Shown: positions 1 to 64,000 of the stretch, one piece after another
Numbering within the stretch: the stretch's first letter is position 1
How the letters are laid out: every line of letters starts with the position of its first letter
Position numbers and translations under genes: made by a program
The notes under the pieces: model-generated
The model's database searches: none
Told to the model about the DNA's origin: nothing
Seen by the model: the letters and a program-made list of their open reading frames with translations, nothing else
DNA from: an uncultured cyanobacterium
GTDB taxonomy: Bacteria > Cyanobacteriota > Cyanobacteriia > PCC-9006 > JAAUQQ01
DNA: 64,000 bases
Reading direction: 5' to 3'
Assembly (NCBI GenBank): GCA_963718615.1
Contig: OY970368.1
Span: 1,504,001 to 1,568,000, forward strand

Positions 1-698
1 TGAGATTCTACTTCAGTGGTCTCACGCACCAAGGAAGAAGTCACCAACGAACCGTGCATTGCGGAGAACAAGCTTCCACCGAAGACGCCAGCCACACCGA
101 GCATGTGGAAGGGGTGCATCAGAATGTTGTGCTCAGCCTGGAACACGAACATGAAGTTGAACGTACCGGAAATACCCAGGGGCATACCGTCAGAGAACGA
201 ACCTTGACCAATGGGGTACACGAGGAAAACGGCACTCGCTGCTGCTACAGGTGCAGAGTAAGCAACGCAAATCCAAGGACGCATGCCGAGGCGGTAGGAG
301 AGTTCCCACTCACGACCCATGTAGGCAAAGATGCCGATGAGGAAGTGGAACACCACCAATTGGTAAGGGCCACCGTTGTACAACCACTCATCTAGAGAAG
401 CTGCTTCCCAGATGGGGTAGAAGTGCAGGCCAATGGCGTTGGAAGAGGGCACAACCGCACCAGAGATGATGTTGTTGCCGTAGAGCAAGGAGCCAGCAAC
501 AGGCTCACGGATGCCGTCAATGTCGACGGGGGGAGCTGCAACAAAGGCGACGATGAAGCAGACGGTCGCTGCGAGCAGCGTGGGGATCATCAGGACGCCG
601 AACCAACCGATGTAGACCCGGTTATTCGTGCTGGTGACCCACTCACAAAACTGCTGCCACACCGACGCGCTTTCGCGACGTTGAATCGTGGTAGTCAT
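1..698 (-). CDS. psbA: Photosystem II D1 protein, 5' part (runs off the window start)
   Basis: Manual minus-strand translation from ATG 698: [42 protein letters not shown]...[13 protein letters not shown]...[37 protein letters not shown]. Not in the ORF track because no stop lies in the window. Confidence 0.98.
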
Positions 699-751
699 TT
701 CTTATGATTCCTTAATGGATGATGAGTGAACACTTCGTTCGCTCTGCACAT

Positions 752-780
752 ACATTAGCAAGGTTCTAAAGTTTTGTAAA
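752..780 (-). promoter_or_regulatory. psbA promoter (-35 TTTACA, 17 bp, -10 TAATGT) with an overlapping HLR1-like repeat
   Basis: Minus strand reads TTTACAAA-AC-TTTAGAAC, resembling the RpaB HLR1 motif; AAGGA Shine-Dalgarno at 709-713. Confidence 0.6.
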
Positions 781-822
781 CAAAGTTTGCTAAACCTAAC
801 GACTGATTTCTCATAAAACCTT

Positions 823-860
823 AAAAAATAAGGGGCTCAACCCCTGCGAGTCTAGCCCCT
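823..860 (-). terminator. Possible intrinsic terminator after the HIT gene
   Basis: AGGGGCT...AGCCCCT inverted repeat (831-860) followed by a T-rich tract on the minus strand; the loop is large. Confidence 0.4.
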
Positions 861-918
861 AAGTCCTTTCTGGCCATTGCATCAACGACAGCAGGAATTG
901 TTAAGTTGTGCAAAACGA

Positions 919-1305
<387 letters not shown>

Positions 1306-1346
1306 TTATCCATGGCTGCTATCCATGGCTGCCTGTGGGGAGAGTG

Positions 1347-1943
1347 TCAATGGGAAATTGACTCGGAACCAATATTGGGAGACAGGGCCAGTTGAGTGGC
1401 ACCTGCTTGCATCTGGATCATCTCCGCCTCTGTCCAGACCCGAGGACCCCGGCATTGATGGGCGACGAGGAGTCCCCAGAGGGTATTGGGCTTCGTCAAC
1501 ACAGGAACCACAAGGTTGGCTTTGACTTGGATACTGTGGAGAAATTCAAGGTGGCAATCGCGGAGGTTGGCGGCATCAACGTCGGCAGTCGCTTTCACCC
1601 GCCCCTCCAGATACATTTGGGCATAGTCCTGATTAAAACAGTCATCTGCACCGGTCATGCCGACGATCGACAAAGACGCATCACTGAGGGATTCGAAGGT
1701 CACTTGACCTCTCCACCGCCGATAGAAGTAGTAGAGAACGACGCGATCGCTTTGCAGCTCTTGCCGCAGTTGCTCAATCACATGATAGACCAGCTCGTCT
1801 TGGGAAAGTTTCTGAGAAAGGCGTTGGACCATCCGCTGTAGTCCCGGTTGAGAGGATCCGAGGGGAAGTTGTTTCTCTAAGCCAGGCGTGTTTTTAGGTT
1901 CGTTTTGAGGCATGGACAGGGGATGGGAAGGCTCAGGAGGCAT
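1347..1943 (-). CDS. Stand-alone GAF domain protein
   Basis: LQSDRVVLYYF, DDCF, CHLEFL and VKANLVVPVL...LWGLLVAHQC motifs of cyanobacterial GAF domains. Confidence 0.85.
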   Translation of the reverse strand: MPPEPSHPLSMPQNEPKNTPGLEKQLPLGSSQPGLQRMVQRLSQKLSQDELVYHVIEQLRQELQSDRVVLYYFYRRWRGQVTFESLSDASLSIVGMTGADDCFNQDYAQMYLEGRVKATADVDAANLRDCHLEFLHSIQVKANLVVPVLTKPNTLWGLLVAHQCRGPRVWTEAEMIQMQAGATQLALSPNIGSESISH

Positions 1944-2031
1944 GGAAAAAACGGATAGATTGCATCAATGGGGCGCATTGTTTTTAGTGTAGTGCAGCGG
2001 ATCAAACCCGGCAGACTCAAAACCGGCAGAC

Positions 2032-3087
2032 TCAAAATCTGGTTCCCCGATACAGCCGCTGCTGTCGCTGGGCCAACCGTCGCGCGAATTGGGGTAAATC
2101 GCCCCGCCGCCCCATGACAATGAGTGTATCTCCTTCATGTAAAAATACTTCGGGACTCGGGTGAATCACCATTTGCCCATCCGCCCGCCGCAAGGCCACG
2201 ACAATAAATGAATTCTGTCCCCGCACTTCCACCGTGCCGATGCTTGCCCCTGCTAGCTCCGACTGCGGCGTAATCGGCAGCTCATCTAGTTGAACATGCA
2301 CCTGGGAGAGAATCTCATTCAAACTGGATAAGCTGTTGCTGGTATCCAAAAAATCTAGAGAAGCAGGATGGGTAATGAGGTGGGCCATGCGGGTTGCGCC
2401 GATCGCTGCGGGCAATACCACCCGATTGGCCCCCGCTTGTAGCAGCTTCTTCTCCGTGGACGATTGCTCTCCCCTCGCCAAAATCATGAGCTGTGGATTG
2501 AGATCCCGAGCCGTCAGCGTAATAAATACATTGAGCGCATCATTGGGTAGCACCGTCGCCAGAGCGGTTGCGCGGGCAATCCCCGCGTCTTGCAAAATCC
2601 GTTCATCCGAGGCATCGCCCAAACGCACCAAATAGCCCAGGGCTTGGGCCTGCTCAATGCGTCCCTCATCCCGGTCCACTACCACAAACTGCTGTTTGGC
2701 CTCCACCAATCGTCGGGCCAAGAGCACCCCCATTCGTCCAAACCCGCAGATAATCACATGGCGATTTAACTGTTCAATGTCCCGCGTCATCCGTCTTGCC
2801 CCCAAGGCGCGATTGATTTCTCCTTCCGTCACCATCTGCAAAAAACCGCCCACGATATAAACCGCTGAAGAGGTTCCTGCGATGATGACAAACATCGTAA
2901 AAAGCCGCAGTTCGGGGCTGAGAATCGGCTTGACTTCCCCATAGCCCACTCCAAAAATCGTAATCACGACCATGTAGATGGCTTCCATCCAGGTCCAGCC
3001 CGCCAGCCGATAGCCTGCCACCGCAATCAGCAACGTCAATACAAAAAAGACCGCACCCACAAGGATGCGCTGAAGCGAAGTCTTCAT
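2032..3087 (-). CDS. Potassium channel with TrkA-N/TrkA-C (RCK) domains
   Basis: TIFGVGYGEV pore filter and HVIICGFGRMG Rossmann motif; ATG 3087 preferred over 3153. Confidence 0.9.
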   Translation of the reverse strand: MKTSLQRILVGAVFFVLTLLIAVAGYRLAGWTWMEAIYMVVITIFGVGYGEVKPILSPELRLFTMFVIIAGTSSAVYIVGGFLQMVTEGEINRALGARRMTRDIEQLNRHVIICGFGRMGVLLARRLVEAKQQFVVVDRDEGRIEQAQALGYLVRLGDASDERILQDAGIARATALATVLPNDALNVFITLTARDLNPQLMILARGEQSSTEKKLLQAGANRVVLPAAIGATRMAHLITHPASLDFLDTSNSLSSLNEILSQVHVQLDELPITPQSELAGASIGTVEVRGQNSFIVVALRRADGQMVIHPSPEVFLHEGDTLIVMGRRGDLPQFARRLAQRQQRLYRGTRF

Positions 3088-3324
3088 AGGCAGGGCGGAC
3101 CCCAGCAGGGTCAAGGACAGGGTCGAGAACGGATACAGGAGGGACGATGGCAATCATGCTCCCTATGGTGCAGCAAAGGCCCTGGGCGATCGCGTATCTA
3201 AAGTTACTAAAGCAAGTTACTCAAGCAAAACTCCCCTAAAATTAAGACCGTGGTTGAGGGTAAGGGTTTTGGGATCGCTTAGGAGATAATAGAAAGCACG
3301 TTATTACTGCGCTGCCATTCTTCT

Positions 3325-4536
3325 ATGAGTCCGAACTTTCAATCCCTGGCCGATCGCTACAAAACGGCACTTCTAGAAGATGTTTTGCCTTTTTGGCAGC
3401 AGCATTCGTTGGACCAGGAATTTGGGGGATATTTTACCTGTCTCGATCGCGCAGGTCAGGTGTTTGATACGGATAAGTTTATCTGGTTGCAAAATCGGCA
3501 GGTGTGGCTGTTTTCAATGTTGTTTAATCAACTGGAGCCGCGCCAAGATTGGCTAGCCATGGCGAGTCATGGGGCGGAGTTTTTGGCGAAGCATGGGCGG
3601 GACGGGGTAGGAAATTGGTATTTTGCCCTCGATCGCCAGGGTCAGCCGCTGGTTCAGCCCTACAACATTTTTTCGGACTGTTTTGCAGCGATGGCCTTTA
3701 GCCAGTATGGGCGGGCGTTGGGTTCGGTACCGGGATTAGAGGGGGAAGCGGAGGGGGCGAAGGCGATCGCCCTCCAAGCCTACGAAAATGTCCTCCGTCG
3801 CCAGGACAATCCCAAGGGGCAATACAGCAAAGCCTATCCGGGAACTCGCCCGATGAAGTCCTTGGCGGTGCCGATGATTTTGGCGAATTTGACCCTGGAG
3901 ATGGATTGGCTGTTGTCGGGCGAACAGTTAGACGAGGTGTTGGACCAGACGGTGCGAGAGGTGATGACGGATTTTTATAGGGGCGATCGGGGTCTGCTGT
4001 TTGAAAATGTGGCTCCGGATGGGTCAAGAATCGATTGTTTTGAGGGGCGGTTGATTAATCCAGGCCATGGAATTGAAGCGATGTGGTTCATCATGGAAAT
4101 TGCCCAGCGGCGACAGGATCTGGTCTTGATTGAGGAGGCGATCGATCGGGTGATCAATATTTTGAAGTTTGGCTGGGATGAGCAATATGGCGGTATTTTC
4201 TATTTTCTGGATGGGGAAGGACGTCCGCCCCAGCAATTGGAGTGGGATCAAAAGCTGTGGTGGGTCCATCTAGAAACGCTGGTGGCGTTGGCGATGGGAT
4301 ATCGGTTAACGGGTCGGCAAGATTGCTGGGCTTGGTATGAAAGGGTGCATGACTATACCTGGAATCATTTTGCGGATCCGGCGCAGGGGGAATGGTTTGG
4401 TTATCTCAATCGGCAGGGAGAAGTGTTGCTGAACCTCAAGGGAGGGAAGTGGAAAGGATGTTTTCATGTGCCTCGGGCGCTGTATTTATGTTGGCAGCAG
4501 TTTGAGGCTTTGGACCAGATTCAAACGTCTCGTTAG
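3325..4536 (+). CDS. N-acylglucosamine 2-epimerase (AGE family)
   Basis: [28 protein letters not shown] and WKGCFHVPR motifs. Confidence 0.93.
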
Positions 4537-4554
4537 AGGTTGCTTTCGACTCAG

Positions 4555-6042
4555 CTATTTAGGGGGAAGCAGGCGAGCACGCTGTTGAACAGTGGTATCA
4601 ATTCTCCGCAATATATTTGCACCCAGGGTGTAAGCGTATAGGCTGGCTGGCTCAAATTGAAATCGCACCCCCTTATATAAAAAGTTATTATCCCTAACGG
4701 TTCGACTCGTGATTAAAATTGGCTGGGATACACCAGGGTTCTTCTTGACGAATGCTATACAGTTTTCAAGCTCAGCGTGTGAATTATAGGGACGGTCACT
4801 CCACTTAACTTCGACCATCCAGGATGGTGATTGGTGTGCTTGATCTAAATGGACAATATCAATTTCTCCTTTATCCCAGCGAGCATAGTAAAGCTCAATG
4901 ACTTTGCTATGTTGCCACTGGCTAAAAATAGCAGTTTCTGTCAGCGCCCCCATAGCTTCAGAGTTTATTTCTAGCTGTCCAAACAAAGCTGCCCGCATAG
5001 ATGGATTAGTCAAATAGACTTTGAAGCACATTGCCCTCTTGAATCGCTTTGCATTTTGATCAATTCTCTCAACACGGCGGATTAAGAACGCAGCTTCTAG
5101 ATATTCGAGATAACGCTTAATGGTATTCTTGGCCACACCAGAGGATTTTGACAACCCTTCTAAACTCACTTCGTTACCAGAGTTATACGCCAAAGTCGTG
5201 AAAAGTCTATTCAGTTCTTGGATGTCGCTAATCCCATAAAGACTGGGCAAATCTCGCAGCAAAACTTTATCAATAATGTCGCTTTTAATATACTGACCAG
5301 GGTTTTGCCGAATCGTTTCTGAAAAAACTGCTTCTGGATATCCACCGAAATTTAGATAGTTGACAAATTCATCATTTAATTCCTTAATATTTCGAGATAA
5401 ATATTTGTATTTTTGCGGAGCATATTCATAGTCTTCCTGATCATACAACTCAGATAGAATTAGTTCATCTTCTTTTTCGATGAACATCAAATATTCAGCA
5501 AACGTTAGTGGAGGTAAAACATAATCACTGAATCGACCAGCTCCGGATTCAGTACTTTTCAGGCGTAGTGCAGCTGCGGCAGAGCCTGTAGCAATGAAAC
5601 GGTAGCGAGGAAATGAGTCAACGAGGGACTTAAGATGGATTTCCCATTCACGCAAATACTGAATTTCGTCAAAAAAAACAAAGAGCTTTGAATCACGTTC
5701 ATGATTAAATAACTCTTGAAAATAACTGAGTATTCGCTCTAAAGCCAGTCCGGTATAGATCGGGGTTTCGAGGGACACATATAAAACTTTTCTGGCGTTA
5801 ACACCAGAATCTAAGAGCATCCGAATACTGTGATAGACCATGACCGTCTTACCGACACGCCTCGGTCCCATGAGAACGATTGCTCTATTTATACTTGCAT
5901 CTAGAATATTCTGAGAGAAAGCCTCAAAGTACTTTCGCCGTGGTGTCTCCTCGTAGAGGATCTTTCCTTTAGCACCGTCCTCCCACCAAGGATTATCAAA
6001 TTGAAGGCGAGATATGATGTCTTCTTTGGCGATCTCAAGCAT
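4555..6042 (-). CDS. AAA_14/DUF4143 family ATPase with HTH and PD-(D/E)xK-like C-terminus
   Basis: Walker A GPRRVGKT, Walker B FFDEIQ, TGS, GGYPE, HTH-like SLEGLSKSSGVAKNTIKRYL and EIDIV...VEVKWS. AT-rich with no HIP1 site seen. Confidence 0.9.
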   Translation of the reverse strand: MLEIAKEDIISRLQFDNPWWEDGAKGKILYEETPRRKYFEAFSQNILDASINRAIVLMGPRRVGKTVMVYHSIRMLLDSGVNARKVLYVSLETPIYTGLALERILSYFQELFNHERDSKLFVFFDEIQYLREWEIHLKSLVDSFPRYRFIATGSAAAALRLKSTESGAGRFSDYVLPPLTFAEYLMFIEKEDELILSELYDQEDYEYAPQKYKYLSRNIKELNDEFVNYLNFGGYPEAVFSETIRQNPGQYIKSDIIDKVLLRDLPSLYGISDIQELNRLFTTLAYNSGNEVSLEGLSKSSGVAKNTIKRYLEYLEAAFLIRRVERIDQNAKRFKRAMCFKVYLTNPSMRAALFGQLEINSEAMGALTETAIFSQWQHSKVIELYYARWDKGEIDIVHLDQAHQSPSWMVEVKWSDRPYNSHAELENCIAFVKKNPGVSQPILITSRTVRDNNFLYKGVRFQFEPASLYAYTLGANILRRIDTTVQQRARLLPPK

Positions 6043-6046
6043 GGAT

Positions 6047-6144
6047 CTAAGATTAGAGCTCTAATCTTAGCTTAGTCAAAACAAGTACTAGAGTCAATCG
6101 ATTAATCTTAACTTTGCAATCTTAATCTTGTAATCTTAACTTTG
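6047..6144. promoter_or_regulatory. 24-bp perfect palindrome plus AATCTTA repeat array (candidate operator)
   Basis: CTAAGATTAGAGCTCTAATCTTAG at 6047-6070; TAATCTTAACTTTG at 6103-6116 and 6131-6144. Confidence 0.55.
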
Positions 6145-6205
6145 GAACTAGGCTTCGGCACGACTGATACAACCTAATTAGATCAATCGTTCTATTCCGA
6201 TTGCG

Positions 6206-7195
6206 TTAAGCTATCCCCTCCGTTCGAAACCAATCCACGGCATCAGCCACCGCTTCGCGAATTGACGACTGTGGCAACCCCAACGCTGCGATCGCCTTCC
6301 CCGCATCGTAATACATTCGCTGTGACGACATCCGCACCCCATCCAACGGTACCGTCGGGTCATACCCCAGTTTAGCCAGCAACTTTTCTTCTGTCCAAGC
6401 CACCGCCAGCGGTAGCCACAGCGGTACTGTCGTCTGCGGAGCAGGTAGGCCCGTTACTTCTCCCAGCAACTCTAGTAACGCCTTCAGGGAAGTATTTTGA
6501 TGCCCCAGAATATACCGCTCTCCCGATCGCCCCTTTTGTAACGCCAACCAATGGCCCATCGCCACATCCCGCACATCAATCAAGTTTAACCCCGTATCCA
6601 CATAGGCCGGCATCTGTCGTCGCAAAAACCGCAGAATAATATCCCCCGTTGGTGTCGGCTTTAAATCCCGAGGACCAATCGGCGTTGAAGGATTCACAAT
6701 CACAATATCCTGCCCCGCCTGAGCCGCTTTGACGGCTTCCTGTTCCGCCCAGTATTTGGATTTTTTGTAATCGCTGATCAACTTTTCCGGTGGTGATTGA
6801 TAGGCTTCATCCGTAATCTGACCATCGCCGCGCACCCCGATCGCCGCCACAGAACTCGTATAGACGGTCCGTTCAATGCTGCCAGCCTCTTTTGCTGCTG
6901 CAAGGACATTGCGGGTGCCGAGGACATTGGCTGCTTGGAGGTGGGGGCGATCGCGCTGCCACAAGGAATACAACGCCGCCACATGGAAACAATACCGACA
7001 GCCTTTCATCAACTCCGCTATTTTCGGATCATTGAGCGACCCTTTGACAATTTCTATATCCAATCCAGCCAAGTTGCTCAGGTCACTTTCAGGCCGTACC
7101 AGTGCCCGAACCAAGCAGCCTTGTTCCAGCAACAACCGTACTAAATTTGCACCCACAAACCCAGTAGAACCTGTGACGAATACCCGATCATTCAT
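6206..7195 (-). CDS. hpnA: Hopanoid-associated sugar epimerase (extended SDR)
   Basis: VTGSTGFVG, YKKSK and VNPSTPIGPRDLKPTPTG motifs. Confidence 0.88.
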   Translation of the reverse strand: MNDRVFVTGSTGFVGANLVRLLLEQGCLVRALVRPESDLSNLAGLDIEIVKGSLNDPKIAELMKGCRYCFHVAALYSLWQRDRPHLQAANVLGTRNVLAAAKEAGSIERTVYTSSVAAIGVRGDGQITDEAYQSPPEKLISDYKKSKYWAEQEAVKAAQAGQDIVIVNPSTPIGPRDLKPTPTGDIILRFLRRQMPAYVDTGLNLIDVRDVAMGHWLALQKGRSGERYILGHQNTSLKALLELLGEVTGLPAPQTTVPLWLPLAVAWTEEKLLAKLGYDPTVPLDGVRMSSQRMYYDAGKAIAALGLPQSSIREAVADAVDWFRTEGIA

Positions 7196-7261
7196 TTGTC
7201 TTTGCTTATTCCCTCGTGATCCGATTCTACACCCAGGAGAATGATGTGTTGTTTCTTTATG

Positions 7262-7573
7262 CTATAAAGCGTTGATCTTGTCGGTCAGATGCTGATCGTG
7301 AAACAGGTCTATTCCTACCGCTGACTTGATTAAATAGAGCAGGATTGCCAAACTCAGACTGACAAACACATTCAGACTAATTAATAAAAATGCCGCAACC
7401 AGTCCATTCACGACTCGCTCCGTCCCCGTGAGTTGGCGATCGCGACTCTTCTCCCGTCGCTCTTTCCCCATCAACAAAACTACATAATAGCGAGACACCA
7501 AAAGATTGATCCCAAACCGGACATCCAACACCTTATTTTTAGTATCCGTATCTGTCAGAGGGCCGTCTGTCAT
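7262..7573 (-). CDS. Small membrane hypothetical protein
   Basis: ATG 7573 overlaps the upstream stop (ATGA); DVRFGINLL...YYVVLLMGKERR...LYLIKSAVGIDLF. Confidence 0.7.
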   Translation of the reverse strand: MTDGPLTDTDTKNKVLDVRFGINLLVSRYYVVLLMGKERREKSRDRQLTGTERVVNGLVAAFLLISLNVFVSLSLAILLYLIKSAVGIDLFHDQHLTDKINAL

Positions 7574-8016
7574 ACCAACCACCCTAGGGCCAAAGCCCCG
7601 CCCCACCAGAACGTCAATAAATATCGCCAAATTTGTGCAGGACCCCGCCGTTGCCACAGTTGAGACGTAAACGCCAGTAGGTTCAACAACAACATGCCCA
7701 AAAACCACAGCAGAAGCAGCGTCATCGCCCATTGAGACGGTGCATTCCAGGGAGAGATCGCCTCCCAAGGCCCTGGCCAAGGCCGACGGGCTACGGCAAC
7801 CCACAGCAGCAGGGTGAGGCCAAGATTAGACAAGAAGATCGATTCAGTTGTCGTCCAAACAATATACAGGAGGACGAGGAACGTGGCGATCGCCAAGCCC
7901 TCAGGAGCCTCAAACAGCCGCAAGAGCCATCCCCCCGCGAAGCAACCCAGCGGAGCCAAAACCAGGCCGATTTGACCGAGGAAAAGAGCAGGGTATTTTT
8001 TTGCAGAAAGCTCCAT
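7570..8016 (-). CDS. Hypothetical integral membrane protein
   Basis: Several hydrophobic helices; co-oriented downstream of aroF. Confidence 0.65.
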   Translation of the reverse strand: MELSAKKYPALFLGQIGLVLAPLGCFAGGWLLRLFEAPEGLAIATFLVLLYIVWTTTESIFLSNLGLTLLLWVAVARRPWPGPWEAISPWNAPSQWAMTLLLLWFLGMLLLNLLAFTSQLWQRRGPAQIWRYLLTFWWGGALALGWLV

Positions 8017-8093
8017 GCAACCCCATGAGACTGAATCAACGCCCCTAGCCTAGACAATCGCAGCGGGTCTCCCCAGTGGGGAATTACGGACGT

Positions 8094-8966
8094 TTAGACA
8101 GTGGCGAGTTGGCGATCGCGAGGGGATGCGGAGGGGGCTTGGGCAATCGACCGACCGAGGGCCGCAGCAAGGGGACGCAGGCTTTCGATCAGGTCGGCCA
8201 TGGCTTCGAGGGACAGGGTTTGTTGGGCATCGGAAATGGCTGCGTCGGGGCGAGGGTGACATTCAATGATCAGACCATCGGCTCCAGCGGCGATCGCAGC
8301 CTTGGCCAGACCTGCCACGAGGTCACGCCGTCCGGCAGCATGGCTAGGATCAACGATGACCGGTAAATGGGTGAGCTGTTTGAGGGCGACAACGGCACCG
8401 AGGTCTAGAACATTGCGGGTGTAGGTGTCGAAGCTGCGAATCCCCCGTTCGCAAAGAACCACGTTGGGGTTGCCATGGCTGGCGATATATTCTGCGGCCA
8501 TGATGAATTCTTCCAGCGTGGCGGCAAGACCCCGCTTGAGCAAAATCGGTTTGTCGGTTTCGCCGAGGGCCTTGAGCAGGTCGAAGTTTTGCATATTGCG
8601 GCTGCCCACTTGGAGCATATCGGCGGCATCGGCGAGGGTTTCAATTTGGGAAATCGCCATGACCTCGGTGACGACCGGTAAGCCTTGGCGTTGGCGAACC
8701 TGACGGACAATCTCCAGTCCCGGTGCGCCTACACCTTGGAAGTCGTAGGGAGAGGTGCGGGGCTTATAGATACCGCCACGCAAGGCTTGAATGGGGGCGG
8801 GTTTGAGGGTTTGGGCGATTTCTTCCATGATCTCAAGGCTTTCGATCGCGCAGGGACCCGCAGCGATGAAGAGTTCTGGGCCACCGATGAGGATGCTGTC
8901 GCTGAGGGCGATCGGGGTGGTGGGGTGGGTAGGGGTGGGTTTGCTGACGAGGGGTGCGGGTTTCAT
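8094..8966 (-). CDS. aroF: DAHP synthase (type I-beta), short form without the N-terminal regulatory domain
   Basis: AGPCAIES, KPRTSPYDFQG, GSRNMQNF, LLKRG, LCERGIR and DPSHAAG motifs; 290 aa. Confidence 0.95.
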   Translation of the reverse strand: MKPAPLVSKPTPTHPTTPIALSDSILIGGPELFIAAGPCAIESLEIMEEIAQTLKPAPIQALRGGIYKPRTSPYDFQGVGAPGLEIVRQVRQRQGLPVVTEVMAISQIETLADAADMLQVGSRNMQNFDLLKALGETDKPILLKRGLAATLEEFIMAAEYIASHGNPNVVLCERGIRSFDTYTRNVLDLGAVVALKQLTHLPVIVDPSHAAGRRDLVAGLAKAAIAAGADGLIIECHPRPDAAISDAQQTLSLEAMADLIESLRPLAAALGRSIAQAPSASPRDRQLATV

Positions 8967-8978
8967 GGTTGTGTTCTC

Positions 8979-9010
8979 GGTGATGGGGTAGTGGGGTGAT
9001 GGGGTGATGG
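8979..9010. repeat. Short tandem octamer repeat (GGGGTGAT-like)
   Basis: GGTGATGGGGTAGTGGGGTGATGGGGTGATGG in the aroF 5' UTR. Confidence 0.7.
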
Positions 9011-9035
9011 AAAAACTGGGGAGGGCTGGGGCATT

Positions 9036-9063
9036 AAAAAACCGCAGCCCTTGGACTGCGGTT
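9036..9063 (-). terminator. Intrinsic terminator in the aroF leader (attenuator)
   Basis: Minus strand AACCGCAGTC-CAAG-GGCTGCGG-TTTTTT, about 70 nt upstream of the aroF ATG. Confidence 0.85.
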
Positions 9064-9097
9064 CACCTGGAGAGTTTTGGGTATCAGCGCTTAGCGC

Positions 9098-9151
9098 TCA
9101 CTCCAGGTGAACCTCCATAAACCAAAAAAAGTAAAACTTGTTAGAAAACAT
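9098..9151 (-). CDS. Putative aromatic-rich leader peptide MFSNKFYFFWFMEVHLE
   Basis: ATG TTT TCT AAC AAG TTT TAC TTT TTT TGG TTT ATG GAG GTT CAC CTG GAG TGA: six consecutive aromatic codons directly before paired helices and a terminator. No clear SD. Confidence 0.72.
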   Translation of the reverse strand: MFSNKFYFFWFMEVHLE

Positions 9152-9229
9152 GATGGGTGCGGGTTTGGGTTGACTTTTCGCCAAAATGAAAATTCTTGTG
9201 CCGGGACAATCGCTAATGTCCTTGTCTGT

Positions 9230-9259
9230 AAGGTAACAACTGTTTTTGGCAATTGTCAA
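9230..9259 (-). promoter_or_regulatory. Sigma70-type promoter for leader-aroF
   Basis: TTGACA (9259-9254), 18-bp spacer ending in TGT, then TACCTT (9235-9230). Confidence 0.65.
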
Positions 9260-9468
9260 ACGTTTGATCGGTCTTAATTTGGGGCTAATTCACGCTAGCG
9301 CCTCAGAGTCCTTGCATGAAAGCGATTTAGCAACTCTTCAGCAAACCCTGTAGCCAAGCTCAGGGTTCTCTCATCTTTCCCTAGGACCCTGCGGCTACAT
9401 TAAAGCCATCGCATGAGAGCTATCGCATTAGCCCACCCACCCCAACCACTTGAAATCAGCTAAGACCC

Positions 9469-10182
9469 ATGGCACAACCAAAGAGTAAGTTTCTAAAATA
9501 TATCGTGATTGGCACTGTCGTTGCTGGGCTCCTCGTCCTGGCGAAGCAATTTGATCTCCAAACAGTTTTTCACAATGCTCTGCTCTGGGTCGATAGCCTC
9601 GGTGCTTGGGGGCCGATCGCCTTCATCATCATCTATAACCTCGCGACCATTTTGTTCCTGCCCGGATCGCTGCTCACCCTCGGCGGTGGCGTGCTCTTCG
9701 GCGTGGTCAAAGGTTCCCTCTACGTTTTTATGGCTGCCCTCGTTGGAGCCACCCTCGCCTTTTTGATTGGTCGCTACGTGGCGCGGGGCTGGGTCTCGGG
9801 CAAGATTGCCGGGAATCAGAAATTTCGGGTGATTGATGAGGCGATCGCCAAAGAAGGTTTCAAAATCGTTCTCCTCACCCGCCTTTCCCCCATCTTCCCC
9901 TTCAACTTGCTCAACTATGCCCTCGGCCTTACCCAGGTTTCTCTCAAGGATTATGTCCTGGGGTCCTTGGGGATGCTACCGGGAACGATTATGTATGTTT
10001 ATATCGGTTCCTTAGCCGGTAGCCTTGCCACGATTGGCATGGAAACCATCGATCCCCAAACGGCACGCATCCAGTGGATTATCCGCATCGTCGGTTTTAT
10101 CGCCACCGTCGCTGTTACCCTCTACGTCACCAAAGTTGCCAAAAAAGCCCTAGACAACTCGGTTGAAAATGCAACCTTATAA
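9469..10182 (+). CDS. TVP38/TMEM64 (DedA/VTT domain) membrane protein
   Basis: LFLPGSLLTLGGGVLFG and LTRLSPIFPFNLLNYALG motifs. Confidence 0.92.
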   Translation: MAQPKSKFLKYIVIGTVVAGLLVLAKQFDLQTVFHNALLWVDSLGAWGPIAFIIIYNLATILFLPGSLLTLGGGVLFGVVKGSLYVFMAALVGATLAFLIGRYVARGWVSGKIAGNQKFRVIDEAIAKEGFKIVLLTRLSPIFPFNLLNYALGLTQVSLKDYVLGSLGMLPGTIMYVYIGSLAGSLATIGMETIDPQTARIQWIIRIVGFIATVAVTLYVTKVAKKALDNSVENATL

Positions 10183-10289
10183 GCCAATTCAGCAATTTGT
10201 AGGTTATTAAATTCATGATCCTTAGCTAATGATTTGAACCGAAAACCCTCTGCCTACTTTTCCACTCCCCTTTATCCCAAAACATTCCC

Positions 10290-11846
10290 ATGAGCCAGTC
10301 CTACGCCTTCCAATCCCCCGTCGAGTTCCCCCCCTACGATCAATACAATCAGGAACTCATCTCCCACGTTCATCCCCCCAATTGGACCAACCCGCAACCC
10401 GCTAAAATCTATGATTTAGTTGTGATTGGAGCAGGCACCGCTGGCCTAGTTGTTGCCGCTGGAGCTGCTGGTTTAAACCTGGGTCTTAAGATTGCGCTAG
10501 TTGAAAAACATTTGATGGGGGGAGACTGCTTAAATGTGGGTTGTGTTCCTTCCAAATGCGTGATTCGTTCCTCCCGCGTTGCTGCCGATATGCGCAATTC
10601 TCTGCCCTATGGCATTAAACCTCCAGCCCATGTGGACGTCGATTTTGCAGCGGTGATGGAACGGATGCGGAAGCTACGGGCAGGCATTAGCCACCACGAT
10701 TCTGCTAAACGGTTTCAAAACTTAGGAATTGATGTTTTCCTGGGTAATGCTCAGTTTACGGCAGAGGGGCAAGTGCGTGTGGGCGATCGCAATCTCTCCT
10801 ACAAAAAAGCCGTTATCGCCACTGGAGCAAGAGCGGTTCGTCCCTCGGTACCGGGACTGGCAGATGCCGGATTTTTAACCAATGAAACGGTCTTTTCCTT
10901 GACTGAGTTACCCAAACGAATGGCCGTAATTGGCGGCGGCCCCATTGGTTGCGAATTGGCCCAAGCATTTCATCGGCTAGGTTCCCAGGTAACACTAATC
11001 CATAAAAATAGTCATTTGCTCGACAAAGAAGACGCCGATGCCGCTGAAATCGTCCAAAACCAGCTTAAAAAAGATGGCCTAGAATTTGTCCTAGGCGCAA
11101 AGCTAACGCGAGTCGAAACCACCACCGCAGGTAAGGTACTTTACTACGATTTAGGTCATGGTAATACAGGGTCAGTGATGGTCGATGAAATTTTAGTGGG
11201 TGCGGGTCGTCAACCCAATGTGGATGGTTTGGGGCTAGAAACCGTAGGTGTTGAATACGATCGCCGCAAAGGAGTTAAAGTCAACGATTATCTGCAAACT
11301 ACCAATCCCAAAATCTTTGCAGCGGGCGACATTTGCATGGATTGGAAGTTCACCCATGCTGCCGATGCAGCGGCTCGAATTGTCATCAAAAATACGCTAT
11401 TTTCCCCCTTCGGCATGAGTAAATCTAAGCTCAGTAGTCTAACTATGCCCTGGGTCACCTTTACCACTCCTGAAATCGCCCATGTAGGGATGTACGAGCA
11501 AGAGGCCAAACAGCAGGGCATTGAATACGAAACCATTCATATTCCCATGAGTGGGGTGGATCGGGCGATCGCCGACGGAGAAACCGAAGGCTTCCTCAAA
11601 ATCCTGCACCCCAAAGGGTCTGATAAAATTCTAGGAGCCACGATTGTGGCAGACCATGCTGGGGAAATGATTAGTGAAATTACGACGGCGATCGTCACCA
11701 AACAGGGGTTGAAAAAACTATCAGGTGTTATCCATCCCTATCCCACCCAAGCAGAAGTTATTAAGAAAGCAGCAGATGCCTATCGTAGAAAGCTGCTAAC
11801 ACCGACCAATCAGACGCTACTCAAGTTTTTGAGTCGTCTTTCTTAA
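10290..11846 (+). CDS. Pyridine nucleotide-disulfide oxidoreductase (mercuric reductase-like)
   Basis: GAGTAG, GGDCLNVGCVPSK, GGGPIGCE and IHPYPT motifs; no C-terminal CC pair. Confidence 0.88.
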   Translation: MSQSYAFQSPVEFPPYDQYNQELISHVHPPNWTNPQPAKIYDLVVIGAGTAGLVVAAGAAGLNLGLKIALVEKHLMGGDCLNVGCVPSKCVIRSSRVAADMRNSLPYGIKPPAHVDVDFAAVMERMRKLRAGISHHDSAKRFQNLGIDVFLGNAQFTAEGQVRVGDRNLSYKKAVIATGARAVRPSVPGLADAGFLTNETVFSLTELPKRMAVIGGGPIGCELAQAFHRLGSQVTLIHKNSHLLDKEDADAAEIVQNQLKKDGLEFVLGAKLTRVETTTAGKVLYYDLGHGNTGSVMVDEILVGAGRQPNVDGLGLETVGVEYDRRKGVKVNDYLQTTNPKIFAAGDICMDWKFTHAADAAARIVIKNTLFSPFGMSKSKLSSLTMPWVTFTTPEIAHVGMYEQEAKQQGIEYETIHIPMSGVDRAIADGETEGFLKILHPKGSDKILGATIVADHAGEMISEITTAIVTKQGLKKLSGVIHPYPTQAEVIKKAADAYRRKLLTPTNQTLLKFLSRLS

Positions 11847-11986
11847 CCAGTAGGTTGCGAGGGCGATCGCCCACTGGGCATAGCGAGGAATCGCCTCCGC
11901 ATCGTCATAATACCGCGAGAGGGGCGAAAACAAGCCACAATGGTCAACGAGAGGAACTTGATATGTTGTGATTTCTGCGTTGTGAT

Positions 11987-12265
11987 ATGCGTTGTGAACT
12001 GTGCGATCGCGATTGTCCCCAGCTAACCGTTCATCATCTGATTCCGCGCCAATATGCTAGACGCAAAAATCTTGAAATAGGCCCCACAATTGACCTTTGC
12101 GCCCCTTGCCACAAACAGATCCATACACTGTTTGATAACAAACGTCTGGCACAAGAACTCAATTCCATCGAGCGGCTGCGAGCAACCCCCGAGCTAGATA
12201 AATTTCTCGGCTGGATTCGCAAACAAGACCCCGCGAAGCAGGTGCGCGCCTATCGTCATCGTTAA
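11987..12265 (+). CDS. Small HNH endonuclease-like protein
   Basis: CELC...TVHHLIP...LCAPCHKQIH. Confidence 0.85.
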   Translation: MRCELCDRDCPQLTVHHLIPRQYARRKNLEIGPTIDLCAPCHKQIHTLFDNKRLAQELNSIERLRATPELDKFLGWIRKQDPAKQVRAYRHR

Positions 12266-12414
12266 GCCCTCTCCGCATTCCCCCGCAGTTCAAACCGTTG
12301 CCCCAGTCAACTCCGGCAAAAACCCTGAGACCATCGCCAAAATCACCGGGCAATCTAAGCCTAACCTCTGGAAACGCGCCAGAGCCATGACCCAGCATCG
12401 GGGTTAACTCAGGG

Positions 12415-13620
12415 ATGAAACGGACGACCTTTGCACTCATTGCGCTCTCCGGGCTTCTGGGTGCTGGCAGTGCTGCGGGGGCGGTTGGCTATACTCAGCT
12501 TAAAACCGCTCTCCTGCGCCACACCCCATTTTGGGCAAAGCCTCAGCCTGCGATTCCTCACACCTTGGCGGGGCTTGATCTGAGCCAATGGCCTCGACAT
12601 TGCCGAGACCTGCGTCGAGATTTACGTCGAGACCTACACCAAAATTTACGTTTACGCCGAAATCTACGCCGAGAAGCACAGAACAACGCTTCTGCCGCTT
12701 TTAATGCCTCCAACCTCTCCAACCTCTCCAACCTCTCCAACCTCTCCAACCACTCTGCGGGGCCGGTCCAAATTACCTATCAACCCCGCCCCATCCAACC
12801 CTTTGTGGCCCCAGCCTGGAAATTGCGATGGCAGGGTACAACCCTAGCCATTCCAGCAGCCCCCTATCATGAACTGACACTGCTGCGTCGCTCTTCCCAT
12901 GACTTTACCCTAGCCCTGCGGACTGCGGGATCTGACCCAGTTCAAGTTGTCTTAACAACCTTAACCCCCAACCCCACTCCCCCCCCTCTATTGGCCAGTG
13001 CTGCCCTCGCCGGGTTAGCCTCCGAACCCCAGTCAGCCCGTCGAACGCGATCGCCTCAACAACAGGAAAAAAAACAACAGCGCCAAGAGGAACGCTTAGC
13101 GCAGCAACTCTTTGGCGATCGCCTCTCCCAAACCCAGCTCCTCGACCTGGCCTATCACCATCGCCCCGAAGATTTAGACTGTACGCCCGAACAATGGAGC
13201 CATGACATTCCCTTGGCGATCGCCCTAGAAACCAAACGTCAGGAAAAGCCAACACTGATCGCCGCCTATCCCAGCGTGGGCGATCGCCCCGGTCGCGTTC
13301 TCCACCATCGTCGCTGGATCGCCGCTACAACTTTCAGCGAATGGCAAATTCAACTCACCGATCCCAACCGCCCTGCCGAATTGTGGATTTCTTTACCCGA
13401 CACCCATCCCAGTGCTGCGGTAGGATTAGGAGTGGGTCAAGAGAATTGGTGGGAAGCACCCCATCGGCCTAGTTGGCTCGATGCCCTTGAAGGGGTTCTC
13501 GCAAATCCAGCCTCAGCCTCGGCTGAAGATTGGCAGCGGCTGACCGTCAGCTTGCAACAGGCCCACATGAGTCCGCAAAGTTTGGCCGCAGTGCGGGCGA
13601 TCGCCACAAAACAGCCCTAA
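12415..13620 (+). CDS. Hypothetical exported protein
   Basis: Signal-peptide-like N-terminus; long ORF with HIP1 sites; RRDL and SNL repeats. Confidence 0.65.
   Translation: MKRTTFALIALSGLLGAGSAAGAVGYTQLKTALLRHTPFWAKPQPAIPHTLAGLDLSQWPRHCRDLRRDLRRDLHQNLRLRRNLRREAQNNASAAFNASNLSNLSNLSNLSNHSAGPVQITYQPRPIQPFVAPAWKLRWQGTTLAIPAAPYHELTLLRRSSHDFTLALRTAGSDPVQVVLTTLTPNPTPPPLLASAALAGLASEPQSARRTRSPQQQEKKQQRQEERLAQQLFGDRLSQTQLLDLAYHHRPEDLDCTPEQWSHDIPLAIALETKRQEKPTLIAAYPSVGDRPGRVLHHRRWIAATTFSEWQIQLTDPNRPAELWISLPDTHPSAAVGLGVGQENWWEAPHRPSWLDALEGVLANPASASAEDWQRLTVSLQQAHMSPQSLAAVRAIATKQP
12707..12751. repeat. 9-bp tandem repeat (CCTCTCCAA)x4+, in frame
   Basis: Encodes SNLSNLSNLSNLSN. Confidence 0.9.
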
Positions 13621-13889
13621 ACGGTCTCGCCACCCCTCAACGGTTCAGTCGAACCGAACCGCGATCGCGCGGAAATCCGTCGGGCACTCTGCCCGACAAT
13701 GTGAACAATATTGAAATAATATAAATAGTGCTCAACAGAGTGCTCGACAACCGGGTACTCGACAACCGGGACGCCAGCCCACGCTGTCTCCAGGGATTTG
13801 GGAATTCACAGAAAATCGCCCAGAATCCGCTCTGAGTAACGCTTGAAGGTGGTCATCAACGGTAGTAATACTTTTAGTCAAAGACAATC

Positions 13890-15974
13890 ATGAAAGACCT
13901 GACTCGTTATCGCAATATTGGCATCTTTGCTCACGTGGACGCGGGCAAAACGACCACCACGGAGCGGATCCTCAAGCTGACCGGCAAAATCCACAAAATC
14001 GGCGAAGTCCACGAAGGCGCAGCGACCACCGACTTCATGGAGCAGGAACAAGAGCGCGGGATCACGATTCAATCCGCTGCCACCTCCTGCTTTTGGAAGG
14101 AGCACCAGCTCAACATCATCGACACCCCTGGACACGTGGACTTCACTATTGAGGTTTACCGTTCGCTCAAGGTTCTAGACGGGGGGGTCGGGGTGTTCTG
14201 CGCCTCGGGTGGTGTGGAGCCCCAATCCGAGACCAACTGGCGCTATGCCAACGACTCGAAGGTCGCTCGGATTATCTATGTCAATAAGCTGGACCGAATG
14301 GGGGCAGACTTCTTCCGGGTTGCCAAACAGGTCAAAGAGGTTTTGGGTGCAACCCCGCTAATTATGACGCTGCCGATGGGCAGCGAGACTGATTTCGTCG
14401 GTGTGGTGGATCTGCTCACCGAGAAAGCCTGGATTTGGGACGAATCGGGTGATCCGATGAACTACACCATCCAGGAAGTTCCAGCGGACATGAAAGAAGA
14501 TGTCGCCACCTACCGCGAGGCGCTGATCGAGACTGCTGTCGAGCAGGATGATGAGCTGATGGAGAAGTATCTGGAGGGCGAAGAAATCGCCATTGAAGAT
14601 CTCAAGCGTTGTATCCGTAAGGGCACTCGCGATCTGGCATTCTTCCCCACCTATTGTGGCTCTTCGTTTAAGAACAAGGGCGTACAGTTGGTGCTGGATG
14701 CGGTGGTGGACTATCTGCCGAACCCGATGGAAGTCAAGCCCCAGCCGGAAACCGATCTAGAGGGTAACGAAACGGGCAAATTTGCCATCGTTGACCCGGA
14801 GAAGCCGCTGCGGGCGTTGGCGTTCAAGATTATGGACGATCGCTTTGGTGCCCTGACCTTTACGCGGATCTACTCCGGCACCCTCAACAAGGGCGACACC
14901 ATTCTCAATACCGCCACGGGCAAAACCGAGCGAATTGGCCGTTTGGTGGAAATGCATGCGGACTCCCGCGAGGAAATCGACTCTGCCCAGGCCGGGGACA
15001 TCATCGCCATCGTGGGTATGAAGAATGTCCAGACAGGTCATACCCTCTGTGATCCCAAGAACCCGGCGACCCTAGAACCCATGGTTTTCCCGGATCCGGT
15101 GATCTCCATCGCCATCGCCCCGAAGAAAAAGGGCGCGGACGAGAAAATGGGCATGGCCCTTAGCAAGATGGTCCAAGAAGATCCCTCGTTCCATGTGGAA
15201 ACCGACCAGGAAAGTGGTCAAACCATCATCAAGGGTATGGGCGAACTGCACTTAGACATCAAAGTGGACATCCTCAAGCGGACCCACGGGGTGGAAGTGG
15301 AAGTGGGCAAGCCTCAGGTGGCCTATCGGGAGTCGATTACCAAGGCCATCCAAGATACCTACGTCCACAAGAAGCAGTCTGGGGGTTCAGGTCAGTACGC
15401 CAAGATTGACTACACAATCGAGCCCGGTGAGACCGGCAGCGGCTTCCTGTTCGAATCAAAGGTTACGGGCGGCAATGTGCCTCGGGAATATTGGCCTGCG
15501 GTTCAAAAGGGCTTCGAAAACAGCATCGACAAGGGCGTTTTGGCGGGATTCCCCTGCGTAGATCTCAAGATTACGCTCTCCGATGGGGGCTTCCACCCGG
15601 TGGACTCCTCAGCGATCGCCTTCGAAATCGCAGCCCGAGCGGGCTATCGCCAAACCCTACCCAAGGCGGCTCCCCAAATCCTAGAGCCGATCATGAAGGT
15701 GGACGTGTTCACGCCCGATGACTACATGGGCGATGTCATTGGTGACCTCAACCGTCGTCGCGGCATGATCAAGTCCCAGGATGCAGGCGTCATTGGCGTG
15801 CGCATCAAGGCAGATGTGCCCTTGAGCGAAATGTTTGGCTATATCGGTGACCTGCGGACGATGACCTCCGGTCGGGGCCAGTTCTCCATGGAGTTCTCTC
15901 ACTATGCCCCTTGCCCCAGCAACGTGGCCGAAGAGGTGATTAAGGAAGCCAAGGAACGCCAAGCCGCCGGTTAA
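13890..15974 (+). CDS. fusA: Elongation factor G (paralog outside the str operon)
   Basis: [33 protein letters not shown] and [11 protein letters not shown] motifs. Confidence 0.96.
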
Positions 15975-16008
15975 TTCCCAACGCCCATTACAAAACCCCA
16001 CAAAACCC

Positions 16009-16079
16009 GTAGGGACGAACCGCGTTCGTCCTTGCGGTTTGCTAGGCCCCAGCCGGGACGAACGGCTGTTCGTCCCTAC
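16009..16079. repeat. Inverted doublet of GTAG-family REP-like palindromes
   Basis: GTAG-GGACGAAC-CGC-GTTCGTCC, and in the opposite orientation GTAG-GGACGAAC-AGCC-GTTCGTCCC. Confidence 0.75.
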
Positions 16080-16606
16080 AGTTGTGGGATTTGGTCTACA
16101 AACCCTAGGGATTCGCCTTTTCCGGCATGGGCGATCGCTAGGGTTTCGTACTTGCGGGCATGTTCAATTAATTCTGCGGCTTCTGTTTCCGAGAGGGATT
16201 TTTTCACCTGGCCAGGAATGCCAAGGACAAGCGATCGCGGCGGTACATCCTTCGTCACCACGGTACCTGCCCCCAAAATACTACCCGCACCCACCCGGAC
16301 TCCATTGAGAACGATCGCCCCAATTCCCACCAAGACGCCCCGTTCAATATGGGCCGAATGAATCACCGCCCGATGGCCCACGGTCACATAATCTTCCAAC
16401 ACCGTCGGCACCCCCGGATCGCAGTGCAAAATCGCCCCATCCTGGACATTGCTATGGGCACCGACCGTAATTTTTTCTAAATCTCCACGAATGACGGCCC
16501 CCGGCCACACACTCACCCCAGTTTCCAGAACCACACAGCCCATCACCGTTGCAGCCGGTGAAACATAGGCAGCAGCAGCCAGATCCGGCTCAGGCCAAAG
16601 GGACAT
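16076..16606 (-). CDS. Gamma carbonic anhydrase family (YrdA/PaaY-like) protein
   Basis: AVIRGD, SNVQDGAILH and TVGHRAVIH hexapeptide motifs; start may be 16606 or 16630. Confidence 0.92.
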   Translation of the reverse strand: MSLWPEPDLAAAAYVSPAATVMGCVVLETGVSVWPGAVIRGDLEKITVGAHSNVQDGAILHCDPGVPTVLEDYVTVGHRAVIHSAHIERGVLVGIGAIVLNGVRVGAGSILGAGTVVTKDVPPRSLVLGIPGQVKKSLSETEAAELIEHARKYETLAIAHAGKGESLGFVDQIPQL

Positions 16607-16672
16607 TGTCAAAGCTCCAGATTCCATCAATATTGGGGCTCATCTATAATAGATTTCATCTGCCCCTAAGGA

Positions 16673-17197
16673 GTGACACGGTACCCGATGTTCGACTCGA
16701 TTTCCCAGTTCCCGATTTTTGGTCCGGAAATTCGATGTCCCCATTGTCGGCAAGTAATTCCGGCACTGACGCTTACGGATACGTACCTTTGCCCGCGCCA
16801 TGGGGCCTTTGAAGCGGACCCCAAGACAGAGGATTTGGTGCATTTGCAGTCCGGTCGGCATTGGCGGCTGTGGGAGGAAGAATGGTATCGCCAACATACC
16901 CATGCCGATGGGATTCGGTTTGAAATCCATGAAGCGCTCGATCGCCTCTATACCCAAGGTTTTCGGGCCACTCGGGTGATTATTGCCGAGCGCTACGAAA
17001 GCCTGATTAGCTCCTACTTTCAGCGCAGTACCCCCTGGCAAGGTCATCACGAGGATAAATCTCCCCGACTCTATGGATTGCCGGTGGAATTTAGTCCAGC
17101 TGCCGAGGACAACCCCTGTTGGGGCGTGATTAATTTTGATTTAGAAAAAGAACCGGGTGTCCCGGTTCACTATCGCTACTTTCGCTTGTCCGAATAA
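16673..17197 (+). CDS. TIGR02652 family cyanobacterial protein
   Basis: PIFGPEIRCPHCRQVIPALTLTDTYLCPRHGAFEA. Confidence 0.88.
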   Translation: MTRYPMFDSISQFPIFGPEIRCPHCRQVIPALTLTDTYLCPRHGAFEADPKTEDLVHLQSGRHWRLWEEEWYRQHTHADGIRFEIHEALDRLYTQGFRATRVIIAERYESLISSYFQRSTPWQGHHEDKSPRLYGLPVEFSPAAEDNPCWGVINFDLEKEPGVPVHYRYFRLSE

Positions 17198-17206
17198 GTA
17201 CGGCCC

Positions 17207-17638
17207 ATGCACCACGCCTCTATCCGGACTGCCGATATTCACCGGGCGATCGCCTTCTACGGATTGCTAGGGTTCGAGCTGGAGGTGCAGTTTACTACGG
17301 GCTACACCTTGGCCTGCTGGATGACGGGGCTCGGGGGGCGGATTGAACTGATTCAGATTCCTCAGCCGGCTCCAACGCCGGATGCCTTTGGGGATGAACA
17401 TTACACGGGCTACTATCATTTGTCCTTTGACCTCACCCCCCAAACCCACAGTCTGCCCGTCTGGTTGAAAACCGTGCAAAAGCGGTTTACCGATGCTACC
17501 GAGACCCTGCCGCCGTTGGCGGTTTTGCTAGCGCCCCAACAGCAAATGATTGGCGATCGCCTCTACGAAGTCACCTTCATCGCCGATGCCGATGGCCTGC
17601 CGCTGGAGTTTATCCGGGAACTGGACCATGGTGGATAA
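17207..17638 (+). CDS. VOC/glyoxalase family protein
   Basis: MHHASIRT...YYHLSF...FIADADGLPLEF. Confidence 0.88.
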   Translation: MHHASIRTADIHRAIAFYGLLGFELEVQFTTGYTLACWMTGLGGRIELIQIPQPAPTPDAFGDEHYTGYYHLSFDLTPQTHSLPVWLKTVQKRFTDATETLPPLAVLLAPQQQMIGDRLYEVTFIADADGLPLEFIRELDHGG

Positions 17639-19163
17639 AGCCCCGAGCGATCGCCCAGGAGAGTCGTCCGGGGGCCGTGAACCCAAGATTTTGCCCTTTG
17701 CAGATAACTGGACCTATATCAAAACCGAGTTGCAGTGGCTCGATCGACTGTTGCTCTTGGCGGTGGGCAAGCATCGGCGGGAGCGGCGAGAAACCGATCG
17801 GATTAGCCATAGTCAGCGCGATCGCCTGACGCGGCACTGGTGGAAAGGTATTGTTACTTTAGATACTCCACCCGTCTACGACGACGTGCGTCCGGCGGTC
17901 ACGGATGCCCCGAGCAACTATCAGCAGCAGCTCGAAGCCCGAATTCGGGCCAGCCAAAATCAAGGGGTTATTCTGGGATTACCGGCCCTGCGCGATCGCC
18001 TCTCCCTCAGCCTTTTCGAGAAAAATGTGGTGCTTTTGGGACTCGCGCCGGAGGTCAACCAGCGCTACGGTCGTCTCTACGGTTTTTTGCAAGAGAGCGA
18101 AACCACGACGCTGCCCCAGTTTGACCTGGCGCTAAAGTTGCTGTGTCGCAATGATCAAGAGTGGCAGAAGGCCCGTCTCCGTCTCGCCGAAACCTCTCCC
18201 CTGGTTCAAACAGGGCTCCTGCAATTTGTCGCAGCGGCGGACCAGCCCCTGTTGACCCATGCCCTCAAACTTTCAGATACCCTCGTCAACTATCTGCTCA
18301 GTAGTCCCCTAGAACCTGGAAAACTCGAAACGATTCTGCAAAATCTCTCTCCTCCGTCCGGCTCTCCTGGGTTGTCTTCGCCTCCGGCTGTGCCTGCCCT
18401 TTTATCCCCCACCCCCACCCCTCTGGTTCCGCCCTTCCCCACCCCGCAACAGCCTCCGGCCATAGCCTGGGACCAGCTCGTGGTGCCGCGATCGCTCAAA
18501 CAGGAACTCCAACACCTCAGCCAACGCTTGATGCTTCTGGCCCTAGAGCCTCTGCCGGCAACCATGGCCCATGCCCCCGGTACGGTTGTTGTCTGCTCAG
18601 GTCCCCAGGGCACGGGAAAGACGATGGCCACCCACGCGATCGCCCACGCAGCCCAGACCCAGCTCACCACCGTTGCCCTGCATCGCTATAACCCCATCGG
18701 CCTGACGCTGCTGTTGGCACAACTTCTCCAGCAGTCACCGACCCTTTTGCTGTTTCAAGAGGCTGAGCTCCTCTGGGGTCCCCAAAGCCCGGTGGCTTCG
18801 CATCTGCTCGAAGAATTTTGGCGGCAGCGACAGGCCCGCCCCTGCTTGACGATTCTGAGCACAACCCTTCCGGCTCGGATTGCCCGCAACTGGCTGCAAC
18901 GCTGCGATCGCGGTCTCGATTTTCCCCGTCCCGACACCGAAGCGCGCACCCAGCTCTGGCGACAGGCTTTTCCGCCCGAGGTGTTGCTCGATCGACGGAT
19001 TTCTTGGTCCCAGCTAGCACATCAGGGCAAACTCACCGGGGGACAGATTCAGGCGATCGCCCGTGACGCCTTGCTCTACGCCAAAACCGAGCAGAAAACC
19101 CGGATTACCCTGAGCCACATTCAGCGCGCCTGGGCTCAGCAGCCCCGATGGGACAGACTCTAG
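17628..19163 (+). CDS. AAA+ ATPase-like protein with degenerate Walker B
   Basis: GPQGTGKT, LLFQEAE, FPRPDTEARTQLW and LTGGQI motifs; ATG 17628 overlaps the VOC stop. Confidence 0.8.
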   Translation: MVDKAPSDRPGESSGGREPKILPFADNWTYIKTELQWLDRLLLLAVGKHRRERRETDRISHSQRDRLTRHWWKGIVTLDTPPVYDDVRPAVTDAPSNYQQQLEARIRASQNQGVILGLPALRDRLSLSLFEKNVVLLGLAPEVNQRYGRLYGFLQESETTTLPQFDLALKLLCRNDQEWQKARLRLAETSPLVQTGLLQFVAAADQPLLTHALKLSDTLVNYLLSSPLEPGKLETILQNLSPPSGSPGLSSPPAVPALLSPTPTPLVPPFPTPQQPPAIAWDQLVVPRSLKQELQHLSQRLMLLALEPLPATMAHAPGTVVVCSGPQGTGKTMATHAIAHAAQTQLTTVALHRYNPIGLTLLLAQLLQQSPTLLLFQEAELLWGPQSPVASHLLEEFWRQRQARPCLTILSTTLPARIARNWLQRCDRGLDFPRPDTEARTQLWRQAFPPEVLLDRRISWSQLAHQGKLTGGQIQAIARDALLYAKTEQKTRITLSHIQRAWAQQPRWDRL

Positions 19164-19316
19164 ACGGGCTCTGGTGCTTGCGTATTTAAATCGATTAATG
19201 TATAAATTAAAATTCTTTTTTCGGATAAATACGTGTTATCCCGAGGATCTCAGGGCATACTAGAAAAGCAACTTTGTTTGCTTCCCAGTTTGAGTAGGTT
19301 AGCATCCACCCTCTTT

Positions 19317-19349
19317 AAAAGCGCGTACCTTGCATAGGGACGCGCTTTT
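19317..19349. terminator. Bidirectional intrinsic terminator
   Basis: AAAAGCGCGT-ACCTTGCATAGGG-ACGCGCTTTT between convergent genes. Confidence 0.8.
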
Positions 19350-19372
19350 CTGTTGGGTCACTGGGAGTTGGT

Positions 19373-21247
19373 TTACTGGGATAGGTTATGAGATAAGTCA
19401 TCGAAGAATACAATGCTGTCCGCGACTTGGTCCGGTGTCAGACGAACAGGGGGCTGGGCGGGGAGAACCGTGGGCTGAACGCTGGAGCGGCGCTCAAGAA
19501 GATCCTGGAGATCGCTGGGCACAGGCGGAAGGCCTGGGGTTGTTTCGGAGCGGGGAATGGCAGGGGCTTCCAGAGGAGGAGCGATGGGGATTTCCGGTTC
19601 TGGCGTCGAAGGCTCTGAAGGCAATGAATCTGCCGAGTCCAGTGAATTTTCAGGAAAATTAGAAAAAGGGTCCTCAGAGGAATTCTCAGGAAAATCCTCA
19701 GAAAAGTTCTCAGGAAAATTCTCAGAAACCGCTGAAGCGGAATCTGAAGGGATAGACCAGGCTGGCACGGTTTCTAGGGCGGTTTCTAGCGCTGTTTCTG
19801 GCACGGTTTCTGAAGAAGCCTCTGGAGAAGCCTCTGAAGCGATCGCTGGAGCCGTAACGGGGAAAGAGGACTGACGCAGGAAGGCATCCACGCCCAAGAT
19901 TTCGGCTTCCATGATCGGATGGGCGATCGCCAGAATCTCGGAAGAAATCGGAGGCGCAAGCTCTGGGGGCTGGATGACGGGGCTGGGCGCGATCGCAGTC
20001 TCTTGAATCGGCATCGCGGGACCGGGTAGCGCAGGAACAGATATTTCTGAGAGGGGTGTTTCTGGAAGGGGGGCCGGGATGGGCAAAAGCGGAGTCGAGT
20101 CAACGGCCAAAATTGTTTGGGCAATCTCGTCTGCCTCGGTTGTATCTTGGGCGAGGGCAGTGGCCAGTTCGGCATCGAGTTGGGCCTGATGAGCCTGGTC
20201 TTGCTGGGTTTCGGCAATCAGGGTGGCGAGGGGTTGCTCCACCGGAATTTCAAAGGGGCGAGGCGCGAATCCGGCGGCGATCGCCGCTCCTGCCTGCGCC
20301 AAATCCTGGGCTACGGCCAAGCTCCAAGCGGCATCCTCCGGCCTGTCTAGGGGAGCCTGGGCGAGGGCTTGCGGATTGAGCTGATCCAGTGCAGTCGGAC
20401 GTTGCCGTTCCTGTTCCAGGACCTGCTTGAGGGCATCGGCGCGGCGGCTTTGGTCATGCACAATCGAATCGTAGGTATTGCCTAAACCGGGGGCATCCCA
20501 GCCCTTCAGCGTCGGGTGCCAGTAGGACCAAGTGCGGGCGTAGCGGATTTGGGCATCGGGATCCGTATCGAGCCGTTTAGCTTGGGCCAGGCGATCGATA
20601 TAACCCCAACGGTCTAACGCCGCCAACTCGCTTTGGTTGGCCAAATCCAAGCCATTGAGCAATTCCAAATCGGAAAGCACCAAGCCCCGCTGGCGAGCCT
20701 GGGCCAAAAGTTGATCGTGAAATCGCCTCAAGCGCTCCAATTGACGGCGATCGGCCACCTCGGGCAGTGCTCGACGAGCCGAAACCCAACGTTTGTCGTC
20801 GGAATCCTCTTGGGCATACACCACCGCCTTTTCGCGCGGGTTCAAGTGCTGAAAACTAAAGCTGCCAAAATTATCAGCGGCATTTCCTGGATCGGCGTGC
20901 CAATAATAGGCCGCTGTGCGACCGCCATCCGCTAGACGAGTGCCTTCTGCGGCACCAATGGCGATCGCCACGGGCGAATCCGACCCCTGCTCCCACCAAT
21001 GCAGCGGCAGAGGGGTCTCGGCCTGTTGGGCATATTGGGGAGCAACCCAAACCTGCTGAAAACTAAACCGTGAACGTTCTCCATCCTGCGGCTCTCGGCC
21101 CAACCCAGTCCCGGAGGCGACATCAGGTTCAATCTGCCCCTGCAAGGAAAACAGTCCTGAAAATTTAGCCTGGGCGGGCGGTGCAAAGCTGGTTGCACAG
21201 GCCAAAATGCCACTTGTCCAGCGAATAGTATCCCTGGCAGATTTCAT
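19373..21247 (-). CDS. Secreted hypothetical protein: lysozyme-like N-domain and acidic Pro/Glu/Ser low-complexity tail
   Basis: Signal peptide ending AQA; AIGAAEGTR motif; 12-bp-period repeats encoding SENF/PENF/SEAS. Confidence 0.7.
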   Translation of the reverse strand: MKSARDTIRWTSGILACATSFAPPAQAKFSGLFSLQGQIEPDVASGTGLGREPQDGERSRFSFQQVWVAPQYAQQAETPLPLHWWEQGSDSPVAIAIGAAEGTRLADGGRTAAYYWHADPGNAADNFGSFSFQHLNPREKAVVYAQEDSDDKRWVSARRALPEVADRRQLERLRRFHDQLLAQARQRGLVLSDLELLNGLDLANQSELAALDRWGYIDRLAQAKRLDTDPDAQIRYARTWSYWHPTLKGWDAPGLGNTYDSIVHDQSRRADALKQVLEQERQRPTALDQLNPQALAQAPLDRPEDAAWSLAVAQDLAQAGAAIAAGFAPRPFEIPVEQPLATLIAETQQDQAHQAQLDAELATALAQDTTEADEIAQTILAVDSTPLLPIPAPLPETPLSEISVPALPGPAMPIQETAIAPSPVIQPPELAPPISSEILAIAHPIMEAEILGVDAFLRQSSFPVTAPAIASEASPEASSETVPETALETALETVPAWSIPSDSASAVSENFPENFSEDFPENSSEDPFSNFPENSLDSADSLPSEPSTPEPEIPIAPPLEAPAIPRSETTPGLPPVPSDLQDLLERRSSVQPTVLPAQPPVRLTPDQVADSIVFFDDLSHNLSQ

Positions 21248-21709
21248 CGGTTGAACCTCCTCACCCCCGAACTGGCGATGTCACGGAACGGATACCTGGA
21301 GTGGACTTTAATCAAGTCCGCCTCAAAATAAAGTTAAATCGGATACTACGTGTTTAGAGTTGTTTAAGATTTGAAATATTCTGACAGAGATTGGTTCTGC
21401 CGCAAACCGAGCGCTATGAAATCCTCTCCTGACAAGGATCTTCAGAAGAAGAATCAATCCGAGCTCTAACGATGGGAAGAGGAGGATCCGCGATCCTAGT
21501 CAGTGGCGCTCTAGCTGAACCTAATATTTATTTCTTGGAGTTAAAATGCCATCACATCATTTCGGACGTGGCTCTCCTGGCTTTTACGGACAACAGTGCT
21601 GTCGTAACTCAGGTATCAGACTTTCATATCGATCCCATGGAAGGATAGAACGGTCAAACATAGAATGGTCAGACTATCAAAATAACGATCCAGAATATAG
21701 GCTGATTGT

Positions 21710-22711
21710 ATGAGTAAAAAGAATTCTAGCGCTAGCACGACGAAGCAACCTCAGCGGACGAAAAATTCTGACCGTCAAGAGCCGGATCAAAGCCAGAAAA
21801 GTAGCCTAAAAAGCGACGTTAGCAAAACAAAGAAGTTGGGAAAAAAGCACAAGTCAAAAAAACAGAAAGAGACGAGTCCCACAGCGGCTGAACGGCGAGT
21901 TTTTTACCATATTTCTGAGGCAGAAGGAAGCTCTAAGCTGTCAAGAAAAGCCTATGAAAAAGAGCTAGCTCGGCTGCAGCTTGAACTGGTAAAAATGCAA
22001 TATTGGGCAAAGCATACCGGTGCGCGGATTGTCATTGTGTTTGAAGGACGAGATGCAGCGGGTAAGGGGGGGACGATTAAACGGGTGACTGAACCGCTGA
22101 ACCCACGGGGATGCCGCGTTGTGGCCTTGGGAACGCCGAGCGATCGCGAAAAGACCGAATGGTATTTCCAGCGCTATGTTGCCCATTTGCCTGCCGCTGG
22201 TGAAATTGTTTGCTTTGATCGCAGTTGGTACAACCGGGCAGGCGTCGAGCATGTCATGGGGTTTTGTAGCGAAGTCCAATACCAAGAATTTCTACAAACC
22301 TGTCCCGAATTTGAGCAAATGTTAGTTCGCTCCGGCATTCTGTTGCTGAAATATTGGTTTTCAGTCAGCGATGAGGAACAGGAACGGCGGTTTCAGTCTC
22401 GGATTACGGATCCGGCACGGCGGTGGAAAATTAGCGTGATGGATTTGGAATCTCGCGATCGCTGGGTGGAATATTCCCAAGCGAAGGATACGATGTTTGC
22501 CCACACCAATATCCCGGAAGCCCCCTGGTTTACGGTGGAAGCGGATGACAAAAAACGAGCTCGGCTCAATTGCATTAGCCACATTTTGACCAAGATTCCC
22601 TATGTGGATATGACCCCCGAACCGCTGGACCTAGCCCCCCGCAAAAGCGCTCCCCAGAACTACGTGCGCCCGCCTTTGAATGAGCAGTTTTTTGTTCCTC
22701 AATTGTATTAA
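21710..22711 (+). CDS. ppk2: Polyphosphate kinase 2
   Basis: FEGRDAAGKGG, FDRSWYNRAGVE and DDKKRARLN motifs. Confidence 0.96.
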   Translation: MSKKNSSASTTKQPQRTKNSDRQEPDQSQKSSLKSDVSKTKKLGKKHKSKKQKETSPTAAERRVFYHISEAEGSSKLSRKAYEKELARLQLELVKMQYWAKHTGARIVIVFEGRDAAGKGGTIKRVTEPLNPRGCRVVALGTPSDREKTEWYFQRYVAHLPAAGEIVCFDRSWYNRAGVEHVMGFCSEVQYQEFLQTCPEFEQMLVRSGILLLKYWFSVSDEEQERRFQSRITDPARRWKISVMDLESRDRWVEYSQAKDTMFAHTNIPEAPWFTVEADDKKRARLNCISHILTKIPYVDMTPEPLDLAPRKSAPQNYVRPPLNEQFFVPQLY

Positions 22712-22742
22712 ATCAGCGATTCAATGAGCCCTAACGTAGTGT

Positions 22743-24254
22743 TTATGGCTGCTCGAAAAGCTGAGGATCCAGATAGCTAATGCGGGCGGCTGGACTGAGG
22801 GCGGCTAGGATTTGTTTCCCATAACTGCGGTGCAAAACCCTGGTATCCAGCAATGCTACTAGTCCTTGGGATTCACGGACGGGGGCGATCGCCCGCTGCA
22901 GATTGCTCAGACATTGGGGCAATAAATAATGACGAAACCAGTCTTCCCGCCGCCGTTTGTAATACTCCACCCGTCCGGCCACCAGGGGATGTTCTAGGGT
23001 GGGGAAGGGCAGCGTCGCCATCACGAGCAAACGTGGTGCGGGCAAAACGCTTTGGTGAGTTTGCCAAAAATCCCAGCCGCTAATCAAAATACTGTGGTCG
23101 TCTAAACAGGTGCGTTCGACCTGGACCCGTGAGCCAAATTCTGCTGCCAACGCAGCGGCGACCTGGGATTTGAGCGGCAAGTCATTGACCAGCAGGACCA
23201 CTGGTCCTGGAGCCGTGTCGCTGAGGGTTAGGAGCCGCCGCAGTTCGGTCAGCAAAGCGCCTTGAAATCGAGGGGTATTGGGGAGCGGCAGATGATCGGG
23301 AATATAGAGCTGGACCAGGGACGTTTGTCGGTCTGGAGAGAATTTGACACAGGTTAGGTCGCCCAGGCCCAAATGCTGACGAAACAGTTCCGCATCCGGT
23401 TCTAGGTCTAGGGCTTCTCCCATTAAAACCAGGGGTTGCCGTTGCCAAATCGGAGCCAATAGTGATGCCAGGGCCAGTCCCCGTCCGGCCAAGCTAAACT
23501 GCCCCTGTTCCCGATGGACCTCGGCCCACAGCAACAAATCCGGCTGATCGAGCAAAGCCTGAAGCCTGGACCAAGGCTCCGGTAGGGGAGGCTCGGGAAA
23601 ATCTAGATATTCGTAAAGGCCTGTGAGCAGATGGCGATCGCCCTCCTCCAACCGATAACAGTCGTAGGGATTAGGGGGGCGTTGAAACAGATGGTGGGTG
23701 AGCTGTACCCGCGTTTCGCGAATAATATCGCTGTGGAGCGGACAGGCCAGCATTAGAGTTTCCCAATCCTGGGGTTCGATGCGCAGGGTGCGAATGGTGT
23801 TGACCCAAGACTCTAGGTCATCGGCTCCATCAATCAGCGTGGCAATGCCATCGGGGAAACGGTTTTGCGAGAAGAGGCGATCGCCCAACCAAGCTTCCGG
23901 GGTTGTGAGCAAGAGACCTTGGAAATTGTCCTGGGGCCAGCGATCGCCCTGCTGAATCGACTTGGGCGTGGGCATCCACTGGCGCAGCCGGGGAATTTCA
24001 ATGCGTAGGAGCCGCTGCTGAACCGCTGCGGGAGCCACCAAAATCGCCGGGTCAGGCCACAGCAAGAGCGGCGTCAAATAGCCGAGTCGATAGCTGCGGT
24101 AGCTACGGGTTGGGACCGTCTGAATCAAGGCGCTGCGACCGAGGCGCAGGGCACGAGCCACCAGCCGCGCCAAGGTAAGATGGTGAGGCCAGTGGGACTC
24201 TCCCTGATCCCGCAGAAAGGCCCGCAATTGCTGGTGGACTTCGACTTCTATCAC
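22743..24254 (-). CDS. Cyanobacterial DinG-like helicase C-terminal domain protein
   Basis: WPHHLTLARLVARALRL start; ATLPFPTLEHP...LLDTRVLHRSYG Helicase_C_2-like end. Confidence 0.85.
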   Translation of the reverse strand: MIEVEVHQQLRAFLRDQGESHWPHHLTLARLVARALRLGRSALIQTVPTRSYRSYRLGYLTPLLLWPDPAILVAPAAVQQRLLRIEIPRLRQWMPTPKSIQQGDRWPQDNFQGLLLTTPEAWLGDRLFSQNRFPDGIATLIDGADDLESWVNTIRTLRIEPQDWETLMLACPLHSDIIRETRVQLTHHLFQRPPNPYDCYRLEEGDRHLLTGLYEYLDFPEPPLPEPWSRLQALLDQPDLLLWAEVHREQGQFSLAGRGLALASLLAPIWQRQPLVLMGEALDLEPDAELFRQHLGLGDLTCVKFSPDRQTSLVQLYIPDHLPLPNTPRFQGALLTELRRLLTLSDTAPGPVVLLVNDLPLKSQVAAALAAEFGSRVQVERTCLDDHSILISGWDFWQTHQSVLPAPRLLVMATLPFPTLEHPLVAGRVEYYKRRREDWFRHYLLPQCLSNLQRAIAPVRESQGLVALLDTRVLHRSYGKQILAALSPAARISYLDPQLFEQP

Positions 24255-24377
24255 AACGGAGTTACGCCGATTTTAAGGCACAATTTTTACTCACTTCCCT
24301 ATTAGGATAGCGATTGCACCCCAGTCGGCAAGGATGGGTCTAGGCAGCGATTTGTCTAGGGAGGGGCTTAAACCCGA

Positions 24378-25850
24378 TTAAACTTCAAAGAGATAAAAGC
24401 CCCGCAGAAATTCTCGGGCTTGCTCAGCCTGGATGCGAGCCGTGCGGCGGGCTTCACTGGGGAGACCCACAGACCGGGTAATGGCTCCAGAAATATTGAC
24501 AATGCGTTTGCCAAACTGGGGATGTTGATACAGCGTCAGGCTCTGACCGCTGGAGTTTTGCAGCAGCACCTGAATGGGCGCATCAAAAAAGCCGTTGCCT
24601 GCGGCGTTGGCGGGCATCTGGACGGGCTTCAGCTGACCGACGAGGGGTTGAAGCACCTGGGTGGCCTGGTGAATTGCCTGCTGCTCCTGAGGAGACAAAT
24701 CGTTGAGTCCCTGGAGGGTTTTGAGCAGGGTGACGAGGTTCGTTTGGGCGGCTTTGGCCTCTTTGAAGGGTTGGACCATGAGATAGGCGATCGCCAACAA
24801 ATGATTTTCCTGGGACAGATCAAACGTCAACGTCGTTCGCCGTTGGGAAACCTGGATGCTGGGTGGAAATTGCAACAGCGCAAAGCGTCGCGAAATCTGG
24901 TGATAAAAACTGGCAATCACCACATGGTCATAGGGTTCAAGACAGGCATCCACCAGGACCCGAACCAACGGCAGCGACGGTCGGAAAAAGCATTGGGCCT
25001 GTTCGGGAGAAAGATGGCGGACTTGGCTGCGATCGCCCGTCACGCTCAAATCCACCCATTCACAGACCAGCTCATCGGTTTTGAGGCCAAAGCGAGGTGT
25101 TTCGTGGAGTTTGGCCCCGGTGAGTGTCGCCTGGGTCAAATCCGCCCCGACCCAGTGGACCCGGTTGAGCTGGGTATGGGAGAGATTGGCATGAATCAAG
25201 GAAGTTTCCGACAAAATAGCGTTGCTCAAATCGGCCCCCGTCAGGTCCACCCCACTGAGCCGAGCCCCACTGAGATCCGCCCAGCGTAAATTCGCACCAC
25301 TGAGGTCTGCCCAGCGCAAATTGGCCCCACTCAAATTAGCGCCACTCAAATTGGCCCGTTGAAAGTTGCTGTGGCGCAGCTCGGCAAACCGCAGGTCCGC
25401 GCCGCTCAAGACCGCCTGGGTAAAATCCGCCCCCTTCAAGTTGGCATGTTCCAAATTGGTGGCGATCAGCGAAGCCCGCCGCAGGTCTGCCCCTTCCATT
25501 TGGGCATAGGCCAAACAGGCCTGTTTGAGCTTGGCCTCTCGCAAATCGGCCCCTTGCAAAAAGGCCCCCTGCAAATCAGCCCGCTTAATCCAGGTCTGAA
25601 ACAATTGAGCTTCGGACAAATGGGCATTGACCAACAGCGCATTGGACAAATTGCCCTGGCTAAAATTGGTCTGCTGTAACTGGGCCTGACTCAAATTGGT
25701 GCCGTTAAAATCCGCTCCGCTTAAATTGCGGCCCTGCCAACGCACACCGCGCAGATGGGCTCGAATAAACTGGCGCTCTCCCTGGGCATAGCTATGGAGA
25801 ATCTCTTCACCTAGAACTGCCGGGTCGGTGCTTGGCTGCGCTAAATCCAC
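24378..25850 (-). CDS. Pentapeptide repeat protein
   Basis: YAQGERQF followed by many A(D/N)LxG repeats; GTG 25850 is the likely start. Confidence 0.92.
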   Translation of the reverse strand: MDLAQPSTDPAVLGEEILHSYAQGERQFIRAHLRGVRWQGRNLSGADFNGTNLSQAQLQQTNFSQGNLSNALLVNAHLSEAQLFQTWIKRADLQGAFLQGADLREAKLKQACLAYAQMEGADLRRASLIATNLEHANLKGADFTQAVLSGADLRFAELRHSNFQRANLSGANLSGANLRWADLSGANLRWADLSGARLSGVDLTGADLSNAILSETSLIHANLSHTQLNRVHWVGADLTQATLTGAKLHETPRFGLKTDELVCEWVDLSVTGDRSQVRHLSPEQAQCFFRPSLPLVRVLVDACLEPYDHVVIASFYHQISRRFALLQFPPSIQVSQRRTTLTFDLSQENHLLAIAYLMVQPFKEAKAAQTNLVTLLKTLQGLNDLSPQEQQAIHQATQVLQPLVGQLKPVQMPANAAGNGFFDAPIQVLLQNSSGQSLTLYQHPQFGKRIVNISGAITRSVGLPSEARRTARIQAEQAREFLRGFYLFEV

Positions 25851-26022
25851 AAGTAACCCCTTAAACAACCGTTCACAAAAACAACCGTTCACAAAAACAG
25901 TAGATGGCTGTAGATATCAAACCCCGGTGAATAGGCCCATAATTCCCGCAGCGCAGGTCAAAGCTTGCAGCAAGTTGGTCGAGGGGGGTTTACTGGTTAG
26001 CGGTGGTTTAGCCGCAAATATT

Positions 26023-26865
26023 ATGACTCGGACCGTTGGAATTGTTGGGTTAGGTCTAATTGGAGGGTCCCTGGGGCTAGATTTGCGCCAGCGGGGCTAT
26101 CGGGTTTTGGGGGTCAGTCGTCGGCCCGAGACTTGCGATCGCGCCCAAGCCCGAGGCGCTGTGGATGCCGCCAGCGATGACTGGGCGCTCCTGGCCGCTG
26201 CGGAGGTGATTGTGCTCTGTACACCTCTGGATGTCTTGACCCAAACCGTCGAACAGCTCCGGCCCCATTTGCGGCAAGAGACGGTATTAACCGATGTGGG
26301 TTCGGTCAAGCAGCCGATTGTGTCGGCGATCGCCCCCCTCTGGCCCAATTTTGTCGGCGGTCACCCCATGGCTGGCACCAGCGATCAGGGCATCGAAGCG
26401 GCCCAGTTTCAGCTTTTTGCCCATCGGCCCTATGTCCTGACCCCGACGCCGGAAACCCCCGCCGGGGCGATCGCCCCAGTACAAACCCTGGTCGAAGATC
26501 TCGGGGCCAAGCTCTATCTCTGCGACCCAGCGGAGCACGACCGTGCGGTAGCCTGGATTTCCCATCTGCCGGTCATGGTCAGCACAAGCTTGATCCAAGC
26601 CTGTCGGCAAGAGCCCAGCGCCACCGTGCGGCAGCTAGCCCAACAGCTAGCAAGCTCTGGCTTTCGCGACACCAGCCGAGTCGGCGGCGGCAATTCGGAG
26701 CTGGGTCTCCTGATGGCCCGATATAACCGCACTGCTCTGTTAGACAGCTTGCAAGCCTATCGCACCACCCTTGAGCAGGTGACCGCCAGCATCGAAGCCG
26801 AAGATTGGTCTGCATTGCAAACCCTTTTGGAACAAAGCCATGGCGATCGCCCTCAATTTCTCTAA
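26023..26865 (+). CDS. tyrA: Prephenate/arogenate dehydrogenase
   Basis: GIVGLGLIGGS, TDVGSVK, GGHPMAG, HDRAVAWISHLP and GFRDTSRVG motifs. Confidence 0.94.
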   Translation: MTRTVGIVGLGLIGGSLGLDLRQRGYRVLGVSRRPETCDRAQARGAVDAASDDWALLAAAEVIVLCTPLDVLTQTVEQLRPHLRQETVLTDVGSVKQPIVSAIAPLWPNFVGGHPMAGTSDQGIEAAQFQLFAHRPYVLTPTPETPAGAIAPVQTLVEDLGAKLYLCDPAEHDRAVAWISHLPVMVSTSLIQACRQEPSATVRQLAQQLASSGFRDTSRVGGGNSELGLLMARYNRTALLDSLQAYRTTLEQVTASIEAEDWSALQTLLEQSHGDRPQFL

Positions 26866-27199
26866 TTGCTCCCCACCTGCTCACGGGCTCGGATTATGTG
26901 TTATTTTGAGCACCCAGCAACCGCAGACAGCGATTCAATCTTGCAGGGGTCAATTTTGAAAACGTCAATCTGAAAGGGCCAAATGACCCATTGGCAAACG
27001 ATTGAAGTCCGGTACGCTGAATAAGAGGAGCGGAAAAGACTAGAGAACAGGAAAAGTCAGGTTATAAAAGAGGGGTTTATTTCTAATCTCGCCCTTAGAT
27101 CGATTTACCCTTATCGTCCCTTGGCCGTCCCGTTCTGCCGTCCCGTTGCGTTCTATCCAGCGTTATGCGCGCCCTCTCTCAGCGGTTTCCAGTGACTCC

Positions 27200-29326
27200 A
27201 TGACCCTGAACCAGCCCCTTAACCCTAATTCATCTTCCCGCCCGGCCAGAAAATCCGGTAAGCGTCCCCTATTTTCTGGAAAACGGAGCGCAGAACCTGA
27301 GGGAAAAGCCGCCGCGATCGCAGATCCCATTCATTCAAAAACCGATCGTCGTCAACCCCAGTCCCCTCAGCCGCAGCGCTCGGGGCGAGGGTCAGACCGC
27401 CGCCCAAGCCTTGGCACGCGGTTGTTGTTAAGTTGGCAGCTTTGGATTTTGCTGGCGATGGGTTGTGTGGGAACCACAGGTTCCTTGGCGGTTCTGTCGC
27501 TGTTGCGCTTGCCCCAGGCTTGGGAATGTCCTCGGGTCTTTTGGCCGCTGGCGTCGGCGTCGCTGCGGGTCTACTGTGCCCAAGCGGCAGCAGATCAACA
27601 TACCCACCGGGGCCTGCTGGATGCCATTACGTTGGTAGAGCCGCTGCCTGAAAATCATCCCCTGCGTCCGATGGTGGATCGCAATCTGCGCCGCTGGTCC
27701 TTGGAGCTCATGGATGTCACCGAGCAATTGTTTCAAGACGGCAATCTCTCGGATGCCTTAGCGACTGCCGATAAGATTCCCTACAAATACCTACCCTGTA
27801 ATGATACGGAATGCCCCAAAGAGGTGATGGAGCGCCGTAAGAAACGCTGGAAAAAAGTATGGGAACAGGCGGAGAAAATTTTTCAAGATGCTGAAAAATC
27901 CCTCATCAATCAAAAATGGACCGAGGCGTCTGAAATTGCGGCGGAATTGTTGTCGATTGAAAACCGCTACTGGCGAACGACCAAGTACGAAGAGCTGAGC
28001 AGCCAAATTCAAGAGGTTCGAGGCACCAATAGCGTTCTGGCAAAGGCTCGTCAATTGGCCGAGAAAGGGGATGTGGAGAATATTCTCCAGGCCATTAAAC
28101 TAGTCTCTACCATTCCGGCCAGTAGCCGCCTCTATCCGGTGGCCAAGGGGTCGCTGTCGCGGTTTGGGCGTCAGCTCATGGATTTGGCTGAGCAGGCGCT
28201 CGATAGCCAGGATTTATCGGAAGCGCTTTCGATCGTCGACCAGATCCCCGAACAGGCCAACCTCAAGAAAGAAATTAAGGATTTCAAACTATTGGCCCGT
28301 GCCCAGGCTCGGACCTGGAGCGGTTATATTCCCGATCTCCAGGCGGCGATCGCCGATGTCAAGCTCATCAGTATCGATCGCCCACTCTACAGCAAGGCCC
28401 AGCAACTCATCGTTCGCTGGCAAACCGAAATTGAAGACATTACCCGGTTAGATAAGGCTCAAAAACTGGCGTCTGAAGGTAGTATCCCGAGCCTGATAAC
28501 GGCGATTTCCGAAGTATCGCTGATTCCCAAGACCAATCCCCGCTGGGATGAGGCCCAGCGCTTAATTAATCAATGGTCCAGCACGATTCAGACCCAGGAG
28601 GATAGTCCGTTCCTCGACCGGGCAGAGCGTCTCTCCCAAGGGGCCAGCATCGAAGCCTATCAGGCGGCGATCGCCGAGGCCAGCCGCATCGGCAAGGGCC
28701 GAGCCCTCTATGACCAAGCCCAAGGCCGGATTAGCGATTGGCGTGACAAGCTAGAGTGGCTCCAGGATCAGCCCTTCTTGGCCCAGGCGCGAGCGCTGGC
28801 GGCTGCGGGCAATTTGCAGGGGGCGATCGCCACCGCGCAACAAATTGGGTCTGGACGCCGCCTCTACGGGGAAGCTCAAGATGCGATTGGGGGCTGGCAA
28901 AGTCAGGTCGATTCCCAGGGGAGTTTGGCCAAAGCCCGCCAATATGCCCAGGACCGCGATAACCCCGATGCCCTGCTCCAAGCGATTAAGACTGCCGATC
29001 GTGTGCCGACATCGAGTAGTCTGCGCTATGACGCGGATCTCGACATCGAAACCTGGAGCAATCGAATTTTGCAAATTGCAATTAGTCGGGCGGATTCTGA
29101 CCTCTACAGCGCCATTGACATTGCCCAGCTCATTCCCTCCTGGACCGGGGCCTACGGAGCCGCTCAGTCTCGGATTTCCGGCTGGCAGGAGCTGTTACAG
29201 CCGGTGATTCCCCCTGAGCCGGTTTACGAAGCACCCATCCCTGCCCCGCCCCCTGCACCCGTGGAAGAAGAACCTGCACCTGTGCTGGAACCGCTGCTGG
29301 ACGAGGCTCCTGCGACTAATCCTTAA
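27200..29326 (+). CDS. Membrane-anchored helical-repeat protein (often annotated 'chromosome segregation ATPase')
   Basis: TM helix, then CPRVFWPLASASLRVYCAQ and repeated AI..A..I....LY..AQ..I..W units; no Walker motif seen. Confidence 0.8.
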   Translation: MTLNQPLNPNSSSRPARKSGKRPLFSGKRSAEPEGKAAAIADPIHSKTDRRQPQSPQPQRSGRGSDRRPSLGTRLLLSWQLWILLAMGCVGTTGSLAVLSLLRLPQAWECPRVFWPLASASLRVYCAQAAADQHTHRGLLDAITLVEPLPENHPLRPMVDRNLRRWSLELMDVTEQLFQDGNLSDALATADKIPYKYLPCNDTECPKEVMERRKKRWKKVWEQAEKIFQDAEKSLINQKWTEASEIAAELLSIENRYWRTTKYEELSSQIQEVRGTNSVLAKARQLAEKGDVENILQAIKLVSTIPASSRLYPVAKGSLSRFGRQLMDLAEQALDSQDLSEALSIVDQIPEQANLKKEIKDFKLLARAQARTWSGYIPDLQAAIADVKLISIDRPLYSKAQQLIVRWQTEIEDITRLDKAQKLASEGSIPSLITAISEVSLIPKTNPRWDEAQRLINQWSSTIQTQEDSPFLDRAERLSQGASIEAYQAAIAEASRIGKGRALYDQAQGRISDWRDKLEWLQDQPFLAQARALAAAGNLQGAIATAQQIGSGRRLYGEAQDAIGGWQSQVDSQGSLAKARQYAQDRDNPDALLQAIKTADRVPTSSSLRYDADLDIETWSNRILQIAISRADSDLYSAIDIAQLIPSWTGAYGAAQSRISGWQELLQPVIPPEPVYEAPIPAPPPAPVEEEPAPVLEPLLDEAPATNP

Positions 29327-29364
29327 AGTTCAGGCAAGGACCAAGGATTTAAGGGGGAGAGGAT

Positions 29365-30909
29365 TTAGGGGGGAGACGACTCCTGTAGAATTTGCCGGAC
29401 CACCGTCAGGGCCGAATAACTGACCCCCGCCGTGCCTTCGCCGGGATGGGTGGAATCGCCCACAAGCCAAAGGCCAGGAATTGGCGTGCGGTTGGCAAAG
29501 CCAAAGGGGCCGAAGTTAGAAAGCCGCTGACCAATGCCGCCGACAATCCCTTGATCGCGTGCGGTGTAATGGGCAAAGGTGCGAGGCGTTGCGGCTTCAC
29601 AAACGAGGATGTGTTGGGGCGAAAGATCAAAATAGCAGCTGAGACGGGCGATCGCCCCCTCTATATACCCCTGTTTCAAAGCCTGATAATCCGCCTCACT
29701 CCCCCGCCACCATTGCCGAATATCCGTAAACGACGAAGCAATAATCGTGGCCTTGCCCGCCGGTGCTCGCCCATCTCCAGGCTGGCTCACCGAGACAAAC
29801 AGAGAATTATTTTCGGCGATCGGCCCTTCATAATCGTAGAGAAACTGCAAATGGGGTGGACAATTTTGGGGAATGGCTGCCGCTTCCACCCCCAAATAAA
29901 TTACAAATGCGCCCGAGCCCTGGGGGAGCTTATCGACGCGATAGCGATAGCCCTGGATTAGCGCTTTTTCGATAGGACCTTGAGCGATCGCGTCATCCAG
30001 CAACGGGATCAAATTTTGCACCGGCACATTGGCGACGATATGGTCCGCCGCCACCCGTTGGACCTCCCCCGTTTTTTGATCGCGGACAGTTACGGCCTGA
30101 CGATGGATCCCTTCGACCCGCTGGCCGAGGTGGAGTTCACCCCCGTTTTGTTGAAGGGATTGGCAGAGGCGATCGCTCAACGCCTGCATACTGCCCTCCA
30201 GATGAAAAAGCCCCTGGGGCTCCTGGGAAACCGCCAGCGCCGTTGCCGCATAGAGCAACGCTGTTTCCTCCGCATCGACCTGAGAGTAGAGCTTGAGCTG
30301 AAGATCCAAAAATGTCCGCAATCGTCGGTCGTCCCCTAGACCCCACTGACGTAGGGCATCCCCCACGGTCGTCAGCAGGTAGGGCACCGTTTTAAACGTA
30401 TCGAACCGTAACGCTTTAGCGAGCTGGAGCAAATCCCAAGGGCTGCGGGGGGGCAGTATGGGGTCGCGGCTTTGGAAGGCCCAACTGGCTTGGAACAGCT
30501 CTTGTAGAAGTTGCCAGAAGGGTTCGCTGCCGGGGAAATGACGCGATCGCTCTGCTCGCCACCGTTCCGGATCCCGCCACACCGAAATCGGCTCCGACTC
30601 CCCCGGCAAAAACACCGCACAGGCCGGATCACAGGGCCGCGCCTGCGGCAGATCAATGCCCAACTCCGCAAAAATCCGCTGATGAATGCCCCCCGGCTCC
30701 AACCCCGCCACCTGGGTTGCCCCGACGTCAAACGTAAACCCCCGTCGCCGAAACGTGGAAGCACAGCCCCCCGGCACCCAAGCCTGCTCAAACACCTGCA
30801 CCCGATAGCCGTAATGGGCCAAGAGTGCCGCCGCCGTCAGGCCACCGATCCCTCCCCCGACTACAACGACCGAAGCGGAAAGCGATCCAGGAGTCGCAGC
30901 TAGAGACAT
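29365..30909 (-). CDS. crtD: Carotenoid C-3',4' desaturase
   Basis: GGGIGG, FDVGATQVAGLEPGGIH and GDSTHPGEGTAGVSYSA motifs. Confidence 0.9.
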   Translation of the reverse strand: MSLAATPGSLSASVVVVGGGIGGLTAAALLAHYGYRVQVFEQAWVPGGCASTFRRRGFTFDVGATQVAGLEPGGIHQRIFAELGIDLPQARPCDPACAVFLPGESEPISVWRDPERWRAERSRHFPGSEPFWQLLQELFQASWAFQSRDPILPPRSPWDLLQLAKALRFDTFKTVPYLLTTVGDALRQWGLGDDRRLRTFLDLQLKLYSQVDAEETALLYAATALAVSQEPQGLFHLEGSMQALSDRLCQSLQQNGGELHLGQRVEGIHRQAVTVRDQKTGEVQRVAADHIVANVPVQNLIPLLDDAIAQGPIEKALIQGYRYRVDKLPQGSGAFVIYLGVEAAAIPQNCPPHLQFLYDYEGPIAENNSLFVSVSQPGDGRAPAGKATIIASSFTDIRQWWRGSEADYQALKQGYIEGAIARLSCYFDLSPQHILVCEAATPRTFAHYTARDQGIVGGIGQRLSNFGPFGFANRTPIPGLWLVGDSTHPGEGTAGVSYSALTVVRQILQESSPP

Positions 30910-31077
30910 AGCGTTACATTTCTTAAAAATCCTTTGATTCCTAGTTTAGCGCTTGTTTGGGAAGGATTTGCTGAGGTTAGGACGGTCACAAAAATCGCCC
31001 AATCTCCCCAAGAATAGGGATCTGGCAGCAGAAGCATCTCTGCTAAAATAACGAGGTTGTTTAGGGCTGTATCACTT

Positions 31078-31581
31078 TTGAGTCGTTCGCTAGACCTTCC
31101 TAAAATTGATGAGTTGGCGCAAGAACTAGCTGCCATCCAGCAAACCGGATCCAAACGCATCGCCGTGCTGGGGTCGCGCCATGTGCCGATCACCCACCAG
31201 CAACTCATCGAAATGATGACCTATGCGCTCGTCTTGGGCGGCAATCGACTCATCACCTCGGGTGCTCAGGGAACCAATGCCGCAGCCATTCGGGGTGCGA
31301 TGCGGGCTGATCCGAACCTGTTGACCGTGATTTTGCCCCAAAGTCTCGATCGCCAACCGCGCGAATCTCGAGAGCAGTTGGAGCAGGTTATCCATCTGGT
31401 TGAAAATCCAAGCAATAACGAAATGTCCCTGGCGGAGGCCAGTTCTCTCTGCAATCAGGAAATTGTTTCCCGCTGTCAGCAGTTGATCTGTTTTGCGTTT
31501 CACGATAGCAAAACGCTCTTAGAAACAGCCCAGTTTGCCGAGGACCAGCGGCGGGTTGTGACGCTGTTTTATTTTGACTAG
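31078..31581 (+). CDS. DprA/Smf-like Rossmann-fold cyanobacterial protein
   Basis: QELAAIQQTGSKRIAVLGSRHVP and TSGAQGTNAAAIRG. Confidence 0.82.
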   Translation: MSRSLDLPKIDELAQELAAIQQTGSKRIAVLGSRHVPITHQQLIEMMTYALVLGGNRLITSGAQGTNAAAIRGAMRADPNLLTVILPQSLDRQPRESREQLEQVIHLVENPSNNEMSLAEASSLCNQEIVSRCQQLICFAFHDSKTLLETAQFAEDQRRVVTLFYFD

Positions 31582-31645
31582 TGTCTTCAATAGTCTGCTC
31601 AATTGCAGTAATGGCTTGACAATCTCATACTGACGACCTAACACC

Positions 31646-32134
31646 ATGGCAAGCTACTCTTTCGATGTGGTCAGCGATTTCGACTACCAAGAACTTGTGA
31701 ATGCCGTTGATCAATCCCGTCGGGAAATCCTCACGCGGTACGATCTAAAAGATACAAAGACCGAAATTGATCTGGAGCCGTCTAAGCTGACGATTCATAC
31801 CGATAGTGAGTTTACGCTCGATGCGATTCAAACGATTTTGCAAACCAAATCCGCTAAGCGAAATCTACCGTTAAAGATTTTTGACTATGGCAAAGTCGAA
31901 TCCGCCAGCGGGAATCGAGTTCGTCAAGAAATTATGCTAAAAAAAGGCATCGATCAGGAATTGGCAAAAAAGATGTCCAAGGCCATTCGAGACGAATTCA
32001 AAAAGCTCCAGGTTTCGATTCAAGGAGATGCATTACGAGTTAGCAGTAAATCTAAGGATGACCTGCAATATGTGATTCAATTTCTCAAGCAAGGGGACTG
32101 GCCGGTGGCGCTTCAGTTTACCAACTATCGTTAG
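31646..32134 (+). CDS. yajQ: YajQ family nucleotide-binding protein
   Basis: SFDVVS...ELVNAVDQ...IQGDALRV...LQFTNYR. Confidence 0.93.
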
Positions 32135-32149
32135 GGTCGGCGATGAATT

Positions 32150-32731
32150 ATGACGCCTGCTGAGCTTACGCAGATTTTGACGGAACGCTTTGGAGAGACC
32201 GCTGTGGTCTTATCTCCCGAAGCTATTCAAATTGATACCCCCGAGTTTCGGCTGCTTGCACTGCTCTCGGAGGATCAGCAGTGGCTGCGGCTGTTGCTGC
32301 CGATTGTGCCCCTACAGGAAGCCGAGCCCTATCTCAAACAGGCACTTCAGGCTAACTTTGACGAGACGCAACTGGTTCGTTATGCCGTTGAGCAGGACAT
32401 TCTCTGGGCGGTGTACCATCACCATCTGGGGCGATTGGATCCGGAGGAGTTGGCGGTGGCGATCGCCCAGCTCCTAGCCCTCCAGCAAGCGGGCATCACC
32501 TCCTTGTTCAACCATCAGCTTGAAACCCAGCTCCGTCAAATCATCTGGGCCAGCAAACGTCAGGGTCAAACCCTCGCCACGACTCTTCAAACCTTGGAGC
32601 GCTTCTATGCAGAGGGCATGATGGGGGAGCTTGACCAATCCGCTGAATCTCGCGATCGCACCCTAGCAGCCTGGCGTAACCAGCTCAATCGCCTCTGGGA
32701 CACCATCGATCCTGCCGACCCGACTCCCTAG
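32150..32731 (+). CDS. Conserved cyanobacterial hypothetical protein (YbjN/chaperone-like)
   Basis: LSEDQQWLRLLLPI...ANFDETQLVRYA...RFYAEGMMG. Confidence 0.75.
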   Translation: MTPAELTQILTERFGETAVVLSPEAIQIDTPEFRLLALLSEDQQWLRLLLPIVPLQEAEPYLKQALQANFDETQLVRYAVEQDILWAVYHHHLGRLDPEELAVAIAQLLALQQAGITSLFNHQLETQLRQIIWASKRQGQTLATTLQTLERFYAEGMMGELDQSAESRDRTLAAWRNQLNRLWDTIDPADPTP

Positions 32732-32850
32732 GGCTTAGAGGAGGTAGGGATGACCGTCTGCACTCAGCCTCTAGAGCAAGCTACAATCAGCCCAAGACGA
32801 TGCTGGCACCCGCTGCAAGGCCGTCCTGCCCTCTAGAGAGACCACAATGC

Positions 32851-33171
32851 ATGGATAGCAATAACCTATTGCGACAGCTCATGATGATTGGCGTTGGCAC
32901 CACGTCCCTCGTCGCCGATAAGCTGCGCGAAGTCAGCGAAGAATGGGTCAATACCGGACGACTAGACCCGAACCAAGCCTCTGCGTTTGTGGATGATTTT
33001 CTCAAGCAATTTAAGGCCGATCCGGGCAATTTTGAAGCGCAGTTTCAGCGCCAACTGCAAAATCTACTCCAGGAGTTGGGGGTGCCTCGCCAGAACGAGA
33101 TGGACGAACTCCGAGGCCGTTTGGATCGCCTTGAACGCAAACTACGAGAATTGGAGAATCGCCACTGGTAA
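32851..33171 (+). CDS. Phasin-like protein
   Basis: LMMIGVGTTSLVADK...LGVPRQNEMDELRGRLDRLE. Confidence 0.8.
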   Translation: MDSNNLLRQLMMIGVGTTSLVADKLREVSEEWVNTGRLDPNQASAFVDDFLKQFKADPGNFEAQFQRQLQNLLQELGVPRQNEMDELRGRLDRLERKLRELENRHW

Positions 33172-33213
33172 ACTGGGGTGCAGTGAAATCAGTCACCCTG
33201 AGGAGCAATCCCT

Positions 33214-33798
33214 GTGCGCGAAATTTTTATCAGCTTGGGCGTGATGGTTGCCTGTTTGGCAATCTTTTTGGTGGCCCAGTTTAGTGGTCCGACCCCGAGT
33301 GCAACGGCGGCTCGTCTCGACGAAGCTGAAATGACCGCTGATCTTCTGGCTAGTATCCCTCGCGCTCAATCGATTAGCTTGGGCGTGCCAAAACCGGCTG
33401 AAGCAACCCTCTCTGATCCATCCATGTCTGAAGATTCTAATCCGATGTCCGAAAGCTTAACAACCACTCCCTCTGGCCTCCAGTATGAAGATCTAGTGGC
33501 AGGGGAAGGTGCATCGCCCCAAACCGGTCAGCGTGTGTCGGTTCATTACACCGGCACGTTGGAAGATGGGACGCAATTTGATAGCTCGCGCGATCGCAAC
33601 CGTCCCTTTGAATTCAAAATCGGCGTGGGCCAAGTCATCAAGGGCTGGGATGAAGGCGTGGCCTCGATGCAAGTGGGCGGTCGCCGTAAGCTATTGATTC
33701 CGCCGGATCTGGCCTATGGCGAACGGGGTGCCGGGGGGGTAATTCCCCCCAATGCCACACTGATTTTTGATGTTGAACTGTTGCGGATTGCGGGTTAG
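33214..33798 (+). CDS. FKBP-type peptidyl-prolyl isomerase
   Basis: [24 protein letters not shown] and [13 protein letters not shown] motifs. Confidence 0.95.
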
Positions 33799-33807
33799 GA
33801 GCACTAG

Positions 33808-34872
33808 TTAGCGATAGGCAGCCAGGGCCACGCGCAGCCGATCCACTTCAAAGCTCCGGGGATCAAAGCGATCGCCGGAGCGATCAATGGCCTGGTGGGT
33901 CGTAATCCGATCTAGGGACACGCGACTCTGGCCGATGAGCCAAGCCAGAGAATCATACTGGGCCTGGGTATAGCCGCTGTGGATGGGTTCGTCGCCATAA
34001 CCATCCGGTGGGCTTTCTAGGGAAATGTGATAGGCAAAGTTATTTACCGACGGCGGCAGTTTGGGGTGGGTTTTGACCGTTTCCGCTTGACCATCGACAC
34101 CAACAAAGATGGAGTTTCCTGCGCCGTAGGCCCGCTTTTCGGGTGGCACCAAATAGACCACTGTGCCATTGCGCCGAATCAGCGTGTGATAGCTAGCCTG
34201 GTCTTCGTCGTTGGGATGGGGCGTCTGGAAAAAGGCGATGGCTGAATCCGCCGAGGAAACGGTTTCATGCAAAACAATAATGGGCAGATGATTCGCGGGC
34301 TTTTGGTCGATATCCTTAGCGAAGCGATCGCCATAGTTCGTCGGATCAGCCCAGGCAATTTCATAGGCAGGCTGTCGGCTGGCTAACCCAACCTTGCCTG
34401 TCGTATTCACATTCGTCACGGGAGCCATACTCTGGGCAACGGGGTCATCGGTGACGGAGCGGACTGGTAACGCCGGGTTATTGATCGAGGCGCTGGACTG
34501 ACTAGGGCTGGACTGACTGGAGCTGGCCTGCGGAGTTGATGGGGAGAGTGCCGCCGGGGGGGTGGGAGGAACAGTTGATGCCGGCAAAGGGACCTGACCC
34601 ACAACCGACTTCGACCGCTGTTCAAAGCGATCAATCCCGGTCTTCGGTGTTGAGGCCGAAGGGGGCACAGCCTTGGAATTGGAAGGTATTGCTGCTGCCG
34701 GACTTGCCGCTGCCGGAGGAGAAGCAGAGACTAAAGCGGGTATTTCCTGTGCGTCTCCCGTTTGGGCGATCGCCCCCGGCAGCAGTTTGATCGCAAAAAA
34801 ACTACAAAACCCAAAGAGAAAACACCCAATCAGGACCAGGTAGGTTGTCGGGTTGCGGAGATCCAGTCTCAT
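33808..34872 (-). CDS. N-acetylmuramoyl-L-alanine amidase (Amidase_2)
   Basis: IVLHET, ASYH, RAYGAG, HISLE and ITTH...DP motifs; N-terminal TM helix. Confidence 0.88.
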   Translation of the reverse strand: MRLDLRNPTTYLVLIGCFLFGFCSFFAIKLLPGAIAQTGDAQEIPALVSASPPAAASPAAAIPSNSKAVPPSASTPKTGIDRFEQRSKSVVGQVPLPASTVPPTPPAALSPSTPQASSSQSSPSQSSASINNPALPVRSVTDDPVAQSMAPVTNVNTTGKVGLASRQPAYEIAWADPTNYGDRFAKDIDQKPANHLPIIVLHETVSSADSAIAFFQTPHPNDEDQASYHTLIRRNGTVVYLVPPEKRAYGAGNSIFVGVDGQAETVKTHPKLPPSVNNFAYHISLESPPDGYGDEPIHSGYTQAQYDSLAWLIGQSRVSLDRITTHQAIDRSGDRFDPRSFEVDRLRVALAAYR

Positions 34873-35062
34873 AGGGGGGCGGGAAAGGAAGATGAGAGAA
34901 ACAATTGAGCCTTAAGTCAACCAGCACATGAACCAGCACATGAACCAGCTATCAGTCCACCAGTTATGCCCTACACCGTAACGGATCCTTGAGAACTTAT
35001 TTGTTCGGTTCAAGACACAACATCCATCACCGTCTCGTTGCTCACCGGGTAATCCTGGCGGG

Positions 35063-36799
35063 TTAAGCCCCTGATTGCGGATGGAATCGGTAAACTAGCT
35101 GGGTTTCCCAAGGCTCAAGGGAGCCGTCGACGAGTTGGCTCAAGGGATAAGCACGACGGTCGAGTTTCATTTGTAACCCAACAAACGAATCCGTGCCATC
35201 GGAGACAAGCAGCTCAAGCTGTTTAATTTCACTCCAGGTACTCAGGTCTTGGAGGAGCCGCTGCATGGCCTGGTAGGTTGCCGCATCGGGTTGACGGTAC
35301 CAGTCGGCGGGTGCGCCGTCGAAATGGGTGAAGCCTATCTGCACAATGAGCGATCGCCCCCCAAAGACCGCGATCGCCACGGGACGAGGCTCTTCTTGCA
35401 AATCAAACCCCTGCTGCTGCACCCAGCCCCGCAGTTTTTCCAACCGTTGGTAGCGCTGTTGCAGCGTCAGCGGTTCGTCGTTCCACTGGATCGCCAGGGT
35501 CGTCAAGAACGTGCGCAGGAACAAATGGCCCAGCTTTTCAGCCTTCGTCGCCAAATACTGGGAGTTAAATTCCGTCGCTTCAATCAACAGCGGCACGCGA
35601 TCAACCACTTCCAGGCCATAGCCCTTGAGTCCGGCGATTTTACGGGGATTATTGGTAATCAGCCGAATTTTGTGGATCCCCAGGTCATTGAGAATCTGAG
35701 CCCCAACGCCGTAGTTGCGCAGATCCGCCGGGAAACCCAGGCGCTCATTGGCTTCGACGGTATCTAGACCCAAATCCTGAAGGGAATAGGCTTTGAGCTT
35801 ATTAATCAGGCCAATGCCTCGACCTTCCTGCCGCAGATAGACCACAACCCCCTGGTCCGCATTTTCGATCATCTTGAGCGCCGCCTGGAGCTGCATCCGG
35901 CAGTCGCAGCGCAGCGACCCCAGGGCATCCCCGGTCAAACATTCCGAGTGCATCCGCACCATCACCGGTTCCTGGGTAAACCGCTGGGGATCGCCCTTGA
36001 CGATGGCCACATGCTCCGAGTTATCCAGGGTATTGCGATAGGCATAAATCTGGAATCGGCCAAATTCACTAGGCAAATTCGTGACGGTTTCTCGGACGAC
36101 AAACCGTTCATTTTGTAGCCGATAACTAATCAGATCCGCAATGCTAATCAGCTTCAATTTGTGCTCACGGGCATAGCTGACCAATTGGGGTAACCGCGCC
36201 ATCGAGCCATCAAAATTTTGAATTTCGCAAATCACCCCCGCCGGATAAAGTCCGGCCAAGCTCACCAGATCGACCGCTGCTTCGGTATGGCCTGCCCGTT
36301 GCAAAACGCCGCCAGACTTGGCCCGTAATGGGAAAATATGGCCGGGGCGGCGTAAATCCGCAGGTTTGGTTTGGGGATTGATGATGGCCTGGATGGTGCG
36401 AGCGCGGTCTTCGGCAGAAATACCTGTGGTGACTCCTAACTGAGGCGAGGCATCCACACTGACGGTAAACGCAGTTTGGTTGCTGTCGGTGTTTTTGTTC
36501 ACCATCAGCGGTAAATCGAGCTCGTCGAGGCGATCGCCCGTTGCCGCCAAACAAATCAACCCCCTGGCTTCCACCGCCATAAAGTTAATCATGTCGGGGG
36601 TGGCAAACTGGGCTGCACCGATCAGATCGCCCTCGTTTTCACGACCTTCATCATCAACCACCACGATGGCCCGACCCGCCTTTAAATCCAGCAGAGCCGC
36701 TTCAATGGGGTCAAACTGAAACTCTGGCAGCGCTTCCGCTTGGGGATCCAGGTCAGGATTGAATGAAGGGTTGGCGTTGGTAGAAGATGAAGCGTTCAA
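35063..36799 (-). CDS. ribBA: Bifunctional DHBP synthase / GTP cyclohydrolase II
   Basis: [28 protein letters not shown]...RCDC and QEGRGIG motifs; start uncertain (TTG 36799). Confidence 0.95.
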
Positions 36800-37104
36800 A
36801 GACAATAACCTTGGCGACAAACTGAAGAACAAAGGACAAAAACAAAAAAGGCATTTTTTCTTCTCTTGGCTATCAAATCCAAGGAGAGGGATCAAAGGCC
36901 CTGTCTTGATTGTATCTGCTTTAGCAAAACCCATTCTGGTGTTGGGCCTGTTGACCGGCTAACTTGCAGCATTCTTCTCCTAAATCTAAGTCCTCCCTTC
37001 CTGGAACCGCCCAAGCGTGAATCTGCCTCACCCCCGTAGCAAGCAATACCTTGCCAAGTGAGTTTCCTCCAAATAATGGAGATAACGTCCTAAGGTAAAG
37101 TGCC

Positions 37105-38832
37105 ATGCCTCGCATTGTCATCTGTGGGCTAGGCCAAACGGGCCAGAGAATTTTTTCGCTGCTGTATCACCAGGGAGCAGATGTCGTCGGAATTCATCCG
37201 GAACGGCTCAGCACGGGTCCCCTCGCGATGGGGCCGATGGCTGAGCGCCTGATTGTGGGGGATGGACGACTAACGGCAACGCTGTTGCAAGCGGGGATTC
37301 GCGAGGCTCAGGTACTGATTTTAGCCAGCAGTGACGATACGTTGAATTTGGCGGTTTTGGTTCAAGCGCGGGTGCTCAACGCTCGGTTATGCATTATTAA
37401 CCGTCTGTTTAATACCAGTTTGGGGGAACGACTCGATCGCACGTTGGTCAATCATGTTTCCATGAGCGTGTCGGCCCTGTCCGCCCCCATTTTTACGTTT
37501 GCGGCGTTGGGGAGTCAGGCGATCGGCCAACTCCAACTTTTCGGTCAGACCTGGCCAATCTATGAAGAACACATTGATGACCATCATCCCTGGCTAGGGC
37601 GTCTCCTGAGTGATCTTTGGGACGATCGCGATCGCATGCTGATCTATCACCGCCTCCAGGGAGAAGCCACGGGCTTGGTGCAGGGATTGTTTGATGCCCG
37701 TTGCTTGCAGGTGGGCGATCGCCTCGTCGTGGCCACCCGGCCCAGTGTCTTTCGCCGTCGCAATTCTTTCAAACGCCTAGCGACTCGATGCATCAATGGG
37801 TTACGTCGGTTTCAGCAGTATGGGCGATCGACTCTTTTGGTGACCTTACTGTTGTTGAGCGCGGTGGCGATCGCCACACTCACCTACATTTCCGACAATG
37901 CCCCCACCTCCATGATTGATGCGCTCTATTTTGCCGTGGGTATGATTACCGGCGCGGGGGGCAATGAGTTTGTCGTGGAAGGGGCTCCAGCCTGGGTCAA
38001 GCTCTTTACGGTGCTGATGATGCTGGTGGGGGCAGCAATCATTGGTATTTTCTACGCCCTGTTGAATGATTTCATCCTCGGCAGCCGCTTTCGGCAGCTC
38101 TGGCAAGTGGCCCAAGTCCCGGCGCGCCACCATTACATCGTCTGCGGTATGGGCGGCGTTGGGATTCAAATCACGCGCCAACTGCGGGCCAATGGCCATG
38201 ATGTCGTGGTGATTGAACAGGACCTCCACAATCGCTTTTTGGGAACGGCTCAATCGCTCAAAGTGCCTGTGATCCACGCCGACGCCACCCTGGCCAATAG
38301 CCTTCAGGCCGCCAACCTCAGTCGAGCCGCAGCGCTGTTGGCTGTCACCAGCCAGGACCTCACCAATATTGAAATTGCCCTGACGGCCAAGGGTCTTGCG
38401 CCCCGTTTACCGGTGATTGTCCGCTCCTACGACCCCGAGTTCGCGCGCAAAGCCCCCCAAGTTTTTGAGTTTGATGCGGTCTTGAGTCCGGCAGAATTGG
38501 CAGCGCCTTCCTTTGCGGCGGCGGCCTTGGGCGGTCGAGTTTTGGGAAATGGCACGATCGCCGGTAGTCTTTGGGTTGCCCTGGCAACCTTGATCACACC
38601 TCACCACCCCCTCTGCGGACAATCGGTGAAGCAGGCAGCGATCGCCACCGACTTTGTCCCGCTTTATCTAGAGGCCCCTGAGCACACCTCCCATGGCTGG
38701 GAATTATTAGATACGACCCTCCAGGCAGGCCACGTACTTTATTTGACCTTGCCTGCCCACCGGCTCGAACGCCTCTGGCAACCGACGGCTCAGACCTTCA
38801 TTGACGCTTTTCCATCCTCCATGACATTCTGA
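37105..38832 (+). CDS. Potassium channel-like protein with two TrkA-N domains
   Basis: ICGLGQTG and VCGMGGVG motifs; TM segments with ALYFAVGMITGAGG. Confidence 0.87.
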   Translation: MPRIVICGLGQTGQRIFSLLYHQGADVVGIHPERLSTGPLAMGPMAERLIVGDGRLTATLLQAGIREAQVLILASSDDTLNLAVLVQARVLNARLCIINRLFNTSLGERLDRTLVNHVSMSVSALSAPIFTFAALGSQAIGQLQLFGQTWPIYEEHIDDHHPWLGRLLSDLWDDRDRMLIYHRLQGEATGLVQGLFDARCLQVGDRLVVATRPSVFRRRNSFKRLATRCINGLRRFQQYGRSTLLVTLLLLSAVAIATLTYISDNAPTSMIDALYFAVGMITGAGGNEFVVEGAPAWVKLFTVLMMLVGAAIIGIFYALLNDFILGSRFRQLWQVAQVPARHHYIVCGMGGVGIQITRQLRANGHDVVVIEQDLHNRFLGTAQSLKVPVIHADATLANSLQAANLSRAAALLAVTSQDLTNIEIALTAKGLAPRLPVIVRSYDPEFARKAPQVFEFDAVLSPAELAAPSFAAAALGGRVLGNGTIAGSLWVALATLITPHHPLCGQSVKQAAIATDFVPLYLEAPEHTSHGWELLDTTLQAGHVLYLTLPAHRLERLWQPTAQTFIDAFPSSMTF

Positions 38833-38913
38833 ATGGGCAACGCTCAGATGGCCTCAGCTTTCCCAACTGGTTTCCCAACTGGGATCTAACCGTCTGCTCA
38901 CATTTCCCTTCCT

Positions 38914-39357
38914 ATGGCACGAGGACTGGTTTGGCTACCCCTATTGGCTCTTTTCATCGGTCTCGCCTGGGCGGGATGGAATGAGTTCCGCAAGGTCGAA
39001 GCCTTTCGGGCTTGGGCGGCTTCGTTTGAAGCGGCCAAGTATGACCTATACTCCGTCCTTGGGCTCACGCCCGATCACCTAGTCGTGGGCAAACCAACCC
39101 GTCAGGGACCCATCGACCTAGAGACGATCGCCTTGGCCCAAATCCAGGGGGTTTATCTGCGTTTGGACGGCCAGCGTCAGCCAGACGCCGCCGTTGATCC
39201 CGCAGTGAAGACCGCAGTTGATGGGAATGAGCGCGCACGCTGTATTGAGCTGTGCTTAGAGTTAGGCGATCGCATCAAACCCATCCGCTTTACCGAGGTC
39301 GATCGGGCTCGGGCGTGGACTGCAAAATTGCTGTCGATCCAGGGAGAGCTTCGCTAG
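38914..39357 (+). CDS. Conserved cyanobacterial protein upstream of ftsQ
   Basis: RGLVWLPLL...LAWAGWNEFRKVE...AKYDLYSVLG. Confidence 0.8.
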   Translation: MARGLVWLPLLALFIGLAWAGWNEFRKVEAFRAWAASFEAAKYDLYSVLGLTPDHLVVGKPTRQGPIDLETIALAQIQGVYLRLDGQRQPDAAVDPAVKTAVDGNERARCIELCLELGDRIKPIRFTEVDRARAWTAKLLSIQGELR

Positions 39358-39422
39358 ATGATCCCTCCGGAGCGTCAAAGGATGTTGATTTCTGCTTGGG
39401 TTCCCTTAACCGTAGAAGACTG

Positions 39423-40595
39423 ATGCCCAAAAGGTCCTCCCCTCCTCCATCCACCGCTCGGCCTCCCCGAGCCAATCGTGCCGAACGGGTTGCCCGCCTC
39501 GCCAAAAGTCGTGCGGCCCGTTCAGGAGCTCGTTCAGGGACAGAAATTCCTGCAACCCAGCCGCGACGTCGCCGCCCCGCTTCGCCTCCTCGGTCCGTGT
39601 CTCGCAGCGATTTAAGCCAGCGTCGCCAAACCCTGCGCCGTAAGCGGGGGGTCAATCATCTCAAGCAGCTCTGGCGACTCGCCTTTGTGGGGGCCGCCGC
39701 CGTTGGCCTAGGCTGGCTCATGACCCAACCCATTTGGGTTCTCAGCAGTCCTGAGCAAATTCATTTCAAGGGCAATGTCACGGCCAGCGAAGCCGCCCTG
39801 CGGGCGCTAGTTCCCATTGATTACCCCCAATCTTTGCTCAAACTTGAACCTCGGCAGTTAGAAACCGACCTGTTGGCCAAGGCTCCCCTGCAATCGGCAC
39901 AGATTTCTCGACAGATATTCCCACCGGGTCTACAAATTCAGGTCCAAGAACGGCATCCGGTGGCGATCGCCGAACTCATGGACCCCCTGCCTGTCACTGA
40001 ATCAGTCGCCACGAGCGACGCATCTACCAGAAACGCATCTACTCCCAGCAACGCATCGACCAGCGGCGCATCCGCCCCGGAAAAACCAGCAGTGAGTGCC
40101 GACCGTACTCCAGCTGTCCCCCCTAGCCCTGCCCCCACCCGCCCCACCCAAGTTCTCTTAGATGAAACAGGAGAATGGGTTCCACTCGATCACTACCAGG
40201 CCCAAGGACAATTGTTCCAGTTGCCCAAGCTCAAGGTCTTGGGGATGCGGGCTGAATATCGCCAAGCTTGGTCGGAGCTGTATCAAGTGATTCGCCAAAG
40301 CCCCATTCAAGTCTCAGAAATTGATTGGCGTAATCCTTCCAATATCAAACTCAAAACCGATCTGGGGGAAGTCCATGTTGGGCCTTACAGTCCCCAGTTT
40401 GCGCAACAACTAGAAGTCCTCGATCGCATGCGACACTTGGCCAACCACCAAGAAGCTAATCGGGTTGAATTCATTGACTTGCGCATTCCGTCTGTGCCAA
40501 GACTCACGATGAAATCGGAATTGCGCAACCCTTCTCCAGAAATTGCCCCAGACCAATCCTCCGAAGCCCCTCCAACTATTACCTCAGAGGAATGA
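39423..40595 (+). CDS. ftsQ: Cell division protein FtsQ/DivIB
   Basis: Basic N-tail, TM helix, POTRA-like YPQSLL...VQERHPVA, C-terminal IDLR; directly upstream of ftsZ. Confidence 0.88.
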   Translation: MPKRSSPPPSTARPPRANRAERVARLAKSRAARSGARSGTEIPATQPRRRRPASPPRSVSRSDLSQRRQTLRRKRGVNHLKQLWRLAFVGAAAVGLGWLMTQPIWVLSSPEQIHFKGNVTASEAALRALVPIDYPQSLLKLEPRQLETDLLAKAPLQSAQISRQIFPPGLQIQVQERHPVAIAELMDPLPVTESVATSDASTRNASTPSNASTSGASAPEKPAVSADRTPAVPPSPAPTRPTQVLLDETGEWVPLDHYQAQGQLFQLPKLKVLGMRAEYRQAWSELYQVIRQSPIQVSEIDWRNPSNIKLKTDLGEVHVGPYSPQFAQQLEVLDRMRHLANHQEANRVEFIDLRIPSVPRLTMKSELRNPSPEIAPDQSSEAPPTITSEE

Positions 40596-40825
40596 AGCCT
40601 GGAAAGGAATGAAGCCTGGGATACAAATGTCATCTTTACTTTTGAAATAGAAGATGTCAAAAAATACCGGAATGAATTCAGCATTTAGGCTGATTTCGCC
40701 GACTTTAGAGAGGCTCAATACCAAACCCGTCATTGGTTTTTCAGGCGATTTACCCTATAGTTGACTAGGATTACACGACATAGCGTTAGAATAGCGATTC
40801 ATAATGTAGAGGCCCCTCCCTCAAG

Positions 40826-42118
40826 ATGGCACTTGATAATCCGAATCACAACCACAGGTCTTCTGCTGCTGAGGAGCAATCCGTATTTTCAATGACCTCT
40901 GTCGCATCTCAATCTATGGGTAACTCTGGGTTTGGTATGGCCCATCACGACAGTGGTCATTCCACTGAATCGGGTGCTCAGCCAGCTGGCATAATGCCGA
41001 GCAGCATCGCCAAGATCAAAGTGATTGGTGTTGGAGGGGGCGGCAGCAATGCGGTCAATCGCATGATTGCCAGCGACGTCAGCGGCGTCGAATTTTGGGC
41101 GATTAATACAGATGCTCAGGCCCTAGTGGGGGCGGCTTCGCCCCAGCGTTTACAAATTGGCCAAAAGCTCACCCGTGGATTGGGGGCAGGGGGCAATCCT
41201 GCCATTGGCCATAAGGCGGCGGAAGAATCGCGAGATGAAATTGCCGCAGCCCTGGAGGGGGCCGATTTAGTTTTTATTACCGCAGGTATGGGCGGTGGGA
41301 CGGGTACGGGAGCTGCCCCCATTGTGGCGGAGGTGGCTAAGGAATTGGGGGCGTTGACCGTTGGGATTGTAACCCGACCTTTTATGTTTGAAGGGCGTCG
41401 CCGTACCTCCCAAGCCGATGAAGGGATTTCAGCGCTGCGAGGCAGTGTGGATACGCTGATTGTGATTCCCAATGACAAGTTGCTCACCGTTATTTCTGAC
41501 CAGACCCCGGTTCAAGAAGCGTTCCGTATGGCCGATGATGTCCTGCGCCAAGGGGTTCAGGGTATTTCGGACATCATCATCATTCCAGGGCTGGTGAACG
41601 TTGACTTTGCTGATGTGCGGGCGGTGATGGCCGATGCGGGGTCGGCGCTGATGGGTATTGGGGTGGGTTCTGGTAAGTCACGCGCGCGCGAGGCGGCGAC
41701 GGCGGCGATTTCCTCCCCCTTGCTTGAGTCTTCGATTGATGGAGCCAAGGGCGTTGTCTTCAACATTACCGGTGGCAATGATTTGACCCTTCACGAAGTC
41801 AATGCTGCCGCTGAGGCGATCTACGAGGTGGTTGATCCGGAGGCGAATATTATCTTTGGCGCGGTGATCGACGATCGCCTCCAGGGTGAAATTCGGATTA
41901 CGGTAATTGCCACGGGCTTTAGTACTGACAATAAGGTGGGTCGGATGGCTGCCCCCCGAGCGATCGCCGTTCCTCAACCGCCGCTATCCCCCCCGCCCAT
42001 CAGTTCGCCGCGACCTGCGGCAGCGCCACCCCCAGAACCGCAGCAGCCGCCCAATCGAGGCGGGGGAGGGGGCCTAGACATCCCTGAATTCCTCCAGCGT
42101 CGTCGTCCGAAGCCTTAA
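40826..42118 (+). CDS. ftsZ: Cell division protein FtsZ
   Basis: GGGTGTG signature, NVDFADV and the LDIPEFL tail. Confidence 0.99.
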
Positions 42119-42126
42119 GGGTTGGC

Positions 42127-42990
42127 ATGGTTTTATCTTCTTGTCCCCCCGTAGCGTTGACGATCGCGGGCTCAGATAGTGGTGGTGGTGCGGGCATTCA
42201 GGCCGATCTGCGCACCTTTGCATTTCATCGGGTCCATGGAACCAGCGCGCTCACCTGTGTGACCGCTCAAAATACCCTTGGTGTCAGCCGAGTGGATGCG
42301 CTTTTGCCAGAGGCTGTCCTTGCCCAGATCGAGGCGGTAGCGAATGATATTGGCTTTCAAGCCGTTAAAACAGGAATGTTGCTGAATGCCGCGATTATTG
42401 CGGCGGTGGCTGAACGCCTACGGCTGCTGGGGGTGACCCAGTTAGTCGTCGATCCGGTCATGGTGTCTCGCACGGGGGCGCAGCTCATTGATGATGGGGC
42501 GATCGCCCAGCTCCAGCAATCCATGATTCCCCAAGCGCTGATTTTGACGCCCAATCGTTACGAGGCGGAGAGGTTGAGCGGGGTGGCGATCGCAGATCTC
42601 GACACCATGGAAAAGGCCGCCCAAATCATTGAACAACTCGGACCCCGATATGTGCTGGTGAAAGGGGGTGCGCTAACCGGCAAGCTGCGGGGGGTGGATT
42701 TGTGGTGGGATGGGCAGAGGGCAACGGTGTTGGAAACGGAAACGGTGGAGACAACCCATACCCATGGAACGGGCTGTACGCTGTCGGCTGCGATCGCGGC
42801 CAACCTCGCCCTCGGCTATGAACCGGAGCAGGCTGCGCGGCTCGCCAAGGATTACGTCACCCAAGCCCTGCACCATGCGCTGCCCATTGGTCAAGGCCAA
42901 GGCCCGGTGGGGCATTTTTATCCATTGTTCCAGGGGGTGTTGTCCCAGGTGGATTCCCAGTCGGGGCAGCGATCGCCTTCACAGCCGTAG
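42127..42990 (+). CDS. thiD: Hydroxymethylpyrimidine/phosphomethylpyrimidine kinase
   Basis: TIAGSDSGGGAGIQAD, DPVM and HGTGCT motifs. Confidence 0.96.
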   Translation: MVLSSCPPVALTIAGSDSGGGAGIQADLRTFAFHRVHGTSALTCVTAQNTLGVSRVDALLPEAVLAQIEAVANDIGFQAVKTGMLLNAAIIAAVAERLRLLGVTQLVVDPVMVSRTGAQLIDDGAIAQLQQSMIPQALILTPNRYEAERLSGVAIADLDTMEKAAQIIEQLGPRYVLVKGGALTGKLRGVDLWWDGQRATVLETETVETTHTHGTGCTLSAAIAANLALGYEPEQAARLAKDYVTQALHHALPIGQGQGPVGHFYPLFQGVLSQVDSQSGQRSPSQP

Positions 42991-43376
42991 GGATGAACGG
43001 CGCAAACCAACATCGTTTCGTTATAGGTGCTGCCATTGTAGTTGCGACAGCCCACGCAAACGGGATGTTCATTGACGAGGGGCGTCAGGGTTTGATTGAC
43101 CGGACGCAAGGCCTCCTCTAACAAGGATTCCGCCTGGAACGGCAAATTTTCCAGCGATGCAGACCAGGTTTCGAGCTGTTCTTCGACCTGTTTGGCCCAA
43201 ACCGGCGGTACGGTTTCGCTGAGCTGGTCAAGCTGTTGGCTAATCTGATCGCTGAACTGCTCTAGGGCTTCGTCCGTGGCGTCCAGGGTTTGATCAACGA
43301 AAGTAATAATCTGTGTCTCGACGGTTGTCGCAAGGCGATCGAGCGTTTGGAGCGAGGTCGTGAGCCAGTCTTCCAT
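42918..43376 (-). CDS. Cyanobacterial hypothetical protein with Cys-rich C-terminus
   Basis: CVGCRNY...LVCAVHPYG...CPDWE; overlaps the thiD 3' end by 73 bp. Confidence 0.78.
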   Translation of the reverse strand: MEDWLTTSLQTLDRLATTVETQIITFVDQTLDATDEALEQFSDQISQQLDQLSETVPPVWAKQVEEQLETWSASLENLPFQAESLLEEALRPVNQTLTPLVNEHPVCVGCRNYNGSTYNETMLVCAVHPYGCEGDRCPDWESTWDNTPWNNG

Positions 43377-43428
43377 GGAGGGAGAGAGATGATTAGGGAC
43401 AGAAGGAGTTTTAAGGCTGAATCGCGGC

Positions 43429-43845
43429 CTAGGACTCCGATTGGCGAAGACGCTCAAGTTGCGCTTGCAGTTCGGCAACCTGTCGGCGGAGTTCTTCGGC
43501 TTGATGTTTGGCGGCGGCTTGCGGATCCGAGGCTTGGGGGATTTGAGCCGGTGCAGTAGCCGAACCCGAGGGCTCGTCTTCAACCTCAATGTCGATGGAA
43601 CGAGGCTTTGAGTCAGCCGCAGGCTGGGCTGCCACTGTGGTCGCCTGAGAGCGATTAATCAAATCATCAACCATGCGGCGGGCTTCCTCGGTGGTGAGTT
43701 CCCCCCGCTGTACCAGTTCATCCACAAGGGCCTGAGCCTGCCCTCGCAGGTCGCCCAAATTCTCGGCAGCTTTATCGCTGGCATAGGACGCAAGCCCGAC
43801 TCCCAGATATACTGCCTTTTGAAATAAATTTCCCAATCCTGCCAT
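43429..43845 (-). CDS. Phasin family protein
   Basis: QKAVYLGVGLASYA...LVQRGELTTEEARR. Confidence 0.82.
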   Translation of the reverse strand: MAGLGNLFQKAVYLGVGLASYASDKAAENLGDLRGQAQALVDELVQRGELTTEEARRMVDDLINRSQATTVAAQPAADSKPRSIDIEVEDEPSGSATAPAQIPQASDPQAAAKHQAEELRRQVAELQAQLERLRQSES

Positions 43846-43978
43846 GGTCACGCCACTCCTGAGGCAACGCTTTCTGTTTCAGAATAGCCCGTCAATTGAA
43901 GGATGGGGAGAAGAGGTTTCCAGACCTGGTGAAGCGTGTTTGGCCGGGTTTCCCCACAGTTAACTCCCCTAAAAAGCA

Positions 43979-44078
43979 GGAGACCCGGAGTCTACGCCTA
44001 CCCCAAGCATCCCGTATTGCTGCTACCTTCCGGTCCTGACAAGATTTGGGCGTTGTGATCGCATAGGTCCGAGTCACC
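43979..44078 (-). ncRNA. ffs: Signal recognition particle (4.5S) RNA
   Basis: Conserved GTCAGGACCGGAAGGTAGCAGC helix 8; paired ends GGTGACTCGGA/TCCGGGTCTCC; -10 TATGCT at 44087-44082. Confidence 0.96.
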
Positions 44079-44259
44079 TTTAGCATACCATCTTGGCGTC
44101 CGGTTAGGCGAAGTCCCTGGGATTTTGGGATTCTTCCTAGAATTTTCGGGGTCCGATTGTCCGATTTGACAAATTTCGACACGAGTGGTTTTATTCTTGA
44201 CCCAGTGGCACAACCCGTGGTAACCAGTGGCAAAACCTGATGATGGGGAGATCTGTGGG

Positions 44260-45423
44260 ATGAAACGACCAAGGCAAGGGAGATCGAAGCAATGTAGCCG
44301 TCACAAGGGACTACAGGCGCTACAGGCGCTACAGGGACCGCAGAGGCCGATCGTTGTGCCGCTGGTGCTGGGACTTTGGGGGACGATGGCGATTGGTGTT
44401 TGTGGTTATTCGGGGGGAGCATTCGCCCAAACCCCCTCCCTCACGACATCGAGCGATCGCAACGTGGTGTATCCCCTTGATGCTCCCCCGCCCGGTCAGG
44501 ACCCGCTGCCCAGCGAACGTCCTCTCAATGCAGGGACGGGGCTAGATACCGATTATCGGGTGCCGGTTTTGCAACAGGACTACAAGGGTGGGCTCTGGGT
44601 AGGCTCCTGGCAGGGTTTAGCTCGGATTGACCCCAATACGGGTCGCATTCTTTCGCGGGTGGGACTGCCCAATACGGTGATTGGGGCGATCGCCGAGGAT
44701 AAGGTCGGACGCATCTGGGTGGGCACAAGCGATGGTCTCAAACGGATCGACCCCCGCAGTAGCGAAATCACGGCGGAGAATTTTACGCTGCCGTCTAATC
44801 GGGTGCGGGCACTGCTGATCGATACCCGAGGGTATTTGTGGGCAGGGGGCGATCGCGGTCTTGCGTTGATCAGCCCAGACCAGGGATTGATGATGACAAC
44901 GTTGCAAAAACTACCCGGAATCAGCGCCAATGCTATGACGTTGGATCGCAATGGCGATCTGTGGGTGGGGACACTGGAGGGGCTGGCCAAGATTGAAACC
45001 GCCAGTGCCTTTGTCAAACAGCGGATGCTGGATCTGCCGGGTCAAACGGTGACAGCCTTAGTGACGGACCGCTTTGGCACCCTCTGGGCTGGAACCCCGG
45101 AAGGTTTGCTGGTGATTGACCCCAATAAGAATTTGGTGACGCGCTCCGTGACACCGATGCGAGGCCGCAATGTCACGGCTCTGAGCTTTGATCAGGACGG
45201 GGGGCTCTGGGTGGGAACCAGTCGAGGGCTCTTCCGGATTAATCCCTACAACGGCGCAATCATTGACGAAATCTATTCCCTCCCCTCCAGCCGTATCCTG
45301 AGCCTCTCACCCGACACGGGGAATAAGCTTTGGGTGGGCACCAGCGAAGGGCTAGCCTGGGTCCGAACCGATTTGGGCAGTCGTGCGGAAGCTCACAGTA
45401 CGTTTAGCCGCGTCTTCGACTAG
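44260..45423 (+). CDS. Exported beta-propeller (two-component regulator propeller-like) protein
   Basis: Seven LWVGT..GL repeats; N-terminal hydrophobic segment. Confidence 0.85.
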   Translation: MKRPRQGRSKQCSRHKGLQALQALQGPQRPIVVPLVLGLWGTMAIGVCGYSGGAFAQTPSLTTSSDRNVVYPLDAPPPGQDPLPSERPLNAGTGLDTDYRVPVLQQDYKGGLWVGSWQGLARIDPNTGRILSRVGLPNTVIGAIAEDKVGRIWVGTSDGLKRIDPRSSEITAENFTLPSNRVRALLIDTRGYLWAGGDRGLALISPDQGLMMTTLQKLPGISANAMTLDRNGDLWVGTLEGLAKIETASAFVKQRMLDLPGQTVTALVTDRFGTLWAGTPEGLLVIDPNKNLVTRSVTPMRGRNVTALSFDQDGGLWVGTSRGLFRINPYNGAIIDEIYSLPSSRILSLSPDTGNKLWVGTSEGLAWVRTDLGSRAEAHSTFSRVFD

Positions 45424-45453
45424 GATAGGGGCGTCTAGTGCGGAGTCCTTCCT

Positions 45454-46230
45454 ATGGCCGTCTCGGTTCAAAAGCTGCTGCAATATAAGCCCCAAGGCAA
45501 ATCCATCACAATGCTGACCGCCTGGGACTATACCAGTGCGATGATGGTGGACCAGGCGGGGGTCGATATTGTCCTAGCGGGGGACTCCATGGCGATGGCG
45601 ACCTTGGGACACACCACGACGCTACCGCTGACGCTGGAGGAGATGCTTTACCACACGCGCTCGGTGCGGCGGGGTCTGAAGCAGGCGCTGCTAGTTTGTG
45701 ACTTGCCGTTTTTGAGCTATCAAGAAAGCATTCCCCAAGCCATTCGCAATGCCGGACGGGCTTTAAAGGAAGCCGGTGCCCAGGCGGTCAAGCTGGAAGG
45801 GGGCTATCCGACCCTGGTAGAGACTGTGCAACGGCTGGTGGAGGTGGGTATTCCGGTGATGGGTCATATTGGTCTGACGCCCCAGTCGATTCATCAGATG
45901 GGGTTACGGCAACAGGGCCAGGAAGAGGCGGCTCAGGAAAAACTGATTGAGCAGGCGATCGCCCTAGAGCAAGCGGGCGTATTTGCCATCGTTCTAGAAC
46001 ATATCCCCACGGACTTGGCCTTGCGCATTACGCAAAAACTACTCATCCCCACCATTGGCATTGGGGCTGGTCCCTACTGTGATGGTCAGGTGTTGGTTAC
46101 CGCTGATCTCTGGGGCCTAACCGAACGGCAACCGCCCTTTGCGAAGGTCTATGTCAATTTGCGCGAAGCAGCGGTGAAGGCGGCTCAAGCCTTTTGTGAG
46201 GATGTGCGTCAACATCGGTTTGAGGTTTAG
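45454..46230 (+). CDS. panB: 3-methyl-2-oxobutanoate hydroxymethyltransferase
   Basis: [20 protein letters not shown] and IGIGAG motifs. Confidence 0.96.
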
Positions 46231-46257
46231 GATTGAAATTTAGCGTCCATAAACCTA

Positions 46258-46935
46258 ATGTGCGGTCGATATACGCAAACCCAGACTGGAGAGGCGATCG
46301 CCCAAGCCTTCGATCTCCCCGAAACCCCGCAACTAGAACTACGCTACAACATTGCCCCAAGCCAATCCGTCGCGGTGATTGGTCGTCCCAACGCGAATAG
46401 TCCTCGGCAACTCAAATATTTGCGCTGGGGTTTGATTCCAATCTGGGCAAAAGACCCCAGTATTGGCAGCCGTTTGATCAATGCCCGTGCCGAAACCGCT
46501 GCCGAGAAACCATCGTTCCGCGCGGCCTTTCGCCGTCGTCGCTGTTTGCTTGTTGCGGATGGCTTCTATGAGTGGCATCGACAACTGAGTGGAAATAAGC
46601 AGCCCTATTATTGTCGGCTACGCCAGGGAGAGCCCTTTGGCTTTGCGGGGCTCTGGGAGCAGTGGCAATCGCCGCAAGGCGAGATTTTGCGCACCTGCAC
46701 GATCTTGACCACCCGAGCCAACGCGACGCTCAAACCGCTGCACGATCGCATGCCGGTGATTCTGCGTCCTCAAGACTATGACGTATGGCTAAACCCCGAA
46801 GAAGTCGAAAACGATGCGCTTCAGTCGCTGCTACAACCCTACGACGATCAGGCTCTAATCGCCTATCCGGTGAGCACCCGAGTAAACCGGGCGAGTTACG
46901 ACTCTGTGGACTGTTTGGAGCCGTTGGAAACTTAG
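46258..46935 (+). CDS. SOS response-associated peptidase (SRAP/YedK family)
   Basis: MCGRY, INARAET, GFYEW and HDRMPVIL motifs. Confidence 0.95.
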   Translation: MCGRYTQTQTGEAIAQAFDLPETPQLELRYNIAPSQSVAVIGRPNANSPRQLKYLRWGLIPIWAKDPSIGSRLINARAETAAEKPSFRAAFRRRRCLLVADGFYEWHRQLSGNKQPYYCRLRQGEPFGFAGLWEQWQSPQGEILRTCTILTTRANATLKPLHDRMPVILRPQDYDVWLNPEEVENDALQSLLQPYDDQALIAYPVSTRVNRASYDSVDCLEPLET

Positions 46936-46970
46936 AGGGTTTGTTGTTTCGGTCACAGCACCATGGCTGG

Positions 46971-48329
46971 TTACGATTGCCCCACGATCGCTTCCACGGC
47001 CTCAATCGCTGTGGGTAAGGCTGCGGTTAACACTTCTGCGTGGGCCTCCGTCACCAAGACATCATCCTCAATCCGAATGCCGCGCACATCGCTGAACTGT
47101 GCCAACCGTTCCCAATCCACAGCGTCCTGATACTTTGCCCGAAACTCGGGATTTTCTAGAATGGCAGGGACTTGATAAAAACCGGGTTCAATGGTCACCA
47201 CCATTCCCGGCTGAAGCGGACGATCGAGGCGAAGATACCCGAGACCAAAGCGATCGCTCCGACGCCGTCCCGGTCCATACCCCGCTAAATCCCCCAAATC
47301 CTCCATATCATGCACATCCAACCCCAGCAAATGCCCCACCCCATGGGGAAAAAACAAGGCATGGGCATCCTGCTCCACCAAATCTTGCGGGTGCCCCTTC
47401 AAAATTCCAAGATCCACCAACCCTTCGGCCAAGACTCGACAGGCCAACAAATGCACATCCCGGTATTCCACCCCCGGCTTGACCGCCTGGATACAAAGAT
47501 CGTGGGCCGCTAGGACCACCTCATACAAATCCCGCTGGGTCGCCGAGAATCGCCCCGACACGGGCCAAGTGCGGGTAATATCCGATGCCCAGCCCAAGGC
47601 CGACTCCGCCCCCACATCCGCCAAGAGCAAATCCTGATGGGTTAAGGGATGAGAATAAACCTCATTGTGCAAGACCTCACCGTGAACCGTGACGATACTG
47701 TTGTAGGCACAGCTCATATTAGCCCCCAGAATCACCGCTTCCATGGCGGCCCGGACTTGGGCTTCGGTTTGGGCGAGGTGAGTGGCCGCCATCCCCGCCT
47801 CGTGGGCAATAACCGAGACCGTGGCAGCTTTACGGATTTCGGTGAGCGCGAACGCATCGTGACAGAGGCGCAGTTGGACGAGGGCGATCGCCAAATCCCC
47901 AGCGCGTCCTTTCCCCTGGCCCTCTCCTTGAGTTTTTCCCTGGAGCATTGCGGCTCCAGTGCTGTGCTGCTCCCAATCCGCCAAGGGAAAGGCTGCAACG
48001 GCTCCGATCGCCTCAGCCCATTCCTCTCGATTAGGCGTTGGTCCATGCCACAGTGCCGCACTGGGCGGCGGGTTATCAACAAACAACGTCAGCTTGCCCC
48101 CCTCCAGTTTGATCACCGCATCGGGGAATGGCAACCCTGCGAAGTAGAGAAAATGGCTATTGGCCCGGAAGAAATACTGATTGGCAGGAAAATTGCGCGG
48201 CACCGTCGAACCCGATCTGAGGAGCACTGGTCCATCGATGAGGTCGGCCAGACGCTGGCGGCGATCGCCCAAAACGGTCTGATACAGAGTTTGAAATTCA
48301 GCGGGAAACGCAGTCAACATGGTACTCAT
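46971..48329 (-). CDS. pepP: Xaa-Pro aminopeptidase
   Basis: DVGAE...SDITRTWP, HGVGHLLGLDVHD, TIEPG and GIRIEDD motifs. Confidence 0.92.
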   Translation of the reverse strand: MSTMLTAFPAEFQTLYQTVLGDRRQRLADLIDGPVLLRSGSTVPRNFPANQYFFRANSHFLYFAGLPFPDAVIKLEGGKLTLFVDNPPPSAALWHGPTPNREEWAEAIGAVAAFPLADWEQHSTGAAMLQGKTQGEGQGKGRAGDLAIALVQLRLCHDAFALTEIRKAATVSVIAHEAGMAATHLAQTEAQVRAAMEAVILGANMSCAYNSIVTVHGEVLHNEVYSHPLTHQDLLLADVGAESALGWASDITRTWPVSGRFSATQRDLYEVVLAAHDLCIQAVKPGVEYRDVHLLACRVLAEGLVDLGILKGHPQDLVEQDAHALFFPHGVGHLLGLDVHDMEDLGDLAGYGPGRRRSDRFGLGYLRLDRPLQPGMVVTIEPGFYQVPAILENPEFRAKYQDAVDWERLAQFSDVRGIRIEDDVLVTEAHAEVLTAALPTAIEAVEAIVGQS

Positions 48330-48421
48330 CCTCTAGGACGGGGCAGTGGGAAAGGCCCAAGTCCAAGGGAGATGAGTCAATCCTGGTTCTTTTGGGATTG
48401 TAATCGAGCGACCGCCCTTTC

Positions 48422-48543
48422 TTACAAAACGTCAATGGCGTTGCCGACGTAGGGTTCATTTTGGTTTTGTTCGATCCATTGGGTGAGGACGGGGAGGACG
48501 TTGGGGGATTTTTGCCGAGTTGGATGAGGGATTGGGCGGCGCG
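48422..48543 (-). pseudogene. Orphan degenerate copy of the NACHT-HEAT gene 3' end
   Basis: Aligns by eye with 52755-52870; reads RAAQSLIQLGK/SPNVLPVLTQWIEQNQNEPYVGNAIDVL* with a 1-bp deletion. Confidence 0.85.
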
Positions 48544-48596
48544 ATCGCTAACTCAACATGAAGCTGACAATTTGTTGAGGGTGAAGGAAGAATCTA

Positions 48597-48957
48597 TCAA
48601 TAATTCCATTGATTTAAAACAATAAACTTGTTCTCTAGGAATAGATTTGCATCGATAAGGTTGGCAATAGAATTCACAATATTTTGATAGCTCATATTTT
48701 TGCTCGGGTCAGCATTTTGGTAGACGGCAAGAATCCCTGGGTGCGATGAATTGGCTTGATGAAGTTCTTGAAAGTCACTGCAATTTCGAGTTAGGAGGAC
48801 TCGTTGATTCTGACGGGCAAAAGCAAGTATCTGGTCGTCCGGTGAGCTAGCGATCGCCCCATCGTTCACCGTCATAACATCGTGACCTGCCGCTTGAAGC
48901 ATTTTGACAAGAGACTTGGCCTTGGGAGTCTTCATCCAGCAGTAGCGATAGGCTCAA
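48597..48957 (-). pseudogene. DUF5615 (PIN-like) toxin, frameshifted
   Basis: TTG start gives MSLSLLLDEDSQ; an extra G in CAA-G-GCC-AAG separates it from AKSLVKMLQAAGHDV...SSPDDQIL...LLTRNCSDF...HPGIL. Confidence 0.8.
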
Positions 48958-49174
48958 GGGAGACTCCTTGCTCTTGCAGTCGTTGTTTTTCTTCTTGGGT
49001 TTCGAGTTTGAGGAGAGCTTGGTGGGTTTCGCAGTATTGAATGATTTCTTGGATGGCGGCGATCGGCAGGTCCCAGTTTTCGGCGGCTTCTTCTGGGGAC
49101 TGAGGTGGACCCAATCGACTGAACAGATTTAACAGGAGACTAAGCTCTGAATTCTCCCCGGATTGGACCTCTAT

Positions 49175-50038
49175 TCAGCGACTGCTCTCAGCTGCACCGT
49201 CAAAGTAAATCTCATCCGGTGTTTTGTAATCCAACGACTGATGCAATCTCAACTGATTATACCAGCTAAACCATTTCTTCACCTCCTGATTTAAGTGATT
49301 CCCATCCTCAAAACTCTTCAGATAAATCAGCTCGTACTTCAGCGATCGCCACAGCCTTTCAATGAAGATGTTGTCATGACACCTTCCCCGTCCATCCATG
49401 CTCACCTGGGCTCCGGCTGTTCTCAACCTCTCGGTAAACACCTTCGCCGTGAACTGAGACCCCTGATCTGAATTGAAGATATCAGGACATCCATATTCCT
49501 CCAACGCTTCCTCCAATGCATCCAAACAGAACTGCACATCCATCGTGTTCGAGATTCGCCAGCTCAGCACCTTACGGCTGTACCAGTCCATAATCGCCAC
49601 CAGATAGAAATGCCCCTTCAGCACCGGCAGATAGGTGATGTCCGTGCTCCAGACCTGGTTTACCTTATCAATCGCCACACCCCTCAGCAGATAGGGATAT
49701 ATCTTGTGCTCCGGGTTTGCCACAGTCAGCTTCGGCTTCGGATACAGCGTTTGTAGACCCAGCTTTCGCATCAACCGCTGCACTCGCTTGCGATTCACAT
49801 CATGACCCTCTCTCTTCAACTGAGCCGTCATCCGACGAGAGCCATAGAACGGCATCTCCAGATACAGCTCATCCAAGCGACGCAGCAGTTCTAGCTCAGA
49901 GTCACTCACTGCTTTGGCACGGTAGTACAAGCTCGAACGGCTGATGCCCAGTAGCTGACATTGACGCACCAGGCTCAACTCCTCGTGCTCTCGCTCTACC
50001 AGGGCTTTTCGCTGCTCAACCCCAGTTTGGCTGAGCAC
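49175..50038 (-). CDS. IS3 transposase OrfB (DDE)
   Basis: WSTDITY, NSDQGSQF and IERLWRSLKYE motifs. Confidence 0.95.
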   Translation of the reverse strand: MLSQTGVEQRKALVEREHEELSLVRQCQLLGISRSSLYYRAKAVSDSELELLRRLDELYLEMPFYGSRRMTAQLKREGHDVNRKRVQRLMRKLGLQTLYPKPKLTVANPEHKIYPYLLRGVAIDKVNQVWSTDITYLPVLKGHFYLVAIMDWYSRKVLSWRISNTMDVQFCLDALEEALEEYGCPDIFNSDQGSQFTAKVFTERLRTAGAQVSMDGRGRCHDNIFIERLWRSLKYELIYLKSFEDGNHLNQEVKKWFSWYNQLRLHQSLDYKTPDEIYFDGAAESSR

Positions 50039-50319
50039 TCCGCTAAAAAATCCCGTTCCACCTTCAGCTTGCCGATTTGCCGATACAGCTCGTTGATTTC
50101 TGCCTGTTTATTCGCTTCCTCCTTTCCTCTATCAGATGTCTGGCCTGAATCAAAGACGCTGCTTGCCCCTTCCAAGAGCTGCCTCTTCCACTGATGGATC
50201 AGCGTTGGATGCACATTGTGTTGGCTCGCCAGTTCCGGCACCGTCTTTGCCCCTTGCAAGGCTTCCAAGGCGATTCTCGATTTGAACTGGGCGCTGTACT
50301 GTCGGCGTTTCTTGCTCAT
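49996..50319 (-). CDS. IS3 transposase OrfA (HTH)
   Basis: RRQYSAQFKSRIAL...HQWK...LKVERDFL. Confidence 0.93.
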   Translation of the reverse strand: MSKKRRQYSAQFKSRIALEALQGAKTVPELASQHNVHPTLIHQWKRQLLEGASSVFDSGQTSDRGKEEANKQAEINELYRQIGKLKVERDFLAECSAKLGLSSEKPW

Positions 50320-50716
50320 CTTCTACTCCTATCATTTTTCGTGGAGTTTCAGAGCTTAACCCCCTGTCCAGTTTTTGGGGTCCACTATAGACATTTGGTT
50401 GGTGAGCAGGTCTTGCCAGAGGGTGAAGGCCGTTAGTTTTCGGCCTTTGATGTAGAGCTGTCGTCGCCAGGGGTGGGGACGGGCGACGAGGAAGGTCCAA
50501 GATTCGGCAGGTGAGGGGTTGGAGTCGGCGCTAAGTTCAGCGGTGAGCAGGCGGACTAGCTCCCGCTTGTCGGAGGTGGAGAGTTGCTGAACGGCGGGGA
50601 GGAGTTCGGAGAGTGTCATGGGGTGTATGCCTTATCCTGCCGCCAGTTTATCGCGTTCCCTGGGCAAGCCGCTTTTGGTTATGATGGAGTAGAGAGCTTC
50701 TGTGAGGTTGCCACCT

Positions 50717-51004
50717 GTGAGCCCATTGGTTGAGCAAATTGTCCAACGCCTTGAACTTTTGCCTGAGAGAATCCTAGAGCAGGTGCTGGAAATTGTGAGG
50801 TTTCTGGAGATTTCTGCATTGCCTCACGCAGTAGATACGGCATCTCAACAGCAGCAAGAGCCAGATGTCGATCGCTTAACCAAATTGAAAAAGTCTGGCA
50901 GCGTATGGATTGTAAGGGCAAGCAGCTCTCCAACAGAAATTAACTGGGATGATTGTATTCTTGATGCTCGCCAGGAACGAATTGAGAAGTTCATGCAATG
51001 GTAG
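50717..51004 (+). CDS. Putative antitoxin (DUF2281-like) upstream of the PIN toxin
   Basis: LELLPERILEQVLEIVRFL...RQERI; stop overlaps the start of the PIN gene. Confidence 0.7.
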   Translation: MSPLVEQIVQRLELLPERILEQVLEIVRFLEISALPHAVDTASQQQQEPDVDRLTKLKKSGSVWIVRASSSPTEINWDDCILDARQERIEKFMQW

Positions 51005-51156
51005 ACCAGGTTCTGTTTGATACTTCTTCTTTGGTGCCATCTCTTTTGGAAGAGCATCCCTTTCACCAGGCATGTCTGCCATGGTTTATAGTGGACCCCA
51101 AAAACTGGACAGGGGGTTAAGCTCTGAAACTCCACGAAAAATGATAGGAGTAGAAG

Positions 51157-51480
51157 ATGAGCAAGAAACGCCGACAGTACAGCGCCCAGTTCAAATCGAG
51201 AATCGCCTTGGAAGCCTTGCAAGGGGCAAAGACGGTGCCGGAACTGGCGAGCCAACACAATGTGCATCCAACGCTGATCCATCAGTGGAAGAGGCAGCTC
51301 TTGGAAGGGGCAAGCAGCGTCTTTGATTCAGGCCAGACATCTGATAGAGGAAAGGAGGAAGCGAATAAACAGGCAGAAATCAACGAGCTGTATCGGCAAA
51401 TCGGCAAGCTGAAGGTGGAACGGGATTTTTTAGCGGAGTGCTCAGCCAAACTGGGGTTGAGCAGCGAAAAGCCCTGGTAG
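51157..51480 (+). CDS. IS3 transposase OrfA
   Basis: Identical protein to copy 1. Confidence 0.93.
   Translation: MSKKRRQYSAQFKSRIALEALQGAKTVPELASQHNVHPTLIHQWKRQLLEGASSVFDSGQTSDRGKEEANKQAEINELYRQIGKLKVERDFLAECSAKLGLSSEKPW
51426..51463 (+). other. Putative -1 ribosomal frameshift signal
   Basis: T TTT TTA heptamer, 6-nt spacer, hairpin TGCTCAGCC/GGTTGAGCA; orfB lies in the -1 frame with no intervening stop. Confidence 0.7.
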
Positions 51481-52301
51481 AGCGAGAGCACGAGGAGTTG
51501 AGCCTGGTGCGTCAATGTCAGCTACTGGGCATCAGCCGTTCGAGCTTGTACTACCGTGCCAAAGCAGTGAGTGACTCTGAGCTAGAACTGCTGCGTCGCT
51601 TGGATGAGCTGTATCTGGAGATGCCGTTCTATGGCTCTCGTCGGATGACGGCTCAGTTGAAGAGAGAGGGTCATGATGTGAATCGCAAGCGAGTGCAGCG
51701 GTTGATGCGAAAGCTGGGTCTACAAACGCTGTATCCGAAGCCGAAGCTGACTGTGGCAAACCCGGAGCACAAGATATATCCCTATCTGCTGAGGGGTGTG
51801 GCGATTGATAAGGTAAACCAGGTCTGGAGCACGGACATCACCTATCTGCCGGTGCTGAAGGGGCATTTCTATCTGGTGGCGATTATGGACTGGTACAGCC
51901 GTAAGGTGCTGAGCTGGCGAATCTCGAACACGATGGATGTGCAGTTCTGTTTGGATGCATTGGAGGAAGCGTTGGAGGAATATGGATGTCCTGATATCTT
52001 CAATTCAGATCAGGGGTCTCAGTTCACGGCGAAGGTGTTTACCGAGAGGTTGAGAACAGCCGGAGCCCAGGTGAGCATGGATGGACGGGGAAGGTGTCAT
52101 GACAACATCTTCATTGAAAGGCTGTGGCGATCGCTGAAGTACGAGCTGATTTATCTGAAGAGTTTTGAGGATGGGAATCACTTAAATCAGGAGGTGAAGA
52201 AATGGTTTAGCTGGTATAATCAGTTGAGATTGCATCAGTCGTTGGATTACAAAACACCGGATGAGATTTACTTTGACGGTGCAGCTGAGAGCAGTCGCTG
52301 A
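51438..52301 (+). CDS. IS3 transposase OrfB
   Basis: Identical protein to copy 1. Confidence 0.95.
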   Translation: MLSQTGVEQRKALVEREHEELSLVRQCQLLGISRSSLYYRAKAVSDSELELLRRLDELYLEMPFYGSRRMTAQLKREGHDVNRKRVQRLMRKLGLQTLYPKPKLTVANPEHKIYPYLLRGVAIDKVNQVWSTDITYLPVLKGHFYLVAIMDWYSRKVLSWRISNTMDVQFCLDALEEALEEYGCPDIFNSDQGSQFTAKVFTERLRTAGAQVSMDGRGRCHDNIFIERLWRSLKYELIYLKSFEDGNHLNQEVKKWFSWYNQLRLHQSLDYKTPDEIYFDGAAESSR

Positions 52302-55220
52302 ATAGAGGTCCAATCCGGGGAGAATTCAGAGCTTAGTCTCCTGTTAAATCTGTTCAGTCGATTGGGTCCACCTCAGTTTGAGCGGGCTGTGGAAGGAGAT
52401 ATCAGAGGCTATATCTCGACACATTCTTTGGCTGAGCTGTACTCTGTCCTAACTCGATTACCACATCAATCTCGGGTATCACCCTCTGAAATTGAGATAT
52501 TGTTTAGCAACTTGTCAAATTTTGAGAAGGTAGCGTTAGATGCAGATGACTACGTTGCTGTAATTCGACGCTTAGTTAAGCTGAATCTAACAGGTGGTTC
52601 AATTTTTGATGCGCTGATTGCTCAGGCTGCATTGAAGGCTAAAGTTGATTTTCTGTTAACAGCAAATCCTAAGGATTTTATTCGTTTGGGTCAGGATGTG
52701 ACAGATATAGTTCGGGTGCCAACAGCACCATAGTTGATCAATTTACCAGTTCCCACAAAACGTCGATGCCGTTGCCGACGCGGGGTTCGGTTTGGTTTTG
52801 TTCGAGCCATTGGGTGAGGGCGGGGAGGACGTTGGGGGATTTTTTGCCAAATTGGATGAGGAGTTGAGTGATATGAGAATGTGCATGGTGATTATCAGCT
52901 CTTAGCAGTGCTAGCAGGCTATTAACTATTTGACTTGATGGATTACTTAGCTTTTGAAGGGACTTTGCTGCGCGAGAACGCACCATAGACTCATCCTCTT
53001 TTAGAGGCGCGAGCAAGCTATTAACAACTGCATCTGATTCGTTACCTAACTTGACCAGGGATTGAGCAGTGCTAGAACGCACCATAGGCTCATCCTCTTT
53101 TAGAAGCGCGAGCAAGCTATTAACAACTGTGTCCGATGCGTTACTTAGCTTTCCAAGAGACTCTGCTGCGAAATAACGCACTGCAGGCTCATCCTCTTGA
53201 AGAAATGCAAGCAAGTCATTAATGATGGCATCCGATTTATTCCCTAGCTTGATCAAGGATTGAGCAGCGCGGGAACGCATAATGGAGGATGCAACCGTGT
53301 GAGGAGAGCACACATCCCGATCATCTTCGAGCAATGCGAACAAGCTATTGACAACTGAGTCGGAAGCATTGCCTAGCTCTCCTAGAGATTCAACCACGTG
53401 GTAGCGTACAGCCCAGTTGTCATCTTTGAGAAGTGCAAGAAGGCAACTGATAACTGAGTCAGAAGCATTGCCTAGCTCTGCTAGAAGCTTTGCCGCATCA
53501 GAACGCACAACAGAGTTATCATCCTTGAGAAATTCGAGCAAGCCATTGACGACCGAGTCAGAAGCATTGCTCAGCCCTTTCAGAAGTTCTGCCGCATCAG
53601 AACGCACAAAACCCAGGTCGTCATCTTCGAGAAATGCGAACGTAAGTAAGCTATCAACAACTGGGTCAGATGTATTGCCTAGCTTAATTAGAGACTCCGC
53701 TGCAGAATAAAGCACACTTCCATTATCGTTTTTAAGAAGTGCAAGTAAGCAATTGACGACCGCGTCCGATGCATTACTCAGCTCTCCCAAGCACTCTGCT
53801 GCATAGGAACGCCTACGTAAATTGTTATCTTCAAGAAATGTGAGTAAGCAATTAACGGCTGCATGTTAGACGACAATAGCATTGGCGGCTGCTCGACATT
53901 TCCTGGCGGGAGTTGTCGCGAAAGCGTGGCTTGGATCGTGAGACAGACGTGAGACTTTGACAGCTCACTGGCGTGGCGATCGACAAAAAAAGACACTCAT
54001 AGGGTCCCCCTGGAAAGAAAGGACTCTAACGAGTGTCGAGAGTAATAATGTATCAACAGCGAGTGTACATGAATGCAAAGGAGCATGGCCTGTCGCAGCA
54101 AGATGCGGCAGCGGTGGCGGAATTTTCGGTGCGAACCGCGCAACGAATGGATGCCAACGAGTGGCAGCAGGGGAGTGGAGAGGGCACCGGGGTGCGGACC
54201 CGGCCAGATCCACTCAACGGTCTTTGGGAAGCCGAACTAGAGGCGATGCTGCGAGCTGAGCCAAGACTGAAACCGACGACGTTATTTGAGCATTTGCAGG
54301 ACAAATATCCGGGTCAATATCCGCAAGTGCTCAGGACGCTTCAGCGGCGAGTGAGAACCTGGAAAGCACTGTATGGTCCAGCTCCCGAGGTGATGTTTGA
54401 GCTGCGTCACGAGCCGGGGGTGCAAGGATTTTCCGACTTCACCGAACTCAAAGGGACGGTGGTGACGATAAATGGAAAGCCCTATGAGCACTTGATTTAT
54501 CACTACCGCTTGGGCTACAGCGGCTGGTCCTACGCGGAGTTAATCGAGGGGGGTGAAAGCTTTGTCGCCCTATCCGAAGGATTGCAGAATGCCCTGTTTG
54601 CCTGCGGCGGGGCTCCAAAGCAGCATCGCACCGATAGCCTGAGTGCGGCCTATCGAAATCTGGGTGGGAAGAAGACCAAACCGCTGACGCGCTTGTATGA
54701 CGACCTGTGTGAGCACTATCGGTTGCAACCGACGCGAAACAACCGGGGAATCGCCCACGAGAACGGTTCTATTGAAGGCCCCCACGGTCATCTGAAGAAC
54801 CGCATTGTCCAAGCGATGTACCTGCGCGGCAGCACCGACTTCGCTAGCGTCAGCGACTATCAAGACCTGCTCAATGACTGTGTGGCCAAGCTCAATGCCC
54901 AGCATCAGGATAAGTATGAGCATGAGAAAGCGCATCTCCAGGCGTTGCCCAAATACCGGGCTGCGGACTACGAACTCCTCACCGCTAAGGTGAGCAGCAA
55001 CAGCACGATTGATATCCGCTGCATGCTCTACAGCGTGCCGTCTCGCTTAATTGGCCGGTCCCTGGAAGTGCATCTGCACCACAACCGCCTGATGGGCTAC
55101 CTCGAAGGCCATGAAGTGTTCAGGTTGAAACGGATTCGTTCTACTGACAATATAGTGGACCCCAAAAACTGGACAGGGGGTTAAGCTCTGAAACTCCACG
55201 AAAAATGATAGGAGTAGAAG

Positions 55221-55544
55221 ATGAGCAAGAAACGCCGACAGTACAGCGCCCAGTTCAAATCGAGAATCGCCTTGGAAGCCTTGCAAGGGGCAAAGACGGT
55301 GCCGGAACTGGCGAGCCAACACAATGTGCATCCAACGCTGATCCATCAGTGGAAGAGGCAGCTCTTGGAAGGGGCAAGCAGCGTCTTTGATTCAGGCCAG
55401 ACATCTGATAGAGGAAAGGAGGAAGCGAATAAACAGGCAGAAATCAACGAGCTGTATCGGCAAATCGGCAAGCTGAAGGTGGAACGGGATTTTTTAGCGG
55501 AGTGCTCAGCCAAACTGGGGTTGAGCAGCGAAAAGCCCTGGTAG
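55221..55544 (+). CDS. IS3 transposase OrfA
   Basis: Identical protein to copy 1. Confidence 0.93.
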   Translation: MSKKRRQYSAQFKSRIALEALQGAKTVPELASQHNVHPTLIHQWKRQLLEGASSVFDSGQTSDRGKEEANKQAEINELYRQIGKLKVERDFLAECSAKLGLSSEKPW

Positions 55545-56365
55545 AGCGAGAGCACGAGGAGTTGAGCCTGGTGCGTCAATGTCAGCTACTGGGCATCAGC
55601 CGTTCGAGCTTGTACTACCGTGCCAAAGCAGTGAGTGACTCTGAGCTAGAACTGCTGCGTCGCTTGGATGAGCTGTATCTGGAGATGCCGTTCTATGGCT
55701 CTCGTCGGATGACGGCTCAGTTGAAGAGAGAGGGTCATGATGTGAATCGCAAGCGAGTGCAGCGGTTGATGCGAAAGCTGGGTCTACAAACGCTGTATCC
55801 GAAGCCGAAGCTGACTGTGGCAAACCCGGAGCACAAGATATATCCCTATCTGCTGAGGGGTGTGGCGATTGATAAGGTAAACCAGGTCTGGAGCACGGAC
55901 ATCACCTATCTGCCGGTGCTGAAGGGGCATTTCTATCTGGTGGCGATTATGGACTGGTACAGCCGTAAGGTGCTGAGCTGGCGAATCTCGAACACGATGG
56001 ATGTGCAGTTCTGTTTGGATGCATTGGAGGAAGCGTTGGAGGAATATGGATGTCCTGATATCTTCAATTCAGATCAGGGGTCTCAGTTCACGGCGAAGGT
56101 GTTTACCGAGAGGTTGAGAACAGCCGGAGCCCAGGTGAGCATGGATGGACGGGGAAGGTGTCATGACAACATCTTCATTGAAAGGCTGTGGCGATCGCTG
56201 AAGTACGAGCTGATTTATCTGAAGAGTTTTGAGGATGGGAATCACTTAAATCAGGAGGTGAAGAAATGGTTTAGCTGGTATAATCAGTTGAGATTGCATC
56301 AGTCGTTGGATTACAAAACACCGGATGAGATTTACTTTGACGGTGCAGCTGAGAGCAGTCGCTGA
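55502..56365 (+). CDS. IS3 transposase OrfB
   Basis: Identical protein to copy 1. Confidence 0.95.
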   Translation: MLSQTGVEQRKALVEREHEELSLVRQCQLLGISRSSLYYRAKAVSDSELELLRRLDELYLEMPFYGSRRMTAQLKREGHDVNRKRVQRLMRKLGLQTLYPKPKLTVANPEHKIYPYLLRGVAIDKVNQVWSTDITYLPVLKGHFYLVAIMDWYSRKVLSWRISNTMDVQFCLDALEEALEEYGCPDIFNSDQGSQFTAKVFTERLRTAGAQVSMDGRGRCHDNIFIERLWRSLKYELIYLKSFEDGNHLNQEVKKWFSWYNQLRLHQSLDYKTPDEIYFDGAAESSR

Positions 56366-56768
56366 ATAGAGGTCCAATCCGGGGAGAATTCAGAGCTTAG
56401 TCTCCTGTTAAATCTGTTCAGTCGATTGGGTCCACCTCACAAGGACAAGCGGCGCGCCCGCTCGGTGGACTATCACCATGTCATCGAAGGGTTGCGCAAA
56501 AAGCCCTTGGCCTTCCTCCACAGCACCTGGCGAGAGGACCTCCTGCCCAATGAGCGCTATCACCAACTCTGGAAACAGCTCCAGGCTGGCTTTGAGCTTG
56601 ATTCTGCCGCCGTGCTCATGGTCGAAGCCCTCTATATTGCGGCGACCCAAAACAAGGAAGCGGCGGTCGCTGACTACCTCTTCCCAGAGATTGAGGCCAA
56701 AACCCTCACCCTCTCAAGGCTCAGACTCCATTTTCAGTTGCTCACCAAACTCGAATTCCCCACCGTGA

Positions 56769-57683
56769 ATGTCCAACAACATGACCTCAACGACTACGAT
56801 GCCCTTCTGTTCACCCACAGCAGCGTCATCCCAGATGCAGAACCAGAGCTCGTCTCAACCGGAGCTGAGCCCTTACCAAAGCCTCAGCGCTCAGCTCAAG
56901 CACCTGCGCTTATCCCATATGCTCAACCACTGGGAGACCTTGGAGCAGCAAGCCATGCGAGAGACCTGGTCCTACGCGCAATTTCTCTTGGCCCTGTGCC
57001 AACTCGAAACAGACCGCCGCAAGGCTTTGCGCCTCCAAAGAGCCATCACCGAAGCTCAACTGCCCAACGCCAAAACGGTTTCCAATTTCGATTGGACACA
57101 CCTGCCCCTGGTTAACCCTCTCCCGATTCAAAAACTCGCCACTGAACCCCAGTGGATTGATGACGCCCAAAACTGTCTCTTCTTCGGACCTTCTGGGGTC
57201 GGCAAAACCCATCTGGCCGCTGGCATCGCTCGTGCCGCCCTGGAAGCGGGCAAGCGCGTCAAATTCTTCTGTGCCACCACCCTGGTGCAGTATCTCCAAA
57301 AAGAAAAGCTTCATCTCCAGCTTCAGCCTGCCCTGAAAAAGCTCGACCGCTTTGACCTCGTGATCATTGATGACCTCGGCTATGTCCAAAAATCCGAGGC
57401 AGAAACCTCCGTTCTCTTTGAACTCATTGCCTATCGCTATGAGCGCAAAAGCATCATGGTCACTGCCAATCAGCCGTTCAGTGAGTGGAACTCCATCTTT
57501 GGTGATTCCATGATGACCGTCGCCGCCGTTGACCGCCTCATTCACCATGCGGTCATTCTCGAAATCAAGGCGGACAGTTTTCGTAAACGCTCCGCTCACC
57601 AGCGCTCTGAGAACTTGAAGGCACTCCCGGCAAAATCCTCTGAATCTGACTCCCAAACATCGACACACCAGAAGCGATCTTAG
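56769..57683 (+). CDS. istB: IS21 helper ATPase IstB
   Basis: GPSGVGKT, IIDDLGY, RYERKS and AAVDRLIHH motifs; true start may be 56835. Confidence 0.94.
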   Translation: MSNNMTSTTTMPFCSPTAASSQMQNQSSSQPELSPYQSLSAQLKHLRLSHMLNHWETLEQQAMRETWSYAQFLLALCQLETDRRKALRLQRAITEAQLPNAKTVSNFDWTHLPLVNPLPIQKLATEPQWIDDAQNCLFFGPSGVGKTHLAAGIARAALEAGKRVKFFCATTLVQYLQKEKLHLQLQPALKKLDRFDLVIIDDLGYVQKSEAETSVLFELIAYRYERKSIMVTANQPFSEWNSIFGDSMMTVAAVDRLIHHAVILEIKADSFRKRSAHQRSENLKALPAKSSESDSQTSTHQKRS

Positions 57684-60600
57684 ATTGTCGTCTTGACCTG
57701 AGATTGCCGCTTCTCATTTCCTTTTGCCAATTCAGTGGGCTCCCCGCCTTCTAATTGTCGCGACAGGCAAATGTCTTGACACTTGATAGCTGCATCTAAT
57801 ACGTTGCCATTACCTAGCTTAATTAGGGCTCCTGCTGCGTGAGCACGTACATCAAGATTGTCATCTTTGAGAAGCGTGAGCAAGACGTTGATAACTGGGT
57901 CAGAAGCATTATCTAGCTGTCCCAGAAATAAAGCTATATATGAGCGTATGTCAGAATTTCCATTTTCAAGAAGCGTGAGTAAGCAGCTAACGGCCGTATC
58001 TGATGCATCATTACTTAACTTTACTATGGACGCAGCCGCAGAAGAAAGCGCTATTCTTGGGTCATTTTTGAACAGCATCAGCAGTGTGCTGGCTGCCTGT
58101 TCTGGCTGTAACTCTGCCTGATATTCCAGCAATCGCAATTGCTCAATTTTTCCACTCGTTTGTAGCTGCTGTATTGTCTCAGTATCAAACTGCGTTTCGC
58201 TAAGACTAATCAAGGATTGGAATGTTTGCTGCTTGAGCTTTTTGTTAATTTGCGGTTCTTCGCTGACTTCAAACGCCACCAGCCGCCCAATAATTTCCGA
58301 CGCCAAACCAGGCTGCGTCACCGTCACATTTTCTGCCAAACACTTCGCCGCAAAAAACAAATTTCGATGCAGCCACTGCTCATAGGGCGTCTCCCGCGCC
58401 AAAATTGCCTGCAATACCTTCGACGGATTTCCTCCCTTTTGTTGAGCAATCAGTAACAGTAAGACCTCTTCCCAATGGGGATCATGCAGATACTTCTCCA
58501 CATGCTCCAGCACCACCTCAAAGCCTTCCTCCTGACGCTCACGAATGTCCATCGCCGCCAGATATTCCTGAAACGTCTTATGCACAAACGCATAGCGATC
58601 CTGCCCCTGCTGCGCCAAAAGACCAGCGCGATCGCGTACCACCAAATCCAAAAATTGCTTTGCCTCCTTCTTTGCCTTATACCGCTCCAACCCCTTCATC
58701 TCGTGAATAAACTTTGCAAGTTGATTAGTCAACTCATCCCTGTCTATCAACGTCCCTCCTTCCTCGTCCGTCGTTCCCCCCTTAGAATGAATCCAATAGG
58801 CTAACCGTCTCATCAGCTCAAGAAAATCATATGCTTCTAGATATTTAAGGTTTTCCTCGGTGTTGATCTCTTTTGGGTCATCCCAAGTACTCAGAAGTGT
58901 TTCTACAGCTTTTTCGTAGAGTTCATGCCTCTTTTGGGGCAATTTCCTGTACTGACGGCTTATGAGAGCAATAATTGTGAGCAACAGCGGATTCCGCGCC
59001 AGCCGCTGAATCCGAGGCTGATCCTTCAGCGCCTTGCGTAGGCTTTCCTTACGCCGCTGCCGCTCGCTGGCCAGCTCAAACCGACTGTCGTACCAATGGT
59101 CAATAAACTCATCAATCTTGCCATCATCAAAGGGCTGTAGCTCATAGTGCGGGAACTCCTCCGTCCGAAAGAAATCCCGCTTATAGCCCGAAGGCCGCGA
59201 CGTAATAATCGCTGGATTCTCCTCGTACTGACCCAGAAAACTCTCAATTTTGGCAACAACCTTATACCGCTGCGTCTCATCTGCCACCTCATCCAATCCG
59301 TCCAGCAAAATCAGCGCCTGCCCATTCTCCAGCCAATACTCAAAGAACCCCTGCGGCAACACCTTCACCGCCAACTCCCGCTCCGCAAAATCCTGCGCGA
59401 ATTCCAACACCGTCATCTCCGGATGCCGAGCCAACTCCCGAATCCGAATCAAAATCGGCAAACAATCCTCCGGAAACCCCGAATTAGTATCTTTCTCATC
59501 CGAACAGGTTGCCACCGCCCAAAAGCTCATCAGCGTCGTCTTCCCAGAACCCGGAGCCCCCAACAAAACTGATCGCTTACTTTGCCTCACCAATTCTTGT
59601 GCAGATAACACTCGTCCTTTTTCTTGCTCTTGTTGCCAAGCAATCTGCTGCCGTTGCTCTTCTATCAGAGATTCCTGTTTATCTGAAGCATAATGCCCCG
59701 AGAAGGCAATGATTTCTGGATCAACTAGAGAAAGTGCTTCTTCTAGATTTTTAGCTCTATCCCCATCTACTTTTTGGATGAGAAACTCAGCTCTCAATCG
59801 AGAACTCATCGGTATAGATTTCACCTCCTCCCGCACATCCGGCATCACAAAAATATCCGCCAACTTCTCCGCCCGATCAATCTCCTGCCCCTCCACCGCA
59901 AAGCCCGCAAACTTCACATCATCAAAGGCATTGCGCAACTGCTCGCAGTAATCCTGCCGCGCCACCCGGAACCGAATGAAATTTGCCGTCGCCTGGAAAT
60001 AATGCTCCACAAACGCCACCAGCCAAACCCGCAGCAGCTCCGGCTTCAGCTTCCGTGCCTCCTGATGCTGCGCCGCCTCCTGCTCAAACGCCGCCACCAA
60101 AAAATCCACATCAGGTCGCCCCTCCCCCTGCAATGGCCTCTGCAACTCAGCCAAGGCCGTGGACTTAAAAAACGCCTGCAAAAAACGACTGATCCCCTTG
60201 AGCCCCTGCCGCTCACAACTGAAGAACAACTTAGGAGCCGCCCCCTCCGCTGCCGCCACCGCCTCCCGAATTGCTCGCTTGAGCTGATCCGGAGTCACCG
60301 TCGTCTTGGCCCCCTCCAGCAGCTTCGTTGTCAACCACTCACCGCCCCACTTGGCAAATTCCAGTGCGATTGGCGCTAACACCGTTGTCATTGGTCAAAA
60401 ATCTCCATCCAGCCCTCTCTCGTCTCATTATGACGAAGGACAGTCAAACTGCGTGCTCCGATTCATCATCAGACTCAAAATGCTAGACAGAACAAAAGCT
60501 AAAATCGCCCAAAAGTAACCGATATAGAGTCCAAGATTCAGCAGAAAAGAGAGTGAGTCTAGAGTGAGGTTAGGCTCTCAAGCGCAACCACAGGTGCAAA

Positions 60601-60692
60601 AGGGCTCTTTTCAGTTTAATCTTTATCCCAGCGCTTTATCCCAGCGCTATTTACCCGCACCGTTGACTTAAGTTTTTACCAACCGGGGAATC

Positions 60693-60863
60693 ATGGACCT
60701 ACTCGCCGAAATTATCGATTTTTTCAAAGACCTCTGGGGATTTCTCAAGGTCCGTAAAAAGTACTGGCTGGGACCGCTGATTTTAGTGCTGTTATTCTTG
60801 GGGGGATTATTGGTCTTTACCCAGGGGAGTGCGATCGCCCCCTTTATCTACACGTTGTTCTAA
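60693..60863 (+). CDS. DUF5989/SxtK-like small membrane protein (56 aa)
   Basis: Manual translation MDLLAEIIDFFKDLWGFLKVRKKYWLGPLILVLLFLGGLLVFTQGSAIAPFIYTLF; below the ORF-track cutoff. Confidence 0.9.
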   Translation: MDLLAEIIDFFKDLWGFLKVRKKYWLGPLILVLLFLGGLLVFTQGSAIAPFIYTLF

Positions 60864-60881
60864 TTTGTTATAAGAACCTCT

Positions 60882-62111
60882 ATGGCCCCCCAGCAAGAAC
60901 GTCCCCCCGTCCAGCGTGAATCGAAAGAGCGCATCTTTCAAAAACATCCTCGAATTGCGCTGCTGATTGTCTTTAGCACCTTGCTATTGATTTCATTAAC
61001 CGTTATTGACTTGGTCTGCCAACTGCTGCTGAGTAATCACATCATTCGGGGACGTTCTTACGATTTACTGATTAACCTAAAAACCACAAAGCTCAACCCC
61101 AATGCCAAGTGTGACCAAAGCTTTTTGGATCCGCTTTTGGGGTATGCCCATAGCAATTGCGATCGCTTCAACATCGAACAAATTCCCAGCTTTGTCACCT
61201 ATGGTCCCGCCGAGGCTCCGTTGCGGGTTGTGACCCTCGGCGGCTCCACCACCGATCCCATTATTATGGGCGAAAAATCCGAAATTGGCCCGGACAACTG
61301 GCCCAAATTATTCAGCGAGTTGTGCACCCAAACAGGAACACCCTGTCGAGTCTTTAATGGAGGCTCCGGTGCCTTTACTTCTAGTCAGGAACTGCTCAAG
61401 TTGATCCGAGATGTGCGACCGCTTCAGCCCCAGGTGGTGATTTCGCTCAATGGGATTAACGAGCATTATTTTTTTGATCCACCTGCTGCCCAATATCCCT
61501 ATACTTCGACCTATCAGCAGTATTTTTTTCGGGCGATCGCCACCACGGGAGAAGTCGCCCGCTACAACGATGCCCGCCACCCTGAAAATGAGCGGTTTCG
61601 CGGTGGTTTATTGAATCGACTCATTCCGAATACTCGTCAGGTTTTCCTCAGCCTGCGCAACCAAACACTACCTTCAGAACAACCGACTGAATTTGTGGGG
61701 CCAGTGAACTTTGGCACAGCGTCAACGCTACCCCCCTGGGAAATTTGGGAAAACAATGTCCAAATGATGCATGCCATTAGTCAGCAGATGGGGGCAAAAT
61801 ACTATGTCTTTCTGCAACCGACTATGGGAATTGGTAACTATAACTATGACAATCCCCGAGATGCGGAAATGCGGGCCAAGAAAGACGAGAATTATTACGC
61901 CCAAATGAACCAGCTATACAACGAGATTCGGCCTCGCTGCGCGAAGTTAGATTATTGCTTTGATATGAGCAATGCCTTTGATGGCCAGTCAGAGCTTTAT
62001 CGCGATCCACGCCATCCCAATGGGAAGGGCAATCAAATTCAGGCAAAGGTGATTTTTCAGCGGGTTTTTGCTGGGCCTAGACCCACCGAATCTCAGCCTA
62101 AAACACCTTAG
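60882..62111 (+). CDS. Membrane-anchored SGNH/GDSL hydrolase
   Basis: LGGSTT, NGG, NGINE, FLQP and DPRHPNGKGN motifs. Confidence 0.87.
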   Translation: MAPQQERPPVQRESKERIFQKHPRIALLIVFSTLLLISLTVIDLVCQLLLSNHIIRGRSYDLLINLKTTKLNPNAKCDQSFLDPLLGYAHSNCDRFNIEQIPSFVTYGPAEAPLRVVTLGGSTTDPIIMGEKSEIGPDNWPKLFSELCTQTGTPCRVFNGGSGAFTSSQELLKLIRDVRPLQPQVVISLNGINEHYFFDPPAAQYPYTSTYQQYFFRAIATTGEVARYNDARHPENERFRGGLLNRLIPNTRQVFLSLRNQTLPSEQPTEFVGPVNFGTASTLPPWEIWENNVQMMHAISQQMGAKYYVFLQPTMGIGNYNYDNPRDAEMRAKKDENYYAQMNQLYNEIRPRCAKLDYCFDMSNAFDGQSELYRDPRHPNGKGNQIQAKVIFQRVFAGPRPTESQPKTP

Positions 62112-62159
62112 CTCTTCTTATCATCTGTCCCCTATTGTCACTTTTCCTAACCCCTTTCA

Positions 62160-62417
62160 CTAGCGCTGTTCAAACCGACTGTACCAAATCCAATTGGCTA
62201 GGATTTCGATCGCCAATAAAACAACCAGCGCAGCCATTCCTAGACCTGGATAATAGCCACTGCGGCTGAGGTTAGTCAGCCAGAGGGTCGTGCGATCGCT
62301 ATGTACCAAAACATTGGCCAAAAACGGAAACAGATACATCAGAACTGCACCAACCAACAGCCAGCCCACCATGGAAGCTAGCAAAAATAGAGTTTTCGCA
62401 GGAGATTGAGCGCCCAT
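62160..62417 (-). CDS. Small membrane hypothetical protein
   Basis: Two hydrophobic helices; co-oriented after cutA. Confidence 0.7.
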   Translation of the reverse strand: MGAQSPAKTLFLLASMVGWLLVGAVLMYLFPFLANVLVHSDRTTLWLTNLSRSGYYPGLGMAALVVLLAIEILANWIWYSRFEQR

Positions 62418-62447
62418 AAAATCAAGTAAATATTACTAATATTAAAC

Positions 62448-62795
62448 CTAGAGCCCCCCACTTTTGACCTGCTCACCCACCCAATTCAAATAGGCTGCGG
62501 AAGCATCCACAATGGGAATTGCAATCAGCTCAGGTAACTCGTAGGAATGGAGATTATCAAGCTGCGCTTTGACCTCTTCAAAGAGCGAAAGACGGGTTTT
62601 AATCATCAGTTGCCATTCAGGCTCTCGCTGAATTTCCCCCTGCCAGACGTAAACCGAATGAATGGGAAATAGATTCACACAGGCAGCCAGCTTAGCCTCG
62701 ACTAAAACCGTCGCTAAACGCTCAGCCTCTGCCTGTGAAGCAGCCGTGGTGAGCAAAACGACGAACTTAGATTGGCCGGGAAGAAAATCATTCAT
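62448..62795 (-). CDS. cutA: Divalent-cation tolerance protein CutA
   Basis: LAACVN...SVYVWQG...IKT...HSYELPELI. Confidence 0.93.
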   Translation of the reverse strand: MNDFLPGQSKFVVLLTTAASQAEAERLATVLVEAKLAACVNLFPIHSVYVWQGEIQREPEWQLMIKTRLSLFEEVKAQLDNLHSYELPELIAIPIVDASAAYLNWVGEQVKSGGL

Positions 62796-62819
62796 GCAAA
62801 CTGGGCTCAACGATAGGGT

Positions 62820-63464
62820 TTAAGGATTCGGCTCAAATTCTACGGTTTCATAACCCGCCTTATTGAGGATTTCTGCCACAATCACTTCTGCGTTGTGCTG
62901 AGCCGCCGTCAAGATTTTGGTCTCTTGGGCCTCTTGCTGAATGATGGTCAGCGCCTTTTGTTCCGCCAGGGTTTGCATTTCTGCATCTGCGCGGGGGGCT
63001 AAACCCTGGCGATAGTTCGCCAAAACATTGGAATGGGCGACATCCAGTCGAACTTCGTTGACCGTGGGGAGCGGTAGCCGGAGCTGAATGCGATGATTGA
63101 ACTCATCCACCGACAGCACTTCGATCGCCTGCAAATCCATCCCCGCGCGAATCGTGCCCACTCCCTCATAGACCAAATGGGTTTCCCCCAACGGCAGCCG
63201 CCAAAGCTGACGCGGTCGCTCCACTACCACCGTTGCTTTTCCCGAAGACATCACGGTCGTCAGTTCGCTGCTATTTTGCAATCCGCCTAGGATCAAATTC
63301 CGCACCTGAGCCGAAGTTTGCACCGCAGGCGTAGTAAACAGCGCCTGAAACCCCCAGATTAGCAGGAGCAACAGTACTGCTGTGGCGATCGCCCCCTTCA
63401 CAATCTGGGCAATCAGTTTTGCCGTAACCTGGGCAACGGGTTTAAGCACGTTGAGCATAGCCAT
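62820..63464 (-). CDS. DUF4230 domain protein
   Basis: TM helix, SELTT, GTIRAGMDL, LPLP and AQHNA motifs. Confidence 0.82.
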   Translation of the reverse strand: MAMLNVLKPVAQVTAKLIAQIVKGAIATAVLLLLLIWGFQALFTTPAVQTSAQVRNLILGGLQNSSELTTVMSSGKATVVVERPRQLWRLPLGETHLVYEGVGTIRAGMDLQAIEVLSVDEFNHRIQLRLPLPTVNEVRLDVAHSNVLANYRQGLAPRADAEMQTLAEQKALTIIQQEAQETKILTAAQHNAEVIVAEILNKAGYETVEFEPNP

Positions 63465-63544
63465 AGAAAAGCAGGGAGAATGAATGAAGAACGAACCAGC
63501 AAAGCAGGCTATCGAACCCTCTGATTGTACGTCAGGCTTCACGC

Positions 63545-64000
63545 CTAGGAAAACTTGACCTTATAGAGCCGAAACACATCGTTGCTAGATTCTTTGACGA
63601 TTTTTCCCCCCATGTGCTGAATCAAATCCCTCCAGACGGTCAGCTCATGGAGCATGACTTCGGCCCCCATGAAGGTTTCCAAAATCGACCAGTTTTCGGT
63701 GAGAGGGGCATCGGGATCCACAACATCAAAGACAAAGAAGCCCGCCGGTTTGAGCACTTTCTTCACCCCTGCCAAGACGATTTCCCAATAGCTGGGGTCG
63801 TAATAGCAACTGACGCCGGTGGCGATCGCCAAATCAAAAAACTGGGGCTTGTAGTCCAGCTCATGGGCCGGGGCCAGCCGAATTTCCTTGAATAGCTTGG
63901 AATTGAGCTGGGGACCGCGAGAGGCGATCGCCTCTCGCGCCACGGTACTAATCTCCTGCCCATGAAACAGCGCCTGCCAATCCCGCCAGGGATAGACCAA
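63545..64000 (-). CDS. Class I SAM-dependent methyltransferase, 3' part
   Basis: SRGPQLNSKLF, FDLAIATG and VLKPAGFFVFD motifs; 5' end lies outside the window. Confidence 0.85.
   Translation of the reverse strand: MVYPWRDWQALFHGQEISTVAREAIASRGPQLNSKLFKEIRLAPAHELDYKPQFFDLAIATGVSCYYDPSYWEIVLAGVKKVLKPAGFFVFDVVDPDAPLTENWSILETFMGAEVMLHELTVWRDLIQHMGGKIVKESSNDVFRLYKVKFS

Follow-up and report, generated by a model that had tools for sequence, protein, structure and literature searches.

How might a cyanobacterium control a DAHP synthase that has no regulatory domain, and is the short unit directly upstream of its gene, with its own promoter, leader ORF and terminator, the device that does so? The question is raised by one locus in the window, the 64,000-nucleotide stretch of DNA from an uncultured cyanobacterium that was analyzed here. 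The ORF of 290 amino acids at 8966-8094 on the minus strand encodes, according to its profile matches, a type I-beta DAHP synthase (3-deoxy-7-phosphoheptulonate synthase), scoring 394 bits against NCBIfam model NF006421 (cut-off 335) and 357.4 bits against TIGR01361 (cut-off 267.75). These scores bear out the DAHP synthase identity given in a preliminary description of the locus, while the name aroF used there is loose for a type I-beta enzyme. Residues 6-273 align to positions 71-336 of the 338 in the NF006421 profile; the match to the family profiles covers the catalytic part alone, and the protein has neither an N-terminal extension nor a regulatory domain. Feedback inhibition is not known for DAHP synthases of this bare type, and transcription control may therefore be the main regulator.

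Parts of the leader unit

The elements upstream of the DAHP synthase gene, in the order in which they would be transcribed, are as follows.

9259-9254, minus strand: -35 box TTGACA, a pattern match, with TTGAC conserved in relatives
Between TTGACA and TACCTT, minus strand: promoter spacer of 18 nt
9235-9230, minus strand: -10 box TACCTT, with TGT just before it (extended -10-like)
9151-9098, minus strand: leader ORF of 17 codons plus TGA, MFSNKFYFFWFMEVHLE (ATG at 9151, TGA at 9100-9098)
9136-9119, minus strand: proposed sensor, six aromatic codons TTT TAC TTT TTT TGG TTT (F Y F F W F)
9113-9101, minus strand: segment 1, 5' arm of the candidate antiterminator, GGTTCACCTGGAG (RNA: GGUUCACCUGGAG)
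9098-9086, minus strand: inner hairpin AGCGC-TAA-GCGCT, enclosed by the 13-bp helix
9072-9060, minus strand: segment 2, 3' arm of the candidate antiterminator, CTCCAGGTGAACC (RNA: CUCCAGGUGAACC)
9064-9039, minus strand, with six T at 9041-9036: intrinsic terminator GAACCGCAGTC-CAAG-GGCTGCGGTTT, 11-bp stem
8979-9010, minus strand: 8-nt tandem repeat, four copies resembling CCCCATCA, in the spacer between terminator and start codon

The promoter, leader ORF, helix, inner hairpin and terminator that had been proposed are thus all present on the minus strand at the positions listed. Transcription would start at about 9224-9222. Phe, Tyr and Trp account for six of the 17 leader codons, all consecutive, in an ORF 5' of a DAHP synthase gene. 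Segments 1 and 2 form a helix of 13 nt with 100% complementarity, their arms 28 nt apart. Segment 1 lies within the final five codons of the leader, and the inner hairpin, which may be a pause hairpin or a stabilizer of the antiterminator, starts at the last base of the leader stop codon. The pentamer GAACC at 9064-9060 is common to the 3' end of segment 2 and the base of the terminator 5' arm; the claim that helix and terminator share bases therefore stands, the overlap being five nucleotides, counting a G-U pair, rather than the four first reported. The terminator lies 69 nt from the DAHP synthase start codon in the window, and positions 9022-9031, downstream of it, can pair with its 3' arm.

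An in-frame TTG at 9184 would extend the leader to 28 amino acids; in the alignment of the relatives, ATG 9151 and not TTG 9184 is the conserved start. A palindrome covers the -35 box at 9245-9260. As a candidate operator it was rejected, the same palindrome not being kept at related promoters, although short inverted repeats of other kinds adjoin the -35 box in many of them.

Controls for chance occurrence

Folding of the 196-nt leader gives -61.7 kcal/mol (z = -3.95), a stability that none of 200 shuffles attained. A short ORF with at least five aromatic residues per seven was found in 79 of 80 upstream windows (those of 79 comparison loci plus that of the window itself), against 22 among 1304 other windows of 450 nt, none among 80 reverse complements and 2 among 80 shuffles. 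Only one aromatic-rich short ORF followed by a terminator occurs in the entire 64-kb window. The window contains two copies of the promoter pattern TTGACA-N16-18-TANNNT, where 0.61 would be expected, and because 12 of 100 shuffles reach two copies, the leader promoter is not significant by itself; its support comes from conservation across related leaders, as judged by alignment. A generic consensus scan of the window flagged neither the leader promoter nor the leader terminator.

The silence of that scan and the insignificance of the promoter pattern within the window are what can be said for the simplest alternative, that an ORF and some hairpins have arisen by chance in an intergenic region. 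The fold z-score and the aromatic-ORF controls, together with the covariation and the synteny across 76 loci presented below, rule this out, and we assign it a negligible probability.

Conservation of module A

Comparison was made with 80 loci, the best 80 of 515 relatives, so its breadth is tilted to close relatives. Covariance model R1, at a score of at least 62 bits, finds the leader unit, designated module A, 5' of the orthologous gene in 76 of the 80 loci (best 80 of 515), and these 76 matched loci supply the module A leaders and sequences counted hereafter. In the 64-kb window R1 has a single match, of 87.6 bits, at 9031-9151. Among the 80 loci there is no R1 match at L003, L023, L061 or L019, the last of which has only 74 nt of upstream DNA.

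The -35 box reads TTGAC at 65 of the 76 loci, and TAnnnT follows TTGACN by 17-18 nt in most, with the spacer usually ending in TGT or TGC. The leaders are 16-21 amino acids long, with a TGA stop in 70 of 76; their N-terminal residues vary, while the ATG start and the frame are retained. The absence of a clear Shine-Dalgarno motif had been raised as a caveat, and it holds; with such a motif missing from 72 of the 76 leaders, it is a family-wide trait, which softens the objection.

The aromatic run, whose conservation upstream of orthologous genes the preliminary description had proposed to check, is conserved not only in the 79 upstream windows noted above, but position by position. The four core positions are aromatic in 69, 73, 76 and 76 of 76 leaders (294 of 304 cells), with Phe, Tyr and Trp interchanging, and core codons almost never become the non-aromatic codons one base away. 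All three aromatic residues are present in 75 of 76 leaders. To judge from these alignments, selection on the peptide concerns aromaticity only. The geometry linking run, arm and stop is nearly invariant, as the proposed logic leads one to expect: in 72 of 76 leaders segment 1 begins 11 nt downstream of the first base of the Trp codon, and in 70 of 76 the stop codon is found 13 nt beyond the start of the segment. The inner hairpin, lineage-specific in sequence, reaches -3 kcal/mol or below in 69 of 76 sequences, with a mean energy of -4.95 against -1.63 in shuffles.

These patterns bear on the possibility that the switch is set by an RNA-binding factor, whether protein, tRNA or aromatic metabolite, with the short ORF a by-product of a U-rich site. 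Protein-mediated control does exist in Bacillus trp leaders, and binding sites could be provided by the U-rich tract and by the inner hairpin, which is conserved. A by-product ORF, however, should not swap Phe, Tyr and Trp codons while avoiding their non-aromatic one-base neighbors, nor conserve its ATG, frame, stop and run-to-arm spacing. Neither is there a match to a T-box, a riboswitch or any other Rfam family, and a second module, unrelated to module A in sequence (see below), shares with it solely the aromatic ORF logic. We regard a binding factor as very unlikely.

Compensatory changes in two competing helices

In the antiterminator helix, 89.7% of cells are paired, and two-sided changes occur in 8 of 13 pairs, in 51 cells, where cells count related sequences and are not independent events. 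None of 500 shuffles reaches its covariation score, and slid controls are 31-55% paired. In the terminator the nine core pairs form in 99.3% of cells, over 75 distinct sequences. RNAalifold, with no structure supplied, gives the antiterminator plus the top of the terminator. The changes in the GAACC bases fit both helices in the alignment: at column 116, A to G makes U-G in the antiterminator helix and G-C in the terminator, and at column 117, A to G makes C-G in the antiterminator helix and G-U in the terminator. Where L013, L031 and L040 have CGC in place of CAC, the partner arm has changed to match (pair 71:114, GC, 3 sequences), and the same holds for GTT to GCT (pair 68:117, CG, 4 sequences). 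Since compensatory changes preserve both pairings, the conserved Val-His of the leader reflects an RNA constraint. The covarying helices that had been proposed as a check are therefore found, with compensatory changes in both.

The unit could alternatively be, mainly, a separate gene for a trans-acting sRNA, an aromatic micropeptide or both, its position being incidental or secondary. It has its own promoter and a strong terminator, so that a discrete transcript of about 185 nt is predicted, and there is a precedent in Sinorhizobium trpL, for which the descriptions consulted give the attenuator RNA and the leader peptide functions in trans. Yet 76 of the 80 loci (best 80 of 515) have the unit immediately 5' of this one gene, the peptide is variable outside the run, its Val-His being explained by RNA pairing, and a conserved helix competes with the terminator for shared bases, an arrangement for which an ordinary sRNA terminator has no need. 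A trans role may exist alongside attenuation; as the main function of the unit it seems improbable, if slightly less so than a binding factor.

Folding under ribosome masking

The consequences of leader translation were modeled at equilibrium by masking a footprint of -15 to +11 relative to the A site, an extent taken as an assumption. For the window, with the A site on codons 6-9, GAACC is held in the helix at 0.78-0.97 and in the terminator base at 0.03-0.21. On codons 12-18, the stop codon included, the helix falls to 0 and the terminator base rises to 0.77-0.90, the modeled switch falling between codons 9 and 12. Module A of L045, a locus at which a second module follows, shows the same masking behavior. 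The masking folds thus favor the switch logic as first proposed, with predicted antitermination at Phe and Tyr stalls and termination at the stop. The further claim that all three aromatic amino acids are sensed finds support in the model for Phe and Tyr stalls, while the Trp-codon stall is ambiguous and at best marginal (0.53 vs. 0.42). A stall at the last Phe codon favors the terminator (0.20 vs. 0.76), and GAACC is in the helix at just 0.19-0.51 when the A site is on codons 1-4. In untranslated RNA the antiterminator is favored, 0.94 to 0.05.

Local energies are -40.8 kcal/mol for the full helix plus the top of the terminator stem and -36.8 kcal/mol for a truncated helix plus the full terminator, making the antiterminator state more stable by about 4 kcal/mol when segment 1 is free. 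That the overlap is short had been acknowledged from the outset as a caveat; it is a real one, softened since the shared bases are the base of the terminator beside the U-tract. The 196-nt fold, which includes more 3' flank, has a shortened helix beside a 9-bp terminator, and because it holds both stems, the outcome of folding depends on the transcript end that is modeled.

A second module in tandem

In 72 of the 80 loci (best 80 of 515), module A is followed in tandem by a second aromatic leader and terminator, designated module B; the window has module A alone. The two modules are unrelated in sequence, the logic of an aromatic ORF being their only common feature, which from sequence comparison looks like independent convergence on the same design. 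The helices of module B are paired in 91.8% and 93.6% of cells and show covariation of their own. In 59 of its 70 leaders the distance from the Trp codon to the arm is 12 nt, in 68 of 70 the stop comes 9 nt past the point where the arm begins, and all three aromatic residues are present in 69 of 70; the runs of modules A and B are 5-7 long. For module B of L045, with the A site on codons 10-14, the equilibrium favors the terminator despite an unmasked arm (-26.6 vs. -22.1 kcal/mol), so kinetic trapping has to be assumed there. An extra module B helix seen in the L045 fold, between the Trp-Pro-Arg codons and the terminator 3' arm, was rejected: it is 78.7% paired, and 466 of 500 shuffles equal it.

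The tandem arrangement also bears on whether control is instead post-transcriptional, acting on mRNA stability, processing or translation of DAHP synthase with no premature termination. Cyanobacterial genes lacking a Shine-Dalgarno sequence compensate by weaker 5' structure, according to PMC6847405, and the pairing of 9022-9031 with the terminator 3' arm could refold a read-through mRNA, both of which would suit such control. The stem in question, however, is a canonical intrinsic terminator with U6, its pairing conserved as described above in 99.3% of cells; at 69 nt in the window and as much as about 320 nt in relatives, it is too far from the start codon to occlude the start site; and in tandem loci a second full terminator follows. 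We consider this reading, like that of a binding factor, to have very little chance of being correct.

Proposed mechanism

An aromatic ORF, an intrinsic terminator, a conserved helix exclusive of that terminator and fixed spacing of codons and stop are together the features of a leader attenuator, and the element is, with high probability, a ribosome-mediated transcription attenuator of DAHP synthase built from three RNA segments. For this reading the computation supplies the sequence elements, their conservation, compensatory changes in two helices, the fixed spacing and the energetics; to it we would add, as inference, that the leader is translated and the ribosome stalls on it with the assumed footprint, that transcription terminates in vivo, and that the response runs in the direction given below.

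A sigma-70-type promoter would start the transcript, with the 17-codon leader as its first reading frame. When charged Phe-, Tyr- and Trp-tRNAs are plentiful, a ribosome would reach UGA and cover segment 1, the full terminator would form, and transcription would stop near 9036-9041. When any of the three is scarce, the ribosome would stall within the F-Y-F-F-W run, its leading edge just before segment 1, allowing the 13-bp helix to form and withhold GAACC. This would leave a 6-bp hairpin with GG between it and the U-tract. With only that hairpin left, set off from the U-tract in this way, RNA polymerase should read into the gene, though the residual hairpin followed by GGUUUUUU might terminate in part. 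Since the antiterminator wins without a ribosome, knocking out the leader start codon should raise read-through. A three-segment attenuator needs efficient leader translation closely coupled to transcription; in the literature searched, we found nothing that establishes such coupling in cyanobacteria.

Comparison with known systems

Rfam searches of window positions 8700-9600 returned 10 matches at E-values up to 10, none at the gathering score; the best to overlap the leader, sbrA, scored 22.4 bits against a gathering score of 45. The tandem region of L045 gave three Rfam matches at E-values up to 1, all far below the gathering score. NCBIfam and Pfam returned no family at E-values up to 10 for any of five leader peptides of 20-29 amino acids, the window leader being scanned in its TTG-extended 28-residue form and not as the 17-residue peptide. 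In the openly readable literature searched, no account was found of an attenuator or leader peptide preceding a DAHP synthase gene in a cyanobacterium, and to that extent the novelty asserted in the preliminary description held. Module A is a new family of a textbook mechanism, for which no curated family or published description was found.

The classical trp-type attenuator has four segments, pairing as 1:2, 2:3 and 3:4, and super-attenuates in the absence of translation. Module A differs in having three segments, with the 5' arm in the last codons of the leader itself, and in placing its inner hairpin within the loop of the helix, where it is not an anti-antiterminator. Its untranslated default, in the folding model, would be read-through, and the predicted increase in read-through on loss of the start codon is the opposite of what a four-segment trp leader shows. 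In the Bacillus subtilis trp leader, antiterminator and terminator likewise overlap by a few bases and are nevertheless mutually exclusive; there the switch is TRAP, an RNA-binding protein activated by Trp, whereas here it would be the translating ribosome. The two ORFs of the Salmonella mgtCBR leader sense different signals, unlike modules A and B, which both carry runs of Phe, Tyr and Trp. A likeness to mgtCBR, where two short ORFs in one leader each affect stem-loop formation (PMC3641672), lies in the A-then-B tandem of 72 of 80 related loci (best 80 of 515), with one module only in the window.

The enterobacterial trpL, pheL and pheM leader-peptide attenuators, as outlined in PMC11802643, resemble the element in tying leader translation to the choice between terminator and antiterminator, and in having codons that name the end product of the pathway. 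The same source relates the Corynebacterium glutamicum aroR-aroF attenuator (Neshat et al. 2014), in which a leader with Phe-Tyr-Phe precedes an operon that contains a DAHP synthase gene; the leader responds to Phe limitation and not to Tyr, and the account mentions no Trp codon. There too an aromatic leader ORF lies 5' of DAHP synthase and ribosome stalling raises transcription (PMC11802643). The systems belong to different phyla, and by description, the sole basis of this comparison, the cyanobacterial leaders differ in carrying Phe, Tyr and Trp and in having mostly two modules.

Among cyanobacteria, Synechocystis Sml0012 is a validated protein of 45 amino acids encoded 5' of aroQ, for 3-dehydroquinate dehydratase, and its authors suggest that it may be an attenuator peptide (bioRxiv 10.64898/2025.12.20.695498). 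It is alike in being a small cyanobacterial ORF 5' of a shikimate-pathway gene, and differs in the gene concerned; the relevant passage describes no aromatic run, terminator or antiterminator. The conserved Nostoc small-peptide RNA ncl0160 was considered as an identity for module A and rejected on length, Shine-Dalgarno and stop-codon differences, its peptide being 23-25 amino acids long, always having a ribosome-binding site and ending mostly in TAA or TAG (PMC4734099). The main text of a study of RNA structures in 202 cyanobacterial genomes (PMC12873609) makes no mention of DAHP, aromatics, attenuation or leader peptides; its supplementary tables may list a structure at the locus.

Implications for cyanobacteria

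We put at somewhat better than even the chance that the phylum as a whole uses hitherto undescribed attenuators of this kind, reading the charging of all three aromatic tRNAs and gating entry to the shikimate pathway, mostly through two non-homologous modules in series. Two leader and terminator modules in series would, if this is true, give a multiplicative and sharper response. A 2016 survey stated that reliable data on attenuation in cyanobacteria did not exist (PMC4833913), and with the present element the phylum would then have its first solid case of leader-peptide attenuation. Cyanobacteria lack Rho (PMC13613805), and the mechanism would imply close coupling of transcription and translation in a Rho-less background. 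For strains producing aromatic compounds, the leader is an engineering target, the deletion or recoding of which should deregulate the pathway. Such attenuation would also account for the control of a DAHP synthase that has no regulatory domain, at the step by which carbon is committed to Phe, Tyr and Trp as well as to many cyanobacterial secondary metabolites, and a conserved, modular, aromatic-sensing RNA switch would offer a direct test of transcription-translation coupling in cyanobacteria.

Parts of the element and its gene

Reading of the sequence reproduced the layout claimed in the preliminary description, with promoter, leader ORF, helix and terminator at the same coordinates and the gene next in order, all on the minus strand:

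9259-9254, minus strand: -35 box TTGACA, read in the sequence; 18-nt spacer to the -10 box
9235-9230, minus strand: -10 box TACCTT, read in the sequence
9151 (ATG) to 9100-9098 (TGA), minus strand: leader ORF MFSNKFYFFWFMEVHLE, read in the sequence
9113-9101 and 9072-9060, minus strand: helix arms GGTTCACCTGGAG and CTCCAGGTGAACC, a perfect 13-bp inverted repeat (repeat finder)
six T, the last at 9036, minus strand: terminator GAACCGCAGTC-CAAG-GGCTGCGGTTT (repeat finder)
8966-8094, minus strand: DAHP synthase gene, type I-beta, 290 aa (ORF and family profiles)

The helix, which encloses AGCGC-TAA-GCGCT on the minus strand, does overlap the terminator, but the shared bases number five (GAACC) and not the four originally counted. 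The window's leader folds better than shuffled sequence (z = -3.95; 0 of 200 shuffles equally good). A generic consensus scan of the window picked up neither the promoter nor the terminator; for the promoter pattern, 0.61 occurrences were expected in the window and two were seen, a count that 12 of 100 shuffles reached and hence no support alone, and no further aromatic leader with a terminator was found there. An in-frame TTG at 9184 makes a 28-aa leader possible (MAKSQPKPAPIM…, to 9098); ATG 9151 is in register with the conserved leader start of the family.

An 8-nt unit (CCCCATCA-like, minus strand) is repeated four times at 8979-9010, in the spacer that separates the terminator from the start codon of the DAHP synthase gene, and one related locus, L023, carries upstream of its leader a (GGGGTGAT)n array that is the reverse complement of a similar unit. 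Just 3' of the U-tract, 9022-9031 (CCCCAGCCCT, minus strand) is 90% complementary to the terminator 3' arm at 9042-9051, a pairing that could refold read-through mRNA.

The 290-aa protein scores 394 bits against NF006421 (cut-off 335) and 357 bits against TIGR01361 (cut-off 268); because only profile positions 71-336 of 338 are matched, it is a DAHP synthase without the N-terminal extension. Two hydrophobic ORFs, one divergent upstream (9469-10182, plus strand, 237 aa) and one downstream (7570-8016, minus strand, 148 aa), matched no NCBIfam family. Antisense inside the DAHP synthase coding region, 8862-8907 (plus strand) weakly matches the archaeal C/D-box snoRNA family sR1, reaching 25 bits where the gathering score is 45, most likely by chance. 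The window's G+C content of 53.7% and its 99 copies of GCGATCGC, the HIP1 palindrome typical of cyanobacteria, agree with the cyanobacterial relatives of the DAHP synthase gene.

Two leader modules in related loci

The DAHP synthase protein was searched against a collection of species-representative genomes, and the best 80 of 515 relatives were retained. These share 65-80% identity with the query, and all named hosts are cyanobacteria or cyanobacterial MAGs, from Pseudanabaenaceae, Leptolyngbyaceae, Nostocales, Oscillatoriales, Coleofasciculaceae and other groups. The aromatic codon run, whose conservation the preliminary description had proposed to check, is indeed conserved: when the best short ORF is taken from the 450 nt preceding the gene, a seven-residue stretch with five or more aromatics is present in 79 of 80 windows (the window plus 79 of the best 80 of 515 loci, L019 being omitted for its mere 74 nt of upstream DNA), against 22 of 1304 other 450-nt windows from the same loci, 0 of 80 reverse complements and 2 of 80 shuffles.

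These leaders fall into two classes. Module A, the window's type, encodes M-x5-YFYFWF-xx-VH-xx-stop and has a conserved terminator, GAACCGCAG-loop-CTGCGGTTT, 21-33 nt past the stop; module B encodes M-x4-SWFYGFYFWPRxSSG-stop, followed by GCCCGGAAC-loop-GTTCCGGGC-T6. Covariance models R1 and R2 were trained on 76 module A and 70 module B sequences, respectively. At 62 bits or more, R1 matches 76 of 80 loci (best 80 of 515), L026 among them though outside the training set, and gives no match in L003, L019, L023 or L061; its single match in the window, 9031-9151, scores 87.6 bits. R2, at 37 bits or more, matches 75 of the same best 80 of 515, five of them outside its training set, with no match in the window, L001, L004, L005, L020 or L019.

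Module A, module B and gene follow in that order in 72 of 80 loci (best 80 of 515), for example in L045, where module A occupies 2030-2149, module B 2172-2295 and the gene starts at 2501. Judged by sequence, this arrangement would be a tandem attenuator; in Salmonella, mgtCBR is a known case of attenuation with leader ORFs in tandem (PMC3641672). Module A stands alone in four loci and the window, and module B, by model, in three loci; four of the five A-only cases are labelled Pseudanabaenaceae MAGs, the window's closest relatives among the best 80 of 515. The outlier L061 has a variant A-like first leader, MQSTRFSFWFTQGCT, seen by eye (2110-2260) and missed by R1, in which matching changes in the last codons and in their downstream partner preserve the helix; its second module (2355-2472) matches R2 at 37.5 bits. 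Weak cross-matches occur (R1 on L025 2306-2426, 28.3 bits; R2 on L024 2108-2224, 26.9 bits), which may stem from nothing more than the aromatic run and terminator common to both modules, or from an old duplication.

The promoter is conserved too, with TTGAC at -35 in 65 of 76 module A loci and TAnnnT 17-18 nt on. A palindrome spanning the window's -35 box (TTTGaCAATTGcCAAA, 9245-9260) is not conserved as such at related promoters. Many of these do carry short inverted repeats of their own next to or over the -35 box, such as GTTGTGG…CCNCCAAC (Nostocales) and CCCGATCGGG (some Leptolyngbya), which may represent operator sites or simply where upstream genes end.

Constraint on the leader

Core positions of the module A run hold aromatic codons in 69, 73, 76 and 76 of 76 leaders; Phe, Tyr and Trp replace one another there, while single-base non-aromatic neighbours are nearly missing. 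ATG, frame and stop are preserved, and the N-terminal codons vary in sequence and, by whole codons, in length. All three aromatic residues are present in 75 of 76 module A and 69 of 70 module B leaders. The conserved Val-His reflects an RNA constraint and not a peptide one, since the His-to-Arg changes (CAC to CGC; L013, L031, L040) and the Val-to-Ala changes (GTT to GCT; L006, L012, L017, L018) are each matched in the partner arm. The lack of a clear Shine-Dalgarno motif, first raised as a caveat, proves to be a family trait (missing in 72 of 76 module A leaders); SD-less cyanobacterial genes are a topic of PMC6847405.

Two competing helices

Across the module A alignment, the antiterminator, formed between the last leader codons and a pre-terminator segment, is paired in 89.7% of cells, against 31-55% in slid controls, and the nine core terminator pairs form in 99.3%. 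Covariation of the helices in relatives, likewise proposed for checking, was found: 8 of 13 antiterminator pairs have changed on both sides (51 cells), and the covariation score was reached by 0 of 500 shuffles. Within the shared GAACC, two A-to-G substitutions behave as expected for a putative two-state switch: the one at alignment column 116 leaves a tolerated U-G in the helix and a compensated G-C pair in the terminator, and the one at column 117 a compensated C-G pair in the helix and a tolerated G-U in the terminator. Given no structure, RNAalifold returned the helix plus the top four terminator pairs. Of the 76 module A sequences, 69 have the inner hairpin directly past the stop codon, with lineage-specific sequence.

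In module B, the last codons AGT TCC GGG copy the terminator 3' arm, so that the antiterminator would sequester the whole 5' arm, a complete overlap, compared with 5 nt in module A (L045 2223-2233 and 2263-2287; alignment A2 columns 127-136, 174-183 and 196-206). Antiterminator and terminator are paired in 91.8% and 93.6% of cells, with four two-sided pairs each.

Geometry and folding

From the first base of the Trp codon to the start of segment 1, the 5' arm of the antiterminator, is 11 nt in 72 of 76 module A leaders, and from there to the stop codon 13 nt in 70 of 76; the corresponding module B spacings are 12 nt (59 of 70 leaders) and 9 nt (68 of 70). Ribosome masking was modelled by constrained folding of window RNA 9226-9039, on the assumption that a ribosome covers 15 nt upstream and 11 nt downstream of the first base in its A site, as in ribosome-profiling practice.

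Masking model, window: probability that the helix holds GAACC; probability that the terminator base forms
No ribosome: 0.94; 0.05
A site at codons 6-9 (F Y F F): 0.78-0.97; 0.03-0.21
A site at Trp codon 10: 0.53; 0.42
A site at last Phe (codon 11): 0.20; 0.76
A site at codons 12-18 (to stop): 0; 0.77-0.90

The local energy is -40.8 kcal/mol for the full helix with the stem top, -36.8 for a truncated helix with the full terminator and -24.7 for the terminator alone. L045 module A follows the window's pattern. Some results fit less well: an A site at codons 1-4 leaves GAACC in the helix at no more than 0.19-0.51, sensing of Trp comes out as marginal at equilibrium, and a window fold with a longer 3' flank places helix and terminator side by side. 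In L045 module B, too, the modelled terminator is favoured at A-site codons 10-14 despite a free arm; an extra helix that would rescue this result was rejected for want of covariation support.

Proposed mechanism and relation to known systems

Conservation, covariation, geometry and energetics together support the attenuation mechanism first suggested, and a three-segment ribosome-mediated transcription attenuator is the best-supported reading of sequence and model. Segment 1 lies within the final codons of the leader itself. A ribosome that has reached the stop codon would cover it, and the terminator would form; one stalled in the aromatic run would leave it free, and the helix would take the terminator base adjoining the U-tract. 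The predicted untranslated default is read-through, unlike that of a classical four-segment leader, so start-codon knock-out is expected to de-attenuate.

No Rfam family matched the window region or the L045 tandem region at its gathering score, and no NCBIfam or Pfam family matched the five leader peptides scanned. The preliminary description knew of no characterised cyanobacterial attenuator sensing all three aromatics at the first step of the pathway, and we found no description of this element in open-access full text. DAHP, aromatic, attenuation and leader peptides go unmentioned in the main text of a survey from 2026 that covers RNA structures of 202 cyanobacterial genomes (PMC12873609), and a 2026 Synechocystis ribosome-profiling preprint goes no further than suggesting an attenuator-peptide role for a 45-aa protein encoded upstream of aroQ (bioRxiv 10.64898/2025.12.20.695498). 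In function, the element comes closest to the aroR leader (Phe-Tyr-Phe) that precedes aroF in C. glutamicum (PMC11802643). By its sequence, the element is a new family of a textbook kind of regulator. Its interest lies in a phylum where leader-peptide attenuation had not been documented, in the predicted sensing of Phe, Tyr and Trp together at the step that commits the pathway to them, and in the doubling of module A by a second, unrelated module in most relatives (best 80 of 515).
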